Position numbers and translations under genes: made by a program. Positions 1 to 64,000 of a DNA stretch of 64,000 bases are shown here, piece after piece (positions within the stretch are counted from its first letter, which is position 1; every line of letters begins with the position of its first letter). Under the pieces are notes generated by a model. That model saw only the letters and a list, made by a program, of their open reading frames with translations. It searched no databases and was not told where the DNA came from. The DNA is from a virus (lineage: Duplodnaviria; Caudoviricetes). Location: IMG/VR virus record IMGVR_UViG_2767802123_000001, positions 1-64,000 of that record. The stretch is one strand, 5' to 3'.

Positions 1-1
1 A

Positions 2-520
2 GGCTGCTCGGTCGGCCCCGACGAGGAGACCGCGCACCTGGTGCCGGTGCTCGCCCGGCTTAACCGACGCGGCTGGGTCACCACCTGCTCGCAGCCCGGC
101 GAGACCGGCACGGCGTACGACGGACGGCCGTGGGAGCAGCGCGCCGCCGTGGAGGGCTGGATCTCCTGCCGGAACCCGCTCCTCGGCCCGCTCATCCGCC
201 GGGCCCGGGGCGCCGGGCTCATCATCACCGCGTACGGTCCCGGGCGCTCCATCGGGCCGCGTCGCGGCCTCACGGTGACCCGCTGGGGCAACGAGGCACA
301 CACCGGCTTCGGAGGCCGTCCCCGGCGCCTCCAGCTCCGCGCGGAGCTGCCCGGCATCGGCCGTGGGGCCTGGCGGGAGCTGATCCGTCACGGCGTCGCC
401 CTGGCCGTCATCGACCCCGTCTGGGGCCGGGACACACGGCTGTGGCCCCTGCTGGACCGGGTGATCGGCTACCGCGAGCACGAGCCGGCGGCGCCCGCCT
501 GGGCGCGCGTCGACCACTGA
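2..520 (+). CDS. Hypothetical protein, 5'-truncated (possibly DUF6919-like)
   Basis: Frame open to the window edge; motif GWVTTCSQPG...WEQRAAVEG; stop abuts the next RBS box. Confidence 0.6.
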   Translation, partial: GCSVGPDEETAHLVPVLARLNRRGWVTTCSQPGETGTAYDGRPWEQRAAVEGWISCRNPLLGPLIRRARGAGLIITAYGPGRSIGPRRGLTVTRWGNEAHTGFGGRPRRLQLRAELPGIGRGAWRELIRHGVALAVIDPVWGRDTRLWPLLDRVIGYREHEPAAPAWARVDH

Positions 521-538
521 CCAAGGAACGAGGAACCC

Positions 539-946
539 ATGACCGACACGCAGACGCTCCCGCAGTCGTCCGTCCCGGCGGCGTTCGACCGGGGCCACCT
601 CTACAGCCCCACCCGCGACTACATCGCCCCGGCCCTGCGCGGTCGGTACGACTACCAGCCCGGAGACCTGTTCGAGCCGATGCCGGAGGCACCGCGCGAG
701 CCCAAAGAGTTCGCCTGGTGGTGGCGGAACGTCGCACGACAGGAGGTCCCCGACTTCCTCGGGCTGCGCGTTGGCGACCGGGTGACGATCCAGCACGTGA
801 CCAGCGTGGGTGAGGGCGAGGTCATCGCCACGCGCCGGTCCGGCGCCGTGGTCCGCTACCTGTTGCCCGTGAGCAACCTGAGCGACCGGACGCACGCAGA
901 GATGTACGTCCGCCGCCGCAACGACGTCGGCCACTGGTACCCGTAG
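539..946 (+). CDS. Hypothetical protein
   Basis: ATG preceded by GACCAAGGAACGAGGAACCC box. Confidence 0.75.
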   Translation: MTDTQTLPQSSVPAAFDRGHLYSPTRDYIAPALRGRYDYQPGDLFEPMPEAPREPKEFAWWWRNVARQEVPDFLGLRVGDRVTIQHVTSVGEGEVIATRRSGAVVRYLLPVSNLSDRTHAEMYVRRRNDVGHWYP

Positions 947-973
947 AGCACGTCGACCAAGGAGAATCGGAAC

Positions 974-1165
974 ATGCGTACACGTTGGGTCGCGTTCGGG
1001 CTGGCCATGCTCGCCTTCGGGGTCGTGTCGATTGCCGCGATCACGGTTCTCTACGTCTCGGAGTTCCACGTCCTCCCGGTGTACTCGGTGCTCGGAAGCA
1101 CGAGTGCGACGGGTCTGACCCTCGGCTTCTGCGTTCTGTTCTACGAGTGGAGAGACCACCGCTGA
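974..1165 (+). CDS. Small membrane protein (2 hydrophobic segments)
   Basis: GACCAAGGAG RBS; hydrophobic 63 aa. Confidence 0.7.
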   Translation: MRTRWVAFGLAMLAFGVVSIAAITVLYVSEFHVLPVYSVLGSTSATGLTLGFCVLFYEWRDHR

Positions 1166-1217
1166 CGTCGGCTCACCGAGCCCCGAACCCCCACCGGTTC
1201 GGGGCTCTTTCGCGTTC

Positions 1218-1257
1218 GGGGTTGTGCCCGCCCGGCATCTATGATTTAGTTAATCCA
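1218..1257 (+). promoter_or_regulatory. Repeated promoter/operator, copy 1
   Basis: GGGGTTG-N17-TGATTTAGTTAATCCA (1242-1257). Confidence 0.75.
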
Positions 1258-1308
1258 TCGGAACGGCCGACCGGCCGGGACGACGGACCAAGGAATGAGG
1301 AACCGACC

Positions 1309-1725
1309 ATGACGAAGACCTCCCGCCTCCGCCGCCGAATCGTCCGCGAGCGCGCCGCCGCCACCCGCTTCGCCCGGTCCCTGCGCAAGGGCCGCAGCCT
1401 CGCGACGCACGCCATCGCCGCCGGTGTGGACGCCCAGGTGGCCGCCGGTGTGGCGAACGGCCTGCGCTCCGTAGCCAAGCGGATCGGGATGGAGCCCGCC
1501 AAGGTCGCCCGCACCCACCGCACCACCGAGGGCCGCGCGGCCCGGCTGCGCAAGGTGAACCACTTCACCGCCGCCCAGGTCCAGGTGCTCCTGCGCAACT
1601 ACAAGCCGCGCAAGGCGGAGTACAAGGCGGCCGTGGTGCTCATGGTCCTCGCGCACGGCGCCCCGGTGGCCGTCCGCCAGACGGTGCGCCCGACCGTTCC
1701 GGCCCGCGAGCTGGTCAACGCCTGA
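1309..1725 (+). CDS. Basic hypothetical protein
   Basis: Start reassigned to ATG after GACCAAGGAATGAGGAACCGACC. Confidence 0.75.
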   Translation: MTKTSRLRRRIVRERAAATRFARSLRKGRSLATHAIAAGVDAQVAAGVANGLRSVAKRIGMEPAKVARTHRTTEGRAARLRKVNHFTAAQVQVLLRNYKPRKAEYKAAVVLMVLAHGAPVAVRQTVRPTVPARELVNA

Positions 1726-1784
1726 CCGACAGACTTCCGGGGCCGTCGACCGGCGGCCCCGGCCCGAGCAAGGAAGGACCGATC

Positions 1785-1958
1785 ATGCCGGACACCGTCT
1801 CGACCTACGTCAAGTGCTGGGACGCATGCAACGAGCCTGCTACTCACCTCATGACGCGCGAAGGGTCAATCCCGCTGCGTGCTTGCGACCGCCACACCCG
1901 AGTTGACCGCGCGGAGGCTGAAGCGCGCGGTTGGACCATCACGAGCCTGGACGACTGA
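1785..1958 (+). CDS. 57-aa Cys/His-containing small protein (not in ORF track)
   Basis: AAGGAAGGACCGATC-ATG; MPDTVSTYVKCWDACNEPATH... Confidence 0.65.
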   Translation: MPDTVSTYVKCWDACNEPATHLMTREGSIPLRACDRHTRVDRAEAEARGWTITSLDD

Positions 1959-2048
1959 GCACCGCTCGGGGTCGCAGACGGAACCTCCGGCCGTGGCCCC
2001 TGTGAGGCAGCTCAGCCTCTGACCCGAGATACGAGGAGAACCGACACG

Positions 2049-2315
2049 ATGGCTACCGGACCCGAGAACTACCGCGCAGCCGAGAGGCTCGTCGATCAGT
2101 CGCGCACGTGGGAGAACGCGGACACCGGGTGGAAGGCTCACCTGTCCGGCGAGGAGCGGCTGGCCCGCCGCATGGCCGACCTGACCGAGGCTCTGGTGCT
2201 TGCGCAGCTCGCCGACGCGGCGGCCACGGCCCTGAACGACAACGACCCGAACGGTGAGGGCATGCCCGGCGAGGACTACCGCGAGTGGAAGGCCGCTGCC
2301 AGCGTGAAGGGCTGA
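2049..2315 (+). CDS. Hypothetical protein
   Basis: GAGGAG RBS; GC3-rich frame. Confidence 0.7.
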   Translation: MATGPENYRAAERLVDQSRTWENADTGWKAHLSGEERLARRMADLTEALVLAQLADAAATALNDNDPNGEGMPGEDYREWKAAASVKG

Positions 2316-2404
2316 GCCTCACGTGGACGTCATCGGCACCGCGCCGGTGGCGCCCCCGAGGCGGCTCAGCCGAGAGCCACCGACCAAGGAATGAGGAATC
2401 GATC

Positions 2405-2563
2405 ATGGGCATTGTGTTCTCGACCCCTGACGCAGGTCTCCAGCGCAACCTTCGCCAGGCCGACGAGGTGGCCGACGGCCTGCGGGCCGAGGGTCGCGAC
2501 GCGGTGGTGAAGTCCGACCCGACGACGGACACCTGGAACGTGCACGTCCCGGACGAGGACTGA
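2405..2563 (+). CDS. Small hypothetical protein
   Basis: GACCAAGGAATGAGGAATCGATC-ATG. Confidence 0.65.
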   Translation: MGIVFSTPDAGLQRNLRQADEVADGLRAEGRDAVVKSDPTTDTWNVHVPDED

Positions 2564-2591
2564 CCGGACGTCACCGCTGAATCTGTGCCCC

Positions 2592-2631
2592 GGGGTTGTC
2601 CGCCCCGGGGCACTGTGATTTAATTAAGTCA
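2592..2631 (+). promoter_or_regulatory. Repeated promoter/operator, copy 2
   Basis: GGGGTTG-N17-TGATTTAATTAAGTCA (2616-2631). Confidence 0.8.
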
Positions 2632-2671
2632 TCGTCGGACGGGCCGGCGGGGACCCAGGGAGGAACCGACC

Positions 2672-2950
2672 ATGAACAACGCGACGACGACCGAGGACAA
2701 GTGGCGCGCGGAGGGCTACGCCTGGGGTTTGTTCATCCCCGGCCCCGACTGGCTGACTGTCCCCGGGTCTGCCCACCGCTCCGCCCCGCTGACCGAACGG
2801 CCCGAGGACGCCGAGCGTCCCAACTACGCGGCCGTCCACGGCGGCGAGGTGAGCCCGTGGGTGCTGGCGAAGGTCCAGCGTTGCGGCGGCGGCACCTTCC
2901 GCGTCCTGGAGGTCGTCCGAGAGGTCACCCCGGAGCGGGCGGGCTCCTGA
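2672..2950 (+). CDS. Hypothetical protein
   Basis: GGAGGAACCGACC-ATG downstream of operator. Confidence 0.7.
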   Translation: MNNATTTEDKWRAEGYAWGLFIPGPDWLTVPGSAHRSAPLTERPEDAERPNYAAVHGGEVSPWVLAKVQRCGGGTFRVLEVVREVTPERAGS

Positions 2951-3013
2951 CCCGAACCCCAGGGCCCCGTCGACCGGCGGGGCCCTCCCCTCTGACCAAG
3001 GAATGAGGACACG

Positions 3014-3370
3014 ATGGGCGCGACGACGGCGAGGCTGGGCCTGCTGGCCGAGGTTAGCGAGGACCCGTGGAACCTGGGCGACAGCCGCTGGACGGCGACG
3101 CTCGGGCCCGTGAAGGCCCACGGCCGGACCAAGACGGCCGCGCTCAAGGCCCTCGCCGAGGAAGTCGTGCACGGCCTCTCCCGGCTGGACGCGGAGCCTG
3201 CGTTCGCCCGGGACGACGACGGCTCGCTGATCGCGGCCGTACCGAGGTGGCACGGCGTGGAGCACTACCGCGTGACCGAGGAAGGCGTCCGGTCCACCGC
3301 CGCGTGCGACGGCCCGCCGGCGAAGTCGCTGGAGGGTACGCACCACTACACCGTGATCCCGCAACGCTGA
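3014..3370 (+). CDS. Hypothetical protein
   Basis: GACCAAGGAATGAGGA box before ATG. Confidence 0.7.
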   Translation: MGATTARLGLLAEVSEDPWNLGDSRWTATLGPVKAHGRTKTAALKALAEEVVHGLSRLDAEPAFARDDDGSLIAAVPRWHGVEHYRVTEEGVRSTAACDGPPAKSLEGTHHYTVIPQR

Positions 3371-3428
3371 TCATCCCGGCCCCACCGCCCGGCGGGGCCT
3401 TCACCCGTTGACCCTGGAGGAACCGACC

Positions 3429-3821
3429 ATGCCCCGCTCGGAAATCACTGACCCGGCTGTTCGCGTACTGTTCGCCAAACATGACCCGGCCGACAGCGAT
3501 CAGTACGGGAAGTGCACGGCCGCCGGGTACTTCGCGGAGGAGAGTGCGGACGACGAGGTCCGGGTCTCCCACCGAATGCCCGAGCCCGACCTGCTGGACG
3601 ACGACCGCATGAGCAGCGACGAGATGGCCGCCGAGCGGCACCGGATGGTTGATGCCTACGCGACCACCCTGGAGGCTGCCGGCTGGACCGTGGAGCGCAA
3701 GGGCCTACACGCCCAAAAGCCGTACCTGCTGGCGCGTCGCCCGCTGACCGACCAGGCCGCCGAGGCGCTGGACGACGGGCTGGACAAGCTGTTCCGCCGG
3801 CTCGGGCCACCGGACGCCTGA
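3429..3821 (+). CDS. Hypothetical protein
   Basis: GGAGGAACCGACC-ATG. Confidence 0.7.
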   Translation: MPRSEITDPAVRVLFAKHDPADSDQYGKCTAAGYFAEESADDEVRVSHRMPEPDLLDDDRMSSDEMAAERHRMVDAYATTLEAAGWTVERKGLHAQKPYLLARRPLTDQAAEALDDGLDKLFRRLGPPDA

Positions 3822-3849
3822 CCCGACGTCACCGCTGAATCTGTGCCCC

Positions 3850-3894
3850 GGGGTTGTCCTCGCCCCGGGGCACAGGTATGATTTAGCTAAATCG
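3850..3894 (+). promoter_or_regulatory. Repeated promoter/operator, copy 3 (longer spacer)
   Basis: GGGGTTG-N22-TGATTTAGCTAAATCG (3879-3894). Confidence 0.7.
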
Positions 3895-3935
3895 ACCGGT
3901 TAGGTCGTAGACCAAGGAACCAGGAAAGTAGGCCC

Positions 3936-4394
3936 GTGATGACCAGCTACTCGGTAGAGAGGCCGGTACGCCAGCCCGGTCAGCCGTCCCGCGTCCGTCC
4001 CGGACTGGTCCACCTGCGCCCCGGCCAGGCGACCCCCGGACAGCCGGTGACCATCCGCACGTTCGACGCAGCAGGCAACGAGATCGAGTTCCCCGCGATC
4101 TACGTCCGCACCGACGGCCTGCACCTGCGCTGCTCCCGGGACGGTGAGAGCCAGACGCGGCGGTACCGCCCGTCACAGGTCTTCCCGCGCCACGTCATCT
4201 ACCGCCGGTGGACCGTGACGCTCAAGCACAAGGCCGTGGCGGCCGACGGCAGCGGCGACGAGCTGCTGCCGGTGTTCGTCAACGCGCGCACCGAGCTGGA
4301 GGCCCGGTACCAGGCGCTCCAGCAGGTCCGTGCCGAGCGCGGCCCGCGCGCCAACTGGTCGTTCACCCTCCACTCCGTCCGCCGGGAGGGCTGA
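3936..4394 (+). CDS. Hypothetical protein
   Basis: Follows GACCAAGGAACCAGGAA box. Confidence 0.65.
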   Translation: MMTSYSVERPVRQPGQPSRVRPGLVHLRPGQATPGQPVTIRTFDAAGNEIEFPAIYVRTDGLHLRCSRDGESQTRRYRPSQVFPRHVIYRRWTVTLKHKAVAADGSGDELLPVFVNARTELEARYQALQQVRAERGPRANWSFTLHSVRREG

Positions 4395-4397
4395 GCC

Positions 4398-4892
4398 GTG
4401 GCCGTCGACACCCTGTCACGCCAGGCTCTGCTGGAGGCGAAGCAGGAGGGCGGCTACGCGCCCCGCGTGAAGGTCTGGCCGCCGGAGGGCTACGTGCCGC
4501 CGACGGCCGAGGAGTTTGACACTCTGCGGCAGGCGGCCCGGCGGTACGCCGGGGTGGTCTTCCACCTCACCTACTGGAAGAAGGTGACCGACGACCAGGT
4601 GCTGCGCCGGTACCAGCTCGCCGAGGTGGACGGGCCGGAGGAGCGGGCGGTCTACGCCTACACCCGGGCCCTGCGCGACGAGCTGCGCCGGCGCGGCCTG
4701 GTGCACCGGTCCATCGCCCTCCTGCGGTGCGAGCAGTGCAGCCACGCCACGGAACGCCTGTTCGAGGTGACGCAGGAGACCCACCCCGGGCTGAAGTCCC
4801 CGCGCGGGCCGGTGACGTCCGCCTGGTACTGCGCGCGGTGCTGGAGCGGGGACGACGTCGCCGACGAGGACGAGCTGGAGGACGAGGGATGA
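4398..4892 (+). CDS. Hypothetical protein with CxxC...CxxC motif
   Basis: CEQC...CARC; stop overlaps next ATG. Confidence 0.65.
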   Translation: MAVDTLSRQALLEAKQEGGYAPRVKVWPPEGYVPPTAEEFDTLRQAARRYAGVVFHLTYWKKVTDDQVLRRYQLAEVDGPEERAVYAYTRALRDELRRRGLVHRSIALLRCEQCSHATERLFEVTQETHPGLKSPRGPVTSAWYCARCWSGDDVADEDELEDEG

Positions 4893-5833
4893 CACTGCAC
4901 CTGTTCGCCGGGCCCGGCGGCATGGAGGCCGGAGACGGCAGCGCGTCCATCGGCATCGAATACGACGACGACGCGGTGGCCACTCGTCGCGCGGCCGGGC
5001 TGGCCACGGTTCACGGCGACGTGACCGACTACGGCCCCGCCGACTTCTCCGAGGACGACACGCTCGCCGGTGGGCCGCCGTGCCAGACGTTCACCGTCGC
5101 CGGCCGAGGCGCGGGCCGCCTGCTCCTCGCTCACCTCCAGCAGAAAGCCAAGGCGATGGCCGCCCGTCAGGCCCTGCCGCCGACGCCGCCCGGAACGGAC
5201 GCGCGCTCGCTGCTCGTTCTGGAGCCGCTGCGGTACGTCCTGGCGGCGGCCGACGCTGGGCGCCCGTACCGCGCTGTGGTGTTGGAACAGGTGCCGGGCG
5301 CCCTGCCGGTGTGGCAGACCTACGCGGAGATCCTGCGCGCTGAGGGCTACGCGGCCGTCTGCGGAGTGCTGAACGCCGAGCAGTACGGCGTACCGCAGAC
5401 CCGGCGTCGTGCGGTCCTGCTGGCCCGCAGGGACGGCGCCGTGGCGCTCCCGACCCCGACGCACCAGAAGTGGTCCCGGGGCCGCGTGAGCGGCGACGAG
5501 GGGCTTCCCGCGCCGGTGTCCATGGGTGAGGCGCTGGACCGGCCGGAGCCATTCACCGTGGTGTCCAACTACGGCACCGGCGGGGACCCGCAGAACCGTG
5601 GCCAGCGTGCGAGCACCGAGCCCGCGTTCACGGTCACGGGGAAGATCAACCGTAACCGGGTTGTCGGGCCGGCCGGCGAGGAACTGCCCCGGTTCACCGA
5701 GTCGGAGGCCGGCCGGCTCCAGGGGTTCCCGGCCGACTACCCATGGTCGGGCCGGGGCGTCCCGCAGCAGATCGGCAACGCCTGCCCGACGCAGCTTGCG
5801 GCGGCGCTGTTCCGGGCGGTGCGCTGTGAGTGA
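4889..5833 (+). CDS. DNA (cytosine-5) methyltransferase
   Basis: Motifs LFAGPGG, GPPCQ, EQV, PQTRRR, QQIGNA. Confidence 0.9.
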   Translation: MTLHLFAGPGGMEAGDGSASIGIEYDDDAVATRRAAGLATVHGDVTDYGPADFSEDDTLAGGPPCQTFTVAGRGAGRLLLAHLQQKAKAMAARQALPPTPPGTDARSLLVLEPLRYVLAAADAGRPYRAVVLEQVPGALPVWQTYAEILRAEGYAAVCGVLNAEQYGVPQTRRRAVLLARRDGAVALPTPTHQKWSRGRVSGDEGLPAPVSMGEALDRPEPFTVVSNYGTGGDPQNRGQRASTEPAFTVTGKINRNRVVGPAGEELPRFTESEAGRLQGFPADYPWSGRGVPQQIGNACPTQLAAALFRAVRCE

Positions 5834-5897
5834 GGTGAGCACCGTCAGTCCGACCCGCTACGGTGCAGACAACCCTGAACACGGAAGTGAGGAACCG

Positions 5898-6233
5898 ATG
5901 ACCCATCACCACCAGACGACCGAGGACGTGGACCCGGACTGCCCGCGTTGCCAGGAGGAAACGACGCAGTACTGGACCGACGTGGAAGCGTGGAAGCTGC
6001 GTACCGCAGTCGAGATGGCCACCGACGGCACCGGGCACGCTTCCCCGTCGGCGCTGATGCTCCGGCTGGGCCAGGACCACGGCATCCGGGTCACGTTCGA
6101 GGAAGCGCAGGCATTGCTCAACCGACTGGAGACCGCCGGTGTCGTCGGCCCTGCGGACGGTTGGACGCACGCGCACCCCGTCCTGATGCGCCGCGAGCAG
6201 GCACTGGTCGCGCTGAGCCTGCCGGTCGTCTGA
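5898..6233 (+). CDS. Small protein with FtsK-gamma-like winged helix
   Basis: ASPSALMLRL...FEEAQALLNRLETAGVVGPADG...PVL resembles FtsK C-terminal gamma domain; N-terminal CPRC. Confidence 0.65.
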   Translation: MTHHHQTTEDVDPDCPRCQEETTQYWTDVEAWKLRTAVEMATDGTGHASPSALMLRLGQDHGIRVTFEEAQALLNRLETAGVVGPADGWTHAHPVLMRREQALVALSLPVV

Positions 6234-6296
6234 CGACCGAGCAGCACCTCCACCGAAACCCCGGAGCCGTACGCGGCCCGGGGCTTCGTCGTGTCC

Positions 6297-6337
6297 GGGG
6301 GTTGCCCCGCCGCCGCACCTATGGTTTAATTAATTCA
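6297..6337 (+). promoter_or_regulatory. Repeated promoter/operator, copy 4
   Basis: GGGGTTG-N17-TGGTTTAATTAATTCA (6322-6337). Confidence 0.8.
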
Positions 6338-6442
6338 TCGGGACGCCGGACCGGGCGGGTGACCGCAGGCACAGAGCGTAGAGGCCGACCCGGCCGGCGT
6401 CCCGGACAGACCGACCACAGACCAGGGAACGAGGGACCAGCC

Positions 6443-6796
6443 ATGGCGCAGCTCACCACCATCGGACGGACCGCCATCTTCACCTGCGAGAGCCAGGCAG
6501 AGGCTGAGACGATCCGTCTCGCCGTGGACCGCTTCGGTCGCTACCTCCGGGGCATCGGCGAGGACGAGCGCAACTGGGCGGCCCCGAGCGTGGAGGGTCC
6601 GGGGTTCGGCTGGGACGCGGTTCGCCGGGTCGCCCGCGACATGCACGCGGGCTCCACGTCGTACATGTCCCGCCGCATGGCCAAGGCCCTTTGCGACGCC
6701 CTGCACCACGCGGCCGGCGAACCGTCGGGAATCAACGACGCCTTGACGGCGGCGGCCCGGACCCTCCGCGCCCGGCTCTCCCCGAGCCTCGTCTGA
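6443..6796 (+). CDS. Hypothetical protein
   Basis: GACCAGGGAACGAGGGACCAGCC-ATG. Confidence 0.7.
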   Translation: MAQLTTIGRTAIFTCESQAEAETIRLAVDRFGRYLRGIGEDERNWAAPSVEGPGFGWDAVRRVARDMHAGSTSYMSRRMAKALCDALHHAAGEPSGINDALTAAARTLRARLSPSLV

Positions 6797-6839
6797 ACCG
6801 CCCTGCCCCGGCCTCCTCGCCGGGGCTTCGTCGTGCTCA

Positions 6840-6878
6840 GGGTTGTGTTCCGCTCCGGGCTATGGTTTAATTAATTCA
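6840..6878 (+). promoter_or_regulatory. Repeated promoter/operator, copy 5
   Basis: GGGTTG-N17-TGGTTTAATTAATTCA (6863-6878). Confidence 0.8.
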
Positions 6879-6984
6879 TCGGGACGCCGGTCGGGTGGAC
6901 CGGGCCGCGACCGCCGAAGCGGGGAAGCCGACCCGGCTGGCGTCCCGGACAGAGGACCGCAGACCAGGGAACGAGGAACCGACC

Positions 6985-7524
6985 ATGAGCGAGACGTTCG
7001 AGCCCGTGGACTTCCGCGATGTGCACGAGGGCGACCGCCTCCAGTTCACGACCAACGACAACGGGTTCGGCGGTCGCGGTCAGTACCGCCGCACTGGCTC
7101 CGTGGTCCGGGCCACCGACAAGACGGTCCGTGTGGCATGCGACGACGGCACCACGGCCGTCCTGCGGCGGGCCGACTGGAGCGCTCGGGCCGCCGGCAAG
7201 TCTGCTCAGAAGACGGACCTTGAGAGCACCCCGCCGTGGCTGGTGGTCAGCATGGACCAGGGAGTGCTACGAGCTGAGCCCACCTCCGCTGCCGCGCTGA
7301 ACTGGTTCAAGCGGCTGCACGGGTGCAACCGTGTCCGTGAGCGCAGGCAGTACAGCGAGTACGACTACGCCTGTACGTTGGCCACGGATGGCGAGTACGC
7401 GCCGAGTGCGGGCATCGTTCGGGCCGATCACGTCCGCGCTCACGGCGGGGACCCCGACCAGACGCCCCTGTACCCGCTCGCCGATTCGCCGTACGAGTAC
7501 GTCGCACGCCCGGACGAGGACTGA
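6985..7524 (+). CDS. Hypothetical protein
   Basis: GACCAGGGAACGAGGAACCGACC-ATG. Confidence 0.7.
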   Translation: MSETFEPVDFRDVHEGDRLQFTTNDNGFGGRGQYRRTGSVVRATDKTVRVACDDGTTAVLRRADWSARAAGKSAQKTDLESTPPWLVVSMDQGVLRAEPTSAAALNWFKRLHGCNRVRERRQYSEYDYACTLATDGEYAPSAGIVRADHVRAHGGDPDQTPLYPLADSPYEYVARPDED

Positions 7525-7651
7525 CCCACCCGGGCCCCGGCCTCCTCGCCGGGGCCCTGCACCACCCGACCAAGGAATCAAGGAAGCGATTCTCCGCTCC
7601 GGCCGTATGATCCGTGCCGGCCGACGGGGGCCTCAGAGAGGACGACCGACC

Positions 7652-7852
7652 GTGACGACGCAGGACCGCATCAGCGACCCGGGGTTCACCGCCGCGCAGG
7701 ACCAGAACGAGGCTGCGATAGCCGAGCTGACCGGCCTCGGCGTGCCGGAGGACCGCGCCATCGTCATCGTGCGGCGGACCTACTCCAACGGGCTCGACCG
7801 GGGCCTGTACCTCGGGCTGCGGAAGCTGAACGCCCCGGCCGCCACGTCCTGA
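7652..7852 (+). CDS. Small hypothetical protein
   Basis: GAGAGGA...GTG start; GC3-rich. Confidence 0.55.
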   Translation: MTTQDRISDPGFTAAQDQNEAAIAELTGLGVPEDRAIVIVRRTYSNGLDRGLYLGLRKLNAPAATS

Positions 7853-7880
7853 CAGCCGGCCAGGAATCGAATCGGGTCCC

Positions 7881-7920
7881 GGGGTTGTGCGCCCCGGGAC
7901 TTTCTGATTTAATTAAATCA
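7881..7920 (+). promoter_or_regulatory. Repeated promoter/operator, copy 6 (perfect palindrome)
   Basis: GGGGTTG-N17-TGATTTAATTAAATCA (7905-7920). Confidence 0.8.
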
Positions 7921-7958
7921 GTGAGCCGGACAGACCGGCCGGAAACGAGGAACCGACC

Positions 7959-8525
7959 ATGGGCAAAGGCGGGGGCCACAGTAAAGGCCAGACGATGCCG
8001 TACGCCGTCGTACGTACCTGGGGTGGCGGCAAGCCGACCCGCACGCCGAAGTGGAACATCGGCGCCGCCGAGGCCGACATGCTCGACTCGCTGCGTGCCG
8101 CCAACGCGCGGGGTGCCGAAATCGAGATCCGGGTCATCGACCGGGCGACGGGCGAGATGGTCGCCGAGCCGCAGCGCTGCGTCGTGTGCCGCGAGCGGTG
8201 GGCCACCGAGACTGGTTCCGCCCGGGGCGCCGAGGCGCCCTCGCTCTGCCGCTACTGCGAGGACGAGCACGTGGACCCGGCGCTGGCCGCCCAGTCGGAG
8301 CCGCTCGTCCAGGCCCTTCAGGCGAAGGGGCTGGAGCCCGTCGCACAGCCGGACGGCATGGTGACCGTGGAGGCGAACGGCATCGACTGGACGATGCAGC
8401 CGGTCCCGCACGCGGTCACGGGTGAACCGTGCGGCGTGTGGTCGGCCGTCGGCCCCGCCGGCCCGCGCGGGCAGTTCGTCGCACTCAACGCGGCCGAGTT
8501 CGTCGCCCAGCGCCGGACCCCGTAG
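7959..8525 (+). CDS. Hypothetical protein with CxxC...CxxC
   Basis: RBS box; CVVC...CRYC. Confidence 0.7.
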   Translation: MGKGGGHSKGQTMPYAVVRTWGGGKPTRTPKWNIGAAEADMLDSLRAANARGAEIEIRVIDRATGEMVAEPQRCVVCRERWATETGSARGAEAPSLCRYCEDEHVDPALAAQSEPLVQALQAKGLEPVAQPDGMVTVEANGIDWTMQPVPHAVTGEPCGVWSAVGPAGPRGQFVALNAAEFVAQRRTP

Positions 8526-8593
8526 GACTTCAGACACCCGAGGCCGGGGCACTGACACCCCGGCCCGCCGATCACGGAAACGAGGAACCGACC

Positions 8594-8983
8594 ATGACCC
8601 GCAACGGTCTCCCCCAACTGGGGGACGTCAACCCCGGTGACGAGCTGGTAGTCATTGACGACCCCAGCAGCCGGAACCTCAGGACGGTACGCGTCCGGGT
8701 GACGAAGGTTGCTCCGGTGTGGATCGACGTGGAATCGGTGGACGGCAGTCGCCTGAGTGAGAGCAGGTTCCGCCGTGACAACCAGTCCGCCAAGGCAAAG
8801 CCCGAGCACTGGACCGCGTGCTTCTACACCCTGGAGCAGTGGGCGTGGAAGGAGCGGAACGCCCGCGCGCACCGCTACCTGCGCGAGATCGGCGTCAGCG
8901 CCGATCTCGGCTCCCGCTTCTCAGGTGACCCGCTGACCCTGGCCAACGTCATCCGGCGCGGACTTGGCGAGGCCGAGCTGTGA
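8594..8983 (+). CDS. Hypothetical protein
   Basis: GATCACGGAAACGAGGAACCGACC-ATG. Confidence 0.7.
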   Translation: MTRNGLPQLGDVNPGDELVVIDDPSSRNLRTVRVRVTKVAPVWIDVESVDGSRLSESRFRRDNQSAKAKPEHWTACFYTLEQWAWKERNARAHRYLREIGVSADLGSRFSGDPLTLANVIRRGLGEAEL

Positions 8984-9162
8984 CCGCCATGGACGACGGC
9001 TGGCACTACGGCCCCGACGGGACCCCGGAGCGCGGGTTCCTGGAGGGTACGGCCTTCCAGCCGGACGACACCCGCGACCACATGGACGCGTGGGGCTCCG
9101 TCCACCCGGAGAACCTGAAGGACTGCGGGCCATGCCGCGCCGAAAGCATCCTGACCCTGTGA
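8980..9162 (+). CDS. Small hypothetical protein
   Basis: GTGA overlap with upstream stop. Confidence 0.55.
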   Translation: MTAMDDGWHYGPDGTPERGFLEGTAFQPDDTRDHMDAWGSVHPENLKDCGPCRAESILTL

Positions 9163-9179
9163 CGCATGACGGCCGGCCG

Positions 9180-9299
9180 GGAGCCGTGATCCCGGCAACG
9201 AGGGCCCCGCAGCGCGGCAGCCTCGCATCCGAGCGCGAACCTTGGTCGGTTCCCACGCGCTCTGCGGGGCCCCCGGTTCGACTCCGGGCGGGCCCACCA
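9180..9299 (+). ncRNA. tRNA-like structured RNA (non-canonical)
   Basis: Canonical T-arm CCCGG-TTCGACT-CCGGG, then CGGGCCC-A-CCA; 11-bp stem 9202-9212/9262-9272 replaces the anticodon arm. Confidence 0.5.
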
Positions 9300-9334
9300 C
9301 AGCAGGCAGGCGACGACCACGGAAACGAGGAGCG

Positions 9335-9733
9335 ATGACCATCTACTTTCTGCCCGATGAGTACGCCCGGGTGACGCAGACGACCGTGGTGGTCCCGGTC
9401 GCCCGGCCCAACACGGACGCGCTCACCGACCCGTCGAACGGCCACGTGGTCCTCCCGGCGCGCGTCGAGATCACCCTGCGGCTGGACGAGGGCACCCCGC
9501 GCGGCGACCGTGCGACCGCCCACGTCGCCGTAGTCGGACCGCGACGGCTGAAGTCCGGGGCCGTCGGCAAGCCCATCACGACCATCGGGTGGGAAAGGGC
9601 GCGCAACGACGGCTCGCGCGGTTACGTGGCCCGGCCCGACTGGCTCACGGAGCTGCTCGCCGAACACCTGCCGGAGGGCTGGGACCCGGCGCTGCTGGAG
9701 CTGATCGACGACCACGGAAATGAGGAGCGATGA
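9335..9733 (+). CDS. Hypothetical protein
   Basis: GACCACGGAAACGAGGAGCG-ATG. Confidence 0.7.
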   Translation: MTIYFLPDEYARVTQTTVVVPVARPNTDALTDPSNGHVVLPARVEITLRLDEGTPRGDRATAHVAVVGPRRLKSGAVGKPITTIGWERARNDGSRGYVARPDWLTELLAEHLPEGWDPALLELIDDHGNEER

Positions 9734-10305
9734 GCAGCGCACTGCCCGAGTGGCTGGTGGACTACGTGCTGAAGCGGGACCAGCAGCGTGCCGATGAGGT
9801 GAACGCCGTGCTCGCCGCCATGAGCGAACGGGAGCGGCGCCTGGTTCGCGAGGCGGCCGTCATGGCCTACGTCCACGGACGTCAGCACCCGAACGGGGCC
9901 GACCACCCCAAGGACTCCACGGTCCTGGCCAACGTGATCGGGGCATGCCTCGCGAACGCCGACCTCTACCCGGTGACCAACTACGTCGCCAAGGTCGGAC
10001 CGCCCGTAGCCCTCACGCCGTGCACGCACGTGAAGGCGCTGCACGACACGGAGCACGACGGGCTGATCGTGGAGGGGTGTTCGTGGTGCGCCGGGCGGGA
10101 GCAGCTCGGTACGCCCGGCCACACCAAGCCGCTGATGCGCGTGACGTCGACCGGACTGCGTCCGGGACTGACCGACGCGGAGCGCGCGATGCTGCGCTAC
10201 GCCCTGGAGCTGGCCGAGAACGCGATGGCGTCCGAGGGCGACGAGTTCAGCGACGACGACCACGAGGCCGTCGCGTCGCTCAAGCTGCTCGCTGGGGAAG
10301 AATGA
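9730..10305 (+). CDS. Hypothetical protein
   Basis: Same RBS box; ATGA overlap. Confidence 0.7.
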   Translation: MSSALPEWLVDYVLKRDQQRADEVNAVLAAMSERERRLVREAAVMAYVHGRQHPNGADHPKDSTVLANVIGACLANADLYPVTNYVAKVGPPVALTPCTHVKALHDTEHDGLIVEGCSWCAGREQLGTPGHTKPLMRVTSTGLRPGLTDAERAMLRYALELAENAMASEGDEFSDDDHEAVASLKLLAGEE

Positions 10306-10333
10306 CCGCCAGCGACCACGGAAACGAGGAGAC

Positions 10334-10501
10334 ATGAGCAACCGACCGCAGACCGATGAACCGCCGTTCGGGTCCCCGGGCTGCACCTGCAAGCCGTGGA
10401 CTCGGGAAGGCGGACGACCGCGCTACCTTGACCCCCGCGAGACGGTGGACAAGGTCAGCGGCTGGGAAGTCAACCCGGACTGCTTCCACCACGCCAGTTG
10501 A
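10334..10501 (+). CDS. 55-aa small protein (not in ORF track)
   Basis: GACCACGGAAACGAGGAGAC-ATG; CTC...CFHH. Confidence 0.6.
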   Translation: MSNRPQTDEPPFGSPGCTCKPWTREGGRPRYLDPRETVDKVSGWEVNPDCFHHAS

Positions 10502-10513
10502 CCCCGCACAGCC

Positions 10514-10553
10514 CGAAGCCCCGGAGCCGCTACGGCCCGGGGCTTCGTCGTGC
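10514..10553. terminator. Bidirectional hairpin between convergent genes
   Basis: CGAAGCCCCGG...CCGGGGCTTCG repeat family. Confidence 0.65.
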
Positions 10554-10555
10554 CG

Positions 10556-11359
10556 TCACGGCGTGAGCCGGCCGATCTTGGCAGCGAGGGACGCCACCTG
10601 CTTGGCCAGCTCCAGGCCGCGCTCATGGTCGGCCTCCAGCGCGTCGGTAACGACCGTGCCGCGCAGGGCCTTGTGTGCGACGCGCAGCGCGGCCAGGCCC
10701 TGCTCCAGCCGCACGATGGCCAGGGCCTCCTGCGGGGTGTGTTCGGTCGGCAGGTCTGCGGACCCCTCGTCCTCCTCGGCCGTCTGCGCGGGGATGTAGT
10801 GGAGCCGGTGGGCCGCTTCCTTGATGGTGGCGGCCGTCACCTTCGCCCCGGCTTGCTTGACCGCCACGACGACCTCCCGCACGGCCTCCTCGCCGTGGGC
10901 CTCCAGGACCGGGGCAAGGGCGCGGGCCTGCGACTCCACGGGTGCCGTGTCGAAAATTTTAGACAGCAGGTTCATCGTCGGGGCGGCGTCGATGAGCTGA
11001 TAGGCGCGGGAGCGGTCCATGTCCCACCGGTCGCTGATGTACTGCTCGAACGTCTCGTGAGTGACCTTGTAGAGCCCGCCGTCCTCGTCGCGAATCGCGC
11101 GCAGGGCTGTCCCGGCCTCCACGACGAACCGGGCGCGGGCCGCCTTGAGGGAGTGACTAGCCGCTTCCTTCGCCTCGTCGATGGCCGCCTCGAACGCGGC
11201 CAGGCGCTCCTCGGCCGTGCCGGTGACGGTGGCCGGGTCGAGCACCTTCGGGGCGAACGGGTCCGGCGTCGTGGCCGTCGCGCTCGCGTGCCGGGCGCGC
11301 AGGACGTCGGACAAGCCGGGAGCGCGCCCGGGGGCGGGAAGCTGCTTGGCGGGGCTCAT
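10556..11359 (-). CDS. ParA-associated DNA-binding partner (non-canonical ParB-like)
   Basis: Coupled downstream of parA; TFEQYISDRWDMDRSRAYQLID HTH-like segment. Confidence 0.6.
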   Translation of the reverse strand: MSPAKQLPAPGRAPGLSDVLRARHASATATTPDPFAPKVLDPATVTGTAEERLAAFEAAIDEAKEAASHSLKAARARFVVEAGTALRAIRDEDGGLYKVTHETFEQYISDRWDMDRSRAYQLIDAAPTMNLLSKIFDTAPVESQARALAPVLEAHGEEAVREVVVAVKQAGAKVTAATIKEAAHRLHYIPAQTAEEDEGSADLPTEHTPQEALAIVRLEQGLAALRVAHKALRGTVVTDALEADHERGLELAKQVASLAAKIGRLTP

Positions 11360-12150
11360 CGGTCGATCACCTCGGCGATGGACCGGTACGCCTTGGCGTG
11401 CTCGGACTCGGGCGCGTAGTCGACGGGTGTGCGCCCGTACCGCCACGCCTCGGTGATGACGACGCCCAGGGGCACCGTAGCGAGGACGGGGAGGCCATCC
11501 AGTGCCCCGAACTCCTTCAGCACGGACTGGGCGAGCAGGCTCGGCGGACGTCGTAGCCGGTTGACCACCAGGCCGTGCAGCTCCAGCGGCTTGGTGCGCA
11601 GGTCGGCGTCCACGGAGGCGACCTGAGGCAACAGAAGTTCCAGGGCCTTGAGGCTGGAGTCCTCGGCCTCCACGGGGATGAGCACGCCGTCGGCGGCGGT
11701 CAGCGCGTTGTCGGTGAGGATGTCCAGGGAGGGCGGGGAGTCAATGAGCACGTGGTCCCAGGCACCCCGTGCTGAGGCGAGCAGCTTGGCCAGCCGCTGC
11801 TCGCGGGCCTTGACCTTGTCGACGTCGCGCACGGCCATGAACATCTCGAACGCGTTCGGAACGACGTCGATGCGGCCGGCGGGCTCGGAATGCGTAACGG
11901 CGAGGTCCGCTACGGGACCGGTGAACTCGCCGACCAGCGACCGGTAGAGGTTGGGCGCACCGTCGCCGGACGGCGCCTGCGGGACCTTGAGTCCGTCAGT
12001 GAGGTGGCCCTGCGGGTCCAGGTCGACAACGAGGACGTTGCGGCCCATCTCGGCGAGCGCCCCGGCGGTGCCGAGGGTCGTGACGGTCTTGCCGACCCCG
12101 CCCTTCTGGTTGGTGACGGCGGTGATGCGCGTGGTGGTGGATGCATCCAT
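11356..12150 (-). CDS. parA: ParA/Soj family partition ATPase
   Basis: NQKGGVGKT, DLDPQG, DSPP motifs. Confidence 0.92.
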   Translation of the reverse strand: MDASTTTRITAVTNQKGGVGKTVTTLGTAGALAEMGRNVLVVDLDPQGHLTDGLKVPQAPSGDGAPNLYRSLVGEFTGPVADLAVTHSEPAGRIDVVPNAFEMFMAVRDVDKVKAREQRLAKLLASARGAWDHVLIDSPPSLDILTDNALTAADGVLIPVEAEDSSLKALELLLPQVASVDADLRTKPLELHGLVVNRLRRPPSLLAQSVLKEFGALDGLPVLATVPLGVVITEAWRYGRTPVDYAPESEHAKAYRSIAEVIDR

Positions 12151-12185
12151 GACGCGGGAGCCTATCGGGCGACCCGTCGGCCCCT

Positions 12186-12226
12186 GGGTATTGCCCCGAC
12201 CGGCGACCTATGATTTAATTAAGTCA
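12186..12226 (+). promoter_or_regulatory. Repeated promoter/operator, copy 7 (divergent from parA)
   Basis: GGGTATTG-N17-TGATTTAATTAAGTCA (12211-12226). Confidence 0.75.
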
Positions 12227-12264
12227 TCTGCCGGACGGACCGGCCGGGGAGAAGGGAACCGACT

Positions 12265-12555
12265 ATGAAGCTCGACCGTATGGACATCGTCAACGCCGCT
12301 GAGACCGCCGAGGTGTGGGACGACGACTACGAGATTCGCGAGGCGTACAGCGGCCGGTACATGGGCTCCCGTACCTGCCTGGCGGTGACCCTGCCCAGCG
12401 CCAGCAAGCTGACCGAGTTCATGGTCGCCCTCGCCGTCCAGCTCACCGAGAACGACCGGGCCGACGACGCGCTGAGCCTCGCCCGGATGACCCGCACCGA
12501 CTCGATGGGCACTGGCATCGTCGCCTACTGGCCCGGCGTTGAACTGGCCGGCTGA
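12265..12555 (+). CDS. Hypothetical phage protein
   Basis: YSGRYMGSRTCL...TDSMGTGIVAYWP; RBS present. Confidence 0.75.
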   Translation: MKLDRMDIVNAAETAEVWDDDYEIREAYSGRYMGSRTCLAVTLPSASKLTEFMVALAVQLTENDRADDALSLARMTRTDSMGTGIVAYWPGVELAG

Positions 12556-12695
12556 CCGCACCGCCCGGGGCCGTTCGGCCCCAACCCGCTTCCGTGGGAT
12601 AACGAAGTCCGCCAGGCCACCGGCCCGGAGGCGCCGGCTCACAGCCGGCCGGGAGCACTCGCTGCACCACTGACCAAGGAACAAGGAGACGGGCC

Positions 12696-12968
12696 ATGCA
12701 GACGATCTGGACGAGGTGGGACCTCGCGGACATGCAGGACGCGGCCGACGCCGAGGGGCACACGGCCCTGGACGCCCTCGTGGTCCCGGAGCTGAAGCTG
12801 GTGGGGACGCTGCCGTACTCCGGTGCGTTAACCGACTACCGGGAGCACATCACCGCCTGCGCGGACTGCCGCCGCGACGACCGCCCGGACTGCCGTACGG
12901 GCGAGGCCCTGCTGGCCGTCTCCCGCATCGGTGTGGAGGAGCAGCACCGCATGGCCGTGCACAACTGA
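12696..12968 (+). CDS. Hypothetical protein with HxxxCxxC...C motif
   Basis: GACCAAGGAACAAGGAG box. Confidence 0.7.
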   Translation: MQTIWTRWDLADMQDAADAEGHTALDALVVPELKLVGTLPYSGALTDYREHITACADCRRDDRPDCRTGEALLAVSRIGVEEQHRMAVHN

Positions 12969-12993
12969 CGACGGTTCAACAAGGCAGCGCCCC

Positions 12994-13033
12994 GGGGTTG
13001 TCCACCCCGGGGCGCTGTGATTTAATTAAGTCA
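12994..13033 (+). promoter_or_regulatory. Repeated promoter/operator, copy 8
   Basis: GGGGTTG-N17-TGATTTAATTAAGTCA (13018-13033). Confidence 0.8.
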
Positions 13034-13080
13034 TCAGCCGGGCGGACTGCCCGGCAGGACCAAGGAACGAGGAATCGACC

Positions 13081-13482
13081 ATGACGCACTTCCAGACCTG
13101 CCGCCGCCACCCCGAGGCCGGGCGCTTCCTGCGCGACTGCTACGGCTGCAAGCGCGACCTGTTCGACATGCAGGCCCGCAACGAGGCCGAGGCGCAGGCC
13201 CGCAAGGCGCTCGCCCTGATCGGTTCCTCGGACGTGGAGATCCTGTCCGCGCAGGCCGTCGGGACGGCTCTCGTCGTCGCCACCCACAACCCGGCCCCCT
13301 TCGTCGGCGGGTACGCGGTCGACGTCTTCCGGCTCCCCACGGCCGCCGAGACGGACCCCGACCTGAGCGACGACTACCGGCTCCCCGCCGGACAGTGGGT
13401 CCTCAACTGGCAGGCGTGGGACGAAGTCGACACCACGGCTCAGATGACCGCCGAGGCCCGCGCGTACCTCGCCACCGCCTAG
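13081..13482 (+). CDS. Hypothetical protein
   Basis: GACCAAGGAACGAGGAATCGACC-ATG. Confidence 0.75.
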   Translation: MTHFQTCRRHPEAGRFLRDCYGCKRDLFDMQARNEAEAQARKALALIGSSDVEILSAQAVGTALVVATHNPAPFVGGYAVDVFRLPTAAETDPDLSDDYRLPAGQWVLNWQAWDEVDTTAQMTAEARAYLATA

Positions 13483-13628
13483 TTGTCCGCCTGACCCACC
13501 GGGGCCATTCGGCCCCAAGCAGCTCCCGTGGGATAACGGATGTCCGCCGGGCCCCGCCCGGAAGTGCCGGATCGTGACCGGCCGGGAGCACCCACCCCCT
13601 ACACCGCTGACCAAGGAAAGTGGGACGC

Positions 13629-14072
13629 ATGGACGCATTCGAAGCCCCCGGCACCGTCCGGGGTACGGCCCTGCGGTTCGACCCGGGCCACGCCGGCACG
13701 CTGACGATGACCACGCAGTTCATCACCGCCGGGACGTACAACGGTGTGGTGCTGCAACCGTCGTGGGTCCTGCCGCTGGCCGCGTGGTTCGCCGGCGAGG
13801 CGCAGCCAGCCGCGCACGGGGATCTCCCCGGGACGCTGTACGGGCGGCGCATGGACATCGCCGGCGACGAGTACGCCATCGTCTGGTCCACGCACACGTG
13901 GGCGCAGCTGGACTGCGTCCTGCCGTTCGGGACGGCCCGGGTGCAGGCCGGACCGCGCGGCAGGGAGTACGGATCGACCGTGATGCTCGCCCCCGAGGCG
14001 CGGGTCGACGTGGCCGCGTGGCTGCGCCGGACCCACGCCGAGGGGTGGACGCAGCGCGAGCCGGCTGCCTGA
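13629..14072 (+). CDS. Hypothetical protein
   Basis: GACCAAGGAA box upstream; start may be 13620. Confidence 0.65.
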   Translation: MDAFEAPGTVRGTALRFDPGHAGTLTMTTQFITAGTYNGVVLQPSWVLPLAAWFAGEAQPAAHGDLPGTLYGRRMDIAGDEYAIVWSTHTWAQLDCVLPFGTARVQAGPRGREYGSTVMLAPEARVDVAAWLRRTHAEGWTQREPAA

Positions 14073-14220
14073 GCAGGCCGTTCGGCGATTGGCGTACCCG
14101 CTGGCACACTCCGTGCCTACGTCGTGGCCCACCCCCTGCCGGGCCACGACTCCAGTGCCCCGCCCACACCCCCTGGGCGGGGCACTCGCAACTTGACCAA
14201 GGAACAAGGGGAGGCCCGTC

Positions 14221-14622
14221 ATGGGCATAGACAGATCCATTTCCACCCGGGCCCGTGAGGCCTTGCGCCGCATCGAGCGGCTGGAAGCGGAGCGGCGGCG
14301 CGTGCAACGCTCCCTGGCCCGGTGCACCCCCGGCTCCCCGTACGCACGGGAGCTGGACGAACAACTCGCGGAGCTGGACGTGCGGATCGAGCACTGGGGT
14401 GCGATCGTCGTCCGGGCCGAGGCCGAGGGCTTCCGGGTCTGGACCCGGGCAGACTTCCGCCGTGGCGACTTCGTCCGGTACCGGGGCGACTGGTACGAGG
14501 TGCTGCGCGCCAACCCGAAGTCTCTGACGGTTCCGCACGGGCGCGGGACCTGGACGGTGCCCTACACCGACGTCTCGGGGCGCCGGAGCGGCGTGGATCA
14601 GGGCGCCGGGGACGCAGCGTGA
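14221..14622 (+). CDS. Hypothetical protein; C-terminus paralogous to 44437-44970
   Basis: WTRADFRRGDFV...VLRANPKSLT vs WERADFRVGDIV...VKRVNAKTLT. Confidence 0.7.
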   Translation: MGIDRSISTRAREALRRIERLEAERRRVQRSLARCTPGSPYARELDEQLAELDVRIEHWGAIVVRAEAEGFRVWTRADFRRGDFVRYRGDWYEVLRANPKSLTVPHGRGTWTVPYTDVSGRRSGVDQGAGDAA

Positions 14623-14944
14623 AAGCGCTCCCCTAAGCTCCGACAGCTCCTCAATCCCAGGTGACCGACCGGTAATGCCAAGGCACCTTCCAGAACGTCC
14701 CGGGAGGTGCCTTGACCGTTGCCCCTGACAACTCCCTTGCAGATATGCGGAGTTGATGGTCATGCCCTCACATCGTGGACGATTGGTGAAAGCGACTGCC
14801 GCTGAGCTGGGACAACTCACAATCGGAAACATGTCTCTTACTTAGAGCGAGGGTCGTATTTATTCACGTGTGCGCCGTTCCAAACACAGGTGCATACAGC
14901 AATAGTTTGACCTGACAGTGTCACTGCGTCCGAGGAGTCGATAG

Positions 14945-15346
14945 GTGATACAGCGACTGGGCGGCGACTACGCTGCCTCTGAGGTGCGTTGGCAGGATGA
15001 CGCGCTGTGCGGCGGTCTCCCGCTGGGGGTGTTCGTACCGGACAAGGAGGATCCCAAGGGACTGGAAACCGCGCGCACGTACTGCAACCCGTGCCCCGTT
15101 CGGGGGACATGCCTGAGGTACGCGCTTACGTACGGGCTGCGTGGGTACTGGGGCGGCACCGACACGGCAGAGCGTCGGCGCCTCAAGGCGAAGAAAGACC
15201 GGGCCAAGTGCCCGTCCTGCACGAGTACGCGCGTCGTTGACATGGTGGACAGCCATGACGCACTGTGCCTGGCTTGTGGACTGTCGTGGCTCAGGGAGTC
15301 GGCCGCGCAGCCCCGCACCAGCACGCGAGTGCGTACTGTGGCCTGA
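14945..15346 (+). CDS. WhiB-family Fe-S regulator with C-terminal Zn ribbon
   Basis: WQDDALC...CNPCPVRGTC...GYWGG...ERRRL; then CPSC...CLAC. Confidence 0.88.
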   Translation: MIQRLGGDYAASEVRWQDDALCGGLPLGVFVPDKEDPKGLETARTYCNPCPVRGTCLRYALTYGLRGYWGGTDTAERRRLKAKKDRAKCPSCTSTRVVDMVDSHDALCLACGLSWLRESAAQPRTSTRVRTVA

Positions 15347-15470
15347 CGGCCCTCCCCGCTGTCATCGGGGAGGGCCGTCAGTAAGAAACAACGTAGCGGC
15401 CGGGCGTCCACTGTTGTGAGTGGGTGCCCGGCCCTTTTGATTCAGATATTGCACACCCTGACAGGCGGTA

Positions 15471-16529
15471 TCACGCCGCGTACGCCTTGAAGCCGTTTTG
15501 CTCCTCGCGCGCCCTCTCCCACGCCTCCCACCAACGCCAGGCGTTGGCCGACAGCCGCAGGCCCTCGGCAACGGCGCGGCCGGCTTCCGCCCGCTCCGCC
15601 CGCAGGGCCGGCGAGTCGACCAGGCGTTTCAGCTCCCGGTACCAACGGCGTGGTGTGTCGGCGAGGACACCCGCTCCCCGCTCGTGCAGCCGGACGTACT
15701 CCACCCTGGGCGAAGCCACCCACGGGATGCCAAGGGCGCTCAGCTCCAGCGGCTTCAACCACGATTTGGCCGCGTTGAACCGGGTGTCCGCCAGTGGCGC
15801 AATCCCTATGCCGACGCCCTCGGCCACGGCGGCTGGCCAGCCCGCCACGTCCACGCCCGTACGGCCCTGGGGGTCCCGGGTCAGACCGAACGCGGCGCCG
15901 ACGCCGGTGGGGTCCCCGACGACCCGGAAATCCACGCCCTCGGACACCAGGCGGGCGACGGCCCCGCCGATCACGGCCGGATCGTCCGGGTGCGAGGCCA
16001 GTGCGGCCGGCCAGCCGATGACGTCGCCGTCCGTGTGCGGCGCCTCGTAGTAGGAGTCCGGCAGATGGTTGTAGATGACGTGGCCCCGGCCGTGCCGGGC
16101 GTAGCGCTCCAGCAACGCCGGCGTGGACACGGTCACCAGGGTCGCGTCCCGGCACGCAGCAGCGAGGTTCTGCCAGGAGTGCAGACCGCCGGAACGCGGG
16201 TGCATCGAGTCGTAGGCCGGGTTCCGGGGGTGCACGGTGGACAGGTCGTCGTCCACGTCCACCACCACGGCTATGCCCTTGCGCCGCAGCAGCGGAACAG
16301 CCTCGGCCATCCACTGGTGCGTGAGGCGCTGGAAGACGAGGACGTCCACGTCGTCCACGTCCAGGACGTCCTCCACGTGGTCGTCGGCGCCTATCTTCAG
16401 CTTCAGCCCCCGGTTGGCCGGCGGGCGTATCTCCACATCGTGCCCGGCCGCCGCAAGCAGCTCCGCAGCCCAGATGATCCTGAAGTATCCACAGCCGCCC
16501 ATGTCCGCCGGGTAGGTGACGACGCGCAT
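15471..16529 (-). CDS. Glycosyltransferase (GT-B/GT4-like)
   Basis: GCGYFRI, DVDDDL, IGIAPL.D..FNAAKSWLKPLE motifs. Confidence 0.8.
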   Translation of the reverse strand: MRVVTYPADMGGCGYFRIIWAAELLAAAGHDVEIRPPANRGLKLKIGADDHVEDVLDVDDVDVLVFQRLTHQWMAEAVPLLRRKGIAVVVDVDDDLSTVHPRNPAYDSMHPRSGGLHSWQNLAAACRDATLVTVSTPALLERYARHGRGHVIYNHLPDSYYEAPHTDGDVIGWPAALASHPDDPAVIGGAVARLVSEGVDFRVVGDPTGVGAAFGLTRDPQGRTGVDVAGWPAAVAEGVGIGIAPLADTRFNAAKSWLKPLELSALGIPWVASPRVEYVRLHERGAGVLADTPRRWYRELKRLVDSPALRAERAEAGRAVAEGLRLSANAWRWWEAWERAREEQNGFKAYAA

Positions 16530-16569
16530 TCCTCGGTCTCCGTTCCCTGGTCGCCGCTCTGCTGCCGGA

Positions 16570-16779
16570 CTACTGCCCGGCCTTGTCCTCCGACGCACCC
16601 TTGCTGCGGGCCGTACGGCCCGTGGAGGCGCGCTTCTGCTCCGGCGCATGGCTCGGGCCGCCGGACTCCTCCACAGCCGTGAGACGGGCGCTCAGCTCCT
16701 CCAGGCGCTTCTCCAGCGGGGCAGTGGCGCGGGCCACCGCGTCGTCGATGACCGCGCGCATCCTCGCGTCCTGCGACAC
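16570..16779 (-). CDS. Small coiled-coil protein after endolysin
   Basis: GTG directly after endolysin stop; LEKRLEELSARL. Confidence 0.55.
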   Translation of the reverse strand: MSQDARMRAVIDDAVARATAPLEKRLEELSARLTAVEESGGPSHAPEQKRASTGRTARSKGASEDKAGQ

Positions 16780-16781
16780 GG

Positions 16782-17753
16782 CTACGCCCCCACCTTCGCC
16801 TTGATGGCGTCCACGGCCCGCTTCAGCGCGGTGAGCTGCTCGCCGTTGGAGCGGGCCTGCGCCCGGATCTCCCGCACCGCCGTGGTGGTGGACTGCACGT
16901 GCGTGGCGAACGTCCAGTGCTTGTTCGTCGCGTAGTCGGCCGCATCCGACGGGGCGGTGAGGACGTCGTCCGTGGTGAAGATCTTCCGGACGTCGCTGCC
17001 CTCCAGCACCCCGCCCCCGGCGAGCAGCTTCGCCACCACCGCGTCGGCTATCTTGCCGATCTCCGTATTCGTCAGTGCCATGTCCTCTTCCTCTCCTGGG
17101 CTCCAGGTGCGGTCGTGGCGCAGCCGTTCGGCGACGTCCGCACGAAACTGCTTCGGCGTGAACTCGAACCGGCCCCGGCTGCCGTAGCCCGCCACCGGGC
17201 CGCGCGGGTCCGGTTTGCCCTCCACGCTCGTCTCCTTGTGGCAGGCGACCGACTCGGCCGACCAGCCGTAGTGACGGCAGATGGCCGCGTTGGTGCGCAC
17301 CCACGCGTCGTACTGGGCGCGCGGGTAGACGTCCTCGCCATCGCCCAGGTTCTCCGTCTCGATGCCGTAGCTGACGTCGTTGCCGTCGATGGTGCCCGAG
17401 GCCCGGGACGGCGCCGGGTGGACGGAGGCCTCGTCGCGGAAAGACTGGTAGGCGTTGATGGCCATCGGCCCGGCGTGGTTCGCGCGGCCGGCCGAGCACA
17501 TCGTGGCCGTACCGTCCTTGGCCAGGTGGATGTGCGCGAGCGGCGGCGGCAGGCCGGGCACGCCGTCCCGAGCGACGACGTCGCGGGAGTTCCGCCCGGC
17601 GGTGTGGTGGTTGAGGATCATCCGCACCGGGCCGAAGGCCAGGCCGGTCTCGTCATCCCGCTCCCGGGTGCGCCATCCCGGGTATTCGGAAACCCTCACG
17701 CCCTCCTCGCGGAGGATGCGTATGTACGTGTCAGGACTCATCGGTGATGCCAC
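16782..17753 (-). CDS. Endolysin, N-acetylmuramoyl-L-alanine amidase
   Basis: HHTAG, GIETEN, CHKET, KPDP motifs; lysis cassette position. Confidence 0.88.
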   Translation of the reverse strand: MASPMSPDTYIRILREEGVRVSEYPGWRTRERDDETGLAFGPVRMILNHHTAGRNSRDVVARDGVPGLPPPLAHIHLAKDGTATMCSAGRANHAGPMAINAYQSFRDEASVHPAPSRASGTIDGNDVSYGIETENLGDGEDVYPRAQYDAWVRTNAAICRHYGWSAESVACHKETSVEGKPDPRGPVAGYGSRGRFEFTPKQFRADVAERLRHDRTWSPGEEEDMALTNTEIGKIADAVVAKLLAGGGVLEGSDVRKIFTTDDVLTAPSDAADYATNKHWTFATHVQSTTTAVREIRAQARSNGEQLTALKRAVDAIKAKVGA

Positions 17754-18051
17754 GGCGGGCCCCCTCGATCTGCGTGTGGCCCACGAGCCACGCCTGGTAC
17801 AACATCAGCGCCCCGAACAGGGCGGCGAGGATGCCGCGCACGATGCGCAGCACCTCCACGTCCGCGCGGAACACGGTGACGCCTATGGAGATGGCCATGA
17901 ACGCCGCGATAGCCAGGGCCTTGATGACGAGCAGCCGGCCGACGAGGGTCCGCCACCACCGGGCGAGCAGGGTGTAGACGAGGACGAAGGACAGGCACCC
18001 GACGAGAGCGATCACACTGCCCGCGAGGTTCACCGTCTCCCCTGTCGTCAT
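17731..18051 (-). CDS. Putative holin (3 TM)
   Basis: Three hydrophobic helices; adjacent to endolysin. Confidence 0.65.
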   Translation of the reverse strand: MTTGETVNLAGSVIALVGCLSFVLVYTLLARWWRTLVGRLLVIKALAIAAFMAISIGVTVFRADVEVLRIVRGILAALFGALMLYQAWLVGHTQIEGARRGITDES

Positions 18052-18269
18052 CGGAATTTGCCCCCAAGCGCGTCCTTGATCATCGGGGCGAAGTGATTCC
18101 GTTCACCCAACCGCCGCAGAGTACGTGAAATCTCCGAAATCACCGCCGTACGGGCTTGCGCCCGGGCGATGTCCTGTTCAAGGGACTGGAGGGCTTCGCG
18201 GACGGCCTGGACCTCGTCGCTGGACCGTCCGGGATCCGGCTCACTCTTCGGGCGCTTGCGCCAGGGCAC
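18048..18269 (-). CDS. Lysis-cassette hypothetical protein
   Basis: Overlapping neighbours; ...ERNHFAPMI C-terminus. Confidence 0.6.
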   Translation of the reverse strand: MPWRKRPKSEPDPGRSSDEVQAVREALQSLEQDIARAQARTAVISEISRTLRRLGERNHFAPMIKDALGGKFR

Positions 18270-18558
18270 GGCCGCCTCCTCGGTTGTCGCGGGCGGCTTC
18301 GGAGACCGCGTGCAGCACGCGCTCGGTGGTCTGGGCGGTACCCATCAGCATGTCGAGCTGCGCCTGCTGGATCTCGATGAGTTCCTGGCGGCCCTCGGCG
18401 AGGGTCTGCCAGAGCTGCACCTGCTGGTTGGCCTGCTCGCGCATCATGTCCACGGTGCTGCGTGGCACCAGCGCCCCGCGCAGCACCATGAGCACGACGA
18501 GCAGGACGATTCCGCCGGCGCCCAGCGTCGGGGTGAGGAACGCGGTGAATCCGTCCAC
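18241..18558 (-). CDS. Membrane protein (1 TM plus coiled coil)
   Basis: GAGGIVLLVVLMVLRGALVPR. Confidence 0.65.
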   Translation of the reverse strand: MDGFTAFLTPTLGAGGIVLLVVLMVLRGALVPRSTVDMMREQANQQVQLWQTLAEGRQELIEIQQAQLDMLMGTAQTTERVLHAVSEAARDNRGGGRALAQAPEE

Positions 18559-18560
18559 GG

Positions 18561-19040
18561 CTACAGCCCCGTCAGCCAGGAGAAGTCGGCGGCCTGGACG
18601 GCGCTGCACGCGGCGGCGATGTCGTCGTCCGTCAGCTCGCCCTTGTCCACCAGGGCGCGCACCAGGCCGACGAGCATCACGTCCTGGCTGAAGAGGATGG
18701 CCCGCTGCGCGGCGGGGAGGGCCGGGACGCTCACACCCAGCTTGGCCAGCAGCTCCTTGTGCGTGGTCCAGAACAGACCGAGAACCGATTTCACGGCCTG
18801 GCTGGACCCGGCCCGTGCGAACACCGCGCGGCTGCCCGTCTCGTCGTCCCCGAGGTCGCTCCAGGCGCCTGTGAGGCTGAGGCCCAGGGACGTGAGCGCG
18901 GCCTCTGTCTCGGTCTGGGCCGCCGTGCGGCTGGTGGCCCGCAGCGGTCTGGCCCGGGACTCCGTTGACAGCCCCGAGGCGTACCAGGTGCCGGTGTCGT
19001 ATTCGTAGTGCACCCGGACGGCGACGTATCCAGCGGGCAC
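18561..19040 (-). CDS. Hypothetical protein
   Basis: AGGAGGAG RBS before GTG. Confidence 0.6.
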   Translation of the reverse strand: MPAGYVAVRVHYEYDTGTWYASGLSTESRARPLRATSRTAAQTETEAALTSLGLSLTGAWSDLGDDETGSRAVFARAGSSQAVKSVLGLFWTTHKELLAKLGVSVPALPAAQRAILFSQDVMLVGLVRALVDKGELTDDDIAAACSAVQAADFSWLTGL

Positions 19041-19048
19041 GGCTCCTC

Positions 19049-19585
19049 CTAGAACGGCAGCACGCTGATGCGCCGGGACTGGTAGTTGCCGGTTCCGCCG
19101 GCGACGCGGTACTTCATCGTGAACGTGTTGGACCCTGCGGTCAGGTCGTTGTGGAACACGGTGTTGCTGCACACCACACCGTTGTTGGCCACGCCGTAGG
19201 TGCCTACGCCCCGGTTGTCCGCCGGGGCGATGGAGGACGCGCCGCTGATCTCGTACGAGCAGCGGGAGCTGGACGTGCCGGTGTTGTGGATGGACGTCGA
19301 GATGACGACCAGGGCGCAGTTTCCGGTGGTCACGGTGAGGGACGGGCCGCTCGTGGCGTCCAGGTCGGTGTAGGACGTGGACGTGGTGACGTCGGCGGTG
19401 AGGTTCGTGGCCACCACGCCGTTGCGCTCAGCGATTTGGTTCGTCGCCGTGGTGACGAAGTACCCGCCGGGCGTGACCGCTTTGGCGGGGGCGGTCTCGG
19501 CGAGGTTGTCTCTCACGAACTGGTTGAACTGCGCCGCCGTGAAGACGGAGCCGGCGACTGCGGTCATGGGTGCTGTCCAGGCCAC
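19049..19585 (-). CDS. Minor tail / fibre-like protein, paralog 2
   Basis: MAWTAPMTAVAG...FTAAQFNQFVRDNL; Thr/Ser-rich. Confidence 0.75.
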   Translation of the reverse strand: MAWTAPMTAVAGSVFTAAQFNQFVRDNLAETAPAKAVTPGGYFVTTATNQIAERNGVVATNLTADVTTSTSYTDLDATSGPSLTVTTGNCALVVISTSIHNTGTSSSRCSYEISGASSIAPADNRGVGTYGVANNGVVCSNTVFHNDLTAGSNTFTMKYRVAGGTGNYQSRRISVLPF

Positions 19586-19599
19586 GGCCTGCTCCTCCC

Positions 19600-20142
19600 C
19601 TACAGCGGCAGGACCGCGATTTCGCGGTCCCGGAACGAGGCGGTACCGGACGCGCCGACCCGGTACTTCATGGTGAACGTGTTACTGCCGGCGTTGAGGC
19701 CGGTGAAGATGTGGAAGCTGCCGCCGCGTACGAAGTTGCCGGCGGTGATGCCGTCCACGCTGTGCTGCCAGGCGTTGGACGCGGCGACGGTGGAGGCGCC
19801 GGAGACGGCCACGGAGCACGCGGTCTCGTTGTTGTCGGCGTTGTGCGCGTGGCTGGCCGCGAACCACACGAACGCGATGTTGCCGGTGTCGACGGTGACC
19901 CGGGGGCCGACGGTGGTCAGGTCCACGAAGCTGGACGACGTCGTGGACTGCGTGGTGGAGACCGAGGCCTGCGTGGGAACGCGGGTGGTGATCGCGTTCG
20001 GGCCGGTGGAAACGAAAAGCTGGCTCGCGGCGGTTGCCTTCGCGGGCGCGGTCTCGTTCAGGTTGTCTCTCACGAACTGGTTGAACTGTGCCGCCGTGAA
20101 GGTCGCCCCAGCGACTGCGGTCATGGGTGCTGTCCAGGCCAT
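19600..20142 (-). CDS. Minor tail / fibre-like protein, paralog 1
   Basis: Near-identical N-terminus to 19049-19585. Confidence 0.75.
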   Translation of the reverse strand: MAWTAPMTAVAGATFTAAQFNQFVRDNLNETAPAKATAASQLFVSTGPNAITTRVPTQASVSTTQSTTSSSFVDLTTVGPRVTVDTGNIAFVWFAASHAHNADNNETACSVAVSGASTVAASNAWQHSVDGITAGNFVRGGSFHIFTGLNAGSNTFTMKYRVGASGTASFRDREIAVLPL

Positions 20143-20188
20143 TGATCAAGCCACCTCCGGAGCCCGGCCGACCGGGAGTTTTGGGGGC

Positions 20189-20273
20189 TGTACCGCCTGT
20201 ACCCTCTGCTCCGTATAACGCTTATACGAGGCCAATTTTTCAGTCATGGGGAGAAGAGGGTACAGGCGGTACA
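20189..20273. repeat. Perfect 19-bp inverted repeat enclosing a second palindrome
   Basis: TGTACCGCCTGTACCCTCT (20189-20207) / AGAGGGTACAGGCGGTACA (20255-20273); CGTATAA-N3-TTATACG at 20212-20228. Confidence 0.85.
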
Positions 20274-20347
20274 CGTCTGTGAGTCTGCGCCCGACCTGCG
20301 GGTTTTCACCCTTAACAGTTATTGCGCCTAACGTTTTCGCGTGATCG

Positions 20348-20758
20348 TCAACGCACACCGTGGGCCTCGTTCTCGTCCTCAAGATCCCGGACGCTCTGCC
20401 CGTGAGGCAGGCCGAAACGGACCGCTACCGGATGGTCCGCCGGGTACCAGTTGCGGGTCCCGGGCACCGGCCGCCGGGTGAGCACCGCGAGGAGTTCGTG
20501 CTGGTTGTCCGGCCAGACGATGGGCGCCTGCATCCCGCAGTGCGAGCACATGTAGAAGTCCAGCGCCCGGTCCCTCGGCCCGCCCATGCGGGAGGGCCGG
20601 TACAGGAACTCCACGTTGCCGCAGCCCGGCCTTCCCGGCTCCGCCCCGGGCCGTGGGCAGTCGGCCACCCACTCCCCGCTGTAGACATACGCCCGTGCCA
20701 CCGGTGTCCGCTCGCGCGGTACCTCCATCGCCATCCCCTCACGTCCCCAGCCGGCCAC
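20348..20758 (-). CDS. Hypothetical Cys-containing tail-region protein (start uncertain)
   Basis: ARAYVYSGEWVADCP...C...CSHC...RNWYP. Confidence 0.65.
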   Translation of the reverse strand: MAGWGREGMAMEVPRERTPVARAYVYSGEWVADCPRPGAEPGRPGCGNVEFLYRPSRMGGPRDRALDFYMCSHCGMQAPIVWPDNQHELLAVLTRRPVPGTRNWYPADHPVAVRFGLPHGQSVRDLEDENEAHGVR

Positions 20759-23700
20759 GGTCGAACTGACCCTGGACCGGATCGTCGAACACGAACACCT
20801 CGCCGGGGGTGTCGGCCACGGTCAGGTCGAACACGCCCTGGTCGAACCCCGCGCCGCGCTGGTCGAACCGGAACACGTTGTCCGGCGCCACCAGGTCCGC
20901 CTCACACCCGAGCACCACCGAGTGCACCGGCGCCCGGCCCGGCCTGCCGGTGCGCTGAACCGTGTGCGTGACCCGCTCCACGAAGAAGTCGCCGTCCAGG
21001 CCCATCTCCTCGTTGACGATGCGGATGCAGTCGCTGACGGTGCGCTGGAGCACCTGCATGAAATGCGCCGGGTCCGAACTGACCACCCGGAGCTGCACCG
21101 TGGGCCGTCGGCGCGCATAGTGCAGCAGGATCATGTTCGCGATGGCCTCGGCGTCCGCCGGGCTCGCCCACGGGGCGCTGTCCGGGTAGGACCGCTCGCC
21201 GTGACGGGTGACCGAGCCCGGGTCGGTCAGCGACACCTTCACCGTGCGCTGCACCGTCAGCGGACGCGCCCGGAGCTGCACCCGTGTGACCGTCACCGGG
21301 CCACCCACCGCGCGCAGCGTCAGCGTGGCCGAGGCCCCCGACGTCCGGCTGAGCAACGTCCACACCGAAGCCCCTCCGGGAGCGGTGAACGCGATGTCCG
21401 TGCCGCTCCGGGGCGTGACCGCGTCCACGAACGGGTCGGAGGAGGTGACCTCGATCTCCACCGACTGCCCGGCGGCCAGGTGGTAGGTGGACTCGTCGGT
21501 CCATACCGCTTCCAGCACCGCTGACGGCGCCCGCACGTCCACATCGAACGTGACCGAGTTGACGACGTCCCGCCAGCCGTGGGAGTAGGTGAACGGCTTG
21601 GTGAAGCTGTAACCCGTCGCCGGTGGAGATCCGGCCGTGCAGTCCCCCAGCCGGCCGCCGGTGAAGGTCGCCCGCACCTCCCGTGACTGCGTGCGCATCA
21701 GCCGGTGGTGCCGGTCCCGGAATACGAACGTGTTGTCCGGGGCGACGTAGGCGACCGCAGGCGGGCCCTCGGACTTCACCAGCTCGTTGATGGCGCTCAG
21801 GGCGTCGGTGCCCTCTGCCCACCAGTACGGCACCACGGAGGCGCCTACATCGATGTCCCGGCCGCCAGTCCAGCCGACCAGGTCCAGCACGGCGTTGATC
21901 AGCTCACCGGTGTGCAGACTGGCATACACGCCCGTGCTCAGCTTGATGCCGGACAGGTCGTTCAGGGCATCAAGGAACGTGAACTCCGCCGTGCGGTCGC
22001 CGTAGTCGGCGTGCACGTTGTAGTCGTCGATGCGGCCGTTGAACAGGTCGTGCGTCTGGCCGTTGAAGTCGACGGATGCGCGCATCAGCCGCGCCGGGTC
22101 CAGGTCGCCGTACAGCGGGCTGGCCTCGTTCTCGGGGCTGTACTTCCGGTCGGAGTTGTCCAGTGTGAACGAGGCGGAGCCGACGGCCGCCGGGTTGAGC
22201 TGCCGTTCCTGGTCCCTGCCGTAGCTGACGGAGATGTCCGAGATGATGTCCTCGGTCACCTCCTCGGGGTCCGCCGGATCGGACGCCTGGAAGTTGCGGA
22301 ACGAGATCGTCGCGGGCACGACCGTGGACGACGTGTTCGTGCGCACGCCGACCGGTCCGGGCTCGGTGAGCGGCAGACCGGTGGTCACCGTGGCGTTGAC
22401 CTGCCAGCCGGGTTCCGGCCCGGCGGGGTCCCAGACCTTGGCGCGCAGCGTCTGGCCGGTCAGCCTGAAGCGCAGCCGGTACCAGGTCGCCGGGGACAGT
22501 GCGAGCGGGAAGGAGACGGCCAGCGCGGTCTCCCCCTCGTAGGACGCGTACTTGCGCACGCTGAGGCTGCTCAGGCTCCCGTCCTGGGGGATCTGCAACC
22601 TGGTGTAGTAGTAGCTCTCCGAGGTCAGGCGGGCGAACAGGAACACAAAGTGATGATTGTTGGCCGGCCGCTGGTCCATGGAGAAGTCGACGGCCAGGTC
22701 CACGTCTTCCACGTAAGGCGACAACACGGTGTAGCGGTCGGTGTTGCTGGTGGAGAGCACGTGACGGCCGACCCCGGAGGAGACCGAGAAGTCCGACGGG
22801 ACCCCGTAGAAGGACGTCCAGCTCTGCCCGGTGTCGGCCGTACCCCAACCGTCCGTCACCGTGCGGTTGAAGGAGTCCGTGGCCCAGGTGTCGCCCAGTT
22901 CCTCCACACCCTCGGGGGTGCCGTCCCCGTTCCAGTCGACGCCCACCTTGTAGACGGGCAGGCCCTCCTCCGCGCACAGGTCCCACCCGCCCGGCGCGGT
23001 CTGCACGGTGGGGCTGTGGGCTGTGGCGGACACGGTCGCCGTGCCGGGCAGGGCGACGGTGGCGGCTGCGGCCGTGACCGGCTTGAGCGCCAGGGACCAC
23101 ATCGTCGAGCCGCCCTGGCAGATGGCGTCCCCACCGGCGGACGTCGTCGAGCGCTGCGTCTGCGCGCCCGCAGAGAGGGAGGCCCCCGAGTCGTACAGCG
23201 CGGCGAACAGCTCCCCGAACCCGTCGGTGTCGTCCACACGTTCGGTGTTCGTCCCGCCGGATACGGTGACGGTCCGGGCCTGCCAGGCCGAGCCGGAGCG
23301 GAAGGTCAGCAACCAGTCCCCGCTCGCCACGGTGGTGAGCTGCGGGTGCACTTGCGTCGCCGCCGTGTTCGCCGTTCCGGTGGCCGACCACTTCTCGATC
23401 GGCCCGGCCGGGTCCACGCCGCTGTACGCGGCCGTGAACGCCAGGACGTACGGGCTGCCGGTGGGCCACGGCTGCTTGGAGAAGGAGAACGAGGCGCTGG
23501 ACGTCGTCCCCGTGGCCACGCGGTAGTAGACCCGCGTCTGCACCTGCGAGGCGGAGGCGCCGGGCAGCGACTGCCCCGCGCTCGCCGTGCCCAGCAGGGT
23601 CCAGCCGCTCGGGGAGGACGTCGGGGCCACGTTGTTGTCGTAGACGAGGAAGAGCAGCAGCAGGTCCCCGGCGGCGTGGCCGGGAGGCATGGTGACGGTC

Positions 23701-23768
23701 TGCGGGTTCGCCGCGTAGGTCATGTCGGCCTTGAGCCGGGTCCCGACGGAGCGGAAGGCGACAGGCAT
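20739..23768 (-). CDS. Large minor tail protein
   Basis: 1009 aa directly after tape measure; beta-rich; baseplate-like C-terminal half. Confidence 0.8.
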   Translation of the reverse strand: MPVAFRSVGTRLKADMTYAANPQTVTMPPGHAAGDLLLLFLVYDNNVAPTSSPSGWTLLGTASAGQSLPGASASQVQTRVYYRVATGTTSSASFSFSKQPWPTGSPYVLAFTAAYSGVDPAGPIEKWSATGTANTAATQVHPQLTTVASGDWLLTFRSGSAWQARTVTVSGGTNTERVDDTDGFGELFAALYDSGASLSAGAQTQRSTTSAGGDAICQGGSTMWSLALKPVTAAAATVALPGTATVSATAHSPTVQTAPGGWDLCAEEGLPVYKVGVDWNGDGTPEGVEELGDTWATDSFNRTVTDGWGTADTGQSWTSFYGVPSDFSVSSGVGRHVLSTSNTDRYTVLSPYVEDVDLAVDFSMDQRPANNHHFVFLFARLTSESYYYTRLQIPQDGSLSSLSVRKYASYEGETALAVSFPLALSPATWYRLRFRLTGQTLRAKVWDPAGPEPGWQVNATVTTGLPLTEPGPVGVRTNTSSTVVPATISFRNFQASDPADPEEVTEDIISDISVSYGRDQERQLNPAAVGSASFTLDNSDRKYSPENEASPLYGDLDPARLMRASVDFNGQTHDLFNGRIDDYNVHADYGDRTAEFTFLDALNDLSGIKLSTGVYASLHTGELINAVLDLVGWTGGRDIDVGASVVPYWWAEGTDALSAINELVKSEGPPAVAYVAPDNTFVFRDRHHRLMRTQSREVRATFTGGRLGDCTAGSPPATGYSFTKPFTYSHGWRDVVNSVTFDVDVRAPSAVLEAVWTDESTYHLAAGQSVEIEVTSSDPFVDAVTPRSGTDIAFTAPGGASVWTLLSRTSGASATLTLRAVGGPVTVTRVQLRARPLTVQRTVKVSLTDPGSVTRHGERSYPDSAPWASPADAEAIANMILLHYARRRPTVQLRVVSSDPAHFMQVLQRTVSDCIRIVNEEMGLDGDFFVERVTHTVQRTGRPGRAPVHSVVLGCEADLVAPDNVFRFDQRGAGFDQGVFDLTVADTPGEVFVFDDPVQGQFDRGRLGT

Positions 23769-26700
23769 CTACGCTCGCCCTCCCATCGCGCGGGGCAGCC
23801 GGCTGCGGCGGTCCAGTTGCTCCAGGGAGCCGACCAGCCAGTCCAGCGTCTGCTGCCGGGAGCCGATGACTCCGTGGTTCTCCACCGTCAGGTGCACCAC
23901 GGTGGGGGCAGTCGCGGCCTGGCGGGCAGAGGCGCGGTGGCTGCGCACTCGCGCGCCGGCGGGCAGCTTCAGCAGCTCCGGGCCCATCTCACCGACCCAG
24001 TGCCAGCCGGCCGAGGCGCCGTCGGTGCCGAGCGCGTAGCCGCCGGGCCGGTTGTAGGCGCGGGGCAGTGATCCGTACGCCGCGAGTGCGTAGCGCATCG
24101 AGGCGTACACGTTGGCAAGGGGGTTGATCGATGTGCCGTACATGAACGGACCCGTCCGGCGGAACCTTCCGGCGTGCGCCTGGAAGGTCGGCCGGATGAC
24201 CTGCATGAGGCCGACCGACGGGTAACCGCGCTTGGCGTTGATGTCCCAGAGGTTGACCGCGCGCGGGTTGCCCCCGGACTCCTGGTTCATGCGGCGCAGG
24301 GTGATACCTGTGTACGCGGCGGGCTGGCCGACGAGCCCGAGGGCTTGGCGCACGACACCTGTCCAGCGCTTGACGCCGGATCCGCCGATGTCGACGTTGC
24401 CGCCTCCACCGCCGAACCCGAGCAGGTCCGACCCCACGGACTTCACGGCCTTGATCAGTCCGTCCACGGCCATGCGCGGCAGCCTGGCGACCATGCGCGC
24501 CCAGGAGCTGGAGCCGATAGCCCGGGTGATGTTCCTCAAGGGACCCATCAGCAAGTCCTTCGCCTTGCCTACCGGGTTGGACAGGAACCCCAGGGCGGCC
24601 TTGCCCAGGGATTTCCCGGTGTCGAACACGGACCCGATGGCGCCCTTGATGGAGCCGAGGATGCCGCCGTCCGCCATGAAGTGCGCACCGGCCGCCTGCC
24701 ACAGGCCCCGCGCTCGCGTGGCGTACTTGGGGTCGGTGGGGATGACGTACTCGGGGTACCGGGGGTTCCCCTCGCCGACGATGGCCGTCGGCTTGTTGAA
24801 CATCCCGGGCTGCGCCCGGCCGACGGTGCCGCCGGAGGCCAGAAGCTTGACGCTCTTCAGGCTGTTCCGCAGCCCGACCCATCCGGCGATCTTCCCCCAG
24901 ACGCTGACCAGGCCCCGGTTCCACACCCGATCCAGCACCCAGTTGACCGGCGCTTTCGTCTTGCTCTTGATCCCGGCCCAGATGGTGCCGATGCCGTCGC
25001 GCATCTCCCGGAAATAACCTTTGACCCTGTCACGCAGGGTTCGCGCCCAGCCGGGGATCGTCTTGGTGAAGAAGTTGCTGATCGGCGTGAAGACCCGGTT
25101 CTTGATCGACGTGTAGACGTCGTACAGGCCGTTACGCAGACTCCCCCACGTGTTGACCACTTTGGTCCGCAGCGTGACCGCCCAGCCGGGGATCGTCTTG
25201 GTGAAGAAGTTGCTGATCGGCGTGAAGATCTTGCTTTTGATCGACGCGTAGACGACAGCGAGTTTGTCGCGCAGGGAGTACCAGTGAGTGATCACCAGGC
25301 TGACCAGCGTGACCGCCCAGCCGGGGATCGTCTTGGTGAAGAAGTTGCTGATCGGCGTGAAGATCCGGTTCTTGATCGACGTGTAGGCGGTGACGAGCCG
25401 GTCGCGCAGGGTGTACCAGTGACCCACGACCAGGCTGACCAGCGTGACCGCCCAGCCGGGGATCGTCTTGGTGAAGAAATTGCTGATCGGCGTAAGCACT
25501 TTGGACTTGATCAGCTCCCAGACGAGCGCCAGTCCGGCCCGCAGCAGATCCCACCGCACCAGGACATAGCGCACTGCCGTCTCCACCGGTACGGTCAGCA
25601 GGCTGACCAGGGCGTTCCACTTGGTCTGCACCCAGTTGAGCAGCGACCGGAAGGCGCCGGGGATCGTCTCGGTGAAGAACCTGACGAACGGCCCCGCGAA
25701 CCAGCCCCCGACCGCGACACCTACGTCCTTCACCCAGTTCAGGGCAGCCTTCACCCCGTTGCGGAAGGTCTCGCTCTTTTTCCAGGCGACGAAGAAGGCG
25801 GCACCAAGGGCCACCAGGGCCGTGATGATCAAGCCGACCGGGTTGGTCAGCATCGCCACGGCGAGAGCGCGCATGGCGCCGGCTGTCAGCAGCACGGCCG
25901 CACGGGCAAGACGCAGCACACCCGTGAACAACCGCAACCCCAACGCTGCGGCCCGGGACGCAGCCGTGAAGGCCCACGTGGCTGCGGTGGACGCGGCCGT
26001 GCTCACGGCGTAGGCAGCCTGCTGGATCCGGAACCAGAGCAGCGCTGCGCGGCTGGAGGCCACGGCGCCGTTGCTCGCGGCCACAGACGTGCCGAAGGCC
26101 CACGTGGCAGCTGCCGCTGCGGCCTGGTAGATGGCATACAGCTTCATCGCCGCGTTGACGGCGAGGATCGCTGGGACGAGCAGGCGGAGCACCGGCGTGG
26201 GGATGGCCGCGACGAGCTGTGAGAAGAGCTGGAGCACCATCAGGCCCATGCCGCCCAAGGGACCGGCGGCAGACGCGATGTCTCCGAGGGCTGCGGCGAA
26301 CTCCTTGATGGCCGGGACGGCTCCGCGCGCCCGCTCCAGGAACGTGGCGAACCCTTCGCTGTCCCCGAGGTTCGCGCCGAAGTCGGCGAACCGCTGCGTC
26401 AGCTCGACCATGCCGCCGGACATCTGGCTCTGGACCGGCATGAAGGCATTGATCATGCCGACGACACCCACCGTCACGTTCCGGATGGACGTCAGGAAGT
26501 TACCGAGGGCGCTGCCGGCGTTGCCTTGCAGGTTGGCGCCGAACTCCTTGAAGACCCGGCCCGCCTGGCCCTCGCCGAACGAGGACGCGAACTCCTTGAT
26601 CTCCCGGGCACCGATGCGCACGAACGGGGTCAGCTTGGGCAGCAGGTCCCGGATCTTCTCGATACCGGCCGTGAAGATCGGCATGGTGGTCCCGGACAGG

Positions 26701-27260
26701 GAATCGGACCACTTGTCGATGTCGTCCTTCAGACCCTGGAAAGACTTGGCCGTCTCCCGGGTGGCCGGGGTCATGGCCTTCATTTTCTCGTCGTAGATGG
26801 CCTGAGACTTGCGTGCAACGTCGGTAGCGGACGTGACTTCGCCCAGAGCCTTGTTGTACTCCTGCGCCTTCTCCTTGGCGCCCTCCGACATGTCTTTCGT
26901 GATCTTGATTTGCTGGCCGTACTTGACGCCCATGTCCTTGGCCAGCTTCTGGGCGTGCGCCTTGGCGAGGGTCACCTTCTCATTGGCGTCCTCGGCCGCC
27001 TGCAACTTCTCGCTGGCCTCGGTGATCTTCGCGAACTGCGGTTTCACGGCCGCCGCGAAGGCACCGCCGGCCGCCCCGGCTGCGGCCAGAGAGGCCGCCA
27101 TGGCACCGGCGCCGGCAGCCACAGCGGCTTGGACCGGGAGGAAAGCCGAGGCCAAGGCGTGCGCGCCGATCTGCCCTAGTCCCTTGACCGCCTTCATGGC
27201 GGGGGCCGTGTCGGCGTCGATCCGGACGAACCCGGCCCCGATCAGGGTTCCGACGGGCAT
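23769..27260 (-). CDS. Tape measure protein with C-terminal lytic transglycosylase
   Basis: Ala-rich helical; 45-aa repeats; QESGGNPRAVNLWD...GLMQVI. Confidence 0.9.
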   Translation of the reverse strand: MPVGTLIGAGFVRIDADTAPAMKAVKGLGQIGAHALASAFLPVQAAVAAGAGAMAASLAAAGAAGGAFAAAVKPQFAKITEASEKLQAAEDANEKVTLAKAHAQKLAKDMGVKYGQQIKITKDMSEGAKEKAQEYNKALGEVTSATDVARKSQAIYDEKMKAMTPATRETAKSFQGLKDDIDKWSDSLSGTTMPIFTAGIEKIRDLLPKLTPFVRIGAREIKEFASSFGEGQAGRVFKEFGANLQGNAGSALGNFLTSIRNVTVGVVGMINAFMPVQSQMSGGMVELTQRFADFGANLGDSEGFATFLERARGAVPAIKEFAAALGDIASAAGPLGGMGLMVLQLFSQLVAAIPTPVLRLLVPAILAVNAAMKLYAIYQAAAAAATWAFGTSVAASNGAVASSRAALLWFRIQQAAYAVSTAASTAATWAFTAASRAAALGLRLFTGVLRLARAAVLLTAGAMRALAVAMLTNPVGLIITALVALGAAFFVAWKKSETFRNGVKAALNWVKDVGVAVGGWFAGPFVRFFTETIPGAFRSLLNWVQTKWNALVSLLTVPVETAVRYVLVRWDLLRAGLALVWELIKSKVLTPISNFFTKTIPGWAVTLVSLVVGHWYTLRDRLVTAYTSIKNRIFTPISNFFTKTIPGWAVTLVSLVITHWYSLRDKLAVVYASIKSKIFTPISNFFTKTIPGWAVTLRTKVVNTWGSLRNGLYDVYTSIKNRVFTPISNFFTKTIPGWARTLRDRVKGYFREMRDGIGTIWAGIKSKTKAPVNWVLDRVWNRGLVSVWGKIAGWVGLRNSLKSVKLLASGGTVGRAQPGMFNKPTAIVGEGNPRYPEYVIPTDPKYATRARGLWQAAGAHFMADGGILGSIKGAIGSVFDTGKSLGKAALGFLSNPVGKAKDLLMGPLRNITRAIGSSSWARMVARLPRMAVDGLIKAVKSVGSDLLGFGGGGGNVDIGGSGVKRWTGVVRQALGLVGQPAAYTGITLRRMNQESGGNPRAVNLWDINAKRGYPSVGLMQVIRPTFQAHAGRFRRTGPFMYGTSINPLANVYASMRYALAAYGSLPRAYNRPGGYALGTDGASAGWHWVGEMGPELLKLPAGARVRSHRASARQAATAPTVVHLTVENHGVIGSRQQTLDWLVGSLEQLDRRSRLPRAMGGRA
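25046..25495 (-). repeat. Four 135-bp (45-aa) tandem repeats in tape measure
   Basis: PISNFFTKTIPGWA units at 25046, 25181, 25316, 25451. Confidence 0.9.
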
Positions 27261-27608
27261 CTACAACACCACCCCTTGTGCCGCGAGGAACTGCTGGCTC
27301 GCGTCCTCCTCGCCGTGCCACCACCACGGGGCGCCCTCCTCGACCTCCACCGGCTCGGGCGCGGCCTGCCCCGGGGTGCGCCACAGACGCACCTCCAACT
27401 CGGAGTCCAGCCGCTGCTGCGCGGCGTCCTCCGGCTCGTTCTCGCGCGGCTCCGCTCGCTGGCACATCTCGTAATAGACGAGGTTCAGGAAGCGATCGAT
27501 GGGGAGGCTGCGGAGATCGATACCTCGGCCGGCGTACTGGCCGTCAAGGTAGTGCCAGGTCCCGGGCCGGAGGGCCCAGAGGGCGAGGCCGAGGACGGTT
27601 CGGTAGGG
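27261..27608 (-). CDS. Tail assembly chaperone, frameshifted extension (GT-type)
   Basis: -1 frame open from CGCCCTACC: PYRTVLGLALWALRPGTWHYLDG...DRFLNLVYYEM. Confidence 0.65.
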   Translation of the reverse strand, partial: PYRTVLGLALWALRPGTWHYLDGQYAGRGIDLRSLPIDRFLNLVYYEMCQRAEPRENEPEDAAQQRLDSELEVRLWRTPGQAAPEPVEVEEGAPWWWHGEEDASQQFLAAQGVVL

Positions 27609-27916
27609 CGGAGCCCGTACTGCTCCATCAGCCAGGTGACGATCTCCTCCACCTGGTCGATCTCGATGGGGTTCTCCCGGTCACGCATCCGTGCGGTGAA
27701 CCGCTCCAGTGACTCCGGCAGCAGAACGACCTCCAGCATCGAGCGGAAGGCCCGGAGCTGCTGGTCCACGGTCGCCGTGGTGTCCATGCTGGAGAACTCC
27801 GTGGCGAAGTCCAGCAGCACGTCGGCCGGCACGCCTCGCGCGGCGTGGAAGAGGTCGTCGTCCACGCGGAAGGAAATGTCCTTCCGCTTCTTCGTGAAGT
27901 CGCGCATCTCGGTCAT
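27485..27916 (-). CDS. Tail assembly chaperone (G-type)
   Basis: Position before tape measure; ends YGLRPT plus low-complexity tail. Confidence 0.75.
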   Translation of the reverse strand: MTEMRDFTKKRKDISFRVDDDLFHAARGVPADVLLDFATEFSSMDTTATVDQQLRAFRSMLEVVLLPESLERFTARMRDRENPIEIDQVEEIVTWLMEQYGLRPTEPSSASPSGPSGPGPGTTLTASTPAEVSISAASPSIAS

Positions 27917-27964
27917 GGCGCGCACGGTAAGCCCACAGCACACCATGATCGTTCCGGAGCCGCG

Positions 27965-28330
27965 TCAGCCCATCCGCAGGGCCTTGGTCAGGAAGTCGTT
28001 CGGCTTACTGCCAGGATGATTGACCACGCGGGCGAACACGACGCCGCGCTTGGTGGTGAACTTCAGCACCTGCCGGGTGCGCGGGCGGATCTGGTGCGGC
28101 CTCGTCCCCTTGATCACGTACATGGTCGCCGGGTGGGTGGACTCCACACGGACGTGCCGCCCGACCACCACGGCGCGCACCTGACGACCCATCTTCCCCG
28201 GGGCCATGCGCCGGGCGTTGCGCTGCACGCGGCGGGCCTTGCGGACCAGCTCCTTCATCACCGGTGAGTCCGGGGACAGCAGCAGCTCGCCGACCTTGTC
28301 GGCCCGGATCTCGATACGCGCGGCAGGCAC
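27965..28330 (-). CDS. Neck/tail-completion protein (HK97 gp10-like)
   Basis: Basic; YVIKGTRPH...HPG..PNDFL..AL. Confidence 0.7.
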   Translation of the reverse strand: MPAARIEIRADKVGELLLSPDSPVMKELVRKARRVQRNARRMAPGKMGRQVRAVVVGRHVRVESTHPATMYVIKGTRPHQIRPRTRQVLKFTTKRGVVFARVVNHPGSKPNDFLTKALRMG

Positions 28331-28331
28331 G

Positions 28332-28832
28332 TCAGCTCCTTACCAGGCACACGCGCACGGTCAGGTTGACCCCCACACAGCCGCCCTCGGGCCCGACCGG
28401 CTCCACCGGGGTGACGAAGTAGTCCAGCACCTGGTCGTCGTTGCGGAGGCGACACAGCGTGGCGGTTACGGCGTCCAGCATCTCCGTGGCGTCCTGGAGC
28501 AGCAGGCCGGCCGCAGCGTCCAGCTCGTCCACCGGGGGCGCCGCTTCGGCCCCCGCCGGCTGCGGAGCACAGCGCACCACGGCCACGGTGAACTGCCCCA
28601 CCTCGTACGGCGGCTGGCAGGCGCCGGTGACCGTCTCGGACTCCTCGGGGAAGTTCTCCGAGAGGTACAGCCTGGACAGGGTGACAGCGAGCATCCCGCC
28701 GCAGTCGCACGAGTCCCAGACGATCTCGCCGGGGACCATGCTCGCGCGCTTCGGCTTCGACGACAGGCCGTTCCGTACGGAGGCCACCAAGTTGTTCCCC
28801 ACGAGGTACCAGCGCGAAGCCCCGGTGATCAC
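28332..28832 (-). CDS. Putative tail terminator
   Basis: Synteny; Cys-rich; GPEGGCVG. Confidence 0.55.
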   Translation of the reverse strand: MITGASRWYLVGNNLVASVRNGLSSKPKRASMVPGEIVWDSCDCGGMLAVTLSRLYLSENFPEESETVTGACQPPYEVGQFTVAVVRCAPQPAGAEAAPPVDELDAAAGLLLQDATEMLDAVTATLCRLRNDDQVLDYFVTPVEPVGPEGGCVGVNLTVRVCLVRS

Positions 28833-29599
28833 ATCTGCCTCCTGAGCACACGGTCCACGTTGTAGACACGGCCTCGCCGACTCAGGCCGTCTGGATTCTC
28901 CGACGCAAGAAACAGGTCGACCAGGTACAGCCCGGTGCGGCCGTCCTTGAGGAGTTGGCCCATGTCCGGGTACTGGATCGTGACGCCCTGACGCACGAGC
29001 TGCGTCACGCCCGGGGGCAGACGGCAGTCCGCGCCGGTCCCGGCCTTGGCGATCTCGCAGGCCAGTTCACCCATCGCGAGACGCCCGGAGTCGGGGACCT
29101 CCTCGCCGACGACCACCTTCACCGACCACGTCCCCGGCTGGTCGTCGTCCAAGGCGAGGTTGTTGCAGCGCGGCCAGGCGGAGCCGTCCGTACGTATCAG
29201 CGACCGCCCGTCCAGCCGGTAGGAGCCGGTCACCATCGGCGTGCCGTCCAGCTTCACCTCCACGACGCGACTCACGTTGTCGGGCAGGCGAATCGTGGAG
29301 AGGTACGCGCACGAGCATCCGCCCTGGCAGGCTCCGGCGCAGTACGGCAGGCGGTAGAAGTCCCACGGCGTCGTCGAGTAGCCAGTCCCCCAGCCCCATA
29401 GCGGAACGGCGCCCGGGTCGGCGCAGTCCTCCGCGCAGGGCCTCCAGGTCACCTCGCACTGGCCGAAGCGGCGCCCGGACAGCGCCCACAGCACCCGCGT
29501 GGCGGCGGACACCGCGTACCCGGTCAGCTCGGGCGAGTAGGTGGACACGTCGCACGTCCAGTAGACCGGCCAGTCCTCGCACGGCCCGTAGTCGGTCAT
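28829..29599 (-). CDS. Head-to-tail adaptor
   Basis: ATRVLWALSGRRFG...LACE...RQGVT...TGLYLVD. Confidence 0.65.
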   Translation of the reverse strand: MTDYGPCEDWPVYWTCDVSTYSPELTGYAVSAATRVLWALSGRRFGQCEVTWRPCAEDCADPGAVPLWGWGTGYSTTPWDFYRLPYCAGACQGGCSCAYLSTIRLPDNVSRVVEVKLDGTPMVTGSYRLDGRSLIRTDGSAWPRCNNLALDDDQPGTWSVKVVVGEEVPDSGRLAMGELACEIAKAGTGADCRLPPGVTQLVRQGVTIQYPDMGQLLKDGRTGLYLVDLFLASENPDGLSRRGRVYNVDRVLRRQM

Positions 29600-29785
29600 G
29601 TGCTGGTCCCGGCGATTCGGTCCCACACCCACTGGTGGAAGTTGAGATGCTGGTCCCACCACTCCCAGGTGACGTCCATACCCTGCACGAGGGCGCCGCA
29701 CAGCTTGCACGGGGCAGTCATGTCCATGGGCGGGCGGATGTCTTCGGCGGTGGGGCGGGAGTCGAACGCCATCGTTACCTCCGGT

Positions 29786-30763
29786 CTAGTAGAGAGCAGC
29801 CCAAAAGGCGGACACGGTCCCGGACAGGCTGGTCAGATTGACGGTGGCGGGGATGGACGTCTGGCCGCCAGTCGAGACCAGCGTTGGAAGCGGTGGGGAT
29901 GGCCAGCCCGCGTTCATCAGGCCGGACGGTGGGCCCTTGCTCCAGCTGGGCCCGGCGGAGCCGACGAACAGCATCGCGGCCCAGTAGTAGCCGGGGCTCG
30001 CGGCGTACTGCGAGGTGAACGCGCAGTCCTTGTTGACCTGGCTGCCACTTGCCCACGTCGTGGACTGATCGCTGCTGATGGCGACCCGGTTGCCGGAGGA
30101 GTCGTAAAGGCCGACGAGGCATTGCCCAGCGGTCAGTGAGGCCCCGGGGGCGGTCTGGTAGAGGCGAACCCCTGTAACCGGCCGCGCGGCGGGGATCTTG
30201 CACCGCATGAAGTAGATGATCCCGCTGTTCCCGGGGCCTGCCGAGGAGGCAGCCCACGGCGGGTAGGACCAGGTGATCAGACCTGCGTCGGCCGGTGTCA
30301 TGTCGACGAGGCCGAGGCCGTCCCTTGCCTTCGCGGGGTCGGCGACGTCTGACAGGTTCGCCGCCTTGGCCAGCAGCGTGGACGCGTCGGCGAGCACGGC
30401 GTGCGAGCCGGCCACCGGGTCGGGGATGAGGATGTCCGCCAGGACGACAGTCGGTGAGGCCTTCGGCAGGGTGAAGTACCGGGTCCAGGCCGTCCCGTAC
30501 GTTGGGGTGAAGACGATCGTGTAGGAGAACCCGGTGGGGTCGATACCGGTCGCGTCGGTGGCCACGAGGGGCAGCGGGTCGAACCGCCCGGCCCTCACCC
30601 ACCGGCGCGCGGACCCGCCGAACAGGTAGTCGTCCTCGGCGACCGTGGCGAGGTCCGGCCCGGCCACGGTGAGGGATCCCTCCAGCGGGGTTCCGTCGGG
30701 TCCGGTGAAGGGAACGCCCCCGTCGGTGACGGTGACCGTCTCGACTCCTGCGGGAATGGGCAC
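29786..30763 (-). CDS. Putative virion structural protein
   Basis: In structural operon; KAANLSDVAD fibre/collar-like motif. Confidence 0.6.
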   Translation of the reverse strand: MPIPAGVETVTVTDGGVPFTGPDGTPLEGSLTVAGPDLATVAEDDYLFGGSARRWVRAGRFDPLPLVATDATGIDPTGFSYTIVFTPTYGTAWTRYFTLPKASPTVVLADILIPDPVAGSHAVLADASTLLAKAANLSDVADPAKARDGLGLVDMTPADAGLITWSYPPWAASSAGPGNSGIIYFMRCKIPAARPVTGVRLYQTAPGASLTAGQCLVGLYDSSGNRVAISSDQSTTWASGSQVNKDCAFTSQYAASPGYYWAAMLFVGSAGPSWSKGPPSGLMNAGWPSPPLPTLVSTGGQTSIPATVNLTSLSGTVSAFWAALY

Positions 30764-30771
30764 TGTGTCTC

Positions 30772-31260
30772 CTACGACTCGAACCGCACGAGACCGTTGC
30801 TGGACCAGACGACAGTGAACGAGCCGGAGACGACCGACTGCGGCCCGCCGAAGTAGAAGTAGGCCACGCCCTGGTCGGCGACCGCGTTCGTGCCGCCGGT
30901 GATGGAGTCGTCATAGACCAGGCAGCCGTAGGCGTCGGTCAGCGTGACGGTTCCGCCGGCGGAGAGGTCCGCCGCGTCGAACATCACCGTGCCCGGGGCC
31001 GGGCTGGTGAACGTCTTGGATGCAAGGGATCGGCCGCCCACTGGCCAGTTGGTGCCGCCGGTGATCTCGCGCGCGGTCGTCCAGGTGCCCGTGTTGTACC
31101 CGGTTTCGGCGACCGCCGCGTCCCGGTCCGGCGTGACGTTGTTGTCGAACAGAGCGGCCTTGACCGTGTCGGAGTCCAACCCGGTGTAGCCGGTCCCGGC
31201 AGCCTGCATCATCGGGCCTGAGATCCACGCCCGGAATGCCTTGCTCTCGGTCCACGCCAT
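30772..31260 (-). CDS. Putative virion structural protein
   Basis: DSDTVKAALF...FDAAD...FTVVW. Confidence 0.6.
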   Translation of the reverse strand: MAWTESKAFRAWISGPMMQAAGTGYTGLDSDTVKAALFDNNVTPDRDAAVAETGYNTGTWTTAREITGGTNWPVGGRSLASKTFTSPAPGTVMFDAADLSAGGTVTLTDAYGCLVYDDSITGGTNAVADQGVAYFYFGGPQSVVSGSFTVVWSSNGLVRFES

Positions 31261-31265
31261 CGTCC

Positions 31266-31559
31266 TCAGCCCCTCGTCACTCGCGCCGTGGGTGCGAAGA
31301 CGGCGCAGTCCTGGCCGTCGTCCCGCTCGGTCACCACGGACGTCACCGGCCGGCCGTCGCCGTCGTAGCGCACGTCCTCGCCGCTCACGTAGTCCTCGCG
31401 CAGCACCGCGCGGACGCGCGCCCGCACCCCTTCCAGGACCATCGGGGCCAGCAGACCGGCGAGCCCGGGGCAGGGGTGGAAACGGTTGTCTGCCCCAGCC
31501 GTCACCGCTGTCGCGGGGCAGTTGGGGCAGACCCAGTGCTGCTCGCCCGTCAGGATCAC
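31266..31559 (-). CDS. Small Cys/His protein
   Basis: GTGA overlap; WVCPNC...FHPC. Confidence 0.6.
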   Translation of the reverse strand: MILTGEQHWVCPNCPATAVTAGADNRFHPCPGLAGLLAPMVLEGVRARVRAVLREDYVSGEDVRYDGDGRPVTSVVTERDDGQDCAVFAPTARVTRG

Positions 31560-32251
31560 GACAGGGTCAGCGGGTTGACCTGCGGGTCGGGCGGGGCCGT
31601 AGTGGTGATGTTCCACAGCCAGTGCTCGCCTGCCTGCGCGGTCTCTCCGGTCGGCAGCCACGACGTGGAGCCGGGCCCGTTGCCCCACCCGATGACCGGT
31701 GTCGTGGATACAGCCTGCGTCTCGGACTGGATCTGCATGGTGGAGCGGCCGTTCTCCACCGTGTACGAGCCGATACGCGTGGAGCCCACGTTGGGCCACG
31801 CGTTGTAGATGTACCGCTGCGCTCCGGACGGATCGCACGAGCCGGACCCGGCCACGCGCTGCCAGACCTCCAGGCTGTACCGGTTCGACGGCGAGCCCTC
31901 CGCGAAGGCGAAGCCCGTGCCGGTGACGCCGGCGCCGTTGACGGTCAGCTCCCGCGCGCTCGCGAGGTAGGCGACCCCTGTCGTATTGATCTCACAGAAG
32001 TCGATGGTGAGCTGCATGCGCTTGAGAACCGGATCGTCCTTCTGGTTCACGCACGGCGTGCCGTCAGCAGTCCTTTCGAAGAACTCCTCACCGTCCTCGT
32101 ACTGCGGTTCCATCTGAACCTGAACAAATCCCTTGGTCACCACGACCAGGGAACCGGTTCCGGTGACCGGGTTGCCGCAGGCGTCCACGCGGACGATCCG
32201 GGCGTGCGTGCCCTTGATCGCGGTGGCGGCCGAAGCCACGGTTGCTACCAC
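31556..32251 (-). CDS. Major tail (tube) protein
   Basis: RIVRVDACGNP...YEDGEEFFERTADG..C; synteny. Confidence 0.7.
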   Translation of the reverse strand: MVATVASAATAIKGTHARIVRVDACGNPVTGTGSLVVVTKGFVQVQMEPQYEDGEEFFERTADGTPCVNQKDDPVLKRMQLTIDFCEINTTGVAYLASARELTVNGAGVTGTGFAFAEGSPSNRYSLEVWQRVAGSGSCDPSGAQRYIYNAWPNVGSTRIGSYTVENGRSTMQIQSETQAVSTTPVIGWGNGPGSTSWLPTGETAQAGEHWLWNITTTAPPDPQVNPLTLS

Positions 32252-32261
32252 TGTTCACCCC

Positions 32262-33152
32262 TTACGTGGGTACGCCGAGAGTCATCAAGGCTGCGAGGTG
32301 CGCGCACTCCCAGCCGAACAGGTACGTGCGGGAAGCCTGCTTGCGGACGGTGTTGGTGGACCGGTCGAACGTGCCGGGGAAGTCGCGCACGGCGACGTCC
32401 GACCGGTAGCCGAACAGGGCGCCGGTCGCGTAGATCCACGCCGAGCCGGCCGGAGCGGCCGACCCGTCGGGACCTGTCCCGGTGTACCCGGCCGCCGCGA
32501 CGATGCGATGCCCGCCCGGTGTGCGCAGCACCCCGTCCGCGTCGTCCGTACGGAGCAGGCTCCGGGACTTCAGCGTGGCCAGCGCGGCCACCGGAACGTG
32601 GACCACGCCGACACCGCCGTACTGCTCGGCGAGCGCACCGTCCAGACGGCCGATCGCCACGGCGGCGTCGTCCGTCGTCGCCACCACGGCGTTTGCGGCC
32701 GTCTGAAGCCGGATGCCTTGTGGGTCGTCCAGCGGGTCATCGGCGGCCAGGTGCGGCCACACGGTGGACTGCCCGCCGGCTTGGCCGGTCCAGAACGCCC
32801 TGCTGACCTGGAACGCCTCACTGCGCGCGAGAGCTTCGGCAGCCTGGTCCACGTCCGGCAGACCGATGAGCGAGCAGTCGAACGCGGCGTAGACTGTGAA
32901 GGCGGTCGCCCCACGGTCTACACCCTCGGCCGTGGGCTCGATCGGCGGTGCGGCGGGGACGGAACCGTCCGTGCCGGTGACGGCGATGCACTCGTCCGCG
33001 TACGTCGTCTGCGCCCCACCGCACCAGTCGGTCCAGGTCACTCCCTGCTGCCAGTGCGGCCCCGGCGCGGCCGGATGCTGCGCCGCGTCCCACAAGTCGT
33101 TCGGGAGCGCGACGAAGTCCGGCCCGTCGACTATGCCCCGGATACCGGCCAC
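32262..33152 (-). CDS. Capsid-associated protein
   Basis: Immediately after MCP; WIYATG...DRSTN. Confidence 0.6.
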   Translation of the reverse strand: MAGIRGIVDGPDFVALPNDLWDAAQHPAAPGPHWQQGVTWTDWCGGAQTTYADECIAVTGTDGSVPAAPPIEPTAEGVDRGATAFTVYAAFDCSLIGLPDVDQAAEALARSEAFQVSRAFWTGQAGGQSTVWPHLAADDPLDDPQGIRLQTAANAVVATTDDAAVAIGRLDGALAEQYGGVGVVHVPVAALATLKSRSLLRTDDADGVLRTPGGHRIVAAAGYTGTGPDGSAAPAGSAWIYATGALFGYRSDVAVRDFPGTFDRSTNTVRKQASRTYLFGWECAHLAALMTLGVPT

Positions 33153-33186
33153 GTCGCGCTCCCTCCGTTGTCGGTACGGTCAGGGC

Positions 33187-34977
33187 TCAGAGCTGGTGCC
33201 CGAGAGTCTGGTCCGCGCTGCCCGACCCGTTGACCGCGAGCGTTGCCCGGTACAGGCGGGACTCGTGGCCGACCCTGGCGACCAGGTGCGCCTCCTCCGC
33301 CCACAGGGCGGTGTGGTCGTTCTCCGCGTTCAGCGCGCTGTCGCGGATCACACCGAGGTCGAGCTGGAGGCCGTTGCCGTGCAGGAAGGTGCCGGCGGCG
33401 TACATCATGAAGTCGACGCTGGTCGGCCAGGCCGTCATGTTGGTGTCCACGCGGCCGAACTGGCCGGAGCCGCGCACCTGCCAGTCGGAGACGAACTGCG
33501 GGCGCACCGACCTGTCCGTGAACCACGCGGTGATCTGCGCGTCCGACACGCTCTCGCGCTCGACCTTCGTCCGCCAGGCGAGGTCGGCCCGGATGACCGC
33601 GAGCGTCCAGCGCGGCAGGACGACCTCCAGTACCGCGTCCTCGCGCATGGCGAACTTCGCGCGGTAGTCGATCGCTGCCAGCTCCACGCCGTTGAGCAGC
33701 GTCTGGGCGGCAGGCTTGTTCGCCGCGCCAAGAGCGATGGCCGAGGTGGACCGGGCGACCATGAGGGAGATCAGCCGGGCGTTGATGACGTGCGCGTAGG
33801 CCGCCCGCAGCAGCCGGATGAAGTTCTGCGTCGCCTCCGGGTACGCGTCGTCGGTGAGGTTACCGGCGGTGAGGCTGACGCCGTACGCCTCCAGCCGCGT
33901 CTCGTCGAACGTCGGGCACGGCACGCGCAAGGTCGGCTTGTTCACCGAGCCGGTGACGGTGGCGATGTCGTCGGCCTCAGTCCACAGCCACGGGTCGCTC
34001 GCGTTGGAGAACGGGAAGGCGAACCCGCCGAAGCCCGAAGCCGGGTTGGAGCCCGCGTTCTGGAAGAACACGTCACCGATGGACGGGGACACCGGGTAAC
34101 GGATGCCGCCCCGGGAGACACCGACGGTCGGCAGGTCGATGAGGCCGACCGGAGTGTCCGCGATGTTGAAGAAGTCGTAGGTGACCTCCGACGGGGCGCA
34201 CCACCCACCGCCGGCCAGCAGGGCGTCGGCCTGGCCGCGCTGCTGCGTCATCGAGTGCCACAGCTCCTCTACCGTGGAGGCAGAGGTGCGGTCGTCCACC
34301 GTGTGCTCGAACTGGTTGCGCAGCGACGCGACCAGGTGGCGCGGGGCGCCCCGGTCGCCGTACTGCGTGGTCGGCACGGCCTTCGCCTTGGCGCGGAACG
34401 CCTCGCTCAGGGCCTCCAGCGTCGGCAGGGACTGCCCGGCACCCACGCCGGGGATGTCCACGCTCGCGGTGACGGCCATGGTCTGCGCATTCGGTGCCTT
34501 GGCCTGCGGGGCACGCTCGCGTACCTGCGACAGGGAGGCCACCCGGCGCTGCACGGCCTCGGGGGCCTGGTCGCCGAAGAGGATGGAGGCCACACCCTTG
34601 GCCGTGGCCTCAGTCAGTGCCGCGAGGTCGACACGGCCGCCGGCGGTGACGGGGGCGGCGCCCTCGCCTCCGTCACCGCCTTCGCCGCCCTCACCGACGT
34701 GCACGGACTGACGCAGCAGCGCCATGCGCCGGGTCGCCTCCTGCTGTGCGGTGGCGGCCTCTTCCTCCGCGCGGACCGCGCGCACGCGCAGCTCCGCGCG
34801 GATGCGGTCCAGGTCACGCGTGAGACGTTCGCTGTAGCTGATGTGTTCGGGGAGGATCTGCTGAAGTCCGGCGACGCGGTCGAACTCCGCGACCGCGTTC
34901 GTCTCCAGCTCGCGCAGCTCCGACTCTCCCACGAGTGAGAGGTCGTCGGGCGCGGTGAACAGTTCGGGTTCCGGCAC
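33187..34977 (-). CDS. Major capsid protein with N-terminal scaffold-like domain
   Basis: GGAGG RBS; LLAGGGWCAPSE..YD, RGGIRYP, LDLGVIRDS motifs. Confidence 0.85.
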   Translation of the reverse strand: MPEPELFTAPDDLSLVGESELRELETNAVAEFDRVAGLQQILPEHISYSERLTRDLDRIRAELRVRAVRAEEEAATAQQEATRRMALLRQSVHVGEGGEGGDGGEGAAPVTAGGRVDLAALTEATAKGVASILFGDQAPEAVQRRVASLSQVRERAPQAKAPNAQTMAVTASVDIPGVGAGQSLPTLEALSEAFRAKAKAVPTTQYGDRGAPRHLVASLRNQFEHTVDDRTSASTVEELWHSMTQQRGQADALLAGGGWCAPSEVTYDFFNIADTPVGLIDLPTVGVSRGGIRYPVSPSIGDVFFQNAGSNPASGFGGFAFPFSNASDPWLWTEADDIATVTGSVNKPTLRVPCPTFDETRLEAYGVSLTAGNLTDDAYPEATQNFIRLLRAAYAHVINARLISLMVARSTSAIALGAANKPAAQTLLNGVELAAIDYRAKFAMREDAVLEVVLPRWTLAVIRADLAWRTKVERESVSDAQITAWFTDRSVRPQFVSDWQVRGSGQFGRVDTNMTAWPTSVDFMMYAAGTFLHGNGLQLDLGVIRDSALNAENDHTALWAEEAHLVARVGHESRLYRATLAVNGSGSADQTLGHQL

Positions 34978-35085
34978 GTCAACCTCCGGGAGAGCGGCCG
35001 AGATCAAGTCGGCGCGCACGGTACATACAAACGGCCGAATCGCCAAAAGTCACAAAGACTCTGACGATTCGGCCGTTGTCGCTGC

Positions 35086-35148
35086 TCAGCCGCCGATCGG
35101 GGGCGGCGGAGGCGGCGGGGGCGGGGCCGGTCGGTTACAGCCGCACAT
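35086..35148 (-). CDS. 20-aa peptide MCGCNRPAPPPPPPPPPIGG
   Basis: GAGGAG RBS; 5 nt after upstream stop. Confidence 0.55.
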   Translation of the reverse strand: MCGCNRPAPPPPPPPPPIGG

Positions 35149-35153
35149 ACGGA

Positions 35154-38100
35154 TCACTCCTCTCGGTGGACTTGGCGGGACAGGGCGGCGAGGACGCGGC
35201 GGTATGCCCACTGGTCCAACTCGTCCTCGGTCAGACCCTCGGAGAGCTGCGGGATACCCGCTGCGACGAGGGCGAGCTGCTGGCCGGACGTCAGGTGCGT
35301 CTTCAGCTTCGGGACCGGGAAGCCGGGGATGTTCACGGCGAGCAGGCCGACCAGGCGCAGCGACCCGCCGATGCGGCGCCAGTCGCCGGACACCTGCCCG
35401 GCCGCGCGCAGCTCGTGGATGCGCGACTCGGGCGTGCCGGGCCGGATGGAGCCCGCGACCCAGATGCCGTGAGCGTCGTTGCCGACGGCGACGTCCGCCA
35501 CGGCGGCGCCGGTGTTGTCGTAGTGGTCGGCTGCCGCGCGGTAGCCGTAGGACAGGGGCGCATGTCCGGTGCCGACGGTGATCTGTCCGACGCCTACCGA
35601 TGAGCCGTCCTCCGTCCAGACGTTGCCCGTCATGAAGTACGGGTGTGCCTCCTCGTGCGGTGGGGTGACGCACACACCCTCCTGCCCGATGTGGCAGGTG
35701 CCCCACAACGCGGCGTGCCCGTACACCCGGCCCTCCGGCGTGACCGTGATCCCGGTGGGCACCGACAGGCCCGGGTTGGAGAACCAGCTGGCCGGCGGGC
35801 GCACCGGCGCCTCCACCGTCCGAGCCGGAGCCGTACGGACCTTCGTCTCACGCACCGCGCCGATCGGTTCGCCGCCGGCGACGACGGCCCCGGCCTCGTC
35901 CAGCAGGGCGATGTACGCCTCGGCGAAAGCGGGGATGTCCACCAGGGTCGCCGCGCGGATACGGCCCTTGTTGAACACGACTTTCTCCGGCGACGCGAAC
36001 AGCATGTCGAACGGGGAGCCTTCACCGTCCGCGTCCGGGTCGGCAGGCCACACCAGTTCCATGTCGGCGTCTTTGATGGAGTCGACATCCACCGACACAC
36101 CGCGCAGGAACTGACCCTTGATCTTGCCGTGGACCGTGCGGCCGTCCTCGGTGGACAGGTCCAGAACGCCCTCACCCATGATGAGGCCGCCGTCTTCCCG
36201 CCACACCCGGTCGATGCGGCCGACGTTCACCGCTACGGTGTGCGGCTCCCCGCCGTGGCTGTCTTCCTTGTTCCAGCGCAGCGGGAGCGGCAGGTCGGCC
36301 CAGGTGAGCGCCTCCGGCTTGAACTCCCGGCCGTCGCCGGTCTCGATACCCTCCACGGTCAGCGGGCCACGCCACGGCGCGGTGTCGCCGGAGCCCATCT
36401 CGCTGACCGGCGGCCCCGCCACCTCCTCGGCGTCGGCCGCCGCGCCGTGCGCCAGGGTCTCGGGGCCGTGCTCGCCCCGCAGCGTCTGCGCACCCCCGAC
36501 CGCCTTCTCCCCGACCTCCACGCACTCGCCGGAAGCCTTGTCCAGCTCCATGCCGGGCGGGCACTGCTTCTCCTCGGAGGCGGACTGTTTGTTCTCCTTC
36601 AACCGCTTGTCCTTCGGCGTACCGGGGTTCGGCTCACCCTTACTCAGAACCTCGGTCGCTTCGGTCGCTGCTTCGGTCGTCATGGACTGATCTCCTTCCG
36701 CCGCGTCCTGTGCGGCCGGTTGGGTGTCGGCACTCGCCGTGGTTGCCGGGCTCCGCACTTCCTGCCAGACGGCGATGAGGAAACCCCGGCACGCGTTGCC
36801 GTAGCGGGCGCCGGTGCAGTCCCGGTAACCCATGACCGGGTACTCCGCCATGGCTGCGTCCAGGGTGGTGAACGTGCGGCCGTCGATCGCTTTGCAGGGG
36901 TCGCACGTACGGCGGTCCAGAATCTCGGAGGCGGTGTACGAGGATGCAGGCGGCGCGGCCTCCATCACCGCGTGACGTCCGGCGTTCTGCGCGGCCGTCA
37001 TCGCCTGTCCGACGGCGGCCCGCACTGAGGTGTCGTCCACCGTGGCCAGCTCCCGGTCGACCTCAGCAGCCACCTGCTCCGACGGCCGGCTGGAGCGCAG
37101 CAACCCGGACAGCTTCCGCTTGGCGGCCGTCAGTAGCGCCCCCGACATGAGGTCGCTGGACAACTCCGCGACGGAAGACAGCAGCCGCCGTCCGGTGAGC
37201 GCGGCCGTGACCGCGTCCTCGTCGCCGTCGGGCAGCGACCAGTCCGGGACGGCGATGCCCTGCCGTTCGGCCTCACGCTGGCACGCCCGGCCCGCTTTGA
37301 CCGCGTACTCCTCCATGAGATTCAGCAGAGTGGACGTCGCAGCCCGGCTGTCCAGGGTCAGCTCAGGCACCGACTCCAGGCGGTCGTCGGCGAGGTCCCG
37401 GGTGATCTGCTCGCGCACGTCCAGGCGCCACGCGGCCGTGACCGACTTGAGGGCCTTCAGCGCCCCGGCTGTCGCGGACTCCCACTCCGCGTGCACCCCG
37501 GCGAAGTCGACGCGCGAGGCCACCTCCAGCTCGGTCGGCTCCCGGCGCAGCGGTCCGGCGGCGGCCGTCACCGCGTCGCCGGTCAGGGGTATGTCGTGGT
37601 CCTCGTCGCCGAAGGACAGCCGAATGCGGTCGAACGTCACCGTGCCCAGCCGCTGTTCCAGTTCCTTCAGCAGGGCGGGGTCGTCGCTGTACGCGGCGCA
37701 GATGTGCGCAGCCCAGGGGCTGTGCTGCGGGGGCATCTCGGGACGCCCGTGCGTGGACTCCAGAGCTTCCGTGACGCAGGCCCGGACCCGCAGCAGGCCG
37801 TCCGGTGGAACGTGCTCGCCGGGTTCGGCGTCGCCCACGTTCCAGACCCAGCAGGGGTAGTCTCCACCTCCGTTCCAGTGCGCGGCGCCGAACGCCTTGG
37901 CCCGCACGGGCCCGAGCCCGTACAGCTCCGCCAGCGGGCGCAGGATCCCCTCCAGCTCGTCGCGCTGCCCCTCGGTCCACTCGGAGCTGTCGTCACCAAG
38001 GAAGAACAGCGTGCAGTGCAGCTCCTCGGCCGGCTCGCCGCCGGGTATTGCGAGGCGTTCGGCATCCTCGGCCGTCGGCATGAGGGCGACCATGCAGCCC

Positions 38101-38168
38101 TGCGTGTGCGAGCCGTCGGCGGCGGCCGTGAGCGCCGGCGGGTGCTGGTGGTCAGTGCGCGGGGGCAT
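35154..38168 (-). CDS. Multidomain head protein: 2H phosphoesterase, MuF-like and putative maturation domains
   Basis: LHCTL...AHICA; CDPC...CRG; EGIETGDGR; lies between portal and MCP. Confidence 0.7.
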   Translation of the reverse strand: MPPRTDHQHPPALTAAADGSHTQGCMVALMPTAEDAERLAIPGGEPAEELHCTLFFLGDDSSEWTEGQRDELEGILRPLAELYGLGPVRAKAFGAAHWNGGGDYPCWVWNVGDAEPGEHVPPDGLLRVRACVTEALESTHGRPEMPPQHSPWAAHICAAYSDDPALLKELEQRLGTVTFDRIRLSFGDEDHDIPLTGDAVTAAAGPLRREPTELEVASRVDFAGVHAEWESATAGALKALKSVTAAWRLDVREQITRDLADDRLESVPELTLDSRAATSTLLNLMEEYAVKAGRACQREAERQGIAVPDWSLPDGDEDAVTAALTGRRLLSSVAELSSDLMSGALLTAAKRKLSGLLRSSRPSEQVAAEVDRELATVDDTSVRAAVGQAMTAAQNAGRHAVMEAAPPASSYTASEILDRRTCDPCKAIDGRTFTTLDAAMAEYPVMGYRDCTGARYGNACRGFLIAVWQEVRSPATTASADTQPAAQDAAEGDQSMTTEAATEATEVLSKGEPNPGTPKDKRLKENKQSASEEKQCPPGMELDKASGECVEVGEKAVGGAQTLRGEHGPETLAHGAAADAEEVAGPPVSEMGSGDTAPWRGPLTVEGIETGDGREFKPEALTWADLPLPLRWNKEDSHGGEPHTVAVNVGRIDRVWREDGGLIMGEGVLDLSTEDGRTVHGKIKGQFLRGVSVDVDSIKDADMELVWPADPDADGEGSPFDMLFASPEKVVFNKGRIRAATLVDIPAFAEAYIALLDEAGAVVAGGEPIGAVRETKVRTAPARTVEAPVRPPASWFSNPGLSVPTGITVTPEGRVYGHAALWGTCHIGQEGVCVTPPHEEAHPYFMTGNVWTEDGSSVGVGQITVGTGHAPLSYGYRAAADHYDNTGAAVADVAVGNDAHGIWVAGSIRPGTPESRIHELRAAGQVSGDWRRIGGSLRLVGLLAVNIPGFPVPKLKTHLTSGQQLALVAAGIPQLSEGLTEDELDQWAYRRVLAALSRQVHREE

Positions 38169-40002
38169 GGCCGTTCACCGCCCTCGGTACGAGCGAGGTG
38201 GAGATCATGGCCGTGGTGTCGGCGTAGGGGCTGCGGCCGTCGATGACGAGCCGGCCGAACGTGTCCAGGTGGCACAGGTACGTCCCGGACGAGCCGGGCC
38301 GTACGGACGGGGCCGCCGTGGCGACCGCGTGCGTGAACGGGCACGAGTACTCGTACTCACCGCACAGAGGCGGGTGCAGCAGGTCCCACCGGTTGCCCGC
38401 TCCGACGCGGAGCATGTGCTGCGTCCGGGCCTGCTGCACGAGAAGCTGCGCCCGCTCCACCGTGGCCTGCTGCTCCCGCGCGGGCGGGCCGGTCTCGTCC
38501 TGCGTCGGGGGTGGTTCCTCACCCGGCGTGGCCGCGCGTCCGGTGTCCTCGGCCGGGGCCTGCTGCGCTCCTCCGGGCGGCGGGGTGTCGCCTTGCTGGA
38601 CGGCTTCGGCCGTGCCGGGGTCCTGCGGGGAGACGGGGACGATCTGCGGGACGTCCTCGCCGAGCAGTTGCGCCAGGGCGGACGCGGCGCCCGTCGGCAG
38701 GGTGCGGATGATGGTCTTGAGGGACTGTACCCGCAGCTCTTCGTCGTCCGGTGCGTCGTCCTCGTCGAACCCCAGCTCCCGGCGGTACGCCTCGCCGGAC
38801 AGCTCCAGCCGGTCGTAGGCCAGTGTCGCGTTGCCGCTGCGGTCCGGGCTCAGTGCCAGCTCGCTCATGTCGTACCAGACGACCCACGCGGCCGGGTCCT
38901 CGCCGGACAGCTCCAGCCGGGGCTGGAGGTAGCCGCGCGTCAGTGCGTCGCAGATCAGCTCCGCGACGGGGGCTATGTGGGTCTTGAGAGCACCTTCTTC
39001 CAACTGCCAGGCGGACCAGTGGTTCACGTCACCCATGCCCAGTAGCACGTCGGCAGGCATGTCCAGCTTGGTGGCCAGACGCTTGATCGCGCTGTCCCGC
39101 TTCGCGATGATCTTCTCGTCGATCTTCAGCGTGAAGTCGACGTGCTTCACCTTGTCGATCGCCTCGGCCGGGCCGACCAGCGGGATCGGCACCACGGCGG
39201 ACGCGGTACCGGGGTTCTGAATGGCGGTCGCCGCGACGGCGATCCACTCGGACATCAGCGGGTTGGGGTCTTCCTCGAACTCCTCCCTGACTGGGAAGCT
39301 CAGCTCATCCGGGAGCAGCAGGAGTCCGGCGGAGGCCAGCCGGGACAGGTACTCTGCCGTGATCTTCCGGTTGACCAGCTCCAGCTCCCGCATGATCTCC
39401 CGGGCGGACCGGGCCGGGGAGTCGGCCATGTGGAAGAACCGGTCATGCGGCCGCCAGACACGGACGACGTGGTGCTCCGGGGCGAGGTCGCGCCAGTCCT
39501 GGCCGGTGGTCGCGCTCTCCTCGTCCATCACCTGGTACTTGCCGGACTGCACGCGGACCTCGTCCACGGACCGGACCTGCCAGCGCTCAGTCTTGCCGTC
39601 CTGCTCCCCGACCAGGTACCCCTCGCCGGGGAGGGAGAGTTGCACCGTCAGCCGCCTCAGAATCTGCGACTGGCCGGCGACGCCTCCGCCGAAGAGCATC
39701 ATGAGGTCAGCGGCCGTGCCGCTGGTGACGATCTCGGGTTCGTCAGAGCCCGGCTTCAGCCGGCCCGCCCGGAGGCGGACCCTGCTCAGCATGTTGGCCA
39801 GCCACCCGACGCCGAAATTGAACTCGCCGAGGGTGTCGTGGAACTGCCAGACCTCTTCCTGCCATTTCTCTGTCCGGCGCAGGAACTTGGTCTCAGGCCC
39901 AGGCGGTGAGGCAGCGGCGGCCGTCAGCGACTCGGGCGGAGACTGCGGCAGCGGGGCGGGCTCCCGGGCCACACGTCCCCGGAATGCGTCGTACCACGGC
40001 AC
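38152..40002 (-). CDS. Portal protein
   Basis: GGGAGG RBS; RVWRPH, SRLASAGLL, LLGMGDVNHWSAW; synteny. Confidence 0.8.
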   Translation of the reverse strand: MPWYDAFRGRVAREPAPLPQSPPESLTAAAASPPGPETKFLRRTEKWQEEVWQFHDTLGEFNFGVGWLANMLSRVRLRAGRLKPGSDEPEIVTSGTAADLMMLFGGGVAGQSQILRRLTVQLSLPGEGYLVGEQDGKTERWQVRSVDEVRVQSGKYQVMDEESATTGQDWRDLAPEHHVVRVWRPHDRFFHMADSPARSAREIMRELELVNRKITAEYLSRLASAGLLLLPDELSFPVREEFEEDPNPLMSEWIAVAATAIQNPGTASAVVPIPLVGPAEAIDKVKHVDFTLKIDEKIIAKRDSAIKRLATKLDMPADVLLGMGDVNHWSAWQLEEGALKTHIAPVAELICDALTRGYLQPRLELSGEDPAAWVVWYDMSELALSPDRSGNATLAYDRLELSGEAYRRELGFDEDDAPDDEELRVQSLKTIIRTLPTGAASALAQLLGEDVPQIVPVSPQDPGTAEAVQQGDTPPPGGAQQAPAEDTGRAATPGEEPPPTQDETGPPAREQQATVERAQLLVQQARTQHMLRVGAGNRWDLLHPPLCGEYEYSCPFTHAVATAAPSVRPGSSGTYLCHLDTFGRLVIDGRSPYADTTAMISTSLVPRAVNGHAPAH

Positions 40003-40252
40003 GGCATACCTCCCCGGTTCGGATCGAGGGGCATGGTAGCTGCGATCATCCAAATGGCCGTTTTCACGGCATACCGGCTGCGCGCACGTGAGCCCCGCCG
40101 GCCACCACACCGGCGGGGCTCACGCATCCCTGTGCACCCTGACCCGAGGAAGCCGGATGAACGCGGGGCACCATACGACGGAAGGTCAATTTCACCTACT
40201 CCCGCACGAAAACCCCGGAGCGGAGATGCTCCGGGGCCAGTGGGGCGAACGG

Positions 40253-40465
40253 TCAGAGCCTTCCGGCCTTGAGCAGCGTGCGGACGGCCTGCCGGAACTC
40301 GCCCTTCAGCTCATCGGCTGCCAGCGCGTCGCGCAGAAACTCGCCGGCCGTGGGGTGGGTCGCCGCCCGACGGGCCGCCCAGCGGAGGTCCGGGGTGACT
40401 CCGTGATCGCCCCGGGCGACCTCGGCGAGAATTTCCTGGGCGTCTGCGATGTGGCTGGAGTTCAT
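40253..40465 (-). CDS. Small hypothetical protein
   Basis: GACCAAGGAAAGAAGGAACCGACC-ATG. Confidence 0.7.
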   Translation of the reverse strand: MNSSHIADAQEILAEVARGDHGVTPDLRWAARRAATHPTAGEFLRDALAADELKGEFRQAVRTLLKAGRL

Positions 40466-40513
40466 GGTCGGTTCCTTCTTTCCTTGGTCTGTCGGTCCGG
40501 CACTCCGTCCCGA

Positions 40514-40554
40514 TGAATTAATTAAACCACACTCTGTGCGGCCGGGGCAACCCC
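40514..40554 (-). promoter_or_regulatory. Repeated promoter/operator, copy 9
   Basis: Minus strand GGGGTTG-N18-TGGTTTAATTAATTCA. Confidence 0.8.
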
Positions 40555-40614
40555 GAGCACGACGAAGCCCCGGAGCCGTACGCGCTCCGGGGCTTCGCGG
40601 GGTGTTGCAGTGCG

Positions 40615-41622
40615 CTACACGTCGGCGGACCCTCGCTGCCAGGGCGCCCCCGAGGACGCGCGGTGACCACCGCCGGGGGTGTAGACGTGGGTGGCCAGTG
40701 CCGTCTGGACGAGGTGGTCAGCGATGGCCCGTGAGATGACCATCCCGGTAGACGTTTCCACGAAGCCGAACTGGCCCGCCGGGTTCGCCTCCAGGAACCA
40801 CCACGTGCCGCCCTGGTCGACGGCGAAGTCCAGGGCGGCGTACTCCAGCCCCAGCGTCTGCATGAGCTTCTGGACTTTCTGCGTCAGCGGCAGACTGGCA
40901 CTCACAGCCTCGAAGCCCAGGTCGTTCTCCGGGGCCGCCCTCCAGTCGAACGCCCCGTCGGCGGTGACCTTGCACGGGAACATCCGGTCGCCGATCACCG
41001 TCAGCCGGATGTCGTGTGTCTTGTCCACAGGCCGCTGGAGGTAACACATGGTCTGCCGCACGTGGTCGGCGCCGGCCAGGATCTCCTCGGGGGACACCAG
41101 CCGGGCCTGGACGAACCGGTCCGGGTGCGCGGTGAGGGTCTTGCACACCACCCTTCCGCCCTGTTCCGTGGCGAACGCGGCGGCCCGGTCGGGATCGTTG
41201 GTGAACAGTGCTGGAGGAGTCCGCAGGCCGAGAGACGAGGCGAGATGCAGTTGTCGTGGGCCGGGCCGGGCAGCCTGCGCCCGGAGCGGGTGGTTCACCC
41301 ACAACGTCCCGTCAAGGCCGTACAGGAAGTCCTCCAGGATGGCTCGGGACTCCCGCTGTCCCCACCCACCGGGCAGGCCAGGGTGCCACCAGAAGACGGA
41401 GACAACCGACTGCGAGAGCGTGGAGCGGTGGTCGTCTTCGATGGTGAACCGTAACGGCTCCCCGTCCGAGACGCCGGTCATCCGCAACGCCCCCGGGCGC
41501 GCGAGGTCGGCGGGGTCGATGCGGTGGATGGCGACCCCACGCGCCTGAATCTGCCGTATCACGAGGTCAGCCCCGAGATCGTCAGGTGCGGTGACGACAA
41601 GCACGGTGGGTGGGAGCGGCAT
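40615..41622 (-). CDS. ATP-grasp RiPP maturase (graspetide synthetase)
   Basis: VLVVTAPDD.GAD.V, WVNHP, DIRLTVIG, DWR, YAALDF...WWFLEANPAGQF; TGATG-coupled to precursor. Confidence 0.88.
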   Translation of the reverse strand: MPLPPTVLVVTAPDDLGADLVIRQIQARGVAIHRIDPADLARPGALRMTGVSDGEPLRFTIEDDHRSTLSQSVVSVFWWHPGLPGGWGQRESRAILEDFLYGLDGTLWVNHPLRAQAARPGPRQLHLASSLGLRTPPALFTNDPDRAAAFATEQGGRVVCKTLTAHPDRFVQARLVSPEEILAGADHVRQTMCYLQRPVDKTHDIRLTVIGDRMFPCKVTADGAFDWRAAPENDLGFEAVSASLPLTQKVQKLMQTLGLEYAALDFAVDQGGTWWFLEANPAGQFGFVETSTGMVISRAIADHLVQTALATHVYTPGGGHRASSGAPWQRGSADV

Positions 41623-41894
41623 CAGTCGTCGTCCTTCTTGTGCTCTTTGCTGTTGTGGGTCATGGTCGGCCCGAACAGGGCGTGCGGAACGTGGGCGAAG
41701 TCGTCGTCCTTCTTGAACCCCTTGTGGTTGTGGGTCATCGTCGTGGCCTGGACGTCGGCGACGTCGACCACGGCGTCCCCGTCCGAGGTCACGTTGAGCT
41801 GGCGGAGGCGGTCGAACGTGAACTCCGGGGTCCGGTCGACGGGCGGGGTCGGGACCTCGACGAGGAGTGCAAAGGGGGTACACGTGGCGGTCAC
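41622..41894 (-). CDS. Graspetide precursor peptide, 90 aa, two cores
   Basis: PFAL and FDxxRQLNV leader; TMTHNHKGFKKDDD and TMTHNSKEHKKDDD cores; AAGGA RBS. Confidence 0.85.
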   Translation of the reverse strand: MTATCTPFALLVEVPTPPVDRTPEFTFDRLRQLNVTSDGDAVVDVADVQATTMTHNHKGFKKDDDFAHVPHALFGPTMTHNSKEHKKDDD

Positions 41895-42003
41895 GGTGCC
41901 ATCCTTCGGTTGTGGGGCCGTGCTCTGACGGCCCGTTCCTGTGTTCCTGGTTCCTTGCTCTTGATCCGCGCCCTGGGAGACCAGCACCCGTAGTCGCCGA
42001 TCA

Positions 42004-42042
42004 TGGATTAATTAAACCTTAGTTGTGTGACGCACGCAACCC
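42004..42042 (-). promoter_or_regulatory. Repeated promoter/operator, copy 10 (upstream of RiPP)
   Basis: Minus strand GGGTTG-N17-AGGTTTAATTAATCCA. Confidence 0.75.
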
Positions 42043-42097
42043 TCAGACACGACAAAACCCCGGAGCGTGAAGGCTCCGGGGTTCAACCGCGCGGCAT

Positions 42098-42775
42098 TCA
42101 GGACAGAGTGAGCGGGTGGCCCGGCGCGTAGACGGCCTCACCGACACCGATCACCGTGTTGCCGGTGACGTAGACGCTGCGCACCGTCAGCACCCCCCGG
42201 TCGTTGTCCAGGCCGAACTCCGCACGCTCTTCGTCCGTGGTGGTGCGGACGTCCGCTGTCTTGGACGCCACGCGGACCTCGTTGCCGGAACGGTCCTGGT
42301 AGAGAGCCTGCCAGGTGGGATCGCAGGCCCGGGGTTCGTCGATCTCGGGGACGTACTCGGCAACGTCCACGCGCACCCACGACTGCGATGCCTGGACGAC
42401 GTCGCCTCCTCGGGCCACGGTGCGCACGCGGTTCACGCACTCGCCCTCCCCGAGGAGTTCGGCGACCCAGTCGGGCGCCTGCACCCGCTCGCTGCGCTTG
42501 TGGTTGATCGTCTCGCCGGCCTGCGTGATGCCCTGAATGCGCTTCTCGCCCACGATGAGCCGGCGCCGGTCAGCGACGAACACCCCACGCCCCTGCTGGG
42601 AGGTGACGTACCCCTCGGCCTTCAGCAGCGCGATGCCACGATAGACCGCATTGTCGCTGATCATGAACTGCTTCATCAGTGCTGCGGTGGGCGGCAGTTG
42701 GTCTCCCGGCTTCAGAGTTCCCAGGTCAATGCGTGCCCTCAGGTACGAGACCATGCGCGCGACGGTGCCAGCCAT
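42098..42775 (-). CDS. GntR-family regulator (HutC/KorSA-like)
   Basis: LKPGDQLPP...LLKAEGYV...QGRGVFV; UTRA-like C-terminus. Confidence 0.88.
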   Translation of the reverse strand: MAGTVARMVSYLRARIDLGTLKPGDQLPPTAALMKQFMISDNAVYRGIALLKAEGYVTSQQGRGVFVADRRRLIVGEKRIQGITQAGETINHKRSERVQAPDWVAELLGEGECVNRVRTVARGGDVVQASQSWVRVDVAEYVPEIDEPRACDPTWQALYQDRSGNEVRVASKTADVRTTTDEERAEFGLDNDRGVLTVRSVYVTGNTVIGVGEAVYAPGHPLTLS

Positions 42776-42909
42776 CAGTTTCTCCTCGGGTCTTCCTATC
42801 GGATGTGGTTGACGGTACATCAGCTGTGCCTTAGCTTCCTAGGAGGGTTCCTGTAGGAAGTCCCCCAGGGCATTCCCCTGAATTCGATAAATCACACACG
42901 GAGGACCGC

Positions 42910-43299
42910 ATGGCCGCCACCAGCACTCTGTCCGACGTCAAGACGACCGCCCCGACTGCCCGTCGCGCGGCAGAGATCCACGCAGTGTGGATGGCCGACC
43001 CAGAGATGCCGGACGTGGCCGGGAGCATGGCTGACGCCGTGCGTGTGCTGGCCGTACGGGCCGCCGTGCACGAGCGGACAGGCGACGCGCGGGCCGCCGC
43101 CCTGCCCGCTCCGGCGGCCGTGGAGCTGTCGGCGAGGGTGCTGGAGCGTCAGTTCCCCGAGCTGCGCTGGATCGCGGAGCGCACCGGGCACGTCCTGGTG
43201 CACGGGGCCGACGACGCCCGCTGGGCCCCCGGCGACTACACGCAGCAGGTGTACGTCGGTGCCTTCGGCGCGGTCGGCGGCCGACACTGGTCTGTGTGA
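42910..43299 (+). CDS. Hypothetical protein divergent from GntR
   Basis: GGAGG RBS. Confidence 0.65.
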   Translation: MAATSTLSDVKTTAPTARRAAEIHAVWMADPEMPDVAGSMADAVRVLAVRAAVHERTGDARAAALPAPAAVELSARVLERQFPELRWIAERTGHVLVHGADDARWAPGDYTQQVYVGAFGAVGGRHWSV

Positions 43300-43307
43300 C
43301 GATTTCG

Positions 43308-43359
43308 GGCACGACGAAGCCCCGGGACCTGTGGTGGAGTCCCGGGGCTTCGTCGTGCC
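43308..43359. terminator. 21-bp perfect hairpin between convergent genes
   Basis: GGCACGACGAAGCCCCGGGAC / GTCCCGGGGCTTCGTCGTGCC. Confidence 0.75.
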
Positions 43360-43364
43360 TGCGA

Positions 43365-43610
43365 TCAGTCGGAGAACCCAACGCCGAAAGGCATGGAGTC
43401 CGAGGGCAGCGCCCCGTCAGGTACCTCGGCGGTGAACGTCGCAGACGCCCCGTCCTCCGCGACCTCAACGGCGATGATCTTGCACCCACCCTCAATCGGC
43501 TGGCCCTCGATGTTCATCGGAACCGTCTTCCCGATTTGACTGTCAAAGACGTCCGGAGCGAAACGAGACCCCGGGTCGGCGGGCTGGCTGAACTGGACTT
43601 GTCGGCTCAC
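43365..43610 (-). CDS. Hypothetical protein
   Basis: GGGAG RBS; follows operator copy 11. Confidence 0.6.
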   Translation of the reverse strand: MSRQVQFSQPADPGSRFAPDVFDSQIGKTVPMNIEGQPIEGGCKIIAVEVAEDGASATFTAEVPDGALPSDSMPFGVGFSD

Positions 43611-43632
43611 GGGTACTCCCTGCTTAGACGGG

Positions 43633-43648
43633 TGACTTGATTAAACCA
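43633..43648 (-). promoter_or_regulatory. Operator copy 11 (no TTG box)
   Basis: TGACTTGATTAAACCA. Confidence 0.6.
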
Positions 43649-43651
43649 GTG

Positions 43652-44167
43652 TCAGTGGGTGTTGCGGCCGGCCTCGGCGCAGGCGCCGCACGGGCGGCGG
43701 TGGCAGTCACCGCAGACGGCCGGCGGGTAGAAGCTGCGGGTCTCCTGACGCAGGTACCCGTTCTCGCAGGTGCAGGTGTGCACGCACGGAGCGGCCACGG
43801 CCTCCACCGGCCCGGCCGCCGGGATGACGGCGATCATCTCGTCGGGGCGCACCGGGCAGTGCGGGTACAGCGTGATCCACGGGCCGTCGGCCCCGGCCGT
43901 CCACGCCTTGCAGCTCGGGCAGTCAACCTCAAACGCGGCCGGCCGGGCAACGTAGGCGGCGTTCAGGTAGCTCACCCAGTTCAGACGGCTGCCGCGCCGC
44001 AGCGGCTGGTCCGCGTCCCCGACTACGAGGTCTCCGGGCTGCACCTGGTCGGCGCGGACGATGGTCAGGCGGTCCAGGCTGTAGCCCTCGGGGAGGGGAC
44101 GCAGGCCCCAGTCCTCATCGCGGACGCAGGCGACAGCGGGGGTCAGTTCGACGGCTACAGCGGTCAT
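43652..44167 (-). CDS. Cys-rich hypothetical protein
   Basis: RBS box; several CxxC motifs. Confidence 0.7.
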   Translation of the reverse strand: MTAVAVELTPAVACVRDEDWGLRPLPEGYSLDRLTIVRADQVQPGDLVVGDADQPLRRGSRLNWVSYLNAAYVARPAAFEVDCPSCKAWTAGADGPWITLYPHCPVRPDEMIAVIPAAGPVEAVAAPCVHTCTCENGYLRQETRSFYPPAVCGDCHRRPCGACAEAGRNTH

Positions 44168-44209
44168 GGTCGGTTCCTTCTTTCCTTGGTCTGCCGGGCC
44201 CCTGCCCGA

Positions 44210-44247
44210 TGACTTAATTAAATCACAGTCCGGGCGGGGGTGCAACC
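44210..44247 (-). promoter_or_regulatory. Repeated promoter/operator, copy 12
   Basis: Minus strand GGTTG-N17-TGATTTAATTAAGTCA. Confidence 0.8.
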
Positions 44248-44263
44248 TCGCACGCAGTAGGGG

Positions 44264-44440
44264 TCAGAGTGCGTGCACTCGCATAACCAGAACCTTCGCG
44301 GGTGCCGGGTTCGCGGTAACCAGGTCGGCACGCACGCTTTCGTGGGCGTCGACCGGACCCTTCGCTCGAACCACCCGCTGCCCGGTGCACCGTTCTCCAT
44401 TGGGGCCGAGGATCAGGTACTTCGTCAGGTAGTTCTTCAC
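44264..44440 (-). CDS. Small hypothetical protein
   Basis: GTGA overlap; GGAGGA RBS. Confidence 0.55.
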   Translation of the reverse strand: MKNYLTKYLILGPNGERCTGQRVVRAKGPVDAHESVRADLVTANPAPAKVLVMRVHAL

Positions 44441-44970
44441 AGATCCTCCCCCGCGCCCGGGTCGGTGATGGTGACGCCGTCCCGGACGCGGGACAGGACC
44501 CGGTCGTACTCGCAGCGGGGGTCGTCCCAACCGCCTCCGCCGCCGTCCAGCGTCAGCGTCTTGGCGTTGACCCTCTTCACCCGGTAGGTGTCTTGGCAGG
44601 TCTCGAACGTGCGCACCGTGACGATGTCGCCGACCCGGAAGTCCGCCCGCTCCCACGGCCGGGACCGGGTGGCCACCTTCTCGGCTATCGCGTCCTTGGC
44701 GTCCGCCTTGGCCTTGGCGTGCTTCGCGTTGGCCTGCGCCTGCTTCGCCTTGGTGTACGCGACCAGCGCGCGGTCGGACGCCGCGTCCGCACGGTCCTTG
44801 GTACGCCGGGCGGAGCGGTAGGAGTGGTGGCCGGCGAGCAGCGGCTGCCCGCCGGCGAACCGGCCGTACATGCCGTCCGCCCGCTCACGCATCCCCTCGG
44901 CCTTGGCCGTAAGCCGGTCGGCCTGTTCCTGGAGTCGGTCAGCCCGGCGGCGCTCGGGTGAGGCGCCCAT
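44437..44970 (-). CDS. DUF3560-like protein
   Basis: GQPLLAGHHSYRSARR motif. Confidence 0.7.
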   Translation of the reverse strand: MGASPERRRADRLQEQADRLTAKAEGMRERADGMYGRFAGGQPLLAGHHSYRSARRTKDRADAASDRALVAYTKAKQAQANAKHAKAKADAKDAIAEKVATRSRPWERADFRVGDIVTVRTFETCQDTYRVKRVNAKTLTLDGGGGGWDDPRCEYDRVLSRVRDGVTITDPGAGEDL

Positions 44971-45236
44971 CAGACGGCCCGACGCTTCGGCGCTCGGCGG
45001 ACGTTCTGGACGACGTAGTCCTCCGGGTTCTCGGAGTCGAGCGCCCAGGTCTGGCCGGTACGCTCCATCTCCGCACGATGCTTGGCGTTCTTCTCCTTGC
45101 GGAAGGCCACCGTCTCGGCGACCGCGACCCGCACGGCCTCGTCCTTGTCCGCCGCCTGCACCACGCGGGTGCCGGCTCCGATCCGGCCGCCCTTCGGGTG
45201 GCGGATCTCGATCAGGACCCGGAAGGTCTCGCTCAT
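44970..45236 (-). CDS. Hypothetical protein
   Basis: GACCAAGGAAAGAGGAACCCAGC-ATG. Confidence 0.7.
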   Translation of the reverse strand: MSETFRVLIEIRHPKGGRIGAGTRVVQAADKDEAVRVAVAETVAFRKEKNAKHRAEMERTGQTWALDSENPEDYVVQNVRRAPKRRAV

Positions 45237-45283
45237 GCTGGGTTCCTCTTTCCTTGGTCTGTCGGGCCGTTCGTCCTGCCCGA

Positions 45284-45322
45284 TGACTTAATTAAATCAT
45301 AGGTCTGTGAGGTGAACAACCC
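45284..45322 (-). promoter_or_regulatory. Repeated promoter/operator, copy 13 (divergent from recombinase)
   Basis: Minus strand GGGTTG-N17-TGATTTAATTAAGTCA. Confidence 0.8.
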
Positions 45323-45424
45323 GGAGGATGCCACGGAACAGGGTTCCCGCAGAATCGCTCTAGGCGAAGCGCAAAACGTGTGTTTTGAGCACGCCCGAAC
45401 CGGCCTCCGGATAGGCTCAGCGAT

Positions 45425-46510
45425 GTGACGATCATGACGGCGGCAGGGGCCGGCACGATCGCGGCCGACGGGAACGTGGCGCTGCGCACCGTGCTGGGCC
45501 TGCGCGAGAAACTGGGCACGGTCGCTCCGCGCGACCCGAAGAACCGCCGGCTCGGACCGCGCGTCCACCGGCTCGACCTCCTCCACGAGCTGTGCGCGCC
45601 GGAGACGTTCGAGCACGTCGTGGGGTGGCTGAACTCCGAACGGCTCACCAGCAACGGCACCCGGCGCGAGTACGCCGACGACGTCCGCCACTGGGCACGT
45701 GCTGCCCGGGAGCTGGTTGGCACCGAGCCCTTCTACCTCGGGGCGATCACCTCCGATGTGATCCCGGCGTGGCGCGCGTGGACCGGGGACATCGGGCTCG
45801 GGCCACGGCGGGTCAACCGCCTGGCTTCGTCGCTGACTTCGCTCATCGAGTACACCAAGTTCCGCACCCGGCTGGAGATCATCAACCCGATCACCAGGTA
45901 CGACCGGCCGGTGATCGACCCGCACGACGAGACGTCCATGACGCCGATCCTTGAAGTGCCGGAATTCCAGGCCGTGGTGGAGCAGGCGCAGACCCCACGT
46001 CAGGCCCTCGTGCCGGTGCTCATCTACACCCTGGCCGGCCGTGTCTCGGAGTGCTGCGCGGCCGGCATGCACCACATGAAGCCGTCCGGCGGGGAGTGCA
46101 AGCTGGACCTGACCCGCAAGGGCGGCAAGGGCCGCGTGTTCACTCTCCCGCCGAAGCTGTGTGAACTCGGGGCCGTGTGCTGGCAGGGCCGGACCTCCGG
46201 GCCGCTGCTGCTCGATGACGACGACCGGCCGATGGACCGGCACGCGGTGGACCGGCTGTTGAACCGCCTCGGCCGCGCGGCCGGTGTGCTGCCGGGCCGG
46301 GACCTCACTCCGCATGTCCTGCGGGCCAGCAAGCTCACCCACATGTACGACCAGGGTGTGAAGCCCGACGACATCCGCCGGTTCGCCGACCACAGCCAGG
46401 TCGCCACGACCATGCGGTACATCAGGCGCCGGGACGATGAGGCGCTGAAGCGGACACACGCAGCGGCGGCCGTGAAGGTCTACGAGGGTTTGGTCGACCG
46501 GTTCTTGTGA
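45425..46510 (+). CDS. Tyrosine recombinase (Xer/resolvase-like)
   Basis: GRVSE, RKGGK, HVLR, ADH, TTMRY catalytic set. Confidence 0.92.
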   Translation: MTIMTAAGAGTIAADGNVALRTVLGLREKLGTVAPRDPKNRRLGPRVHRLDLLHELCAPETFEHVVGWLNSERLTSNGTRREYADDVRHWARAARELVGTEPFYLGAITSDVIPAWRAWTGDIGLGPRRVNRLASSLTSLIEYTKFRTRLEIINPITRYDRPVIDPHDETSMTPILEVPEFQAVVEQAQTPRQALVPVLIYTLAGRVSECCAAGMHHMKPSGGECKLDLTRKGGKGRVFTLPPKLCELGAVCWQGRTSGPLLLDDDDRPMDRHAVDRLLNRLGRAAGVLPGRDLTPHVLRASKLTHMYDQGVKPDDIRRFADHSQVATTMRYIRRRDDEALKRTHAAAAVKVYEGLVDRFL

Positions 46511-46564
46511 CACGACGAAGCCCCGGAGTCACGGGACTCCGGGGCTGGTCTACGGGTGTGAGTG

Positions 46565-46738
46565 TCAGTCCTCGTCACCGTCGCAGGTGTGTCCGTAGAC
46601 GACTCGTCGGACGTCCGACTCGTTGGTGATCAGGTCGTACGCCATGCCGGAGCGCCAGCCGCACGGCGTGTGGGTCAGGTGGTGGAGAGACCACCAGCCG
46701 GACGCCTTGTCAGCTTCCCAGTCCGCAGGGAGTCGCAT
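46565..46738 (-). CDS. 57-aa small protein (not in ORF track)
   Basis: GACCAAGGAGGGAACTGACC-ATG; HTPC...HTC. Confidence 0.6.
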   Translation of the reverse strand: MRLPADWEADKASGWWSLHHLTHTPCGWRSGMAYDLITNESDVRRVVYGHTCDGDED

Positions 46739-46766
46739 GGTCAGTTCCCTCCTTGGTCAGTGTTCC

Positions 46767-46806
46767 TGATTTGATTAAATCATACCCCGGCCCGGGCCGA
46801 CAACCC
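46767..46806 (-). promoter_or_regulatory. Repeated promoter/operator, copy 14
   Basis: Minus strand GGGTTG-N18-TGATTTAATCAAATCA. Confidence 0.75.
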
Positions 46807-46813
46807 TTCCGCG

Positions 46814-47213
46814 TCATCTGCCAGGCGCGCTGAAGACGACCGTGCACCCGGCGGTGTCCAGTGCGGCGCCGATCTGGTCCCGCTCGGCGGCCGTCAGCGG
46901 GCGAGTGCTGTCCCACTCATTGCGCGGGTCCCAGCCGAATAGGGCGATGGGGTCCTCGCGTCTCGGGCGCCGCCTCGACAGGGACGCCAGCGACTCGGGC
47001 CAGGACTGCGGCGGCGTACGGGTTCGGCGCGTAGACGCCGGGGAGGATCAGCGCGCAGTCGGACATGGCGATGCGCAGGCGCGAGCCGTCGGTGAGGAAC
47101 GCACGACCGACGCCGTGCGGGCCCAGGGCTTTCTCCGCCGTGGCGATCCGGTCACCCCACTCCGCGCGGCCGTCGGGGTGGATCAGGACGTAGACGGGTT
47201 CCGTGGTCGTCAT
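46814..47213 (-). pseudogene. Hypothetical gene with probable frameshift near 46950
   Basis: Removing one C from GGACCCC restores RGPIALFGWDPRNEWDSTRPLT... to a stop at 46814. Confidence 0.5.
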
Positions 47214-47250
47214 GGTCCGCACGCTACCGTGACGCACTGACAGCGGGCGG

Positions 47251-47859
47251 TCACTTGAGCAATTGAGCCACGATCGGGCCGGCGGCATCGTTGACGTGCT
47301 GCGCGACGACGGCAACCGTCAGCATGGCCTCGGTGACCAGCGTCGGCCCCTCGTATGCAGTAGGGGTCACCAGGCCAGACCACTCACGTCCGGAAACGCG
47401 GACGACGGCCGATGCGAGAACTGCGGGCCGCTTGGTGTCGTCGGGCTCCCGTACACCGGGGTACTCGCCGCTGTCGCCCCAGCCTCGGTCCTCAGTCCAG
47501 TCCTGCCAGGAGTGCGGGAACCGCTTCGCTCCACCGCCGATCTGGTGGTGATCGAGGGGTATGCGGATCTCGGCATACAGGCCGTGGTCGTCCTCGTCGC
47601 GGTGCAGCGAGATGCCGCGAAGGTCCGGGCGGGTCCGCACGTACCCCGGGGCCATGATGGGCCCAGAGGCCACTGTCCAGGCGTGCACTGCGAACTCTGC
47701 CGGGTCATCGACCGGGGCAGGTTCGTCGGTCCAACTGCTCCGGAACAGCCCGTTGTTCAGGCGCAGGTATTCCGCGTACCGGGAGTACCCGTTGCTGGCG
47801 TGCTCCCGGTCGTAGACGTCGTCGACAGCGGCCAGTGTCGTCTCGTTCCAGGAGGTCAT
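47251..47859 (-). CDS. Hypothetical protein
   Basis: ATGA coupling; GGAGG RBS. Confidence 0.7.
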   Translation of the reverse strand: MTSWNETTLAAVDDVYDREHASNGYSRYAEYLRLNNGLFRSSWTDEPAPVDDPAEFAVHAWTVASGPIMAPGYVRTRPDLRGISLHRDEDDHGLYAEIRIPLDHHQIGGGAKRFPHSWQDWTEDRGWGDSGEYPGVREPDDTKRPAVLASAVVRVSGREWSGLVTPTAYEGPTLVTEAMLTVAVVAQHVNDAAGPIVAQLLK

Positions 47860-48107
47860 CGCCGGGCCTCCCGCGCACCGACCTGGACACCGTCCAGAAA
47901 GGCGTACGCGTTGGCGAGGCTCATGGGCGTCAGCCCACTGCTTCCGACATGGACCGCGTACTGGCCTTCTTCCAGGTCACTCACGTAGATGCGCAGCCCG
48001 GTCTCCGCAGCAACGACACCGGCGGACCATTCGAGCTGCACGTGAGGCGGCCAGCTCTCGTTGTACGGGGGCTCGTGGCTGCCGTCAGGGTTCCTCGTAA
48101 CGTTCAC
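47856..48107 (-). CDS. Hypothetical protein
   Basis: Coupled to the downstream gene. Confidence 0.55.
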   Translation of the reverse strand: MNVTRNPDGSHEPPYNESWPPHVQLEWSAGVVAAETGLRIYVSDLEEGQYAVHVGSSGLTPMSLANAYAFLDGVQVGAREARR

Positions 48108-48152
48108 GGTCGCAGGCTATCGCCCAGCAGCAGTCGTCCGGGGCGGTTCCGG

Positions 48153-48584
48153 TCAGGCCCACTCGCGCGAAGCGAGCAGTGCGGCACCGGCCCACACCGC
48201 ACCCCAGACGAGCACCGGCGCCGGGACGCCGACGGTGAGGGCAACGGCGACCGTCACGGCGGCGGACAGCCACCCGGACACGCACCACGGGCAGGTGATC
48301 AGCTCGGCGAGCCAGTACGGCGACCACTTCGCCCGGCGCACGTACCGGTTCGTCCGGCCGTCGATGAGCGTCAGCGTGCCGAGGGCCGGGTGGCGGACGA
48401 ACGGCTCGTCATCGGACGGCTGAGGGACCGCGTGCCGCTCCTGCTCTTTGTCCGTCAGTGGGCGCCATCCGCCGGCGAGGCGGTCGCGCAGCCAGAGCAC
48501 CGGCGGGAACGTGTCTTTCATGGCGAGCCGGGAAGCGCGGTAGCTCGCGAGGATCATGCAGGCGATGAGCAGCCAGGTGGGCAC
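48153..48584 (-). CDS. Membrane protein (DUF1360-like)
   Basis: LASYRASRL..KD...ELITCPWCVSGW. Confidence 0.7.
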   Translation of the reverse strand: MPTWLLIACMILASYRASRLAMKDTFPPVLWLRDRLAGGWRPLTDKEQERHAVPQPSDDEPFVRHPALGTLTLIDGRTNRYVRRAKWSPYWLAELITCPWCVSGWLSAAVTVAVALTVGVPAPVLVWGAVWAGAALLASREWA

Positions 48585-48698
48585 GGTCTTGGCTCCATGG
48601 TCCGTGGACGGGACGCCCTGTCGGGCGACGATTGGAGGTGGTCACCAGGCCGAGCGCCCCGCCGTAGGTGAGACGTTGCGCCCGGTGGCCTGGTTGCG

Positions 48699-49064
48699 TC
48701 AAGCGACGAGCTTCCCCGGAGGGGACACGTCTGCGGGCTGCGGCGCGATGACGTTCGGCCGGGTCACGAACCAGGCGACGAGCAGCATGATTGCGCCGAC
48801 GAGCTGCGCCTGCGTTTCGGTGCTCCAGTCGAACCCGAAGTACGCGACGAGCGACACCCCGGCGACTATGAGGCCGTTGACGGCCGCGATGATCCCGTCC
48901 CCGACCTGGACGGCGACGATGATGCCGAGCACGGCCGCAACGGTGGCCGTGATGATGGACTGGAGCTTGGGGTCGAACCCGAGGCCGAAGGCGCTCAGGA
49001 TCTGCCACACCGCTCCGACGGCCGCCAGCCACACGGCCGGCTCCCGCCCGTACACCTTGCCCAT
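48699..49064 (-). CDS. Membrane protein, holin-like (4 TM)
   Basis: GREPAVW start; hydrophobic; GGAGG RBS. Confidence 0.7.
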   Translation of the reverse strand: MGKVYGREPAVWLAAVGAVWQILSAFGLGFDPKLQSIITATVAAVLGIIVAVQVGDGIIAAVNGLIVAGVSLVAYFGFDWSTETQAQLVGAIMLLVAWFVTRPNVIAPQPADVSPPGKLVA

Positions 49065-49181
49065 GATTCCTCCCGAGGAAGAGACCCGGGCAGGGTAGGG
49101 CAGATCCGCCGATTCACCATCTCAGAGCACGACAAAGCCCCGGGCCGCGAGGGCGCCGGGGCTTCGGTGTTGGACGTCGGG

Positions 49182-50096
49182 TCAGTGCGCCCGAACGACT
49201 TGACCCACAGCCCACGCGAGAGCAGCGCGCAGGGCCTCGGTCTCCTTCAGGCGGGGTCGCAGGCTCGGGTCCGGATCGGTCAGCTCTTCGAACTCGATGG
49301 GGTTCAAGCGCCGCCGGGTACCTTCGTCCAGCTCCCGGTCGTCGTGCGGTCCTGTCACCAGGGCCAGACTGTGTGACGGCTTGAACTCGAAGGGGTTTCG
49401 GTGAAGGTGCCTCGTGACGATCGTGCTCTCAGTGAGCAGGAGCTTCAACTTCCCGGTGTTGATGCGCCCAATCTCTTCAGCCACGACGAAGCGGACGCCG
49501 CGCAGGTCCCCAGCCAGGGGCCAATTGACCGAGTACAGCGCGTGGCTCCCGAGGGCATCGCACAGCGGCCGAAGGAACGTCGACTTCCCGGACGACCCCG
49601 GGCCGTGCAGGACGGCGGCCGAATCGGCAGGTTCTCCGGTTACGGCCCTCGCGACGAAGGACCCGAGCGGGGAGGACGCGCCGGACGGCAGGCTTGCGAG
49701 CACTTGGTCCCAGGCAGGGCTCTGAGCGTCGGGGTTGTAGTCGACGGCTGCCACCTTGGTCAGTCGCAAGGTGGGGTCGTGCGGGTGCAGCGTTCCGGTG
49801 AAGAGGTCCACCACACCGTTCTGCACGTTGAGCAGACCCGGGTGGCTGTCCAGGGTCTGCACGTCAATCTCCAGAACAACCTGGAGCTGACGGAGGATCG
49901 TACGGACGTGCCTGTCAGAGAGTCGGCGGTGCCCGTGCGCTTCCCGCCACTGGTTCACCCTGTCGGCCGCCTCGTCCGCGCCGAACTGCGTCACCCAGAC
50001 CTTGCCGTCCCAGTACAGCCATCCGAGGCCCGGGTTCCAGGCGAGTTCGCTTTCAAGGTCGTCCGCCATCTCACGGAGGTTGGGGTCAAGGTCCAT
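49182..50096 (-). CDS. P4/D5-family primase-helicase derivative (shortened)
   Basis: WLYWDGKVW, LNVQNGVVDL.TG.L.PHDP, GPGSSGKST; no primase domain. Confidence 0.8.
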   Translation of the reverse strand: MDLDPNLREMADDLESELAWNPGLGWLYWDGKVWVTQFGADEAADRVNQWREAHGHRRLSDRHVRTILRQLQVVLEIDVQTLDSHPGLLNVQNGVVDLFTGTLHPHDPTLRLTKVAAVDYNPDAQSPAWDQVLASLPSGASSPLGSFVARAVTGEPADSAAVLHGPGSSGKSTFLRPLCDALGSHALYSVNWPLAGDLRGVRFVVAEEIGRINTGKLKLLLTESTIVTRHLHRNPFEFKPSHSLALVTGPHDDRELDEGTRRRLNPIEFEELTDPDPSLRPRLKETEALRAALAWAVGQVVRAH

Positions 50097-50124
50097 GGTC
50101 TGCTCCTCTGTTCCGTGGTCGGGA

Positions 50125-50164
50125 TGAATTTACTAAACCATGCTTCCGTCAGCCGGACAACCCC
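50125..50164 (-). promoter_or_regulatory. Repeated promoter/operator, copy 15
   Basis: Minus strand GGGGTTG-N17-TGGTTTAGTAAATTCA. Confidence 0.75.
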
Positions 50165-50175
50165 GCGTCACCCGA

Positions 50176-50457
50176 TCAGGGCTGAACCCGCTCCAGGGCG
50201 CGGTCCAGCTTGGCCTCGATGCGCTCCAGGTCCCGGGCGTCGGCCTTGAACATGACGTGCTTGGCGCCGAGCAGAAGCACAGCCTGGAACACGAGTTGCA
50301 GCCACTCGGACTGCCAATTCTCGAACGTCGCCGCCCAGAACTCCGACCAGCCCTCTTGGTCGATCTTGGGCTGCATGGCGATGAGCTGTCCGGCCCACGA
50401 GCCTAGGAACAGCAGGGCGAGGATGTAGACCGCGCCCCAGCGGCGGAAGTGACGCAC
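50176..50457 (-). CDS. Membrane protein (DUF6766-like)
   Basis: TFENWQSEWLQL motif; GGGAGG RBS. Confidence 0.7.
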   Translation of the reverse strand: MRHFRRWGAVYILALLFLGSWAGQLIAMQPKIDQEGWSEFWAATFENWQSEWLQLVFQAVLLLGAKHVMFKADARDLERIEAKLDRALERVQP

Positions 50458-50568
50458 CGACCCTCCCGAGGTAGACCCGGGCAGGGTAAGGCAGGTCAGT
50501 CGATTCGCCGACTCGCCGTCAGGCACGGCGAAGCCCCGGACCGCGAGGGCGCCGGGGCTTCAGGTGGA

Positions 50569-51048
50569 TCAGTGGCTGCGCTCGGCGGTCCACTGCTCGC
50601 GACGGCGGCGCAACTCGTCCTTGGCCGACTCCAGCCATGCGGCCTCGGCCTCGGCGCTGCCCAGGTCGGTGGTCAGCATGACCCGGCTGAAGACCCGGGT
50701 GTCCTCGAACGTCGGCGGGACGCGGCCGGCCAGGGCCTCGCGGGCGGCCTGCGCCTTGGCCGGGTCCGGCTCGGCCGGTCGCAGCTCGGGGCTGTTGCGG
50801 CTGGTAACGTCGCCCGGCTCCAGCAGCGGGACCGAGCCGTCGGTGGCCTTGTCGTACCAGTGGCTGGACGGTTCGCCGGTGACGTCGTCGTCTGCGATGA
50901 GCAGGGGCACGGCGTCCAGGCTCACCGGGTCCACGTAATAGGCGACCAGCGTGAAGTGGTCGTTCTCATCGACGAAGCGTGTACCGAGCGGCTGCCGGTC
51001 AGCGAACGGATACGGGCCGTCCTCGGTGATGGGCCTGGGCGCGGTCAT
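50569..51048 (-). CDS. Hypothetical protein
   Basis: GACCACGGAACGAGGAGAG box. Confidence 0.7.
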   Translation of the reverse strand: MTAPRPITEDGPYPFADRQPLGTRFVDENDHFTLVAYYVDPVSLDAVPLLIADDDVTGEPSSHWYDKATDGSVPLLEPGDVTSRNSPELRPAEPDPAKAQAAREALAGRVPPTFEDTRVFSRVMLTTDLGSAEAEAAWLESAKDELRRRREQWTAERSH

Positions 51049-51075
51049 CTGACTCTCCTCGTTCCGTGGTCACTA

Positions 51076-51115
51076 TGAATTAACTAAACCATAGCCCGTG
51101 TGCCCGCACAACCCC
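51076..51115 (-). promoter_or_regulatory. Repeated promoter/operator, copy 16
   Basis: Minus strand GGGGTTG-N17-TGGTTTAGTTAATTCA. Confidence 0.8.
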
Positions 51116-51118
51116 GCG

Positions 51119-53152
51119 TCACCCGATCGTGCGGGCCGCCGTGGCGAGACCCTTGGACGACGTCGTGCCGGTCATCGTCGGCTTCACGATCCGCTGGTGC
51201 CAGGCCGGCCACACCATCGCGTCCAGCCGGTCCGGTGACCAGTCCAGCTCGTCGTACCAGGTGCACATCTGGTCCTCCAGCTCCGGGAATTCACCCACCA
51301 TGTGCCACCGGCCCTGCTCGGACAGGGCCGATACCGGCTCCGCGCGCACCTTCTTCCCCCGCGTCGCGCGCACGGTCTTGATGGGGATGCGTACGCCCAT
51401 CGCGTCGGCGGCGGCCCGAATCGTGTTGACGGCCATGTCCCCGCCGAAGTTGACCTCTACGCAGATGTCGTCCGCGTCGTAGTCGACGGCTGCCTGAACT
51501 GCGCGCCGGCCCCACCCGTCCGGGGACAGGTGGCACGAGCGGTCGGCGAGGACATGGCCGTGGGCGAGCTGCGCCGGGCGGCCGTCGGACCGGACATGCT
51601 CCCGCATCGCCTTGCCCACGACGACAATGCCTTGTTCGCCCCGGCCGCCCGAGGGGTCCACGCCGACGGAAATCCGTGCAAGGTCTGGAAGATCGGCTGG
51701 GCGCAGCCGGTGGGCGTCGATCACCGCGCGGGTCCACAGCGCGTTCTCGTCCTGGTCGATGATCTCGGCGTGCAGCTCCTGGCGGCCGATCTGCGTGCTG
51801 CCGTAGGCGTCCTCCAGCGCGGCCTTGATGTCCTCGGGCAGGTGCGGGTTGTCGTACATCGACGCCCGGGTGCGCACCACGTTCTCGACCCCGCCGGACG
51901 CGAGTTTCTTGATCAGCGCCCGGGGCTTCGGCGTGGTGGAAGCCACCCAGTGCGGCCGGGGGCCGGTGCGCAGACCGAAACGCATCTGGTCCCACGTGTC
52001 GTCCAGGTACCGCCAGGCCGCCAACTCCTCCAGCCACGAGAGGCAGTTGGAGACGAGCAGGTCACCCGCGAAGAACTCGTGATCGTGCTCAACCGTCAGG
52101 TCGTACACGCGCGCGGCGCGACTGATACGCGAGGACCGAAGTGCACCGGCGCGAACAGGCGCGGGTCGGCTTACGGACTTGGCACTCAAACGTGTCGCCG
52201 CACACGCAGCACACCCGTTCCTCCCGTGCTCGTGACGCATCCGCACGGCACTTCGGAGAGCAGTACCGCGCTGCGACCGTGCCCCGGGACTGGAAGGAGG
52301 CCCCGCAGCGCTCACACTCGAAACTTCGGTAGACCGCGCGGGCCCACTTTGTCTGGCCGCCCCGGCTGCGCTCCTCGGGGGTGAGATTACCCCCTCGCTT
52401 GCTCCCGTCTTGTTCCATGTGAGAACACTATCAAGTGGCCCGACGAGTAAAGCGGGCTTCCAGCCGTCGGCCGTCGCTACCTTGTGATCCGGGGTGAGCC
52501 ACGTGAACCCCGCGCCGTGGTCGTAGCGCACCACGTCCTTCACACCGTTGTCCCAGACCTCCAGTACGGTGCGCAGTCCGTTGCGGGTCCACACGCGGTC
52601 CCCGGGCCGGACGGTCTCGATGTGCCGCTCCCCGTGCTCGGTGCGCACCAGCGTGCCCTCAGCCACGCACCTGTTACCGCCGGACCGCAGGCGCTCGACG
52701 CTGCCAGGGCTGTCGGCGCCGAACAGCTTCGCCTCCGAGCCGTTGGGCCAGCGGATGACCGTGCCGCCCTGGACGGTCATCATCCGCGCCTCGGGGCTGT
52801 GCACCCGGAGCCCGGAGGGACCGGCGTAGCAGGACGTCGCCGCGTCGCCGAGGGTCGGCGCGATGATGCCTATCCAGTGCGGGGTGGGGCCGGGCAGACA
52901 CGGCGGGCCCATGACGTGCTCGTGGACGTACCGTGCGCAGGCGTCCGTCTTGCCGGCGCCACGGCCGGCGAGGAGCAACCAGCCGTACCAGTCGCCCTCA
53001 GGCGGGACCTGGTGGGGCAGTGGAGTCCAGCGCGGTTCGGACAGCGTGCGCGCGTGCATCAGCAGACGTTCGGCCGCCGCGCGGCTCAGCATCCGGTCCA
53101 CCATGGAGGTCATTGTCGGTGGAGCTGCGGCCGTTGCTTTCCGGAGCGCCAC
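51119..53152 (-). CDS. terL: Terminase large subunit containing an intein
   Basis: AGRGAGKT Walker A, WLEE Walker B, VGVDP, SPDRLDA nuclease motifs. Confidence 0.92.
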   Translation of the reverse strand: MALRKATAAAPPTMTSMVDRMLSRAAAERLLMHARTLSEPRWTPLPHQVPPEGDWYGWLLLAGRGAGKTDACARYVHEHVMGPPCLPGPTPHWIGIIAPTLGDAATSCYAGPSGLRVHSPEARMMTVQGGTVIRWPNGSEAKLFGADSPGSVERLRSGGNRCVAEGTLVRTEHGERHIETVRPGDRVWTRNGLRTVLEVWDNGVKDVVRYDHGAGFTWLTPDHKVATADGWKPALLVGPLDSVLTWNKTGASEGVISPPRSAAGAARQSGPARSTEVSSVSAAGPPSSPGARSQRGTALRSAVRMRHEHGRNGCAACAATRLSAKSVSRPAPVRAGALRSSRISRAARVYDLTVEHDHEFFAGDLLVSNCLSWLEELAAWRYLDDTWDQMRFGLRTGPRPHWVASTTPKPRALIKKLASGGVENVVRTRASMYDNPHLPEDIKAALEDAYGSTQIGRQELHAEIIDQDENALWTRAVIDAHRLRPADLPDLARISVGVDPSGGRGEQGIVVVGKAMREHVRSDGRPAQLAHGHVLADRSCHLSPDGWGRRAVQAAVDYDADDICVEVNFGGDMAVNTIRAAADAMGVRIPIKTVRATRGKKVRAEPVSALSEQGRWHMVGEFPELEDQMCTWYDELDWSPDRLDAMVWPAWHQRIVKPTMTGTTSSKGLATAARTIG
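52046..52669 (-). mobile_element. Intein (208 aa) in TerL
   Basis: Starts CVAEGTLV; TPDHKV block B; VYDLTVEHDHEFFAGDLLVSN/C end. Confidence 0.9.
52089..52418 (-). CDS. Overprinted Zn-finger protein inside the intein (alternate frame)
   Basis: Two CxxC-N-CSxxC units; TGaTAGTGT extended -10 located 6 nt before ATG. Confidence 0.7.
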   Translation of the reverse strand: MEQDGSKRGGNLTPEERSRGGQTKWARAVYRSFECERCGASFQSRGTVAARYCSPKCRADASRAREERVCCVCGDTFECQVRKPTRACSRRCTSVLAYQSRRARVRPDG

Positions 53153-53263
53153 GGAGCCCGTGCCAACTGGTGATCGGCACGGGCTCCGTGGTTGCGGACT
53201 ACGGGGTAAGGCGGTCCCCGCTCCGGTCCTTGGCGCCGGCCCGCGCGGCCGTCTGCGGGGCGC

Positions 53264-54370
<1,107 letters not shown>

Positions 54371-55192
54371 TCAGGTCGTGGCGGGTTCGGGGAGCAGGCC
54401 GAGAGCGCGGGCCTTGCGCAGGGCCGCGTCCTTGCGCTGGGGCTTGTCCACCCAGTCCACCCCGAGGCGCTTGTACGCCTCGGAGACCCGTGAGGAGAAG
54501 GTTCCCGGGTGCATCTTCAGCCGGTCGGCGGCGACTGAGAAACTGACCCCGGTCTCCAGCTCCCGTAGGATCTTCACGTGCGTGTCCGAGAGGCGGATCT
54601 GACGATCCGTCGGTGTCGGCGGGTCGGGCCTGCACACCCCGAGCAGGCCGCGCATCCGGGCCTCCCGTAGTGCGGCCTCCCGGCGGACCACCTGTGGGAG
54701 ATGCGAGACTCCGAGGGCCGCATACACGGAGGTGGTGAGGTTCTTGACGACGTGGTGGCGGACGCCCCACGCGGCGCACACCTGGGCCACGGTGCGCCCG
54801 GCGTCGAACGCGCGCAGCAGCCGGACCTCCGCCGGGTTGAGTTGCACGCGACGGTTGCGCAGGGCGGCCTCGGTCTCCGCGCGCTCACGGTTGCCGCGCT
54901 TACAGGCCGGGCAGGTCGGCTCCTCGCGCTTGATGTGGCGGCGGTAAGCGGCCAGGGTGCCGCAGTCCTCGTACGGGCCTATGTGTCCGCCGAGGAGCCC
55001 GTTACGGACGGCCTGTGCGGCCGTGTCGGCATTGAGCAGTTGGAGGATGCGGGCGCGCGTTCCCTTGATGCTCCCGAAGGTCTCCCCGGGCATGGCCCGC
55101 ACGATGTCCTGGCGGTCCTTCCCCATGGACAGCAGCCACAGCACGCGGCGTTGACGTTCGGTCAGGACGACAGGTTGCGGCTCGCTGTCCAT
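54371..55192 (-). CDS. Regulator with three LuxR-like HTH units and a Zn-binding motif
   Basis: LTERQRRVLWLL, LNPAEVRLL, LSDTHVKIL repeats; CGTLAAYRRH...CPAC. Confidence 0.8.
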   Translation of the reverse strand: MDSEPQPVVLTERQRRVLWLLSMGKDRQDIVRAMPGETFGSIKGTRARILQLLNADTAAQAVRNGLLGGHIGPYEDCGTLAAYRRHIKREEPTCPACKRGNRERAETEAALRNRRVQLNPAEVRLLRAFDAGRTVAQVCAAWGVRHHVVKNLTTSVYAALGVSHLPQVVRREAALREARMRGLLGVCRPDPPTPTDRQIRLSDTHVKILRELETGVSFSVAADRLKMHPGTFSSRVSEAYKRLGVDWVDKPQRKDAALRKARALGLLPEPATT

Positions 55193-55304
55193 GCGGGTGT
55201 CTCCCTCCGTAGATTGGGGCGGGCCCCGGGTCACGTCCACTGACCCGGGGCCCTTGTCGACCGGCGACGTCCCGGGACGGATCACCGGGTCTGCCAGGAC
55301 ACTC

Positions 55305-55344
55305 TCATTTAGTTAAATCCCCGATTGATGGTTTTGTTAAACCA
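55305..55344. promoter_or_regulatory. Tandem operator copies 17 and 18 upstream of the multi-HTH regulator
   Basis: TCATTTAGTTAAATCC (55305-55320) and TGGTTTTGTTAAACCA (55329-55344). Confidence 0.7.
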
Positions 55345-55352
55345 TCCTGGCG

Positions 55353-56435
55353 TCACAACTCCAGCCACAGCGGGTTATCGAGAGACCAGCGCACGGTGGT
55401 CTCTATGGACTGCTCCAGCGGCACCGGGGGCTTCCAGCCGAGGGAGGCGAGCCGCGCGCCGTCCAGGGCGTAGCGCAGGTCGTGGCCCGGCCGCGAGGCG
55501 TGGAAGGAGATGGGTTCGATGAGGTCGTCCACCCCGGCGGAGTCCATGCCCATCGCGGCGCCGACCAGATGCACTAGCTCGATGTTGTCCACCTCGCGCT
55601 CGCCGACGATGTTGTACCGCTCGGGCCGGGTGAACGCGCCGTCCCGGTACTGCGCCGGGCCCATGGCGATACGTATGTGCTCGCCGCTCAGCGTGGTCAC
55701 GTCGGGCTCGTCTTCGGTGTACCGGCGCGTCAGGAACAGCCAGGCGTCGGCCAGGTTGCGCGCGTGCAGGTAGAACCGGGAGCCCGGGGTTCCGTCGGGC
55801 GCGGTGTGCACCATGATGGACCGGCCCGCCCGCAAACTCTTGATGATCTTCGGCAGAAACTTCTCCCCGTCCTGCATTTCTCCGATCACGTTCATCGTGT
55901 TGGTGAGGACGACCGGCACGCCGTAGGTACGCCAGTAGCTGACGGCGATGGACTCCTGCGCCGCCTTGCTCGCCGAGTACGGGTTCGACGGCACAGCTGG
56001 CTCCCACTCCGTGTGCCGGTGCTCGCCGTAGGCCGGGCCGTACACCTCGTCCGTGGACATCTGGAGGAACAGCCGGGGCTCGATGGCCCGCGCGACCTCC
56101 AGGACGTTCAGCATCAGAGCGACGTTGTTCTGCACGAACGGCACCGGATGGGATATCGAGCGGTCCACGTGCGACTCGCTCGCCACGTTCATGACGACGT
56201 CGCAGCCGCCGAACTGGTGCAGCGTCAGCGGGTCGGCCGGGGACCGCATGTCCCAGTGCACGATGTCCACGCGGTGCGACCAGTCGGTGTCGCACACGGC
56301 CGAGGCGATCCGGGCCGGCAAACCCTTGTGGTGGAAGGAAACCGGGCAGACGATCTCCCAGTCGGTGTGCGTCAGCAGGTGGCGCAGGACGTGGCTGCCG
56401 ACGAACCCCGACGCACCCGTGAGCAGAACGCGCAT
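55353..56435 (-). CDS. dTDP-glucose 4,6-dehydratase-like (RmlB) SDR
   Basis: TGASGFVG, ASESHVDRSI, STDEVYG, PYSASKA, RPGHDLRYALD. Confidence 0.88.
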   Translation of the reverse strand: MRVLLTGASGFVGSHVLRHLLTHTDWEIVCPVSFHHKGLPARIASAVCDTDWSHRVDIVHWDMRSPADPLTLHQFGGCDVVMNVASESHVDRSISHPVPFVQNNVALMLNVLEVARAIEPRLFLQMSTDEVYGPAYGEHRHTEWEPAVPSNPYSASKAAQESIAVSYWRTYGVPVVLTNTMNVIGEMQDGEKFLPKIIKSLRAGRSIMVHTAPDGTPGSRFYLHARNLADAWLFLTRRYTEDEPDVTTLSGEHIRIAMGPAQYRDGAFTRPERYNIVGEREVDNIELVHLVGAAMGMDSAGVDDLIEPISFHASRPGHDLRYALDGARLASLGWKPPVPLEQSIETTVRWSLDNPLWLEL

Positions 56436-56601
56436 GGCCACCCATTTCCTCGGTCCCTGATCCGTGGGCCGGATGGTAGCCAGGGGCGGGGAAATCGCCG
56501 AACACGCAGGAACCGCCCGGTGCGGCGCCGGGCGGTTCCTCAAGCCGAGGCGGTGCGAGCGCACCAGCCGTCCCAGGTGTCGTACCCAGACGGCCGGCCG
56601 G

Positions 56602-56856
56602 TTACTCGGTGGCGAGCTGGTCCTGCATGGCCGCACTGTAGGCGCGCTCGATGTAGAGCACCTCCTGCTCGGTGCCGTTGGCGTAGTCGTTGCGGAGCTG
56701 GTTCAGGGCCGCCTCCAGGTACGGCTGGAACAGCTCGAACGCCTCGCGCCGCCCCGCGTTGTCCGTCCGTACGGTGATGCTCACGGGCAGGTTGTCGCTG
56801 GTGGCGAGCGAGTAGGTGACGCTCGCCGTGGTGAAGCCATCGGTGGGAAGGGGCAC
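56602..56856 (-). CDS. Hypothetical protein
   Basis: AGGAGG RBS before GTG. Confidence 0.6.
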   Translation of the reverse strand: MPLPTDGFTTASVTYSLATSDNLPVSITVRTDNAGRREAFELFQPYLEAALNQLRNDYANGTEQEVLYIERAYSAAMQDQLATE

Positions 56857-56923
56857 GTCTGCCTCCTGTGTCGTGGGTCGGGCCCCGGATGATGTCACCG
56901 AATGCCGTGACCACCTACCGTCG

Positions 56924-57565
56924 TCACTCCGGCTCCTCGGTCTCGCCGACGACCTCGCCCTCCACAACGCGCAGGTGCGCGCCGGCCGCCTCCAGCATTC
57001 GCTGCCGCTGCGCGGGCTCCAACTCCACGGCGTTCGCGCCGGCCAGGATCGCCTCCACGACCACCGTCGTCTCCTCCTCCACCCGGCGGTCCAGCGCGAT
57101 GGTCAGCTTCTCACTGGAGTCCGTGCCGTCGATCTTCGCCTGCCGCTCCTCGATGCGTTGCAGACGGTCGATGCACGCGAGGACCACCCCGTCGTCGCGC
57201 AGCGGCTGGCCGTCAGGACCGTGGACGATCTGCCCGGCGTGCAGCACGTAGTGCGGTCGGGCGAGGACCGCGTGGACCTGACGGCGCATTCCGTCCAGCC
57301 GCATCCGGGCCGCCTCACGGTACTCCTCCAGGCCCATCGACAGCTCTTTGTTGGCCTGCTTCAGCGCACGGGAAACGTCCACGCACGCGTACGCGGCCGA
57401 CGCGATGCCCTCACCGTCCAGATACTCCGGATAGTCCGAAGCCATCTGATCGGCGACCTGCTGCCAGGTCAGACCCCGGTTCTTCAGCTCGATGGCCCGA
57501 GCCCTGCGCTTCGCCACATAGGCCCGGTGACTGGGCTGACGGTGCGGAGGATCACCCCTCGCCAT
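56924..57565 (-). CDS. Probable terminase small subunit (N-terminal HTH)
   Basis: RRARAIELKNRGLTWQQVA...IDRLQRIEERQAKIDG; upstream of terL. Confidence 0.65.
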   Translation of the reverse strand: MARGDPPHRQPSHRAYVAKRRARAIELKNRGLTWQQVADQMASDYPEYLDGEGIASAAYACVDVSRALKQANKELSMGLEEYREAARMRLDGMRRQVHAVLARPHYVLHAGQIVHGPDGQPLRDDGVVLACIDRLQRIEERQAKIDGTDSSEKLTIALDRRVEEETTVVVEAILAGANAVELEPAQRQRMLEAAGAHLRVVEGEVVGETEEPE

Positions 57566-57596
57566 GACTTAACCCTCCCTATCCTTTAACGGACAT

Positions 57597-58367
57597 CTAC
57601 AGTCCGCAGCGCGTGGCGAACGCCCCGACCACGACCCACTGGTGCCAGCGGAACAGGATCTCCGGGTCGTGCCATCCGGCCGCTGTGATCGAGTGAATGA
57701 GCGTGTCCTGCGGGTGCGGTATGAGGACCCCGCGCAGCGCCCGGGACTTGGCCCGGATGCCGTCCGGGGAGATGCCGTGCGAGGCCTTCCAGTCATGCGA
57801 GGAGTCGGTGCTGATCTCATGCCACCGGGAGTCCAGCGGGCGGACCTTCTCCGCGACGACGAGCGCCCCCGTCTCACGGGCAGACATCCGCGCCAGGTGC
57901 AGTGCCCCGACCCGCTCACGTAGCGGCAGGAACTGGAGCGTGAACAGGCACAGCGTCAGGTCCGCGTCCGTGTGCTGGAGCGGCGGTTCCTGAATCGGCG
58001 CGTGCACGTAGTCGATGCGCCGTGCCGGCACCCCGGCCAGATTCTCAGCGGCCCGGTCCAGCATCGGTTTCTCGATGTCGTACAGCACGGCCGACAAGTC
58101 CCGGTGCGCCTGGCGCTGGAGGATGGCGCCTACCGTGGTGCCAGTAGCTGCCCCGAGGTCCGCCACCAGGCCGCCCTGTGGTACGAGCCAGTCCGACAGG
58201 CCCGCCACCAGGTCCTGAATCGCGTCGTAGAACGGAACGGACGCGCGCACGTGGCTGTCGAACGCGTCGACCACGTCCGGGGTGAACGCCCAGGCGCCAG
58301 CGGTGAAGGACTCAGCCACGTCCCGGTACACAGGTGTCTCAGCCGTAGAGTCGTCGGTGTTCGGCAC
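57597..58367 (-). CDS. cmoA: CmoA-like carboxy-S-adenosylmethionine synthase
   Basis: WAF...VRASVPFY, DLGAATG, LFTLQFL, LVVAEK, HDWKASHGIS match the CmoA pattern. Confidence 0.8.
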   Translation of the reverse strand: MPNTDDSTAETPVYRDVAESFTAGAWAFTPDVVDAFDSHVRASVPFYDAIQDLVAGLSDWLVPQGGLVADLGAATGTTVGAILQRQAHRDLSAVLYDIEKPMLDRAAENLAGVPARRIDYVHAPIQEPPLQHTDADLTLCLFTLQFLPLRERVGALHLARMSARETGALVVAEKVRPLDSRWHEISTDSSHDWKASHGISPDGIRAKSRALRGVLIPHPQDTLIHSITAAGWHDPEILFRWHQWVVVGAFATRCGL

Positions 58368-59745
58368 GGTAGTACCTCGCAGGGTCTGGAAGGGTTTCAC
58401 TGATCACGGTCTTGAGGCCCAGGCCGTCCTGGAACGCGACCTTGGCCCGGGTGGTGACGGACTCGGGGAGCCGGCCCCGGTACGCGCGCTGGAGCACAGC
58501 CTTCGGCCGGGCCTTACCGTCCTGAACGGCGTGCCGGGGCAGAGACAGCGCGAGGTCTACGACGTCCGGGTCCAGAAACGGCAGGCGACCCTCCACGCCG
58601 TGAGCCATGAACGCCTTGTTGACACGGGGGAAGTTGCGCCGGGCCTGTGCAGCGATCAGGTCCCGGCGGTAGGCGTACCAGTCGGCTTTCGCCAGCCCGT
58701 GGTAGGCGAACCCGTAGCTGGCCCACAGCTCGTCACTGCCCTCGCCGCTGTACGTGACCTTGAAGCCGTCGGAGCGGATGGCCCGCGCGAGGGCGAGGCA
58801 CGGCCACGCGATCTCGACCTGGGCCTTGTACTCCAGCTCCACCTGCGCGACGACGCGCGAGAGGTCGTCCGCCGTCGGCGGCGGGATGTCGACCTCCACC
58901 AACTTGGCGCCGATCATCTCGGCCGTTTCCCGGGCGCAGCGCAGGTCTCGTGACTTCGGGTCCAGGCGAGCGGTGTAGCAGACCAGGTCCGGGTAATGCC
59001 GCTTCAGCTCCAGCGCGATGGCGGCGGAGTCGATGCCGCCGGACAGCAGGGAGCACACCGGAACATCTGCGATAGCCCGCCGGTCCACGGCCCGCTCCAG
59101 CGCCCCGGCGAGAGCGTCGGCCGCGTTGTCCAGGGTCCAGTCGGCCGGGTGCGCGGTGAGCCGGTGGAAGGCCCGCCGGGAGGTGGCGCCGCTGGTTGCG
59201 TCCGTGCTCCACCACTCCCCTGGGCCGACGTCCATCACGGCCGGGCCGCAGCGACGACCGAGTGCGGTGAACGCCTTCAGCTCCGAGGCGTAGAGCACCG
59301 GCCGGGCCCGGTGGACGTGCAACGGGATCTCCCCGTGCCGGTCACGCGCCGCGTGCAACACGCCAGGCTCCCGGTCGTCCGTCCACACCAGGGCGAACAT
59401 GCCGTCCAGGACGGGCAGCGCGCGAGCAGGGCCGAGGACAGCCAGGGCTGCCGCCACGACCTCCGTGTCGCCGGATGTCTGCCAGGTGCGGCCCGGCTCC
59501 GCACGTTCGACCATTCGCCGCACGGCGCCCGCGTTGAACAGCTCCCCGTTGTAGACGAGCAGCACCGGGCCGTCGCGGTACGGCTGGTCGGACCGTTCCT
59601 GCGGGTCCTGGACCGCCAGCCGAGTGTGCCCGAGGGTGCAGCCGCCGGACTCCGCGACGGCTGACGCGTCCGGGCCCCGGTGTGCGAGAGCGGTAACCGC
59701 CCGGCCGAGGTCGAGATGCCCGGCGGCGGCGACCAGACCGCACAT
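58339..59745 (-). CDS. Asparagine synthetase B-like glutamine amidotransferase
   Basis: MCG N-terminus, HRGPD, YNGE, LLSGGIDS, SGEGSDE, RLPFLD. Confidence 0.9.
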   Translation of the reverse strand: MCGLVAAAGHLDLGRAVTALAHRGPDASAVAESGGCTLGHTRLAVQDPQERSDQPYRDGPVLLVYNGELFNAGAVRRMVERAEPGRTWQTSGDTEVVAAALAVLGPARALPVLDGMFALVWTDDREPGVLHAARDRHGEIPLHVHRARPVLYASELKAFTALGRRCGPAVMDVGPGEWWSTDATSGATSRRAFHRLTAHPADWTLDNAADALAGALERAVDRRAIADVPVCSLLSGGIDSAAIALELKRHYPDLVCYTARLDPKSRDLRCARETAEMIGAKLVEVDIPPPTADDLSRVVAQVELEYKAQVEIAWPCLALARAIRSDGFKVTYSGEGSDELWASYGFAYHGLAKADWYAYRRDLIAAQARRNFPRVNKAFMAHGVEGRLPFLDPDVVDLALSLPRHAVQDGKARPKAVLQRAYRGRLPESVTTRAKVAFQDGLGLKTVISETLPDPARYYRAEHRRLYG

Positions 59746-61088
59746 CAGATCGCCCCTGCCTCACGCAGCGGCACGAGGATCCGGTCCCGCACTGTGGCGG
59801 CGATGTGGGACATCATCACTGGCGGCACGGCCCGGCCGATGCGCTCCCAGCGCTGCGCGTACGTCCCGGTGAGCACGAAGTCGGCCGGGAACCCGCCGAT
59901 AGCGCGCAGCTCCTGAAGCGTCAGCTTCCGGGCCTCGGTCCAGTGTGTCGGACCTGTGAAACCCGGGCCGCCTTGCCCCTGTGCAGCCATCACCGTGTCG
60001 TACGGCCGGTCCGGGTGCTGACGTCGGACGTGAAAGTACCTCTGCGATTTCTCGCCGGGCCGTAGCTTCTCCCAGTCGTCCCCGATGGCGTACCCCTTGA
60101 TGGACAAGGCCTGGCCGGTCTCCGGGTCGTGGGTGACCGGTTCCGCCTCGCCGCGCACTTGGTAGTGGCATGCGCTCGTGGCTGTTCCGCCTACCGTGAT
60201 CGCTGGTGACGGTTTGTCCGTCACGTCACCTGCGCTGAACTGGCCGGACGTGTCGTGGAACACGCGGGGCTCCGCGATGACCCGAGACGGCGGGAAGTTG
60301 CCGTTCCCGGTGCCGGGGTCCGCACCGATGGTCGGGGACGGCTGGTCAGCCGCGCGCATGGACCCGCCGCCGAACCCGCCGTTGTCTCCCTGCGCGAGGA
60401 TCCACGGCAGTGCGTCCCGCACGGTGTACTGGTACGGCAGCGGGCCAGGGTGCACCGGGTCCATGCCGAGGTCTTCGCGCACGCCCACGAAGATGAGCCG
60501 GTTGCGAGACTGCGGGACGCCGAGCCACGAGGCGTCCAGCACCCGGGCGGACACGCGGTACCCGCACGCGCGCAGCCGGGCCAAGATCAGCTTGAAGTAT
60601 CCCTTGGCCGTGCCCCGGACCAGCCCGGCGACATTCTCAGCGACGAACACCCGGGGCTGCGTCTCCTCGATGAGTCGGGCGTACTCAAAGAACAAGTCGT
60701 CCGTACGTTGCTGGGTGTCGCTGTACTTCTTCACCTGGCCCCAGCCGGCCTCACGCTTGCCGGCCGTGGAGAACGAGGCGCACGGCGGTGACCCGTCGAA
60801 CAGGTCGATCTCCCCGACGCCGAGGCCGCACGCGTCCAAGACGTCCTGCCCCTTGACCTCCCGGATGTCCCGGGTGTCCAGCACGGTATGCGGCGCTGCA
60901 TTGGCACGGTAAGTGTCCTGCGCGGCGGGGACGAACTCAGAGGCCCACAGCATTCTGAAGCCGGCCATGCGGTAGCCGAGGGACGACCCGCCGCACCCGC
61001 TGAAAGTCGACACGGCGTTGAAGCCGTTCCACGACAGCGCCCGGATCTCCTCCATGGACGGGACGCGGTACGGGGGCTTGTCGGTCAC
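59745..61088 (-). CDS. C5-cytosine methyltransferase-family enzyme, probable carboxymethyltransferase
   Basis: FSGCGG, SPPC, ENV, PQSRNR; motif X reads RIGRAVPP. Confidence 0.85.
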   Translation of the reverse strand: MTDKPPYRVPSMEEIRALSWNGFNAVSTFSGCGGSSLGYRMAGFRMLWASEFVPAAQDTYRANAAPHTVLDTRDIREVKGQDVLDACGLGVGEIDLFDGSPPCASFSTAGKREAGWGQVKKYSDTQQRTDDLFFEYARLIEETQPRVFVAENVAGLVRGTAKGYFKLILARLRACGYRVSARVLDASWLGVPQSRNRLIFVGVREDLGMDPVHPGPLPYQYTVRDALPWILAQGDNGGFGGGSMRAADQPSPTIGADPGTGNGNFPPSRVIAEPRVFHDTSGQFSAGDVTDKPSPAITVGGTATSACHYQVRGEAEPVTHDPETGQALSIKGYAIGDDWEKLRPGEKSQRYFHVRRQHPDRPYDTVMAAQGQGGPGFTGPTHWTEARKLTLQELRAIGGFPADFVLTGTYAQRWERIGRAVPPVMMSHIAATVRDRILVPLREAGAI

Positions 61089-61699
61089 CGGGACTTCCCC
61101 GACCACTCGTACCCGCACTTGGGGCACCGGTGCTCGGTCTCGATGTCCTCGTCATAGGACGGGAACTCCGTAGGTGGCACCGAGGCGGGGACGGCGGTCG
61201 CGTCGAACTCGGGTGTCTCCGCCTGCTGGCCGAACAGGTCGGCCTCGCTCACCTCGTAGCCTGTGCCCACCAGGTCGTCGTCCAGGGAAGCGAGCAGGGC
61301 CGCCAGGGCCTCGTCGTCGTAGTCGCCGTCGTCGGCCGACTTGTTGTCCACCAGGTTGATGCGCGTGGCGGTGTCGTCGTCGCACTCGATGAGGTGCGCG
61401 AGAGCGGTCGGGTCGTCGGCGTCCACGTTGATGCAGAGCTGGCACGGCCGGTTGTGCGTCAGCTCCCAGTCCTGGCACGCCTCACGGCCGGACTCCTCGT
61501 GCCGCAGCAACGCGAGGTACGTGTGGTTCCCGGCGAGGATCGTCAGCTCCTCGCCCTGCCGGCGCACGGTGAGCGGCTTGTACTGGCCGTTGGCCCGGAG
61601 GCTGTCCAGGATCACGTCCACGTTGCCCCGGCGCGCGTTACCGGGGAACGGGGTGAGATCTTCCAGCGAAACCTGTTCGGTTCCGACGGTCGTGGTCAT
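61085..61699 (-). CDS. ParB/Srx N-terminal-domain protein with C-terminal Zn ribbon
   Basis: LTPFPGNAR...SLRANGQYKPL...ILAGNH; CPKCGYEW. Confidence 0.8.
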   Translation of the reverse strand: MTTTVGTEQVSLEDLTPFPGNARRGNVDVILDSLRANGQYKPLTVRRQGEELTILAGNHTYLALLRHEESGREACQDWELTHNRPCQLCINVDADDPTALAHLIECDDDTATRINLVDNKSADDGDYDDEALAALLASLDDDLVGTGYEVSEADLFGQQAETPEFDATAVPASVPPTEFPSYDEDIETEHRCPKCGYEWSGKSR

Positions 61700-61821
61700 C
61701 GCGGCCCCTTCGCCTGGTCGACGGACGCGGCGATGTTAAGACCGGAGCAGCCCATGATCATTCCGGAGTACGACGAAGCCCCGGGCCGTGAGGCTCCGGG
61801 GCTCGGTGGTTCATCGGGCGG

Positions 61822-62307
61822 TCAGTCGTCGGTCGGTGCACTCGACTCGGTGAGCGGGGCCAGGTGCTCTTTGCAGTTGCTGCACCGCTGGACCGCCATA
61901 CGTGGATGGGGTTCGAGGGTGACCGGGCCGCACGTAGGGCAGACGGCTTGGATTGCACCGTCCACGTCGCCGCACTCGTCCACGTCGCCGGGCGCACCCG
62001 GCATCGTCAGTTCTCGGCACGGCTTGCTGTGAGCCGCGTGGCCGCAACCCCGGCAGACTCCTGCCGCCGTGGTCCCGCCCGGGATGGCGACGCCCCGCAT
62101 GAACGCGAACAGGTCCGCCTTGCACCCGGGGCACAGCTCCCGCTCGTCGGCGGAGCCGTCCTCGTTGGGGAGCCGGGGCCGCGTCCAGCCGTTCGGCAGC
62201 TCGGGCCGGGCCACCGGGATCCCGGGACCGCAGGTGCCGGCGAACAGCATCACGGAACCCGTCTGTTCCTGGAACCCGCAGCGGTCACACTCCAGATGGA
62301 CGCTCAC
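61822..62307 (-). CDS. Cys-rich hypothetical protein
   Basis: Multiple CxxC; GTGA coupling. Confidence 0.65.
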   Translation of the reverse strand: MSVHLECDRCGFQEQTGSVMLFAGTCGPGIPVARPELPNGWTRPRLPNEDGSADERELCPGCKADLFAFMRGVAIPGGTTAAGVCRGCGHAAHSKPCRELTMPGAPGDVDECGDVDGAIQAVCPTCGPVTLEPHPRMAVQRCSNCKEHLAPLTESSAPTDD

Positions 62308-62606
62308 GCCCCGGCCCTCGCTTCCTCGGTGACGATCAGCACGCGGTGCCCAGCCGGGAACTCACCCGTCAGCGTCGCCCCGGTCTGGCTGCGCGCCGTG
62401 ATGCGCTTGCCCTTCCGGGCCGTGACGGTCCACGCAACGCCCTCCATCGGCATCGCGTGCGCGATCCCGGCGCCGCTCACGCGGCCGTCCTTGCCGACGA
62501 GATACGCGGCCCCGGTGCCGGGGTTGACCCACGTGTCCCCGACGGCCAGGTCATCAGCGGGGCGGCTGCGTACGTCGTCCCAGGTGTACGGGTGATCTGT
62601 GCTCAT
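62304..62606 (-). CDS. Hypothetical protein
   Basis: GATCAAGGAAGCGAGGAACGAGGA-ATG. Confidence 0.65.
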   Translation of the reverse strand: MSTDHPYTWDDVRSRPADDLAVGDTWVNPGTGAAYLVGKDGRVSGAGIAHAMPMEGVAWTVTARKGKRITARSQTGATLTGEFPAGHRVLIVTEEARAGA

Positions 62607-62986
62607 TCCTCGTTCCTCGCTTCCTTGATCAACGCCCGGCATCCCGGACGCCGGCACAGCAGCCGGCTGTCTACCTTCCTCAGCTCGACGAGGCACGACA
62701 ACTCCGCCGACTCCCCCAGCTCCATCGAACCGTCGCAAGCGGCCACCGACGTGCCGTAGGCGTATCCGGAGCCCGTGACTGCCACGTGCACCGTGACGTT
62801 CCGGCGAGGAGTCCAGTCACCGTGCCCCTCACCGTTGTTCGCACCGCCGAGCGCCTCGCCGTTCCAGGTCAGGATCCGGCGCGGCTCGTCGGCCGTAGCC
62901 GGGTGGTAGTCGTCGGGCCGGTCCTGCTCGTTGCGGGCCACCTCGTCGCGGTAGTCCGCAACGTCGATGGAGCCGGGCGCTTTCAC
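62603..62986 (-). CDS. Hypothetical protein
   Basis: Same RBS box before GTG. Confidence 0.65.
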   Translation of the reverse strand: MKAPGSIDVADYRDEVARNEQDRPDDYHPATADEPRRILTWNGEALGGANNGEGHGDWTPRRNVTVHVAVTGSGYAYGTSVAACDGSMELGESAELSCLVELRKVDSRLLCRRPGCRALIKEARNEE

Positions 62987-63345
62987 CCCTCGTTCCTCGC
63001 TTCCTTGATCGGCAGTTGCAGCGGCGGCCGGATGCAGTGCACCCACCGCGCCGGCGCGCACTTGCCCGCGCGTTCGACGGGCCAGGGCTTCGCCTCCCGG
63101 CCGCACCGGGGGCAGACGTACAGCCACGTCCCGTCCTCGTTGCGCTGCGGGTGACGTCCGGCGTCCTTGTTGGCGCGCATCCGCTGCGCAACCCCGAACA
63201 GGACACCCGCCGCGCGGCACTCCACGCGGCCCGCCGCGACCAGCTTCGGCACGTTGCCCTTGTGCCGGTACAACTTCCCCGTGGCGGTGAACGAGGCGTA
63301 GTTGCCGCACAGCGGGCACGTCCCGCCGCTGCTCGCCCGGCCCAC
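62983..63345 (-). CDS. Cys-rich hypothetical protein
   Basis: CPLC...CPRC; coupled to neighbour. Confidence 0.6.
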   Translation of the reverse strand: MGRASSGGTCPLCGNYASFTATGKLYRHKGNVPKLVAAGRVECRAAGVLFGVAQRMRANKDAGRHPQRNEDGTWLYVCPRCGREAKPWPVERAGKCAPARWVHCIRPPLQLPIKEARNEG

Positions 63346-63348
63346 CGC

Positions 63349-63594
63349 TCAGCCCTCCGCCGGTGCCGGGTGCTGCTCGATGACGGCTCGAATCGCCTTC
63401 ACCGACGAGGCCCTGACGAGCCGGAGAATCTCCGCGTAGTCGCCGGCCTGCTCCTCGATGGCCTTGATGCGCTTGCCGAGGGTGCTGGCCCGGGGCCCGG
63501 CGGGCAGGGTCAGCCACTCCTCGCGCAGCGTCTCGGCCTTGGCGGCGAGCTGCGCCCGGCGCAGATCCAGCTCGGCTATCGTTCGTGCGTTCAC
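63349..63594 (-). CDS. Small coiled-coil protein
   Basis: GGAGG RBS; GTGA overlap. Confidence 0.55.
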   Translation of the reverse strand: MNARTIAELDLRRAQLAAKAETLREEWLTLPAGPRASTLGKRIKAIEEQAGDYAEILRLVRASSVKAIRAVIEQHPAPAEG

Positions 63595-63776
63595 CGGTCG
63601 GCCTCCGTCTCTTTGCACCCCGGGCAGTAGTCCCGTCCGCCACGCTTGCTGACCCAGCCTGCGCGCTTCGCGTCTCGGCGAGCCTCCGTCACGGTGGCGG
63701 CCGACGGAACGGTGCTGCTGTCGAACATCTCGTGACAGCCGTTGCAGCGCAGGAATGCCCTTACGAACACGGTCAC
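63591..63776 (-). CDS. Small Zn-ribbon protein
   Basis: CNGC...AGW...DYCPGC. Confidence 0.6.
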   Translation of the reverse strand: MTVFVRAFLRCNGCHEMFDSSTVPSAATVTEARRDAKRAGWVSKRGGRDYCPGCKETEADR

Positions 63777-64000
63777 CGTGCGGCCCTCCGCTCCCGGTAG
63801 ATCTCGTACGCGTCCGCGTAGGAGTCCGTGCGGTCGGTCTCGATGTACCACCGGGCGAAGCCCCGGCCCACGAAGATGCCGCTCCGTTCGGCCCACCGTT
63901 CGATCTTGGCGGGCGACACCAGCCACGCGGCGTACGCCTCGGCGTAGCTGTCCGTCCGACCGGTGTCCTCGTACCACTTGGGGAAGCCGGCGTCCGGCTT

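Follow-up and report, generated by a model that had tools for sequence, protein, structure and literature searches.

A candidate graspetide precursor-ligase cassette with a duplicated core on a Streptomyces phage-plasmid

Introduction

Microviridins (group 1 graspetides) are produced by ATP-grasp macrocyclisation under the direction of a Pro-hydrophobic motif in the leader of the precursor, MdnA. The ligases MdnB and MdnC join Thr, Ser and Lys side chains to those of Asp and Glu, the gene clusters also contain a GNAT enzyme and an ABC transporter, and the products are protease inhibitors. Characterised graspetides inhibit proteases (bioRxiv 10.64898/2026.08.04.741601; PMC11626197), and a graspetide leader motif has been defined as Phhx(1,2)h (PMC8939145). 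The graspimiditides (group 13), which include fuscimiditide, amycolimiditide and albusimiditide and come from actinobacteria, have stem-loop cores in which Thr or Ser of the N-strand is esterified to Asp or Glu of the C-strand (bioRxiv 10.1101/2023.06.21.545981). Graspetide groups 11 and 13 co-occur with DUF397/DUF5753 gene pairs according to the 2026 RODEO update (PMC13097080). Graspetide clusters have also been newly recognised as mobile cargo on integrative and conjugative elements (ICEs) of Porphyromonas gingivalis (bioRxiv 10.64898/2026.08.04.741601).

Pairs of the TgmA/TgmB type (TIGR04186/TIGR04187, PF14404) have a two-gene layout with the precursor upstream of the ligase. They include loci L002 and L003 of the host genome considered here, and the solved ligase 9bou is a close orthologue of the L002 enzyme (E 2e-174). 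These pairs, with the host clusters and 9bou, are probably of the prunipeptin type (Unno and Kodani 2021, cited in PMC13097080). TgmA leaders follow the pattern PF(A/T)L ... (Y/F)xFD..xQLNV, and TgmA cores read TTxSTAGSKTHFDD, those of the host ending in TAGSKTHFDD. A tgmA/ATP-grasp pair is also cargo of the phage-plasmid-like plasmid unnamed3 of Streptomyces sp. NBC_01240, which carries terminase, capsid, tape measure and ParB genes.

We analysed a window of 64 kb in which an earlier note had recognised a phage-encoded graspetide precursor with two cores and its ATP-grasp ligase. The exact peptide is listed, at the same coordinates, as the singleton cluster6377 among the precursors predicted by Makarova et al. 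2022 (record JOCT01000029.1, Streptomyces sp. NRRL S-455; PMC8939145 supplement). That paper gives the cluster without discussion and does not mention phages. Our full-text literature searches that combined graspetides and phages returned no paper describing a phage-borne graspetide, and the core did not appear in the part of the PMC13097080 supplements that we covered. The chemistry is of a known kind; the core, the ligase branch and the carriage by a phage are without description in the literature that we searched.

Results

The window is the beginning of contig C29, which is 95,726 nt long. The first and last 99 nt of C29 are identical and the contig has no match to other contigs of the genome, indicating that it closes into a circle of about 95.6 kb. 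Searching with tblastn from the annotated plasmid pS1D4-14.2, we identified C29 genes for terminase, portal, capsid and tape measure proteins together with ParA, ParB, a P4-type primase and an integrase. In the reference plasmid (98.8 kb) the genes are annotated as terminase, portal, major capsid and tape measure, ParA, ParB, P4-family primase, tyrosine recombinase and WhiB, and every one of them has a counterpart on C29, at 56-85% identity. Because packaging and virion genes share one circular replicon with partition and replication genes, C29 is, by its gene content, a complete circular Streptomyces phage-plasmid.

The graspetide unit is located in a variable stretch between the integrase and portal genes (Table 1). 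In pS1D4-14.2 this slot is filled instead by genes for an XRE regulator, a PH-domain protein and a protein of 243 residues. It has no graspetide pair, and between about 40152 and 42894 the two elements show no DNA homology.

Table 1. Positions of the graspetide unit and its surroundings in the 64-kb window
Feature	Position	Strand	Details
Portal gene	40002-38173	-	
Terminator-like GC-rich hairpin	40564..40596	-	closes the two-gene unit; RNA fold
ATP-grasp peptide ligase (putative macrocyclase)	40615..41622	-	335 aa, intact; start overlaps precursor stop
Graspetide precursor gene	41622..41894	-	90 aa + stop
Precursor core 2	41625-41669	-	residues 76-90, extreme C terminus; PTMTHNSKEHKKDDD
Precursor linker	41670-41699	-	10 residues between core 1 and core 2
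Precursor core 1	41700-41744	-	residues 51-65; TTMTHNHKGFKKDDD
Precursor leader	41745-41894	-	residues 1-50
5' untranslated region	41895..42004	-	110 nt; AGGAAC-repeat leader like that of other modules; GAAGGA Shine-Dalgarno
Local hairpin in 5' untranslated region	~41914-41934		
Promoter/operator-like module	42005..42040	-	GGTTGC (-35-like), 17-nt spacer, TTTAATTAA with imperfect palindrome GGATTAATTAAACC
Terminator hairpin after GntR gene	42056-42083		z -3.9
GntR/UTRA (HutC-type) regulator	42098..42820	-	directly upstream; Pfam GntR 1.1e-13, UTRA 3.1e-05
Integrase gene	45479-46507	+	

We compared the ligase with family models and solved structures. Among NCBIfam models it scores best on TIGR04187 (E 3.8e-73, 246 bits), which is named 'ATP-grasp ribosomal peptide maturase'; the MvdC and MvdD models come next at 127 and 95 bits. 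The curated cut-offs of these models are 350, 425 and 475 bits, respectively; the ligase reaches no NCBIfam curated cut-off and has no Pfam match at E <= 0.01. Other ligases of the family also fall under the TIGR04187 cut-off (247-262 bits), whereas the host paralogues score 360-408. Solved relatives are 9bou (1.5e-38), MdnB (5ig8, 7e-32), AMdnB, MdnC (5ig9), CdnC and PsnB, the matched PDB entries being 9bou, 5ig8, 5ig9, 7mgv and 7drm. When 18 ligases were aligned, the residues expected to bind nucleotide and metal, namely K161, R206, D226/R228, D265 and E278-x-N280, showed no variation.

Against a library clustered at 50% identity, the ligase found one representative at 62%, three at 43-45% and the bulk at 30-40%. 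The family enzymes, including a 43%-identical relative, share a C-terminal tail, VYTPGGGHRASSG, that TgmB-type enzymes lack. By these comparisons the ligases form a divergent branch relative to TIGR04187, with a clade-specific tail of their own.

The only PHROGs match of the ligase is a weak one to the RimK-like phrog_2599 (E 3e-13). Taken with the missing Pfam match, it raises the question of whether the enzyme acts on another substrate, as an amide ligase of the RimK-like or small-molecule kind, and is unrelated to the repeat peptide beside it. RiPP maturase models match far better, however, with 246 bits for TIGR04187 and 37 bits for rimK_fam, and the PDB matches are to graspetide ligases. 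The small ORF is translationally coupled to an intact ligase gene, and is itself intact, in all copies that we read, and its leader is homologous to those of known graspetide precursors. We consider it very improbable that the small ORF is not the substrate.

Translation of 41894-41622 on the minus strand gives the 90-residue peptide that had been described, with PFALL at residues 7-11 and FDRLRQLNV at residues 27-35 of the leader. The GTG start aligns with the ATG of three homologues, and an invariant GAAGGA Shine-Dalgarno sequence lies 5' of both. The TGATG coupling that had been proposed was read at 41624-41620, where the precursor TGA and the ligase ATG have one base in common. PFALL conforms to the leader motif Phhx(1,2)h and is invariant or almost so among the precursor homologues. 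Residues 5-46 are homologous to host tgmA-type (Strep_pep/TgmA) leaders (hhalign 93.9%, E 1.6e-7). PF14404 is matched by 20 of 24 family members, all weakly; the window precursor reaches 19.0 bits with PF14404 and 16.1 with TIGR04186, in the leader only and under the curated cut-off of 25 bits.

The leader is followed by two cores. The two-core plan is retained in 24 homologue clusters, whose alignment gave the consensus [ST]xTHNxxGxKKDDD, in which T, H, N, KK and DDD are invariant or almost so. The cores had earlier been written as TMTHNxKxxKKDDD. Their number is upheld, but the mid-core Lys is not kept in core 2, as the motif across the 24 clusters shows. One homologue, P0026, has a decayed core 1, so two cores are not obligatory. 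Estimates of dN/dS, which are rough because the segments are short, were 0.41 for the leader, 0.42 for core 1 and 0.47 for core 2 compared with 0.85 for the linker, a pattern that fits a functional peptide. The AlphaFold2 model of the precursor is of low confidence (mean pLDDT 61.8) and contains only a weak hairpin, pairing core 1 residues 53-56 with 59-62.

The pair combines the features by which graspetides are recognised: an MdnB/MdnC/TgmB-type ATP-grasp ligase with intact nucleotide- and metal-binding residues, and an adjacent small precursor with a conserved leader and with Thr/Ser/Lys donors and Asp/Glu acceptors in its core. The TIGR04187 and PDB matches and the leader homology found with hhalign therefore back the earlier note in its identification of the pair. 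Its description of the core motif as unrecognised holds in that the core is above threshold in no named family model; the leader, however, belongs to the known Strep_pep/TgmA family and the peptide had already been catalogued.

Both genes lie between two GC-rich hairpins, one after the GntR gene and one after the ligase, in a unit that consists, in order, of a TTAATTAA promoter-like module, a 110-nt leader, the precursor, the coupled ligase and a terminator hairpin. The hairpin 3' of the ligase is stable (-44.6 kcal/mol, z -5.0, 0/200 shuffles as stable) and is missed by a simple terminator scan because it has no U-run. The entire 5' untranslated region folds no more stably than shuffles (z -0.09). 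We counted 10 copies of the octamer TTAATTAA in the window, where 0 are expected, and 15 in the entire 8.2-Mb genome, each of the 15 on this contig. Every copy has one context: GGGGTTG, about 17 nt, TGATTTAATTAAGTCATCGGG, a conserved AGGAAC-rich leader and a start codon. Upstream of the precursor, the module is kept in loci L014, L019, L021 and L022 and is missing in the S. africanus copy.

From its position and architecture we infer that the TTAATTAA module acts as a promoter, whose extended -10-like box is overlain by a palindromic operator. We word this as an inference because a strict sigma-70 consensus scan of 40200-42950 called no promoter. Of the phage promoter/operator that had been claimed upstream of the pair, the element-specific module is thus present, but the promoter is not one that the strict scan recognises. 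The GntR/UTRA gene is a possible regulator of the two-gene unit or of the element. It adjoins the cassette in L013, L014, L019 and L021 and not in L022, L005, L007 or L008. GntR is unlikely to bind the TTAATTAA palindrome, since the modules also occur in pS1D4-14.2, where the slot holds an XRE gene.

The neighbours of the pair are the GntR/UTRA regulator, a 70-aa ORF, a 129-aa ORF and the portal gene. Among them we found no protease, exporter or transporter, immunity gene or tailoring gene, in agreement with the earlier observation that no protease or transporter is adjacent. A PADLOC search with the ligase, the precursor and five neighbours gave no match.

We examined the distribution of the family. 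A search of 5.8 billion proteins yielded 24 precursor clusters with 56-84% identity, nearly all of about 90 residues; the contigs that bear several of them measure 92.7-95.7 kb. In IMG/VR, the pair occupies this slot between integrase and portal genes in four viral genomes of 92.6-95.7 kb, of which three have the GntR gene and three the TTAATTAA module. Together with the circular phage-plasmid itself, these close copies bear out the claim that the pair is phage-encoded. Across five phage-plasmids the slot and the coupling are kept, and the ligases have diverged to 78% identity.

Other copies have different surroundings. In a phage-like plasmid of Streptomyces sp. GDS52 the pair has another location, where it comes after genes for an XRE regulator and an integrase and faces holin/amidase genes. 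This plasmid shares only the block 40566-41944 (1.38 kb, 82% identity), the homology starting at 41944. Its pair follows the repressor-like XRE gene by 52 nt, a spacing that suggests co-transcription. Chromosomal copies, with ligases 62-64% identical, stand beside DUF397/HTH_31-DUF5753 pairs, a phage-like replication initiator or an endolysin. The 43%-identical ligase is paired with a 45-residue single-core precursor that has the same motif and a C-terminal SYTHNSSGHKKDDD. A 44%-identical ligase adjoins a ClpP gene. Wherever we read it, the cassette occupies an accessory region with integrase or regulator genes, next to a GntR, XRE, HTH_31-DUF5753/DUF397 or HTH_31-TPR regulator.

A ligase more than 60% identical was found in 1 of 400 other Streptomyces species genomes and the 43% relative in 1 of 400. 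The homologues are accordingly not common chromosomal clusters of a known group, which would have spoken against the original proposal. The PLSDB plasmid set contained no copy of the family, its best ligase being 38% identical. A DNA search of a phage collection with the locus gave no match, and a protein search of the collection gave two distant ATP-grasp matches only, 26-28% identical, from a Leptospira phage and a gut phage. We conclude that the pair is rare in Streptomyces and mostly associated with phages, on phage-plasmids and prophage-like elements.

A pair so distributed could be a mere passenger, drifting or selfish, that hitches rides as a mobile module from one Streptomyces mobile element to another and does nothing at present for the phage-plasmid. 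The patchy occurrence, with absence from the close relative pS1D4-14.2, the rarity in the genus, the presence on several backbones of which only the 1.38-kb block is shared and the decay of core 1 in one copy would all suit such a module. Yet both genes are intact in every copy read and the catalytic residues of the ligase are invariant. The dN/dS ratio is well below 1 in the leader and the cores and not in the linker, and five phage-plasmids have kept slot and coupling despite the divergence of their ligases. We regard a mere passenger as improbable.

We then set the locus beside the described graspetide systems. It shares its two-gene layout and leader pattern with the TgmA/TgmB pairs, and its ligase is homologous to TgmB ligases over the full length (33-38% identical). 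TgmA cores and the window cores alike have Thr donors at the N terminus and an Asp run at the C terminus; the core sequences differ, and the core of the window precursor is present twice. The window family also differs from the TgmA/TgmB pairs in being found mainly on phage-plasmids and prophage-like elements. Even the cargo pair of the NBC_01240 plasmid is distinct: its precursor has one TTSTAGSATHNDDD core, and its ligase and that of the window are only 38% identical.

The likeness to microviridins lies in the Pro-hydrophobic leader motif and in the predicted chemistry. The microviridin core TxKxPSDx(D/E)(D/E) is not in the window precursor, the equivalog cut-offs for MvdC and MvdD are not reached, and the unit has one ligase where microviridin clusters have two, with neither the GNAT nor the transporter gene. 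Graspimiditides have the stem-loop topology that we predict for the window cores, and their ester pattern may, by analogy, be the nearest precedent for these cores. Unlike graspimiditides, the window cores are much shorter and have no conserved Asp-Gly aspartimide site in the loop. No PIMT-type O-methyltransferase gene lies beside the pair among the GntR/UTRA gene, the 70-aa ORF, the portal gene and the 129-aa ORF, which is a further difference from that group. The chromosomal copies of the window family do resemble groups 11 and 13 in standing beside DUF397/DUF5753 pairs (PMC13097080). The P. gingivalis ICE clusters are mobile accessory cargo like the pair described here, but they are of the grasp-with-SPASM type and come with secretion genes.

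Discussion

The RiPP identity of the pair and its phage setting are well supported. Our preferred reading, to which we assign a probability of roughly 0.6, is that the two genes form a working graspetide cassette and that a temperate Streptomyces phage-plasmid carries this cassette as exchangeable cargo. In such a cassette, the ligase would dock on the precursor leader through PFALL and FDRLRQLNV. By analogy with solved graspetide ligases, it would then activate Asp carboxylates in the DDD tail of each core by converting them to acyl-phosphates. Residue conservation suggests that the activated Asp residues form omega-esters with the hydroxyl groups of Thr in positions 1 and 3 of the core, and an Asp-Lys amide is possible as an additional link in each core. 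Each core of 14-15 residues would become a cross-braced hairpin, with a predicted mass loss of 2-3 x 18 Da per core, or 4-6 such losses in total. Since the pair has no cognate protease or exporter, the product would probably stay in the cytoplasm until lysis, with the leader left on or trimmed by host peptidases.

The function of such a peptide can be approached through the precedent of its class. Because characterised graspetides inhibit proteases, our guess is that the peptide may be a tight-binding protease inhibitor, and its basic KK face would point to a target protease that is trypsin-like or otherwise directed at Lys/Arg. An inhibitor of this kind would serve the element in host takeover or in competition with other phages. 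A bolder proposal is that the family is a largely phage-borne graspetide branch, with which temperate Streptomyces phage-plasmids make a double-headed, cross-linked peptide in infected or lysogenic cells and use it as an effector in conflicts with the host or with other phages. The peptide might, for example, inhibit a host protease of defence or housekeeping, or the protease that rival phages need for maturation. We put this forward tentatively and consider it rather unlikely.

The peptide could also act in lysogenic conversion or exclusion. It would then be made in the lysogen and benefit the host together with the element rather than lytic growth, either by blocking a protease or step that competing phages need, such as capsid maturation, or by being released onto neighbouring microbes. 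The constant placement of the cassette in an integrase/regulator accessory region beside a transcription regulator is consistent with this role. So are the GDS52 pair, positioned just after its XRE gene, and the chromosomal copies, which persist away from a phage-plasmid backbone. The lack of an exporter or immunity gene and of a PADLOC match weighs in the other direction, as does the module of its own that the window unit has, of a type common to many small phage genes: if that module is controlled by a repressor, the unit would be silent in a lysogen. We judge a role in conversion or exclusion to be possible, if unlikely, and retain the working, exchangeable cassette as the preferred reading.

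Standard family thresholds miss this ligase branch, which has no Pfam match and NCBIfam scores under the cut-offs. Graspetides are known as chromosomal natural products; here a minimal pair is found on phage-plasmids and prophage-like elements, and a 1.4-kb precursor-ligase module moves between Streptomyces mobile elements without genes for export or leader removal. Provided that the peptide is produced, it probably acts within the cell or leaves it on lysis, which would make it a candidate phage effector or exclusion factor. The cassette would add a short duplicated core, [ST]xTHNxxGxKKDDD, and a ligase branch to a class that is valued for stable, engineerable scaffolds. Should the peptide prove to act in conflict between phages and hosts or among phages, it would be the first RiPP of the graspetide class with a role in a phage life cycle.

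Phage-plasmid replicon and its repeated modules

Contig C29, whose first part is the window (positions 1-64000), carries the two-core graspetide pair and represents an entire phage-plasmid of about 95.6 kb. Its ends are identical over 99 nt, and the contig is therefore circular. Virion genes are present alongside genes for ParA, ParB, a P4-type primase, and an integrase. A comparison of C29 with the other contigs returned zero matches.

All 15 copies of the octamer TTAATTAA counted across the whole 8.2-Mb genome lie on C29. The layout of the TTAATTAA modules is conserved. In each, GGGGTTG is followed by about 17 nt and then by TGATTTAATTAAGTCATCGGG; next come a leader rich in AGGAAC and the start codon. 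A hairpin is often found 5' of GGGGTTG. The related plasmid pS1D4-14.2, which does not carry the graspetide pair, contains at least 11 modules with this type of layout. The TTAATTAA modules probably represent the phage-plasmid's own set of promoters/operators.

From the portal gene to the integrase runs a row of small gene units, each bracketed separately. The gene content of this stretch varies among related phage-plasmids. The GntR gene and the gene for the 129-aa ORF are divergent, and the intergenic region between them holds an inverted repeat, CTTCCTAGGAG...CCTGTAGGAAG. This repeat may serve as a GntR operator. From the same intergenic region, GTTCCTGT is found again in the 5' leader of the graspetide precursor.

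Coordinates of features on the phage-plasmid contig C29
Feature	Position	Detail
TTAATTAA octamers	window 2620, 6326, 6867, 7909, 12215, 13022, 40518, 42008, 44214, 45288	
TTAATTAA octamers, further copies	C29 64970, 87948, 89751, 92280, 94781	
ParA	window 12138-11365	
ParB	window 61699-61169	
P4-type primase	C29, outside window	
Integrase	window 45479-46507	
Portal-integrase units	window 40150-45400	70-aa ORF, graspetide pair, GntR, ORFs of 129, 81, 171, 177 (DUF3560), and 88 aa
GntR/129-aa intergenic region	window 42820-42910	contains the inverted repeat
Ligase tail VYTPGGGHRASSG	window 40615-40710	ligase residues ~305-335

Related ligases and other graspetide pairs

The phage-plasmid ligase and the other ligases of its family share the C-terminal tail VYTPGGGHRASSG, whereas TgmB-type ligases lack it. 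The tail extends to the 43%-identical ligase of a single-core relative (L017, GCA_042892135.1, positions 3861-4954). The 45-residue precursor at this locus ends in SYTHNSSGHKKDDD and, as called, has no PFALL motif; the pair adjoins a DUF397/DUF5753 pair. On the ENA contig of protein P0031, a 44%-identical ligase has a 42-residue ORF on one side and a gene for a ClpP protease on the other. The ClpP gene could be a clue to a target or to self-resistance.

The host chromosome (G000) carries three further graspetide pairs, L002, L003, and L004, on contigs C20, C21, and C30. In two of them, which belong to the Strep_pep type, the cores end in TAGSKTHFDD; the core of the remaining pair is rich in Ser and Asp. 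All three ligases score above the TIGR04187 cut-off and share 35-38% identity with the ligase of the phage-plasmid.

Different graspetide pairs occur on two other phage-type elements. Plasmid unnamed3 of Streptomyces sp. NBC_01240 (L010/L024, NZ_CP108500.1) is circular, spans 88.5 kb, and encodes terminase, capsid, and tape measure genes together with ParB; its tgmA has the core TTSTAGSATHNDDD. The second element, a 139.8-kb IMG/VR viral contig (L023), encodes a 35%-identical ligase, and its core differs. Graspetides may be recurrent cargo of Streptomyces phages.

What the first reader, a model, noticed from the sequence alone, without database searches (positions are those of the whole stretch)
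52046..52669. Terminase intein hides an overprinted Zn-finger gene with its own promoter
Seen: the intein's central region is low-complexity Ser/Ala/Arg sequence in the TerL frame. Another frame on the same strand (52418-52089) encodes 109 aa with two ordered CxxC...CSxxC units. An extended -10-like TGaTAGTGT lies 6 nt before its ATG, which fits a leaderless transcript. Established: inteins normally carry homing endonucleases in-frame, and such Cys units often accompany HNH nucleases. Inference: out-of-frame, independently expressed cargo, either a homing-nuclease remnant or a DNA-binding factor. No HNH motif is visible. The intein ends SN rather than HN.
Basis: partly seen in the sequence, partly recalled or inferred. 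Interest (0 to 1): 0.8.

Follow-up and report, generated by a model that had tools for sequence, protein, structure and literature searches.

The report
Nuclease-less remnant of intein-nested HNH gene
Inside the self-splicing insert (intein) of a phage DNA-packaging gene, a second reading frame holds the zinc-finger half of a homing-nuclease gene; the cutting domain is deleted, yet the remnant is still kept by selection, a new twist on a layout first described in 2025.

Summary
The terL gene (51119-53152, minus strand) carries a 208-aa class 1 intein (52669-52046). Its centre is also read in frame +2 as a 109-aa ORF (52418-52089) with two CxxC...CxxxC units.

The ORF is not a chance product. 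It is 58-73% identical to the C-terminal half of 172-182-aa HNH_3 endonucleases. In nine distinct relatives these genes are nested at the same place in the same terL intein, in the same frame offset, with the terL frame open through them.

The window and one diverged relative (L023) share a clean 207-nt deletion of codons 2-70, the HNH core. The ATG and the sequence upstream of it are retained.

The remnant has evolved under purifying selection since the two copies split. dN/dS is 0.25 in its own frame and 1.47 in the terL frame. It shows 26 amino-acid differences, against 43 +/- 3 expected if neutral.

An AT-rich patch carrying TGATAGTGT ends 6 nt before the ATG. It is tied to presence of the nested gene, but expression has not been shown.

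Out-of-frame endonuclease genes in inteins were reported in 2025 (Gosselin et al., bioRxiv). This scan has also noted the layout 63 times, in at least 60 genomes. The new element here is a nuclease-free derivative that is still conserved.

The parts
51119..53152 (-). terL (large terminase) ORF, 677 aa from the first GTG; the exteins are 52670-53152 and 51119-52045
   Evidence: Pfam Terminase_6N and Terminase_6C. An intein-less allele, L038, aligns to 53149-52667 and 52045-51117 with the two blocks adjacent.
52046..52669 (-). Class 1 intein, 208 aa: C1, TPDH (block B), VYDLTVEHDHEFF...LLVSN, followed by Cys +1
   Evidence: Pfam Hint_2 at 34.1 bits against a cut-off of 28.4. It is precisely absent from L038. 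The AF2 model matches the Mtu RecA mini-intein 3ifj with E 6.6e-8, TM 0.83 and rmsd 2.2.
52409..52669 (-). N-terminal Hint part of the intein (residues 1-87)
   Evidence: pLDDT 87-91, all-beta. dN/dS is 0.36 in the terL frame between the window and L023.
52169..52408 (-). terL-frame read-through of the nested gene (intein residues 88-167): a low-complexity linker predicted to be disordered
   Evidence: pLDDT 27-45. terL-frame dN/dS is 1.47. terL-frame GC3 is about 0.6.
52046..52168 (-). C-terminal Hint part of the intein (residues 168-208); 52089-52168 is also the 3' end of the nested ORF, so both frames encode structured protein there
   Evidence: pLDDT 77-87. This part is kept in the mini-intein P0017. 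Third-position entropy in the nested frame is low there, 0.23-0.37.
52089..52418 (-). Nested ORF, 109 aa plus TGA, frame +2 relative to terL: the remnant of an HNH_3 + double zinc-finger homing endonuclease gene with the nuclease core deleted
   Evidence: 58-73% identity to 172-182-aa HNH_3 proteins. Matches phrog_1271 at 3.4e-8 and phrog_15471 at 8.3e-6. dN/dS 0.25. AF2 pLDDT 78.8.
52415..52416 (-). Junction of the 207-nt deletion (codons 2-70 of the full-length gene), directly after the retained ATG
   Evidence: DNA alignment with L020, L022, L025 and L026; the same junction is seen in L023.
52248..52316 (-). Zinc-finger unit 1 (C35, C38 ... C53, C57)
   Evidence: Invariant Cys. Predicted beta-hairpin plus helix.
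52143..52211 (-). Zinc-finger unit 2 (C70, C73 ... C88, C92)
   Evidence: Invariant Cys. pLDDT 86-93. Weak local likeness to YacG and FCS zinc fingers.
52425..52433 (-). TGATAGTGT, an extended -10-like element ending 6 nt before the ATG
   Evidence: One of only two TGNTANNNT in the window. NANNNT lies at -12..-7 in all 11 homologues and TANNNT in 6 of them. There is no full sigma-70 promoter by scan.
52418..52435 (-). Six terL codons (CTT GAT AGT GTT CTC ACA) with A/T at the synonymous position, just before and into the nested start
   Evidence: GC3 is 0.17 here against 0.88 in the rest of the N-intein; pooled over 11 homologues it is 0.36 against 0.80. The mini-intein without a nested gene encodes the same residues with GC3 0.83.

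Best explanation
Shown:
- terL carries a class 1 intein.
- In relatives, the position where inteins normally hold their endonuclease domain is occupied by a separate 172-182-aa gene written in frame +2.
- That gene has an N-terminal HNH_3 nuclease and two C-terminal zinc-finger units.
- terL reads through it as a disordered linker that is spliced out with the intein.
- In the window, a 207-nt deletion removed codons 2-70 (the nuclease). It kept the ATG, the upstream AT-rich -10-like patch and both reading frames.
- Since the split from the only other known truncated copy, the remnant has been under purifying selection in its own frame, not in the terL frame.

Inferred:
- The remnant is still made, most likely from a leaderless transcript that starts at the ATG, or by internal initiation without a Shine-Dalgarno site.
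- It acts as a small, basic, nuclease-free zinc-finger protein that binds nucleic acid, probably the terL homing site recognised by its full-length ancestors.
- What that binding achieves is not known. Candidates are autoregulation, help or hindrance to homing by related elements, or a role taken over by the phage.
For: Identity of the ORF:
- Relatives were found, and the PHROG matches.
- The full-length family is large: 3281 representatives at E<=1e-3.
- In 9 distinct loci from Logan, IMG/VR and JGI the gene is nested out of frame at the same offset, with terL open through it.

Deletion:
- The same clean 207-nt gap follows the ATG in the window and in L023.
- The first 21 retained codons are still 28-32/63 nt identical to full-length genes, against 20.3 +/- 3.6 when shuffled.

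Selection, window against L023:
- In the nested frame, dN is 0.162, dS 0.653 and omega 0.25 (Fisher p 3.8e-7).
- In the terL frame, omega is 1.47.
- The dS value equals that of the exteins (0.47-0.67).
- The three sub-regions give omega 0.23, 0.20 and 0.06.
- A neutral simulation that keeps terL open expects 43.0 +/- 3.1 amino-acid changes. Only 26 are observed, and 0 of 3000 simulations reach that low.
- 86% of neutral simulations acquire a stop in the nested frame.
- Full-length pairs give omega 0.33 in the nested frame against 1.19 in the terL frame.

Single origin:
- The window and L023 form a clade with 100/99 support on the zinc-finger part.

Expression signal:
- See, with the mini-intein control.

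Structure:
- The remnant folds as a helix plus two beta-hairpin/helix units at pLDDT 78.8.
- The intein model has a Hint fold with residues 88-167 disordered.

Not needed for splicing:
- The mini-intein P0017 lacks the whole cassette.
Against: - There is no transcript, 5'-end or peptide evidence.
- There is no Shine-Dalgarno sequence, no convincing -35 and no full sigma-70 promoter.
- Only two truncated lineages are known, so the selection estimate rests on one pairwise comparison.
- The nuclease is gone, and no HNH_3 or HNH gene lies on the same contig to act with it.
- The fold searches give only weak, local zinc-finger matches, so DNA binding is inferred from domain position in the full-length enzyme and from charge, not from a solved relative.
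- Keeping the terL frame open is not itself improbable: 14-76% under synonymous recoding.
Confidence: 0.6

Rival explanations
1. The ORF is a dead relic. On this view it is a decaying homing-endonuclease gene on its way to a mini-intein. It is no longer expressed, and its frame and sequence survive by lag or by constraints other than its own protein.
For: - The catalytic core is deleted.
- The homing-cycle model expects such decay, and a mini-intein at the same site exists.
- No expression data are available.
- The last roughly 27 codons overlap the structured C-terminal intein part and would be conserved anyway.
Against: - Omega is 0.25 at dS 0.65, which is as strong as or stronger than in full-length genes (0.33-0.46). 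This also holds in the parts that overlap only the disordered linker, with omega 0.20-0.23.
- Substitutions pile up at the nested frame's third position (15, 18 and 35 at positions 1, 2 and 3), which is terL position 2.
- 0 of 3000 neutral simulations reach the observed conservation, and 86% gain a stop.
- All eight Cys are kept.
Confidence: 0.33
2. The zinc-finger segment really belongs in the terL/intein frame. On this view it appears out of frame through sequencing errors, a pair of compensating frameshifts, or programmed ribosomal frameshifting.
For: - The segment sits exactly where in-frame endonuclease domains sit in ordinary inteins.
- In some relatives the alternative frame is open far upstream of the start.
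Against: - Eleven distinct sequences from independent assemblies all have the same offset.
- In the window and in L023, two stops (TGA TAG) lie 9 nt before the ATG.
- The start codon is conserved as ATG or GTG in all sequences.
- The full-length proteins are called as free-standing genes with HNH_3 at their very N terminus.
Confidence: 0.02
3. The ORF is a chance open frame in GC-rich DNA with fortuitous Cys pairs.
For: Long alternative-frame ORFs are common at 70% G+C.
Against: - Homologues at E 1e-25 to 1e-37 and PHROG hits.
- The third-position GC signal switches to this frame.
- Purifying selection acts on this frame.
Confidence: 0.01

Closest known systems
[quoted passage not shown]
   Same: - A contiguous, in-frame splicing domain.
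- A separate nuclease ORF on the same strand, in frame 3, at the endonuclease insertion position.
- The host frame stays open and is unstructured there.
- The host gene is terL of phages of actinobacteria.
- Intein-less close alleles exist.
   Different: - The nuclease family here is HNH_3 (PF13392) with two C-terminal zinc-finger units, not the endonuclease VII-like type. No close relative was found in the 50,697 phage records.
- The window's copy has lost the nuclease, yet it is conserved. The preprint mentions decay only as an expectation.
ShiLan-type 'hidden' out-of-frame HNH insertions in phage methylase genes (Arsenault et al. 2025, PMC11855218)
   Same: - An out-of-frame HNH gene inside a host ORF that stays open.
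- No Shine-Dalgarno site.
- Leaderless initiation was proposed by the authors.
   Different: There, no splicing domain is present and the insert stays in the host protein. Here the read-through is removed by a bona fide intein.
Free-standing phage HNH endonucleases with zinc-ribbon domains, and the stand-alone zinc-ribbon proteins (ZRP) encoded beside some of them (Xu & Gupta 2013, PMC3592412)
   Same: - A small HNH combined with Cys4 zinc modules.
- A location at the terminase genes.
- Zinc-module-only proteins exist in nature.
- Distant free-standing homologues (25-34% identity) are annotated as HNH endonucleases in several phages.
   Different: - Those enzymes belong to the PF01844-type HNH group and are separate genes.
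- A ZRP has an adjacent nuclease partner. The window's element has no HNH gene on its contig.
Homing-endonuclease derivatives that keep binding but not cleavage. From my own knowledge, not checked here: I-TevI acting as an autorepressor through its DNA-binding domain, LAGLIDADG maturases, and HNH-AP2 as the source of AP2 DNA-binding domains.
   Same: The nucleic-acid-binding part of a homing enzyme retains or gains a function without cleavage.
   Different: None of these is a truncated gene overprinted inside an intein. Any such function here is only inferred from selection.

Membership tests
Class 1 intein (Hint fold) | N-terminal Cys/Ser, block B TxxH, C-terminal Asn followed by Cys/Ser/Thr | tested here: met
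   C1, T59-P-D-H62, N208 and C+1 are invariant in 9 aligned inteins.
Class 1 intein (Hint fold) | Penultimate His (block G HN) | tested here: not met
   The residue is Ser207, invariant in all relatives. From general knowledge this residue is common but not obligatory in inteins, so this does not exclude membership.
Class 1 intein (Hint fold) | Hint fold and family profile | tested here: met
   Hint_2 at 34.1 bits against a cut-off of 28.4. The AF2 model matches Mtu RecA, DnaB, DnaE and gp41-1 inteins, with best E 6.6e-8 and TM 0.83.
Class 1 intein (Hint fold) | Precise in-frame insertion that is absent from close alleles | tested here: met
   L038 (C-extein 94% aa identical) lacks exactly 52046-52669.
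Class 1 intein (Hint fold) | Protein splicing activity | not testable with these tools
   Inferred from the essential role of terL and from purifying selection on the splicing parts, omega 0.36.
HNH_3 homing endonuclease (PF13392) | HNH_3 beta-beta-alpha-metal core (HH..N..N..H) | tested here: not met
   The window ORF has no HNH_3 hit, because the core is deleted. Full-length relatives hit at E 1e-13 to 1e-14.
HNH_3 homing endonuclease (PF13392) | Homology to the non-catalytic part of family members | tested here: met
   58-73% identity over 85-99% of the ORF. Also matches phrog_15471 and phrog_1271.
Non-canonical intein with an out-of-frame homing endonuclease gene (Gosselin et al. 2025) | A separate ORF in another frame of the same strand, between the splicing blocks, with the host frame open | tested here: met
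   Offset +2 in all 11 distinct sequences. The ORF starts after block B and stops inside block F.
Non-canonical intein with an out-of-frame homing endonuclease gene (Gosselin et al. 2025) | The ORF encodes a complete endonuclease | tested here: not met
   Met in 9 relatives but not in the window or L023, where only the zinc-finger half remains.
Stand-alone zinc-ribbon protein partnered with an HNH endonuclease (Xu & Gupta group 4) | An adjacent HNH endonuclease gene | tested here: not met
   No PF13392 or PF01844 match on contig C29.
Zinc-binding DNA-binding domain | Zinc and DNA binding | not testable with these tools
   Eight invariant Cys and a confident beta-beta-alpha x2 model. Structural matches are only weak: YacG at Z 4.4 and the FCS finger at Z 3.1.

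The most novel reading that the evidence does not exclude
The nuclease-free zinc-finger protein may be a working derivative of a homing endonuclease, expressed from its own leaderless start inside the intein. It would bind the terL homing site and so influence spread of the cassette or of related full-length elements. It could do this by mobilising the cassette in trans or by blocking homing, or it may have been taken over by the phage as a regulator. The differing histories of the cassette and the exteins would then reflect continued movement of an endonuclease-less intein.
Probability: 0.25. Interest if true: 0.65.

Novelty: new variant of a known kind. Interest (0 to 1): 0.45.

Why it matters
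The standard homing cycle has an endonuclease decay neutrally once its element is fixed. Here an intermediate has lost the nuclease but keeps its binding half under selection as strong as in intact copies, while a second frame of the same DNA must stay open for an essential gene. If the protein is made, three things would follow:
- It would be a natural case of a homing-enzyme fragment that gained or kept a role of its own.
- It would give a compact system for studying internal, Shine-Dalgarno-less gene starts inside a coding region in actinobacterial phages.
- It would show that inteins classed as 'decaying' or 'mini' can hide live genes that annotation pipelines miss.

Tried and rejected
- A DNA search of 60 relatives' genomes with the 901-nt region gave only short spurious hits.
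- The genome-contig scan with the HNH alignment found nothing.
- No paralogue of the ORF was found in the window's own genome.
- The sigma-70 promoter and terminator scan found nothing in 51900-53400.
- The sequence search of solved structures gave only chance-level C2H2 matches.
- Foldseek and VIA-align on the remnant model gave no significant whole-model match. The atlas look-alikes are small YacG, FCS or MYND-type finger proteins and are leads only.
- I considered that the first 21 codons after the ATG were foreign replacement sequence. I rejected this because positional identity to full-length genes is about 3 sd above shuffled.
- I considered using openness of the terL frame as evidence of selection. 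I rejected this because synonymous recoding leaves it open in 14-76% of trials.
- I considered that the low synonymous variation in nested codons 131-150 marks a second constraint. It was left open, because two-fold codons under strong GC bias may explain it.

Full report
**What is there**

The window is 69.6% G+C. On the minus strand, 51119-53152 is a 677-aa large terminase with Terminase_6N, Terminase_6C and a Hint_2 match. Residues 162-369 (52669-52046) are an intein. It begins CVAEGT, has TPDH in block B, and ends VYDLTVEHDHEFFAGDLLVSN followed by Cys.

An intein-less allele (L038) has a C-extein 94% identical in protein. It aligns to 53149-52667 and to 52045-51117, with the two blocks adjacent, so the element is a precise insertion.

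The AlphaFold model of the 208 residues has two confident all-beta parts, 1-87 and 168-208, at pLDDT 77-91. Together they match mini-intein structures, best 3ifj with E 6.6e-8, TM 0.83 and rmsd 2.2 A. Residues 88-167 are below pLDDT 50.

**The second frame**

The ORF 52418-52089 lies at offset +2 to terL. Two stops (TGA TAG) sit 9 nt upstream of its ATG, and its TGA lies inside block F.

Across the overlap, third-position G+C of the terL frame falls from about 0.93 to about 0.6. The nested frame rises to 0.7-0.83.

The 109-aa product has two CxxC...CxxxC units. It is 58-73% identical to six database proteins of 172-182 aa that carry Pfam HNH_3 at their N terminus. It also matches PHROG HNH-endonuclease families. 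The full-length family is large, with 3281 representatives at E<=1e-3.

**Where the relatives sit**

Every full-length relative whose DNA I could read is nested in the same terL intein. This covers nine distinct sequences from Logan, IMG/VR and JGI contigs.

All have the same synteny: a LuxR/GerE-like regulator, then an Rpf-NlpC/P60-LysM gene, then terL. All have the same +2 offset, and terL is open through the nested gene.

Gene callers annotated the HNH gene and only the C-terminal part of terL there.

Pairwise dN/dS over the overlap is 0.33 (median) in the nested frame and 1.19 in the terL frame. The nested gene is therefore the selected reading. terL merely has to stay open, which is not hard for this protein sequence at this codon usage: 14-76% of synonymous recodings leave it open, against about 5% for the third frame.

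Distant homologues (25-34% identity) are free-standing 'HNH endonuclease' genes in several phages. Others lie unannotated under terL in Tetrasphaera phage TJE1, Acinetobacter phage Highwayman and a Rhodobacteraceae phage.

**What is special in this window**

The window and L023/L024 (the P0002 locus) lack codons 2-70 of the nested gene, which is the whole HNH_3 core. The gap is a clean 207 nt directly after the retained ATG.

The next 21 codons are strongly diverged but still positionally related to the full-length genes: 28-32 of 63 nt identical, against 20.3 +/- 3.6 when shuffled.

On the zinc-finger part, the two truncated copies form a clade with 100/99 support and a long stem, so the deletion happened once.

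Their exteins are no closer to each other than to alleles that carry the full gene. The AU test rejects a window+L023 clade on the C-extein (p 0.03). It also rejects window+L025+L026 on the zinc-finger part (p 0.003). These groups were named after seeing the identity table, so this is suggestive only.

Most close terL alleles are intein-less, and one relative has a mini-intein at this site. Together this is the sporadic pattern expected of a mobile element at different stages of the homing cycle.

**Is the remnant still under selection?**

The window and L023 differ at 68 of 312 aligned nt.

| Measure | Nested frame | terL frame |
|---|---|---|
| dN | 0.162 | 0.279 |
| dS | 0.653 | 0.190 |
| omega | 0.25 (Fisher p 3.8e-7) | 1.47 |

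- The nested-frame dS matches that of the exteins (0.47-0.67).
- Differences fall 15, 18 and 35 on nested codon positions 1, 2 and 3.
- The three sub-regions give omega 0.23 (N-terminal segment), 0.20 (finger 1) and 0.06 (finger 2).
- I placed 68 substitutions at random, using the observed spectrum and requiring terL to stay open. This gave 43.0 +/- 3.1 amino-acid changes in the nested frame, against 26 observed. None of 3000 runs reached 26, and 86% of runs created a stop.
- All eight Cys are kept.
- The model of the remnant is confident (pLDDT 78.8): a helix followed by two beta-hairpin-plus-helix units.

This argues that the truncated protein has been made and useful since the deletion. It rests on one pair of lineages.

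**Expression signal**

- There is no Shine-Dalgarno sequence before the start in any homologue.
- All 11 have NANNNT at -12..-7 from the start codon. Six have TANNNT, and four have the TG extension.
- In the window the element is TGATAGTGT. This is one of only two matches to TGNTANNNT in 128 kb of both strands.
- The six terL codons there use A/T at the synonymous position. GC3 is 0.17 in the window and 0.36 pooled, against 0.80-0.88 elsewhere in the N-intein.
- The mini-intein, which has no nested gene, encodes the same residues (GDSVFTW) with G/C-ending codons, GC3 0.83.

From general knowledge, that spacing is the one described for leaderless transcripts in actinobacteria. Leaderless initiation was also proposed for hidden HNH genes by Arsenault et al..

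The signal is comparative only. The sigma-70 scan finds no full promoter, and I could not obtain read data.

**Comparison with what is known**

[quoted passage not shown] They proposed invasion of inteins by free-standing endonuclease genes. Arsenault et al. 2025 described out-of-frame HNH insertions without splicing domains.

Earlier notes of this scan record the layout 63 times, in at least 60 genomes. The layout is therefore known.

The present family differs in nuclease type (HNH_3 with two zinc fingers). More interestingly, it has a nuclease-less form that is conserved rather than decaying.

Xu and Gupta 2013 describe stand-alone zinc-ribbon proteins beside phage HNH genes. Here no HNH gene is on the contig, so that model is not met.

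**Verdict**

The thing is a new variant of a recently described kind.

Mechanism, with likelihoods:
- The ORF is the remnant of a nested out-of-frame homing endonuclease gene: about 0.95.
- It is still expressed and functional as a nuclease-free zinc-finger binding protein: about 0.6.
- Its biological role is open.

Noticed in passing
P0005, P0290, P0293 (relatives' TerL proteins): These proteins have a second terL intein at a different site (ELEDQ(L/M)|C...HN|CTW). Its centre also reads as Ser/Gly/Thr/Arg/Pro low-complexity sequence. This is probably another endonuclease gene in a second frame.
   Followed up: no
L039 1-500 and P0017 N terminus: The mini-intein allele's called protein begins with what looks like the C-terminal half of another intein (...YDLQVPGVHSYLAEGVWNHN|SGKT, at the Walker A site). 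In a sister contig an HNH_3+HTH gene lies on the opposite strand just upstream. This resembles a split-intein 'fractured gene' arrangement.
   Followed up: no
P0013: This relative's terL also carries a LAGLIDADG-type intein (PF14528) in the P-loop region. terL of this phage group therefore has at least three intein insertion sites.
   Followed up: no
window contig C29 and relatives: Contigs carrying this terL are 95,726, 95,646 and 95,700 bases in three independent samples. This suggests a complete element of about 95.7 kb, a phage or phage-plasmid. A close terL is annotated in Streptomyces massasporeus.
   Followed up: no
window 49176-51117 against L038 4373-5441: The stretch directly downstream of terL differs in content and length between the window (about 1.9 kb) and the intein-less relative (about 1.1 kb, with a D5_N/DUF5906 gene). 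This is in line with cassette turnover next to terL.
   Followed up: partly
L037 (Tetrasphaera phage TJE1 terL, HQ225832.1 14887-15414); also OZ038341.1 and OP947163.1: Distant homologues of the HNH + zinc-finger gene lie inside annotated terL genes of published phage genomes, without an annotation of their own.
   Followed up: partly
window 52143-52230 (nested codons about 63-92; alignment columns 131-170): Synonymous positions of the nested frame vary unusually little across all 11 sequences around SRAREERVCCVCGDTFE and SRRCTSVLAY. The second patch overlaps the structured intein C-terminal part. The first patch is unexplained; codon bias on two-fold codons or a second constraint could account for it.
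   Followed up: partly

Follow-up and report, generated by a model that had tools for sequence, protein, structure and literature searches.

A four-gene actinophage cassette very probably for carboxy-SAM synthesis, DNA cytosine carboxymethylation and amide capping

Introduction

Among the ways in which phages camouflage their DNA, carboxymethylcytosine and its amides have been recognised as a class only recently. The pathway was proven for a cyanophage by Yang et al. (Nat Commun 2025, PMC12783734, published in December 2025) with CmoA, CmoX and the glycine ligase CmoY. SpCmoA makes carboxy-SAM (Cx-SAM), SpCmoX, which as wild type accepts only Cx-SAM, makes 5-carboxymethylcytosine (5cxmC), and the 5cxmC in DNA is then amidated by an AsnB-family ligase. 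In the crystal structure of SpCmoX (PDB 8YF3), R350 contacts the carboxylate. The same study described a second-largest ligase cluster that has a glutaminase domain, with A0A7T0Q3R0 as exemplar, and predicted glutamine-derived ammonia as its substrate, along with further ligase clusters for which other amines are likely (PMC12783734). Because no soluble enzyme was obtained from the glutaminase-type cluster, the product of the glutamine-using branch is a prediction. The exemplar A0A7T0Q3R0 is gp124 of Streptomyces phage TurkishDelight (MW291017).

Other described systems resemble parts of this pathway. The engineered cytosine methyltransferase M.MpeI N374K, as described in PMC12783734, has a basic residue in place of the motif-X Asn, which permits the use of Cx-SAM; it differs, however, in being a single mutant specific for CG that has a Lys rather than an Arg, and it has neither a dedicated CmoA nor a ligase. 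E. coli CmoA acts with CmoB in the tRNA cmo5U pathway, and E. coli AsnB (1CT9) is a glutamine-using asparagine synthetase. In this study, we compared with these systems a four-gene cassette found in a window of 64,000 nucleotides, the whole stretch of DNA analysed here (positions 1 to 64,000 of IMG/VR record IMGVR_UViG_2767802123_000001).

Organisation of the cassette

The window belongs to a circularly assembled actinophage genome of 95.6 kb, which forms its own circle within an 8.2-Mb cultured-type actinobacterial genome assembly. A preliminary description of the window had reported four overlapping genes for, in order, a ParB-like protein, a C5-methyltransferase (MTase), an AsnB-like amidotransferase and a CmoA-like protein, and all four open reading frames were found on the minus strand in that order and at those coordinates. 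The ParB-like protein P0001 (61085..61699, 204 aa) is followed by the CmoX-type DNA cytosine C5-carboxymethyltransferase homologue P0002 (59745..61127, 460 aa), the glutamine-type CmoY-like putative amide ligase P0003 (58339..59745, 468 aa) and the CmoA-like carboxy-SAM synthase homologue (57597..58367, 256 aa). The longest reading frame of the last gene (P0004) spans 57597-58400 and would give 267 aa. The GTG at 58367 is the likelier start, giving 256 aa; it is preceded by GCGAGG, and the gene calls in relatives are also 256 aa. As read from the sequence, the ParB-like and MTase genes overlap by 43 nt and the MTase and ligase genes by 1 nt (TGATG), and the ligase and CmoA-like genes overlap by 29 nt if the start is the GTG at 58367. 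The ligase gene is translationally coupled to both neighbours, and cmoA lies in the same operon as the transferase, two genes downstream. Replication and packaging genes of the phage flank the operon.

The arrangement is far beyond chance. TurkishDelight, a Streptosporangium prophage and a metagenomic phage that is a close relative all have this four-gene order, as do 21 of 80 IMG/VR loci. Judged from homology and gene context, the cassette very probably encodes carboxy-SAM synthesis, DNA cytosine carboxymethylation and amide capping.

In TurkishDelight, the four genes are gp122-125; their order matches that of the window, and they overlap in a similar manner. Identities to the window proteins are 60% for CmoX (gp123, tblastn; 69% in a MAFFT alignment), 75% for the ligase and 64% for CmoA. 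With these identities of 60-75% to TurkishDelight, the window adds a second set of actinophage orthologs. The TurkishDelight cassette differs in lying at the genome end, where it is preceded by a second ParB-like gene, and its flanking genes are unrelated to those in the window. The CmoA-CmoX-CmoY system of Synechococcus phage S-B43 has in common with the window a cluster of a Cx-SAM synthase homologue, an AsnB-family ligase that adenylates and a C5-MTase homologue with SPPC and Arg in motif X, and in systems of this type ParBc proteins are often adjacent (PMC12783734), as in the window. However, the gene order differs, and SpCmoY has the ATP-binding domain only and ligates glycine, whereas the window ligase has a full glutaminase domain. 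Furthermore, identity between the window transferase and SpCmoX is only 39%, the target-recognition region of the former is unrelated and longer, and the host is a high-GC actinobacterium, unlike that of S-B43.

Transferase and CmoA-like protein

P0002 matches PF00145 at 1.1e-53. The preliminary description had listed motifs I, IV, VI and VIII as intact and motif X as RIGRAVPP, and all of these can be read in the sequence: FSGCGG (I), GSPPC with C116 (IV), ENV with E164 (VI), QSRNR with R208/R210, of the form QxRxR (VIII), and RIGRAVPP with R432 (X). Among solved structures, its best relative is that of SpCmoX (PDB 8YF3, E 6e-60), compared with only 1.6e-23 for M.HaeIII. In the HMMER alignment to 8YF3, R432 falls on SpCmoX R350, the carboxy-SAM carboxylate ligand, which corresponds to N304 of HhaI, and GSPPC with C116 falls on S95-C98 (SPPC). 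R432 is invariant among 23 relatives. The target-recognition region of P0002 gave no alignment with that of SpCmoX, and relative to the TurkishDelight transferase it carries a 43-residue Gly-rich insertion. Fold, SPPC, motif-X Arg and cmoA association support the assignment of P0002 as CmoX-type, with carboxymethyl transfer as its predicted reaction. The phage has a second MTase at 4889-5833 on the plus strand (PF00145 at 7.7e-25), whose motif X reads QQIGNACP; it had already been pointed out as an ordinary enzyme that keeps QIGNA.

The CmoA-like protein matches TIGR00740 at 1.1e-25 with 90.7 bits, below the 193.3-bit cut-off. The validated phage enzyme SpCmoA scores 115.6 bits and is likewise below it, which indicates that this threshold was drawn around the cellular CmoA proteins and leaves the phage clade outside. 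Pfam gives only generic methyltransferase domains, and the E. coli CmoA structures 4GEK/4IWN are matched at 7e-18. Five conserved residues that bind the cofactor in E. coli CmoA (Y39, D62, G64, D89 and F137; PMC3663124) are all kept in the window protein. The position of E. coli Arg199, which forms a salt bridge to the carboxymethyl carboxylate, is occupied by Ser, and Arg residues follow at +1 and +4. The preliminary description had raised this shift as a caveat (KSR in the window against KRS in E. coli), and its reading is correct. The shift need not be disqualifying, because validated SpCmoA is arranged in the same way: it has Glu here, followed by Lys at +1 and by Arg at +4; among 80 phage homologues, Arg199 is kept in only 22. 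Compared with the E. coli CmoA/CmoB pathway, the window protein shares the CmoA fold and most cofactor ligands, but there is no CmoB partner and the predicted acceptor is DNA cytosine rather than tRNA uridine. These comparisons support placing the protein in the same phage CmoA group as SpCmoA, and Cx-SAM synthesis is predicted for it.

Ligase and ParB-like protein

P0003 matches Asn_synthase at 7e-45 together with GATase_6 and GATase_7, and consists of a class II (Ntn) glutaminase domain and an AsnB-type PP-loop adenylating domain. Its match to E. coli AsnB (1CT9) is 4e-40 with 33% identity, and the two proteins share the two domains, the N-terminal Cys nucleophile, the R/N-G-E/D glutamine-site residues, the SGGxDS PP-loop and SGEGSDE. 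In P0003 these sites are C2, R42, N66-G67-E68, D93, SGGIDS (235-240) and SGEGSDE (333-339). Among 25 family members, down to 52% identity, R42, G67, E68, D93, SGG-DS, E335, D338 and E339 are invariant, and C2 and N66 are nearly so (at least 90%). This family-wide conservation of glutaminase residues argues that the glutaminase domain is catalytically used. Since the acidic pocket E335/D338/E339, which in asparagine synthetases holds the amino group of aspartate, is retained, loss of the AsnB substrate pocket is unusable as an argument. P0003 nevertheless differs from AsnB in that it lacks the last ~70 residues and scores too low for either AsnB equivalog, with 249.8 against a cut-off of 267.1 and 231.2 against one of 499, and its genetic links are with CmoX and CmoA, not with amino-acid metabolism. 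The host's own AsnB, on contig C1, scores 496.9 bits, above the cut-off. The identity to TurkishDelight gp124 (UniRef100_A0A7T0Q3R0) extends over the full length, and membership of P0003 in the glutaminase-type CmoY ligase cluster is supported, with amidation of 5cxmC as the predicted activity.

P0001 matches PHROG 723 at 2e-38. Searched alone against Pfam it gave no match, whereas its family profile matches N-domains of Spo0J/ParB/Noc (4e-12), and PF02195 is matched by 20 of the 26 relatives aligned. The N-terminal domain is of ParB type but divergent, and an acidic linker lies between it and a conserved tail at the C-terminus, FP..DE.IETEH.CPKCGYEWSGK, in which C192, P193 and C195 are invariant among relatives. 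Its GERR box reads GNHT, which makes CTPase activity doubtful.

Co-occurrence in metagenomic phages

Across the 80 IMG/VR phage CmoX loci, motif X carries Arg in 78, Asn in one and Leu in one. Counted within 5 kb, cmoA is near 77 of the 78 Arg-type transferases and absent by both the Asn and the Leu variant. The preliminary description had made its reading depend on such an association of the GR variant with cmoA, and these counts do not refute it. A ParB-like homologue stands upstream of CmoX in 76 of the 80 loci, often also with a 43-nt overlap. The ligase is of the glutaminase type in 21 loci and of the SpCmoY type in 14, and 45 have none; in all 21 with the glutaminase type, it adjoins both CmoX and CmoA.

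Discussion

We consider it probable that the cassette hypermodifies cytosines in DNA after replication, as an operon of the CmoA-CmoX-CmoY type already published, and that it represents the glutamine-using form of that type. By homology to validated SpCmoA, the CmoA-like enzyme would convert SAM and host prephenate to carboxy-SAM. The CmoX-type transferase would then flip the target cytosine, C116 would attack C6, and the carboxymethyl group would be transferred to C5 with the cofactor carboxylate held by R432, giving 5-carboxymethylcytosine, as suggested by SpCmoX homology and the crystal structure. In the last step, the AsnB-like ligase would adenylate the carboxylate of 5-carboxymethylcytosine, and its glutaminase domain would feed ammonia from glutamine to form 5-carbamoylmethylcytosine. 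The ParB-like protein is a conserved fourth component, possibly for DNA targeting, and the likely purpose of the operon is to shield phage DNA from host nucleases. This route from Cx-SAM through 5-carboxymethyl-C to the amide had been put forward in the preliminary description, and it is supported by homology and gene context, including the match of R432 to R350, the SpCmoA group and the 75% identity to A0A7T0Q3R0. In the literature searched there is no measurement of 5-carbamoylmethylcytosine in any DNA, and the base is predicted from gene content. We give roughly even chances to the more specific proposal that virion DNA carries 5-carbamoylmethylcytosine and that the ParB-like protein, with its CPKCGYEWSG tail, is a dedicated partner directing the transferase to phage DNA.

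Alternatively, the transferase may simply use SAM to make 5-methylcytosine, as ordinary methyltransferases do, and the CmoA-like protein may be a plain methyltransferase, in line with the presence of every classical C5-MTase motif in P0002 and the generic Pfam domains of the CmoA-like protein. We give this next to no weight, considering that the motif-X Asn is replaced by Arg exactly as in SpCmoX, whose wild type accepted only Cx-SAM, that this Arg is accompanied by cmoA in all but one of the Arg-type loci, and that a separate Asn-type MTase is already present in the phage. It is also very unlikely that the AsnB-like gene serves as an extra asparagine synthetase with no connection to DNA and that modification consequently ends at 5-carboxymethylcytosine. 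Although the identity to E. coli AsnB, the kept catalytic residues and the many CmoX loci without any ligase would fit such a role, P0003 scores under both equivalog cut-offs and is shortened at the C-terminus, the host already has a bona fide AsnB, and this ligase type stands beside CmoX and CmoA wherever it occurs in the IMG/VR loci, with translational coupling to both neighbours in the window.

The identity of the amine deserves separate consideration. Cx-SAM synthesis and carboxymethyl transfer may proceed as proposed while the ligase joins another amine, for example hydroxylamine, a polyamine, an amino acid or a similar compound, and the final base would then be a hydroxamate or a substituted amide. 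Glycine is the substrate of SpCmoY, and clusters with other likely amines were noted by Yang et al. (PMC12783734); the AsnB-family hydroxyamidotransferase 7YLZ is among the PDB matches of P0003, and the acidic pocket is kept. Against this, the full class II glutaminase residue set, a signature of ammonia-generating and ammonia-channelling enzymes, is conserved family-wide, whereas SpCmoY-type ligases are entirely without a glutaminase domain, and we regard another amine as unlikely. Ammonia derived from glutamine, giving 5-carbamoylmethylcytosine, is the reading we prefer.

The preliminary description had also suggested that an AsnB-coupled version in an actinophage may be new. This does not hold, since such a version had already been described bioinformatically with a Streptomyces phage exemplar (PMC12783734); the window cassette is a new example of a published pathway type, with nothing conceptually new beyond the published prediction. 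Nevertheless, a circular phage genome from a cultured-type actinobacterium could give modified DNA for mass spectrometry, and its cassette could give alternative proteins for expression. The CmoA-like gene of the window is the sole such gene in the host assembly, and among 300 same-genus genomes a CmoA-like gene is found in only one.

Predicted cytosine modification pathway

The four minus-strand ORFs of the preliminary description are present at exactly its coordinates: a ParB-like protein (P0001, 61085-61699, 204 aa), a C5-MTase homolog (P0002, 59745-61127, 460 aa), an AsnB-like ligase (P0003, 58339-59745, 468 aa), and a CmoA-like protein (P0004, 57597-58400, 267 aa as the longest ORF). By Pfam, NCBIfam, and PHROGs, the transferase is a C5 DNA methylase, the ligase combines Asn_synthase with GATase_6/7, and the last protein is a CmoA-like methyltransferase. 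As read directly from the sequence, the ParB-like and transferase genes overlap by 43 nt, and in TGATG a single base belongs both to the stop of the transferase gene and to the start of the ligase gene. For the CmoA-like gene, the most likely start is the second GTG (58367), with GCGAGG on its 5' side; the resulting 256-aa protein agrees with the gene calls in the Streptomyces phage TurkishDelight (MW291017) and in a close metagenomic relative, and the overlap with the ligase gene would then be 29 nt.

For homologs elsewhere, synthesis of carboxy-SAM (Cx-SAM), C5 carboxymethylation, and ATP-dependent amidation of 5-carboxymethylcytosine (5cxmC) in DNA have all been shown. In Synechococcus phage S-B43, SpCmoA makes Cx-SAM, SpCmoX uses it to form 5cxmC at GC sites, and SpCmoY joins glycine to 5cxmC, the glycine amide being found in virion DNA (Yang et al., Nat Commun 2025, PMC12783734). 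The same paper gives m/z 286.1 for 5cxmdC and states that E. coli has Cx-SAM available from its own CmoA. We infer from homology that the orthologs in the window perform the same three steps, and the pathway proposed earlier, from Cx-SAM through 5cxmC to an amide, is the best-supported reading of these sequences. The use of ammonia as the amine, giving 5-carbamoylmethylcytosine, is a prediction for every member of the family.

The suggestion that an AsnB-coupled version in an actinophage might be new did not hold, as the glutamine-type variant has already been published with a Streptomyces phage exemplar. The survey of Yang et al. comprised 5,615 CmoX, 4,257 CmoA, 2,251 ligase, and 1,660 ParBc sequences, and attempts with its glutaminase-type ligase cluster gave no soluble enzyme (PMC12783734). 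The exemplar of this cluster, A0A7T0Q3R0, is gp124 of TurkishDelight, in which gp122-125 (ParB-like, MTase, amidotransferase, and methyltransferase) follow the same order as in the window, with identities of 60% (tblastn) for the transferase, 75% for the ligase, and 64% for the CmoA-like protein. In our literature search, carbamoylmethylcytosine was not named in any paper, and no CmoX work later than that of Yang et al. came up. The interest of the present cassette lies mainly in a second set of orthologs and in a host-associated phage in which the predicted 5-carbamoylmethylcytosine could be tested.

CmoX-type transferase

The closest solved relative of P0002 is the SpCmoX-Cx-SAM complex (PDB 8YF3, 6e-60), with ordinary C5-MTases following from 1.6e-23. 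The alignment places ERIGRAVPPVMM opposite ERVGRMVPPLMM, and thereby the motif-X Arg of P0002, R432, on R350 of SpCmoX. R350, which takes the position of N304 in HhaI, touches the carboxylate of Cx-SAM, and Cx-SAM is the only cofactor taken by wild-type SpCmoX (PMC12783734). All MTase motifs quoted in the preliminary description, RIGRAVPP included, were found in P0002, which keeps the SPPC motif, the Glu of ENV, and the arginines of QxRxR. Because the target-recognition region cannot be aligned with that of SpCmoX and carries a 43-residue Gly-rich insertion as compared to the TurkishDelight transferase, the target sequence of P0002 cannot be deduced.

Many CmoX homologs (P0127-P0142 and others) are 800-1000 aa long and bear Hint/intein and LAGLIDADG domains, which indicates repeated intein invasion of the transferase. 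Three IMG/VR CmoX genes contain in-frame stops (L028:509-1714, TAA; L074:5001-6101, TAA; L077:4998-6107, TGA) within sequence that otherwise aligns well; these could be pseudogenes, sequencing errors, or cases of recoding.

CmoA-like protein

P0004 matches the E. coli CmoA structures at 7e-18. With TIGR00740 it scores 90.7 bits and TurkishDelight gp125 scores 89.5 bits against a cut-off of 193.3 bits, a cut-off that the experimentally validated SpCmoA, at 115.6 bits, also fails to reach. For cellular CmoA, Arg199 has been described as the key carboxylate ligand and as conserved. The caveat raised earlier about this residue is correct: in an alignment of 81 sequences, anchored on the nearly invariant K198, L202, and G204, K198-R199-S200 of E. 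coli stands opposite K-S-R of P0004. At position 199 and at +1 and +4 from it, P0004 has Ser, Arg, and Arg, and SpCmoA has Glu, Lys, and Arg. Considering that SpCmoA is alike in this respect and that Arg199 is present in 22 of 80 CmoX-associated phage CmoA homologs, the shifted Arg would be a trait of an active phage clade rather than a defect. Of the cofactor ligands listed for the E. coli enzyme (PMC3663124), Y39, D62, G64, D89, and F137 are kept in P0004. No other CmoA-like gene was found in the host assembly, and of 300 further genomes from this genus a single one carries such a gene. Glu occupies position 199 in 45 of the 80 phage homologs (K-E-L-S-L-x-G), with no obvious basic residue nearby.

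Gordonia phage Evaa (OP434461.1; L170 1-3952) has a CmoA-like gene whose product is 50% identical to P0004, and no C5-MTase/CmoX homolog was found anywhere in its 61-kb genome. Near this gene lies one, with a methyltransferase annotation, for a ParB_N domain fused to a Rossmann-like domain, and the fused protein may be a Cx-SAM user other than a C5-MTase. Yang et al. report finding no such users (PMC12783734).

AsnB-like ligase

P0003 aligns with E. coli AsnB (1CT9) at 4e-40 but scores under both AsnB equivalog cut-offs, and is about 70 residues shorter at the C-terminus than the E. coli enzyme. Its glutaminase residues C2, R42, N66-G67-E68, and D93 are present. Among 25 members of the family, the most distant at 52% identity, R42, G67, E68, and D93 are invariant, as are the PP-loop SGG-DS, E335, D338, and E339, and C2 and N66 are at least 90% conserved. 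In asparagine synthetases an acidic pocket holds the amino group of aspartate (PMC6748925). Since P0003 retains this pocket, loss of the AsnB substrate site is unusable as an argument, and the argument for DNA as its predicted substrate is genetic. A genuine AsnB is encoded elsewhere in the host.

Ligases of the glutaminase-type family are common in genomes of Streptomyces, Nonomuraea, Streptosporangium, and Microbispora, and a Streptosporangium prophage has the same cassette adjoining an integrase and a terminase. A scan of genome contigs with P0003 as the single query returned one close relative, in Streptomyces fuscigenes (70%), the other matches being ordinary AsnB. Two apparent CmoX-ligase fusions, P0143 and P0144, have low-complexity sequence in place of the CmoX C-terminal helix, ahead of the MCG with which the ligase starts; P0144 is missing motif X as well. 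As both look like frameshift read-throughs, they were not counted as Rosetta-stone evidence.

ParB-like protein

P0001 taken alone owes its ParB-like label to PHROGs, with no family assigned by Pfam or NCBIfam. The alignment of its 26-member family, however, matches the N-terminal domains of ParB/Spo0J/Noc at 4e-12, and PF02195 is matched by 20 of the 26 members. The GERR box reads GNHT in P0001. The best-conserved stretch of the CmoX-associated family is not the ParB domain but a C-terminal tail, FP..DE.IETEH.CPKCGYEWSGK, with a single CxxC pair. No ParB-CmoX fusion was found in the best 150 matches of the family profile search; the long matches sampled were mostly tandem ParB_N proteins, and two carried a GNAT domain. 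P0001 shares a Cys-rich insertion (C75, C86, C89) with its closest relative.

Association across phage loci

The association of the motif-X Arg with cmoA expected from the preliminary description held in the 80 IMG/VR loci nearest to the transferase, with genes scored by tblastn. The motif-X Arg is present in 78 of these loci, 77 of which contain a CmoA homolog, and the one Asn-variant and one Leu-variant locus both lack it, in a sample that leans to the CmoX clade through the search patterns and so holds few controls. The glutaminase-type ligase occurs in 21 loci, every time beside CmoX and CmoA, and the SpCmoY-type ligase in 14; the other 45 have no ligase. A ParB-like homolog precedes CmoX in 76/80, frequently with the identical 43-nt overlap. 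The sample agrees with the published survey.

Genomic setting

The window covers the initial 64 kb of a 95,726-bp contig (C29) within an 8.2-Mb, 120-contig assembly. The contig ends overlap exactly over 99 bp (1-99 = 95628-95726), and thus it was assembled as a circle of ~95.6 kb separate from the chromosome. Its products include a portal, a major head protein, a tape measure, and a tyrosine integrase (45425-46510), and it is a complete tailed-phage genome as its own contig. Such a circle could stem from an episome, from a prophage that had excised, or from co-purified phage. A near-identity DNA search of the phage collection gave zero matches. The cassette lies in a long leftward gene block, after a primase-helicase-PolA fusion and ahead of a LuxR-like regulator, an Rpf/NlpC enzyme, and a terminase, a position that fits expression alongside or just after the replication genes.

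The flanking genes, namely a 213-aa gene, an SDR epimerase/dehydratase, a LuxR-like gene, and upstream small genes, were left out of the system because none of them, except for the 213-aa gene in the closest relative, was found to adjoin the cassette in the further loci compared. The gene 3' of the CmoA-like gene starts 31 nt past its stop. The 213-aa gene, which follows cmoA in the closest relative as well, looks as though it encodes a small protein that binds DNA. The NAD-dependent epimerase/dehydratase gene (55353-56636, minus strand; GDP-mannose 4,6-dehydratase-like; PF01370 at 1.5e-43) is transcribed in the same direction as the cassette, ~1 kb downstream of it, and, being missing at this position in the closest phage (L167), looks like an inserted cargo gene. 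A scan for consensus promoters and terminators over 56.5-62.4 kb called none. Left uncalled was a GC-rich hairpin at 61778-61802 on the minus strand (GCCCCGG, an 11-nt loop, and CCGGGGC, then TTCGTCG), between the upstream ORF stop (61822) and the ParB-like start (61699), which may set the cassette apart as its own unit. The phage also encodes a second, ordinary Asn-type C5-MTase (QQIGNACP) at 4889-5833 on the plus strand, so that 5mC at one motif and a carboxymethyl-derived base at another may both occur in its DNA.

Follow-up and report, generated by a model that had tools for sequence, protein, structure and literature searches.

DNA hypermodification by a CmoA-CmoX-CmoY system has been described for Synechococcus phage S-B43 (Yang et al., Nat Commun 2025;17:281, published December 2025; PMC12783734; PDB 8YF3). 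For the S-B43 homologues it was shown that CmoA produces carboxy-SAM (Cx-SAM), and that a C5 transferase with an arginine in motif X uses it to make 5-carboxymethylcytosine. Yang et al. also defined a ligase cluster that is predicted to use ammonia from glutamine. Its representative, A0A7T0Q3R0, was insoluble, and its activity is a prediction (PMC12783734).

We analysed a 64,000-nucleotide window (positions 1 to 64,000 of IMG/VR record IMGVR_UViG_2767802123_000001) of a circular 95.7-kb Streptomyces phage contig. Checks of open reading frames and junctions confirmed what a sequence-only reading had described, a cassette of four overlapping genes, all on the minus strand, in the order ParB-like, C5-transferase, AsnB-like and CmoA-like; it lies just upstream of the packaging region. 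The first gene (61085..61699, 204 aa; PHROG 723, E 2e-38) encodes a ParBc-type accessory protein with a CxxC zinc-ribbon-like C-terminal tail, in which Pfam ParB_N found no match; ParA is also encoded by the phage. The transferase gene (59745..61088, 447 aa; PF00145, E 1e-53) starts at a GTG that overlaps the stop of the ParB-like gene, at 61088 and not 61127, and its junction with the ligase gene (58339..59745, 468 aa) reads TGATG. The start of the CmoA-like gene (57597..58367, 256 aa) was likewise corrected, from 58400 to a GTG at 58367 with a GAGGT Shine-Dalgarno sequence, giving a 29-bp overlap with the ligase gene that is the same in Streptomyces phage TurkishDelight. None of the four genes is disrupted, and their GC3 values range from 0.87 to 0.93. 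The upstream intergenic region (61701..61830, minus strand) contains a GC-rich hairpin, present in about a dozen copies in the phage (blastn-short against the contig), followed by a TTAA box, and is probably the terminator/promoter boundary of the operon. A promoter scan found no sigma-70-type site. Phage-host homology at E 1e-3, searched for a chromosomal attachment site, consisted of conserved genes only; a short att core would escape this search.

The best PDB match of the transferase is SpCmoX (8YF3), with E 5e-60 compared with 1e-23 for M.HaeIII, and 8YF3 is also the top Foldseek match of the AlphaFold model (pLDDT 80; TM 0.81 by target length). The catalytic SPPC is kept as S100-P101-P102-C103 and is invariant in 60 homologues. 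The unusual motif X noted earlier, RIGRAVPP, was verified and places Arg419 at the position of SpCmoX R350, so that the transferase carries both SPPC and the motif-X arginine, the membership rule of Yang et al. (PMC12783734). An ordinary C5 methyltransferase outside the cassette (4727..5833, plus strand; PF00145) has QIGNA in motif X, again as first read, and served as an internal control. Residues F25, E47, F48 and D69, which contact the adenine and ribose of Cx-SAM in SpCmoX, correspond to F29, E51, F52 and D74 here. 5-Carboxymethylcytosine is very probably made in the phage DNA.

The association of the motif-X arginine with cmoA was surveyed in 56 CmoX clusters at <90% identity, which are relatives and not independent samples. 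The arginine is present in 54 of the 56, and all 54 have cmoA nearby; the other two have asparagine and no cmoA. This linkage, which the sequence-only reading had proposed as a check, counts against the view that we are dealing with an ordinary or inactive methyltransferase and, in the CmoA-like protein, with a small-molecule methyltransferase. We consider that view very improbable, also because wild-type SpCmoX accepts Cx-SAM only (PMC12783734). It draws its support from the CmoA-like protein, which falls below the cut-off of TIGR00740, the bacterial tRNA-modifying equivalog (E 1e-25; 90.7 versus 193.3 bits), lacks Arg199 of the E. coli enzyme, and has a fold nearly identical to those of the actinobacterial natural-product methyltransferases CysG and BelI (Z 27-28).

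In other respects the protein resembles CmoA closely. Its PDB matches are 4GEK, 4IWN and 1IM8 (profile E 1e-50), and its model (pLDDT 90) superimposes on E. coli CmoA (4GEK) with Z 29.6 and an rmsd of 2.1 Å over 229 residues. Arg199 is the sole carboxylate-contacting residue in EcCmoA (PMC4482062), and the earlier caveat that this arginine is displaced proved real: the key residues here are Lys207, Ser208 (at the Arg199 position), Arg209 and Arg212. Biochemically active SpCmoA, 27.7% identical, has a glutamate at the same position, and thus an arginine at E. coli position 199 is not required in the phage enzymes; Arg212 is common to both. An arginine lies +1, +5 or +9 after the invariant lysine in 50 of 51 phage CmoA clusters, the +1 arginine never occurring together with the others, and this too argues against a small-molecule methyltransferase. 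Arg212, four residues past Ser208 and just beyond the end of the helix in the model, or Arg209 may be the candidate stand-in for Arg199. The protein is classed as a phage-type CmoA and not as the bacterial equivalog. A role in tRNA cmo5U synthesis is not favoured because the operon partner of CmoA is a DNA transferase. This is the only CmoA-like gene in the genome, and the host has chorismate mutase and no cmoA besides the phage copy; the phage must therefore bring its own.

The third protein, with GATase and Asn_synthase domains, is predicted to be an AsnB-like ATP-dependent amide ligase of the glutamine-dependent CmoY subtype. It aligns with AsnB (1CT9) over residues 19-447 (E 4e-40), and its glutaminase domain and PP-loop are intact (Cys2, N66-G67-E68, D93, S235-S240), the Cys2, NGE motif, Asp93 and SGGxDS loop being conserved among its relatives. 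An ordinary asparagine synthetase is ruled out by the loss of AsnB Arg325, by the missed equivalog cut-offs (TIGR01536, 249.8 versus 267.1; PRK09431, 231 versus 499) and by the phage cassette context. The position of this aspartate-binding arginine is occupied by Glu311, as in SpCmoY, and K307, A308, Q309 and E311 are invariant across 16 ligase clusters. The ligase is 74.6% identical over 468 aa to A0A7T0Q3R0, well beyond the network threshold of about 30% in PMC12783734. From these sequence features, it would quite likely amidate 5-carboxymethylcytosine to 5-carbamoylmethylcytosine.

The SpCmoY-like segment at the position of AsnB 322-325 also suits a ligase that adds another nucleophile (an amino acid, a polyamine or hydroxylamine) to the carboxymethyl base, with a glutaminase that is vestigial or used in another step. 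The sole CmoY tested ligates glycine (PMC12783734), and one AsnB-fold PDB match, 7YLZ, is a hydroxyamidotransferase, which shows the versatility of the fold. Against this, the glutaminase residues are kept over clusters only 34-75% identical, which fits continued hydrolysis of glutamine, and the residues that bind the glycine carboxylate were assigned to a different ligase cluster (PMC12783734). Use of another nucleophile thus appears unlikely. It is quite improbable that the final base is 5-carboxymethylcytosine itself, with the ligase inefficient on DNA or acting on another substrate. The activity of this ligase subtype is a prediction only, and no ligase was seen in the flanks fetched for 30 of the 54 arginine-type clusters, which makes amidation an optional step in the family; yet wherever a ligase gene occurs it is flanked by those for CmoX and CmoA, which overlap or adjoin it, and conversion of the acid is complete in virions of S-B43 (PMC12783734). 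Neither CmoX nor cmoA was found near any of 71 ordinary AsnB-like control loci. Of 89 loci, 83 have a ParB-like match in the vicinity of CmoX, often to the C-terminal tail only, and no ParB-CmoX fusion was seen in the loci checked.

The variable region of CmoX comprises three modules, whose combinations are shuffled among 69 homologues. Two are extra modules, residues 229-273 and 274-311 (60156..60404, minus strand), each with a P-x-x-T/A-I motif. Neither TurkishDelight nor the closest relative has module 1, but two distant viral loci contain it at 67-69% identity. The extra modules are modelled with low confidence (pLDDT <50 at residues 234-313); from homologue comparison, they are possible additional target-recognition modules. 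Such shuffled modules offer a source from which carboxymethyltransferases of new specificity could be made. Counts of 4- and 5-letter words gave no cassette-specific signal for the target. Palindromes with G-N-C may tend to be retained, but this post-hoc trend is too weak to be claimed. Recognition of GC is a property of the S-B43 enzyme and not of the whole family. For the present enzyme the view is indirect only: its target region is unlike that of SpCmoX, and restriction sites with GC have been lost from this genome. Compared with the plain GC of S-B43, the target is probably narrower or a different one. We regard it as doubtful that a multispecific carboxymethyltransferase writes 5-carbamoylmethylcytosine at more than one target, with modules swapped between phages as in Bacillus phages.

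Five restriction sites containing GC or CG are purged from the phage genome, and this speaks against a shield covering every GC; several of them are avoided completely, and any protection is therefore partial. As a general role, the proposed anti-restriction armour finds support only in part; protection from a subset of nucleases is probable. The purged sites provide a testable prediction of what the phage CmoX does not protect. In the phage DNA, CCGCGG, GAGCTC, CTGCAG, CTCGAG and CAGCTG are predicted to remain open to cleavage, and GTCGAC or GGCGCC may be protected.

Taken together, we assign a probability of about 0.68 to the reading of this operon as a phage DNA hypermodification pathway of the CmoA-CmoX-CmoY type that ends in 5-carbamoylmethylcytosine, with a ParB-like accessory protein and partial nuclease protection. 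CmoA would convert SAM and host prephenate to carboxy-SAM, as its homologues do. CmoX would then flip a cytosine out of a short target in double-stranded DNA after replication, Cys103 attacking C6 and Arg419 holding the Cx-SAM carboxylate, and leave 5-carboxymethylcytosine, the product shown for SpCmoX. The AsnB-like enzyme is predicted, in print, to adenylate the carboxylate with ATP and to free ammonia from glutamine at Cys2, which would give 5-carbamoylmethylcytosine; the ParB-like protein would be an accessory. Packaged DNA would probably be shielded from a subset of host nucleases, and the position just upstream of the packaging region suggests that expression is probably late in lytic growth. 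The overall interpretation first drawn from the sequence is supported, with its first two steps shown for S-B43 homologues and glutamine amidation a printed prediction for the cluster of A0A7T0Q3R0 (PMC12783734).

The supposition that an AsnB-coupled actinophage version might be new was rejected. A0A7T0Q3R0 is gp124 of TurkishDelight, which means that an actinophage version has already been published, as a prediction (PMC12783734); with the system and the predicted amide both published, the cassette is not a discovery. The cassette is matched gene for gene, in identical order, by TurkishDelight gp122-125, which adjoin the packaging region and show 49, 61 (60.7), 75 (74.6) and 66 (65.5)% protein identity and 74% DNA identity over ligase-cmoA. 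The remaining TurkishDelight genome is only distantly related and has an annotated integrase and repressor; module 3 of its CmoX is divergent, and it retains CCGCGG and GAGCTC sites, both lost from the present phage. No paper naming TurkishDelight was found in the literature searched, nor any report of measured 5-carbamoylmethylcytosine.

S-B43 shares with this locus the CmoA homologue, the C5 transferase with SPPC and motif-X arginine, an AMP-forming ligase related to AsnB, and the ParBc neighbours reported for the family (PMC12783734). It differs in gene order, in modifying GC, whereas the present genome is purged of GC-containing sites, in its CmoX variable region (112 residues, 186 here), and in SpCmoY, a glycine ligase of 271 aa without the glutaminase domain of the 468-aa enzyme. 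E. coli AsnB (1CT9) has the same Ntn glutaminase and ATP-pyrophosphatase architecture and catalytic residues, but Thr322, Thr323 and Arg325 are replaced here by Ala, Gln and Glu, the C-terminus is shorter and the context is a phage. N6-carbamoylmethyladenine made by phage Mu Mom (PMC13219725) bears the side chain predicted here (carbamoylmethyl, +57 Da), added to phage DNA after replication, but on another base and atom, by an unrelated enzyme whose chemistry depends on tRNA. Bacillus phages have multispecific C5 methyltransferases with tandem target-recognition domains (PMC8936443), in which several variable-region modules are similarly repeated and exchangeable, whereas the modules here are only candidate DNA-recognition units, poorly resolved in the model. 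This Streptomyces isolate genome provides a second glutaminase-type ligase, 75% identical to the published representative that was not obtained soluble, which could serve in measurements of 5-carbamoylmethylcytosine, a base that corresponds on cytosine to the carbamoylmethyladenine of Mu. To the published system this phage adds the two extra shuffled target-region modules and the purged GC/CG restriction sites.

Gene calls bore out the four overlapping genes of the sequence-only reading, in the order claimed, and placed them on the minus strand. The genes start at window positions 61699 (ParB-like, 204 aa, matching ParB-like PHROGs), 61088 (CmoX-type C5 transferase, 447 aa, PF00145), 59745 (AsnB-like ligase, 468 aa, GATase and Asn_synthase) and 58367 (CmoA-like, 256 aa, with a CmoA family match below the cut-off), the starts being those indicated by the gene junctions. 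All four reading frames were open, with GC3 values of 0.87–0.93. Directly upstream of the cassette, window 61764–61804 contains one copy of a dispersed GC-rich hairpin family. Further copies lie at gene-block boundaries, near 6274, 6820, 10517, 40559, 43311–43356, 46512 and 49129. Downstream, an NDP-sugar 4,6-dehydratase/epimerase-like gene (55353–56636, minus strand) is co-linear in the closest relative.

The best PDB sequence match of the transferase was SpCmoX of Synechococcus phage S-B43 (8YF3; E value 5e-60), followed by M.HaeIII (1e-23), and SpCmoX was also ranked first when the AlphaFold model (pLDDT 80) was compared by structure. The alignment with SpCmoX matches Cys103 and Arg419, and likewise the cofactor-contacting residues F29, E51, F52 and D74. 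The sequence-only reading had noted Arg in place of the motif-X Asn of ordinary C5-methyltransferases, and had named association of this Gly-Arg motif with cmoA as one test of its proposal. We examined 56 clusters of related transferases (<90% identity between clusters), including those of S-B43 and of TurkishDelight, a Streptomyces phage with the same four genes (gp122–125). The association was found: cmoA was present in the locus of 54 out of 54 Arg clusters, counted within flanks of about 4 kb and among kin that are not independent, and was absent from both Asn clusters (2/56). None of 71 ordinary AsnB-like control loci had CmoX or cmoA nearby. The phage's second methyltransferase has Asn in motif X, again as claimed. 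Loci L117 and L123 contain CmoX-clade transferases with motif-X Asn and no cmoA; these are possible natural revertants to methylation, and are useful as controls. Two host C5-methyltransferase-like genes (G000:C13:123350-124291 and G000:C23:70334-71413) have His or Asp in place of the motif-X Asn.

The model of the CmoA-like protein superimposed on E. coli CmoA with a Z score of 29.6 and an rmsd of 2.1 Å. Actinobacterial small-molecule methyltransferases were close behind (Z 27–28), and the fold alone is therefore no proof of CmoA function. In E. coli CmoA the carboxylate is bound by Arg199 alone (PMC4482062), and the window protein has Ser208 at this position. The shifted Arg, raised earlier as a caveat, is thus real, but the doubt is mostly removed by SpCmoA, which is highly active with Glu at the same position and shares Arg212 with the window protein, and by the Arg positions in 51 phage CmoA clusters. 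Relative to the invariant Lys207, Arg is found at +1 in six, +5 in 11 and +9 in 29 clusters, at both +5 and +9 in four, and is missing in one. This looks like a putative catalytic Arg that migrates along the sequence. In the window protein the role would fall to Arg209 or Arg212. The host genome contains chorismate mutase, and a search of it revealed no cmoA other than the cassette copy.

Down to 34% identity, 16 ligase clusters (one sequence being incomplete at its start) conserve the PP-loop and the glutaminase residues Cys2, Asn66-Gly67-Glu68 and Asp93, which argues that the ammonia-producing half is under selection. AsnB positions 322, 323 and 325 are Ala, Gln and Glu in the window ligase. 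Arg325 of AsnB binds aspartate; its replacement by Glu in both the window ligase and SpCmoY indicates that the acceptor is not aspartate. Ligases of this type accompany 17 Arg-type transferase clusters and glutaminase-less ligases seven, with none in view within flanks of about 4 kb in 30.

Judging from the homologues, SAM and prephenate would yield Cx-SAM, from which CmoX would write 5-carboxymethylcytosine; the ligase is predicted to convert this, with ATP and glutamine, to 5-carbamoylmethylcytosine. The carboxymethylated base is very probably made, and we put the overall probability of the amide at about 0.7. HhaI resistance was shown for the published system (PMC12783734), and by analogy the modification here probably shields the phage DNA against some host nucleases. 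Across the whole contig, the phage lacks CCGCGG (100 expected), GAGCTC (37), CTGCAG (22) and CTCGAG (15), and has seven CAGCTG sites against 66 expected; GTCGAC, GGCGCC and CGGCCG occur at or above expected counts. The close relative G002 has the same pattern, whereas TurkishDelight-type phages keep CCGCGG and GAGCTC. The cassette itself contains neither site, compared with 9–15 CCGCGG and 4–9 GAGCTC in TurkishDelight-type cassettes, which means that the cassette, too, has been under selection against both. Comparison of these two lineages, which is confounded with host range, suggests that at least some GC or CG positions are left unmodified.

The variable region of the window CmoX is longer than that of SpCmoX (186 versus 112 residues) and consists of three modules, of which the AlphaFold model resolves only module 3. 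Neither TurkishDelight nor the closest relative (ligase 91% identical) has module 1, but two distant viral loci have counterparts of 67–69% identity; module combinations differ widely among homologues. In methyltransferases of Bacillus phages, recognition domains occur in tandem (PMC8936443); the modules resemble these, and we hypothesise that the window CmoX is multispecific.

The contig, whose first 64 kb make up the window, is 95,726 bp long, with 99 bp shared between its ends, giving a circular assembly within a genome of 8.2 Mb and 71% GC. The genus is Streptomyces, as the same-genus match G192 coincides in its coordinates with locus L011 of S. fuscigenes. The contig encodes portal, capsid and tail homologues, a large terminase subunit carrying a Hint domain (window 51119–53152, minus), a transglycosylase-NlpC/P60-LysM protein (53264–54313, minus), a ParA ATPase (11356–12150, minus) and a tyrosine recombinase (45425–46510, plus). 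Comparison of contig with chromosome revealed no attachment-like homology. We infer a plasmid-like or excised temperate phage; ParA and the recombinase on a circular phage contig make a phage-plasmid lifestyle possible. The ligase was matched in one of 400 other Streptomyces genomes searched. The cassette DNA is about 74% identical to that of TurkishDelight and the remainder of the two genomes only distantly related, which argues for transfer of the four-gene module from one lineage of phages to another.

In L002:702-3952 (Gordonia phage Evaa gp2/gp5), L166:2347-5211 and L168–L186, a class-I SAM-fold transferase fused to ParB (PHROG 5475) is encoded next to a cmoA that shares about 50% identity with the window's. 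No C5 transferase was found in the Evaa or L166 records, and all 19 related loci of the fused transferase have a cmoA-like match nearby. We regard the enzyme as a candidate carboxymethyltransferase of a non-C5 position (adenine N6 or cytosine N4), a class stated as not found in PMC12783734.

In phage S-B43, CmoA was shown to make Cx-SAM, CmoX to write 5-carboxymethylcytosine at GC with the carboxylate held by Arg350, and CmoY to ligate glycine, the glycine amide being present in virion DNA (PMC12783734). The same authors (Yang et al. 2025) tallied 5,615 CmoX candidates by the rule SPPC plus R350, with frequent ParBc neighbours. Their second-largest ligase cluster, represented by A0A7T0Q3R0, has a glutaminase domain, suggesting glutamine-derived ammonia; soluble expression of the representative was not achieved (PMC12783734). 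By exact look-up, A0A7T0Q3R0 is gp124 of TurkishDelight; this phage shares the four-gene order of the window, and gp124 has 74.6% identity to the window ligase over 468 residues. The pathway of the sequence-only reading therefore coincides with a prediction already published for this ligase subtype; a literature search found no report of measured 5-carbamoylmethylcytosine. The cassette is a real and intact further member of the published system and belongs to the subtype for which the amide had been predicted before.
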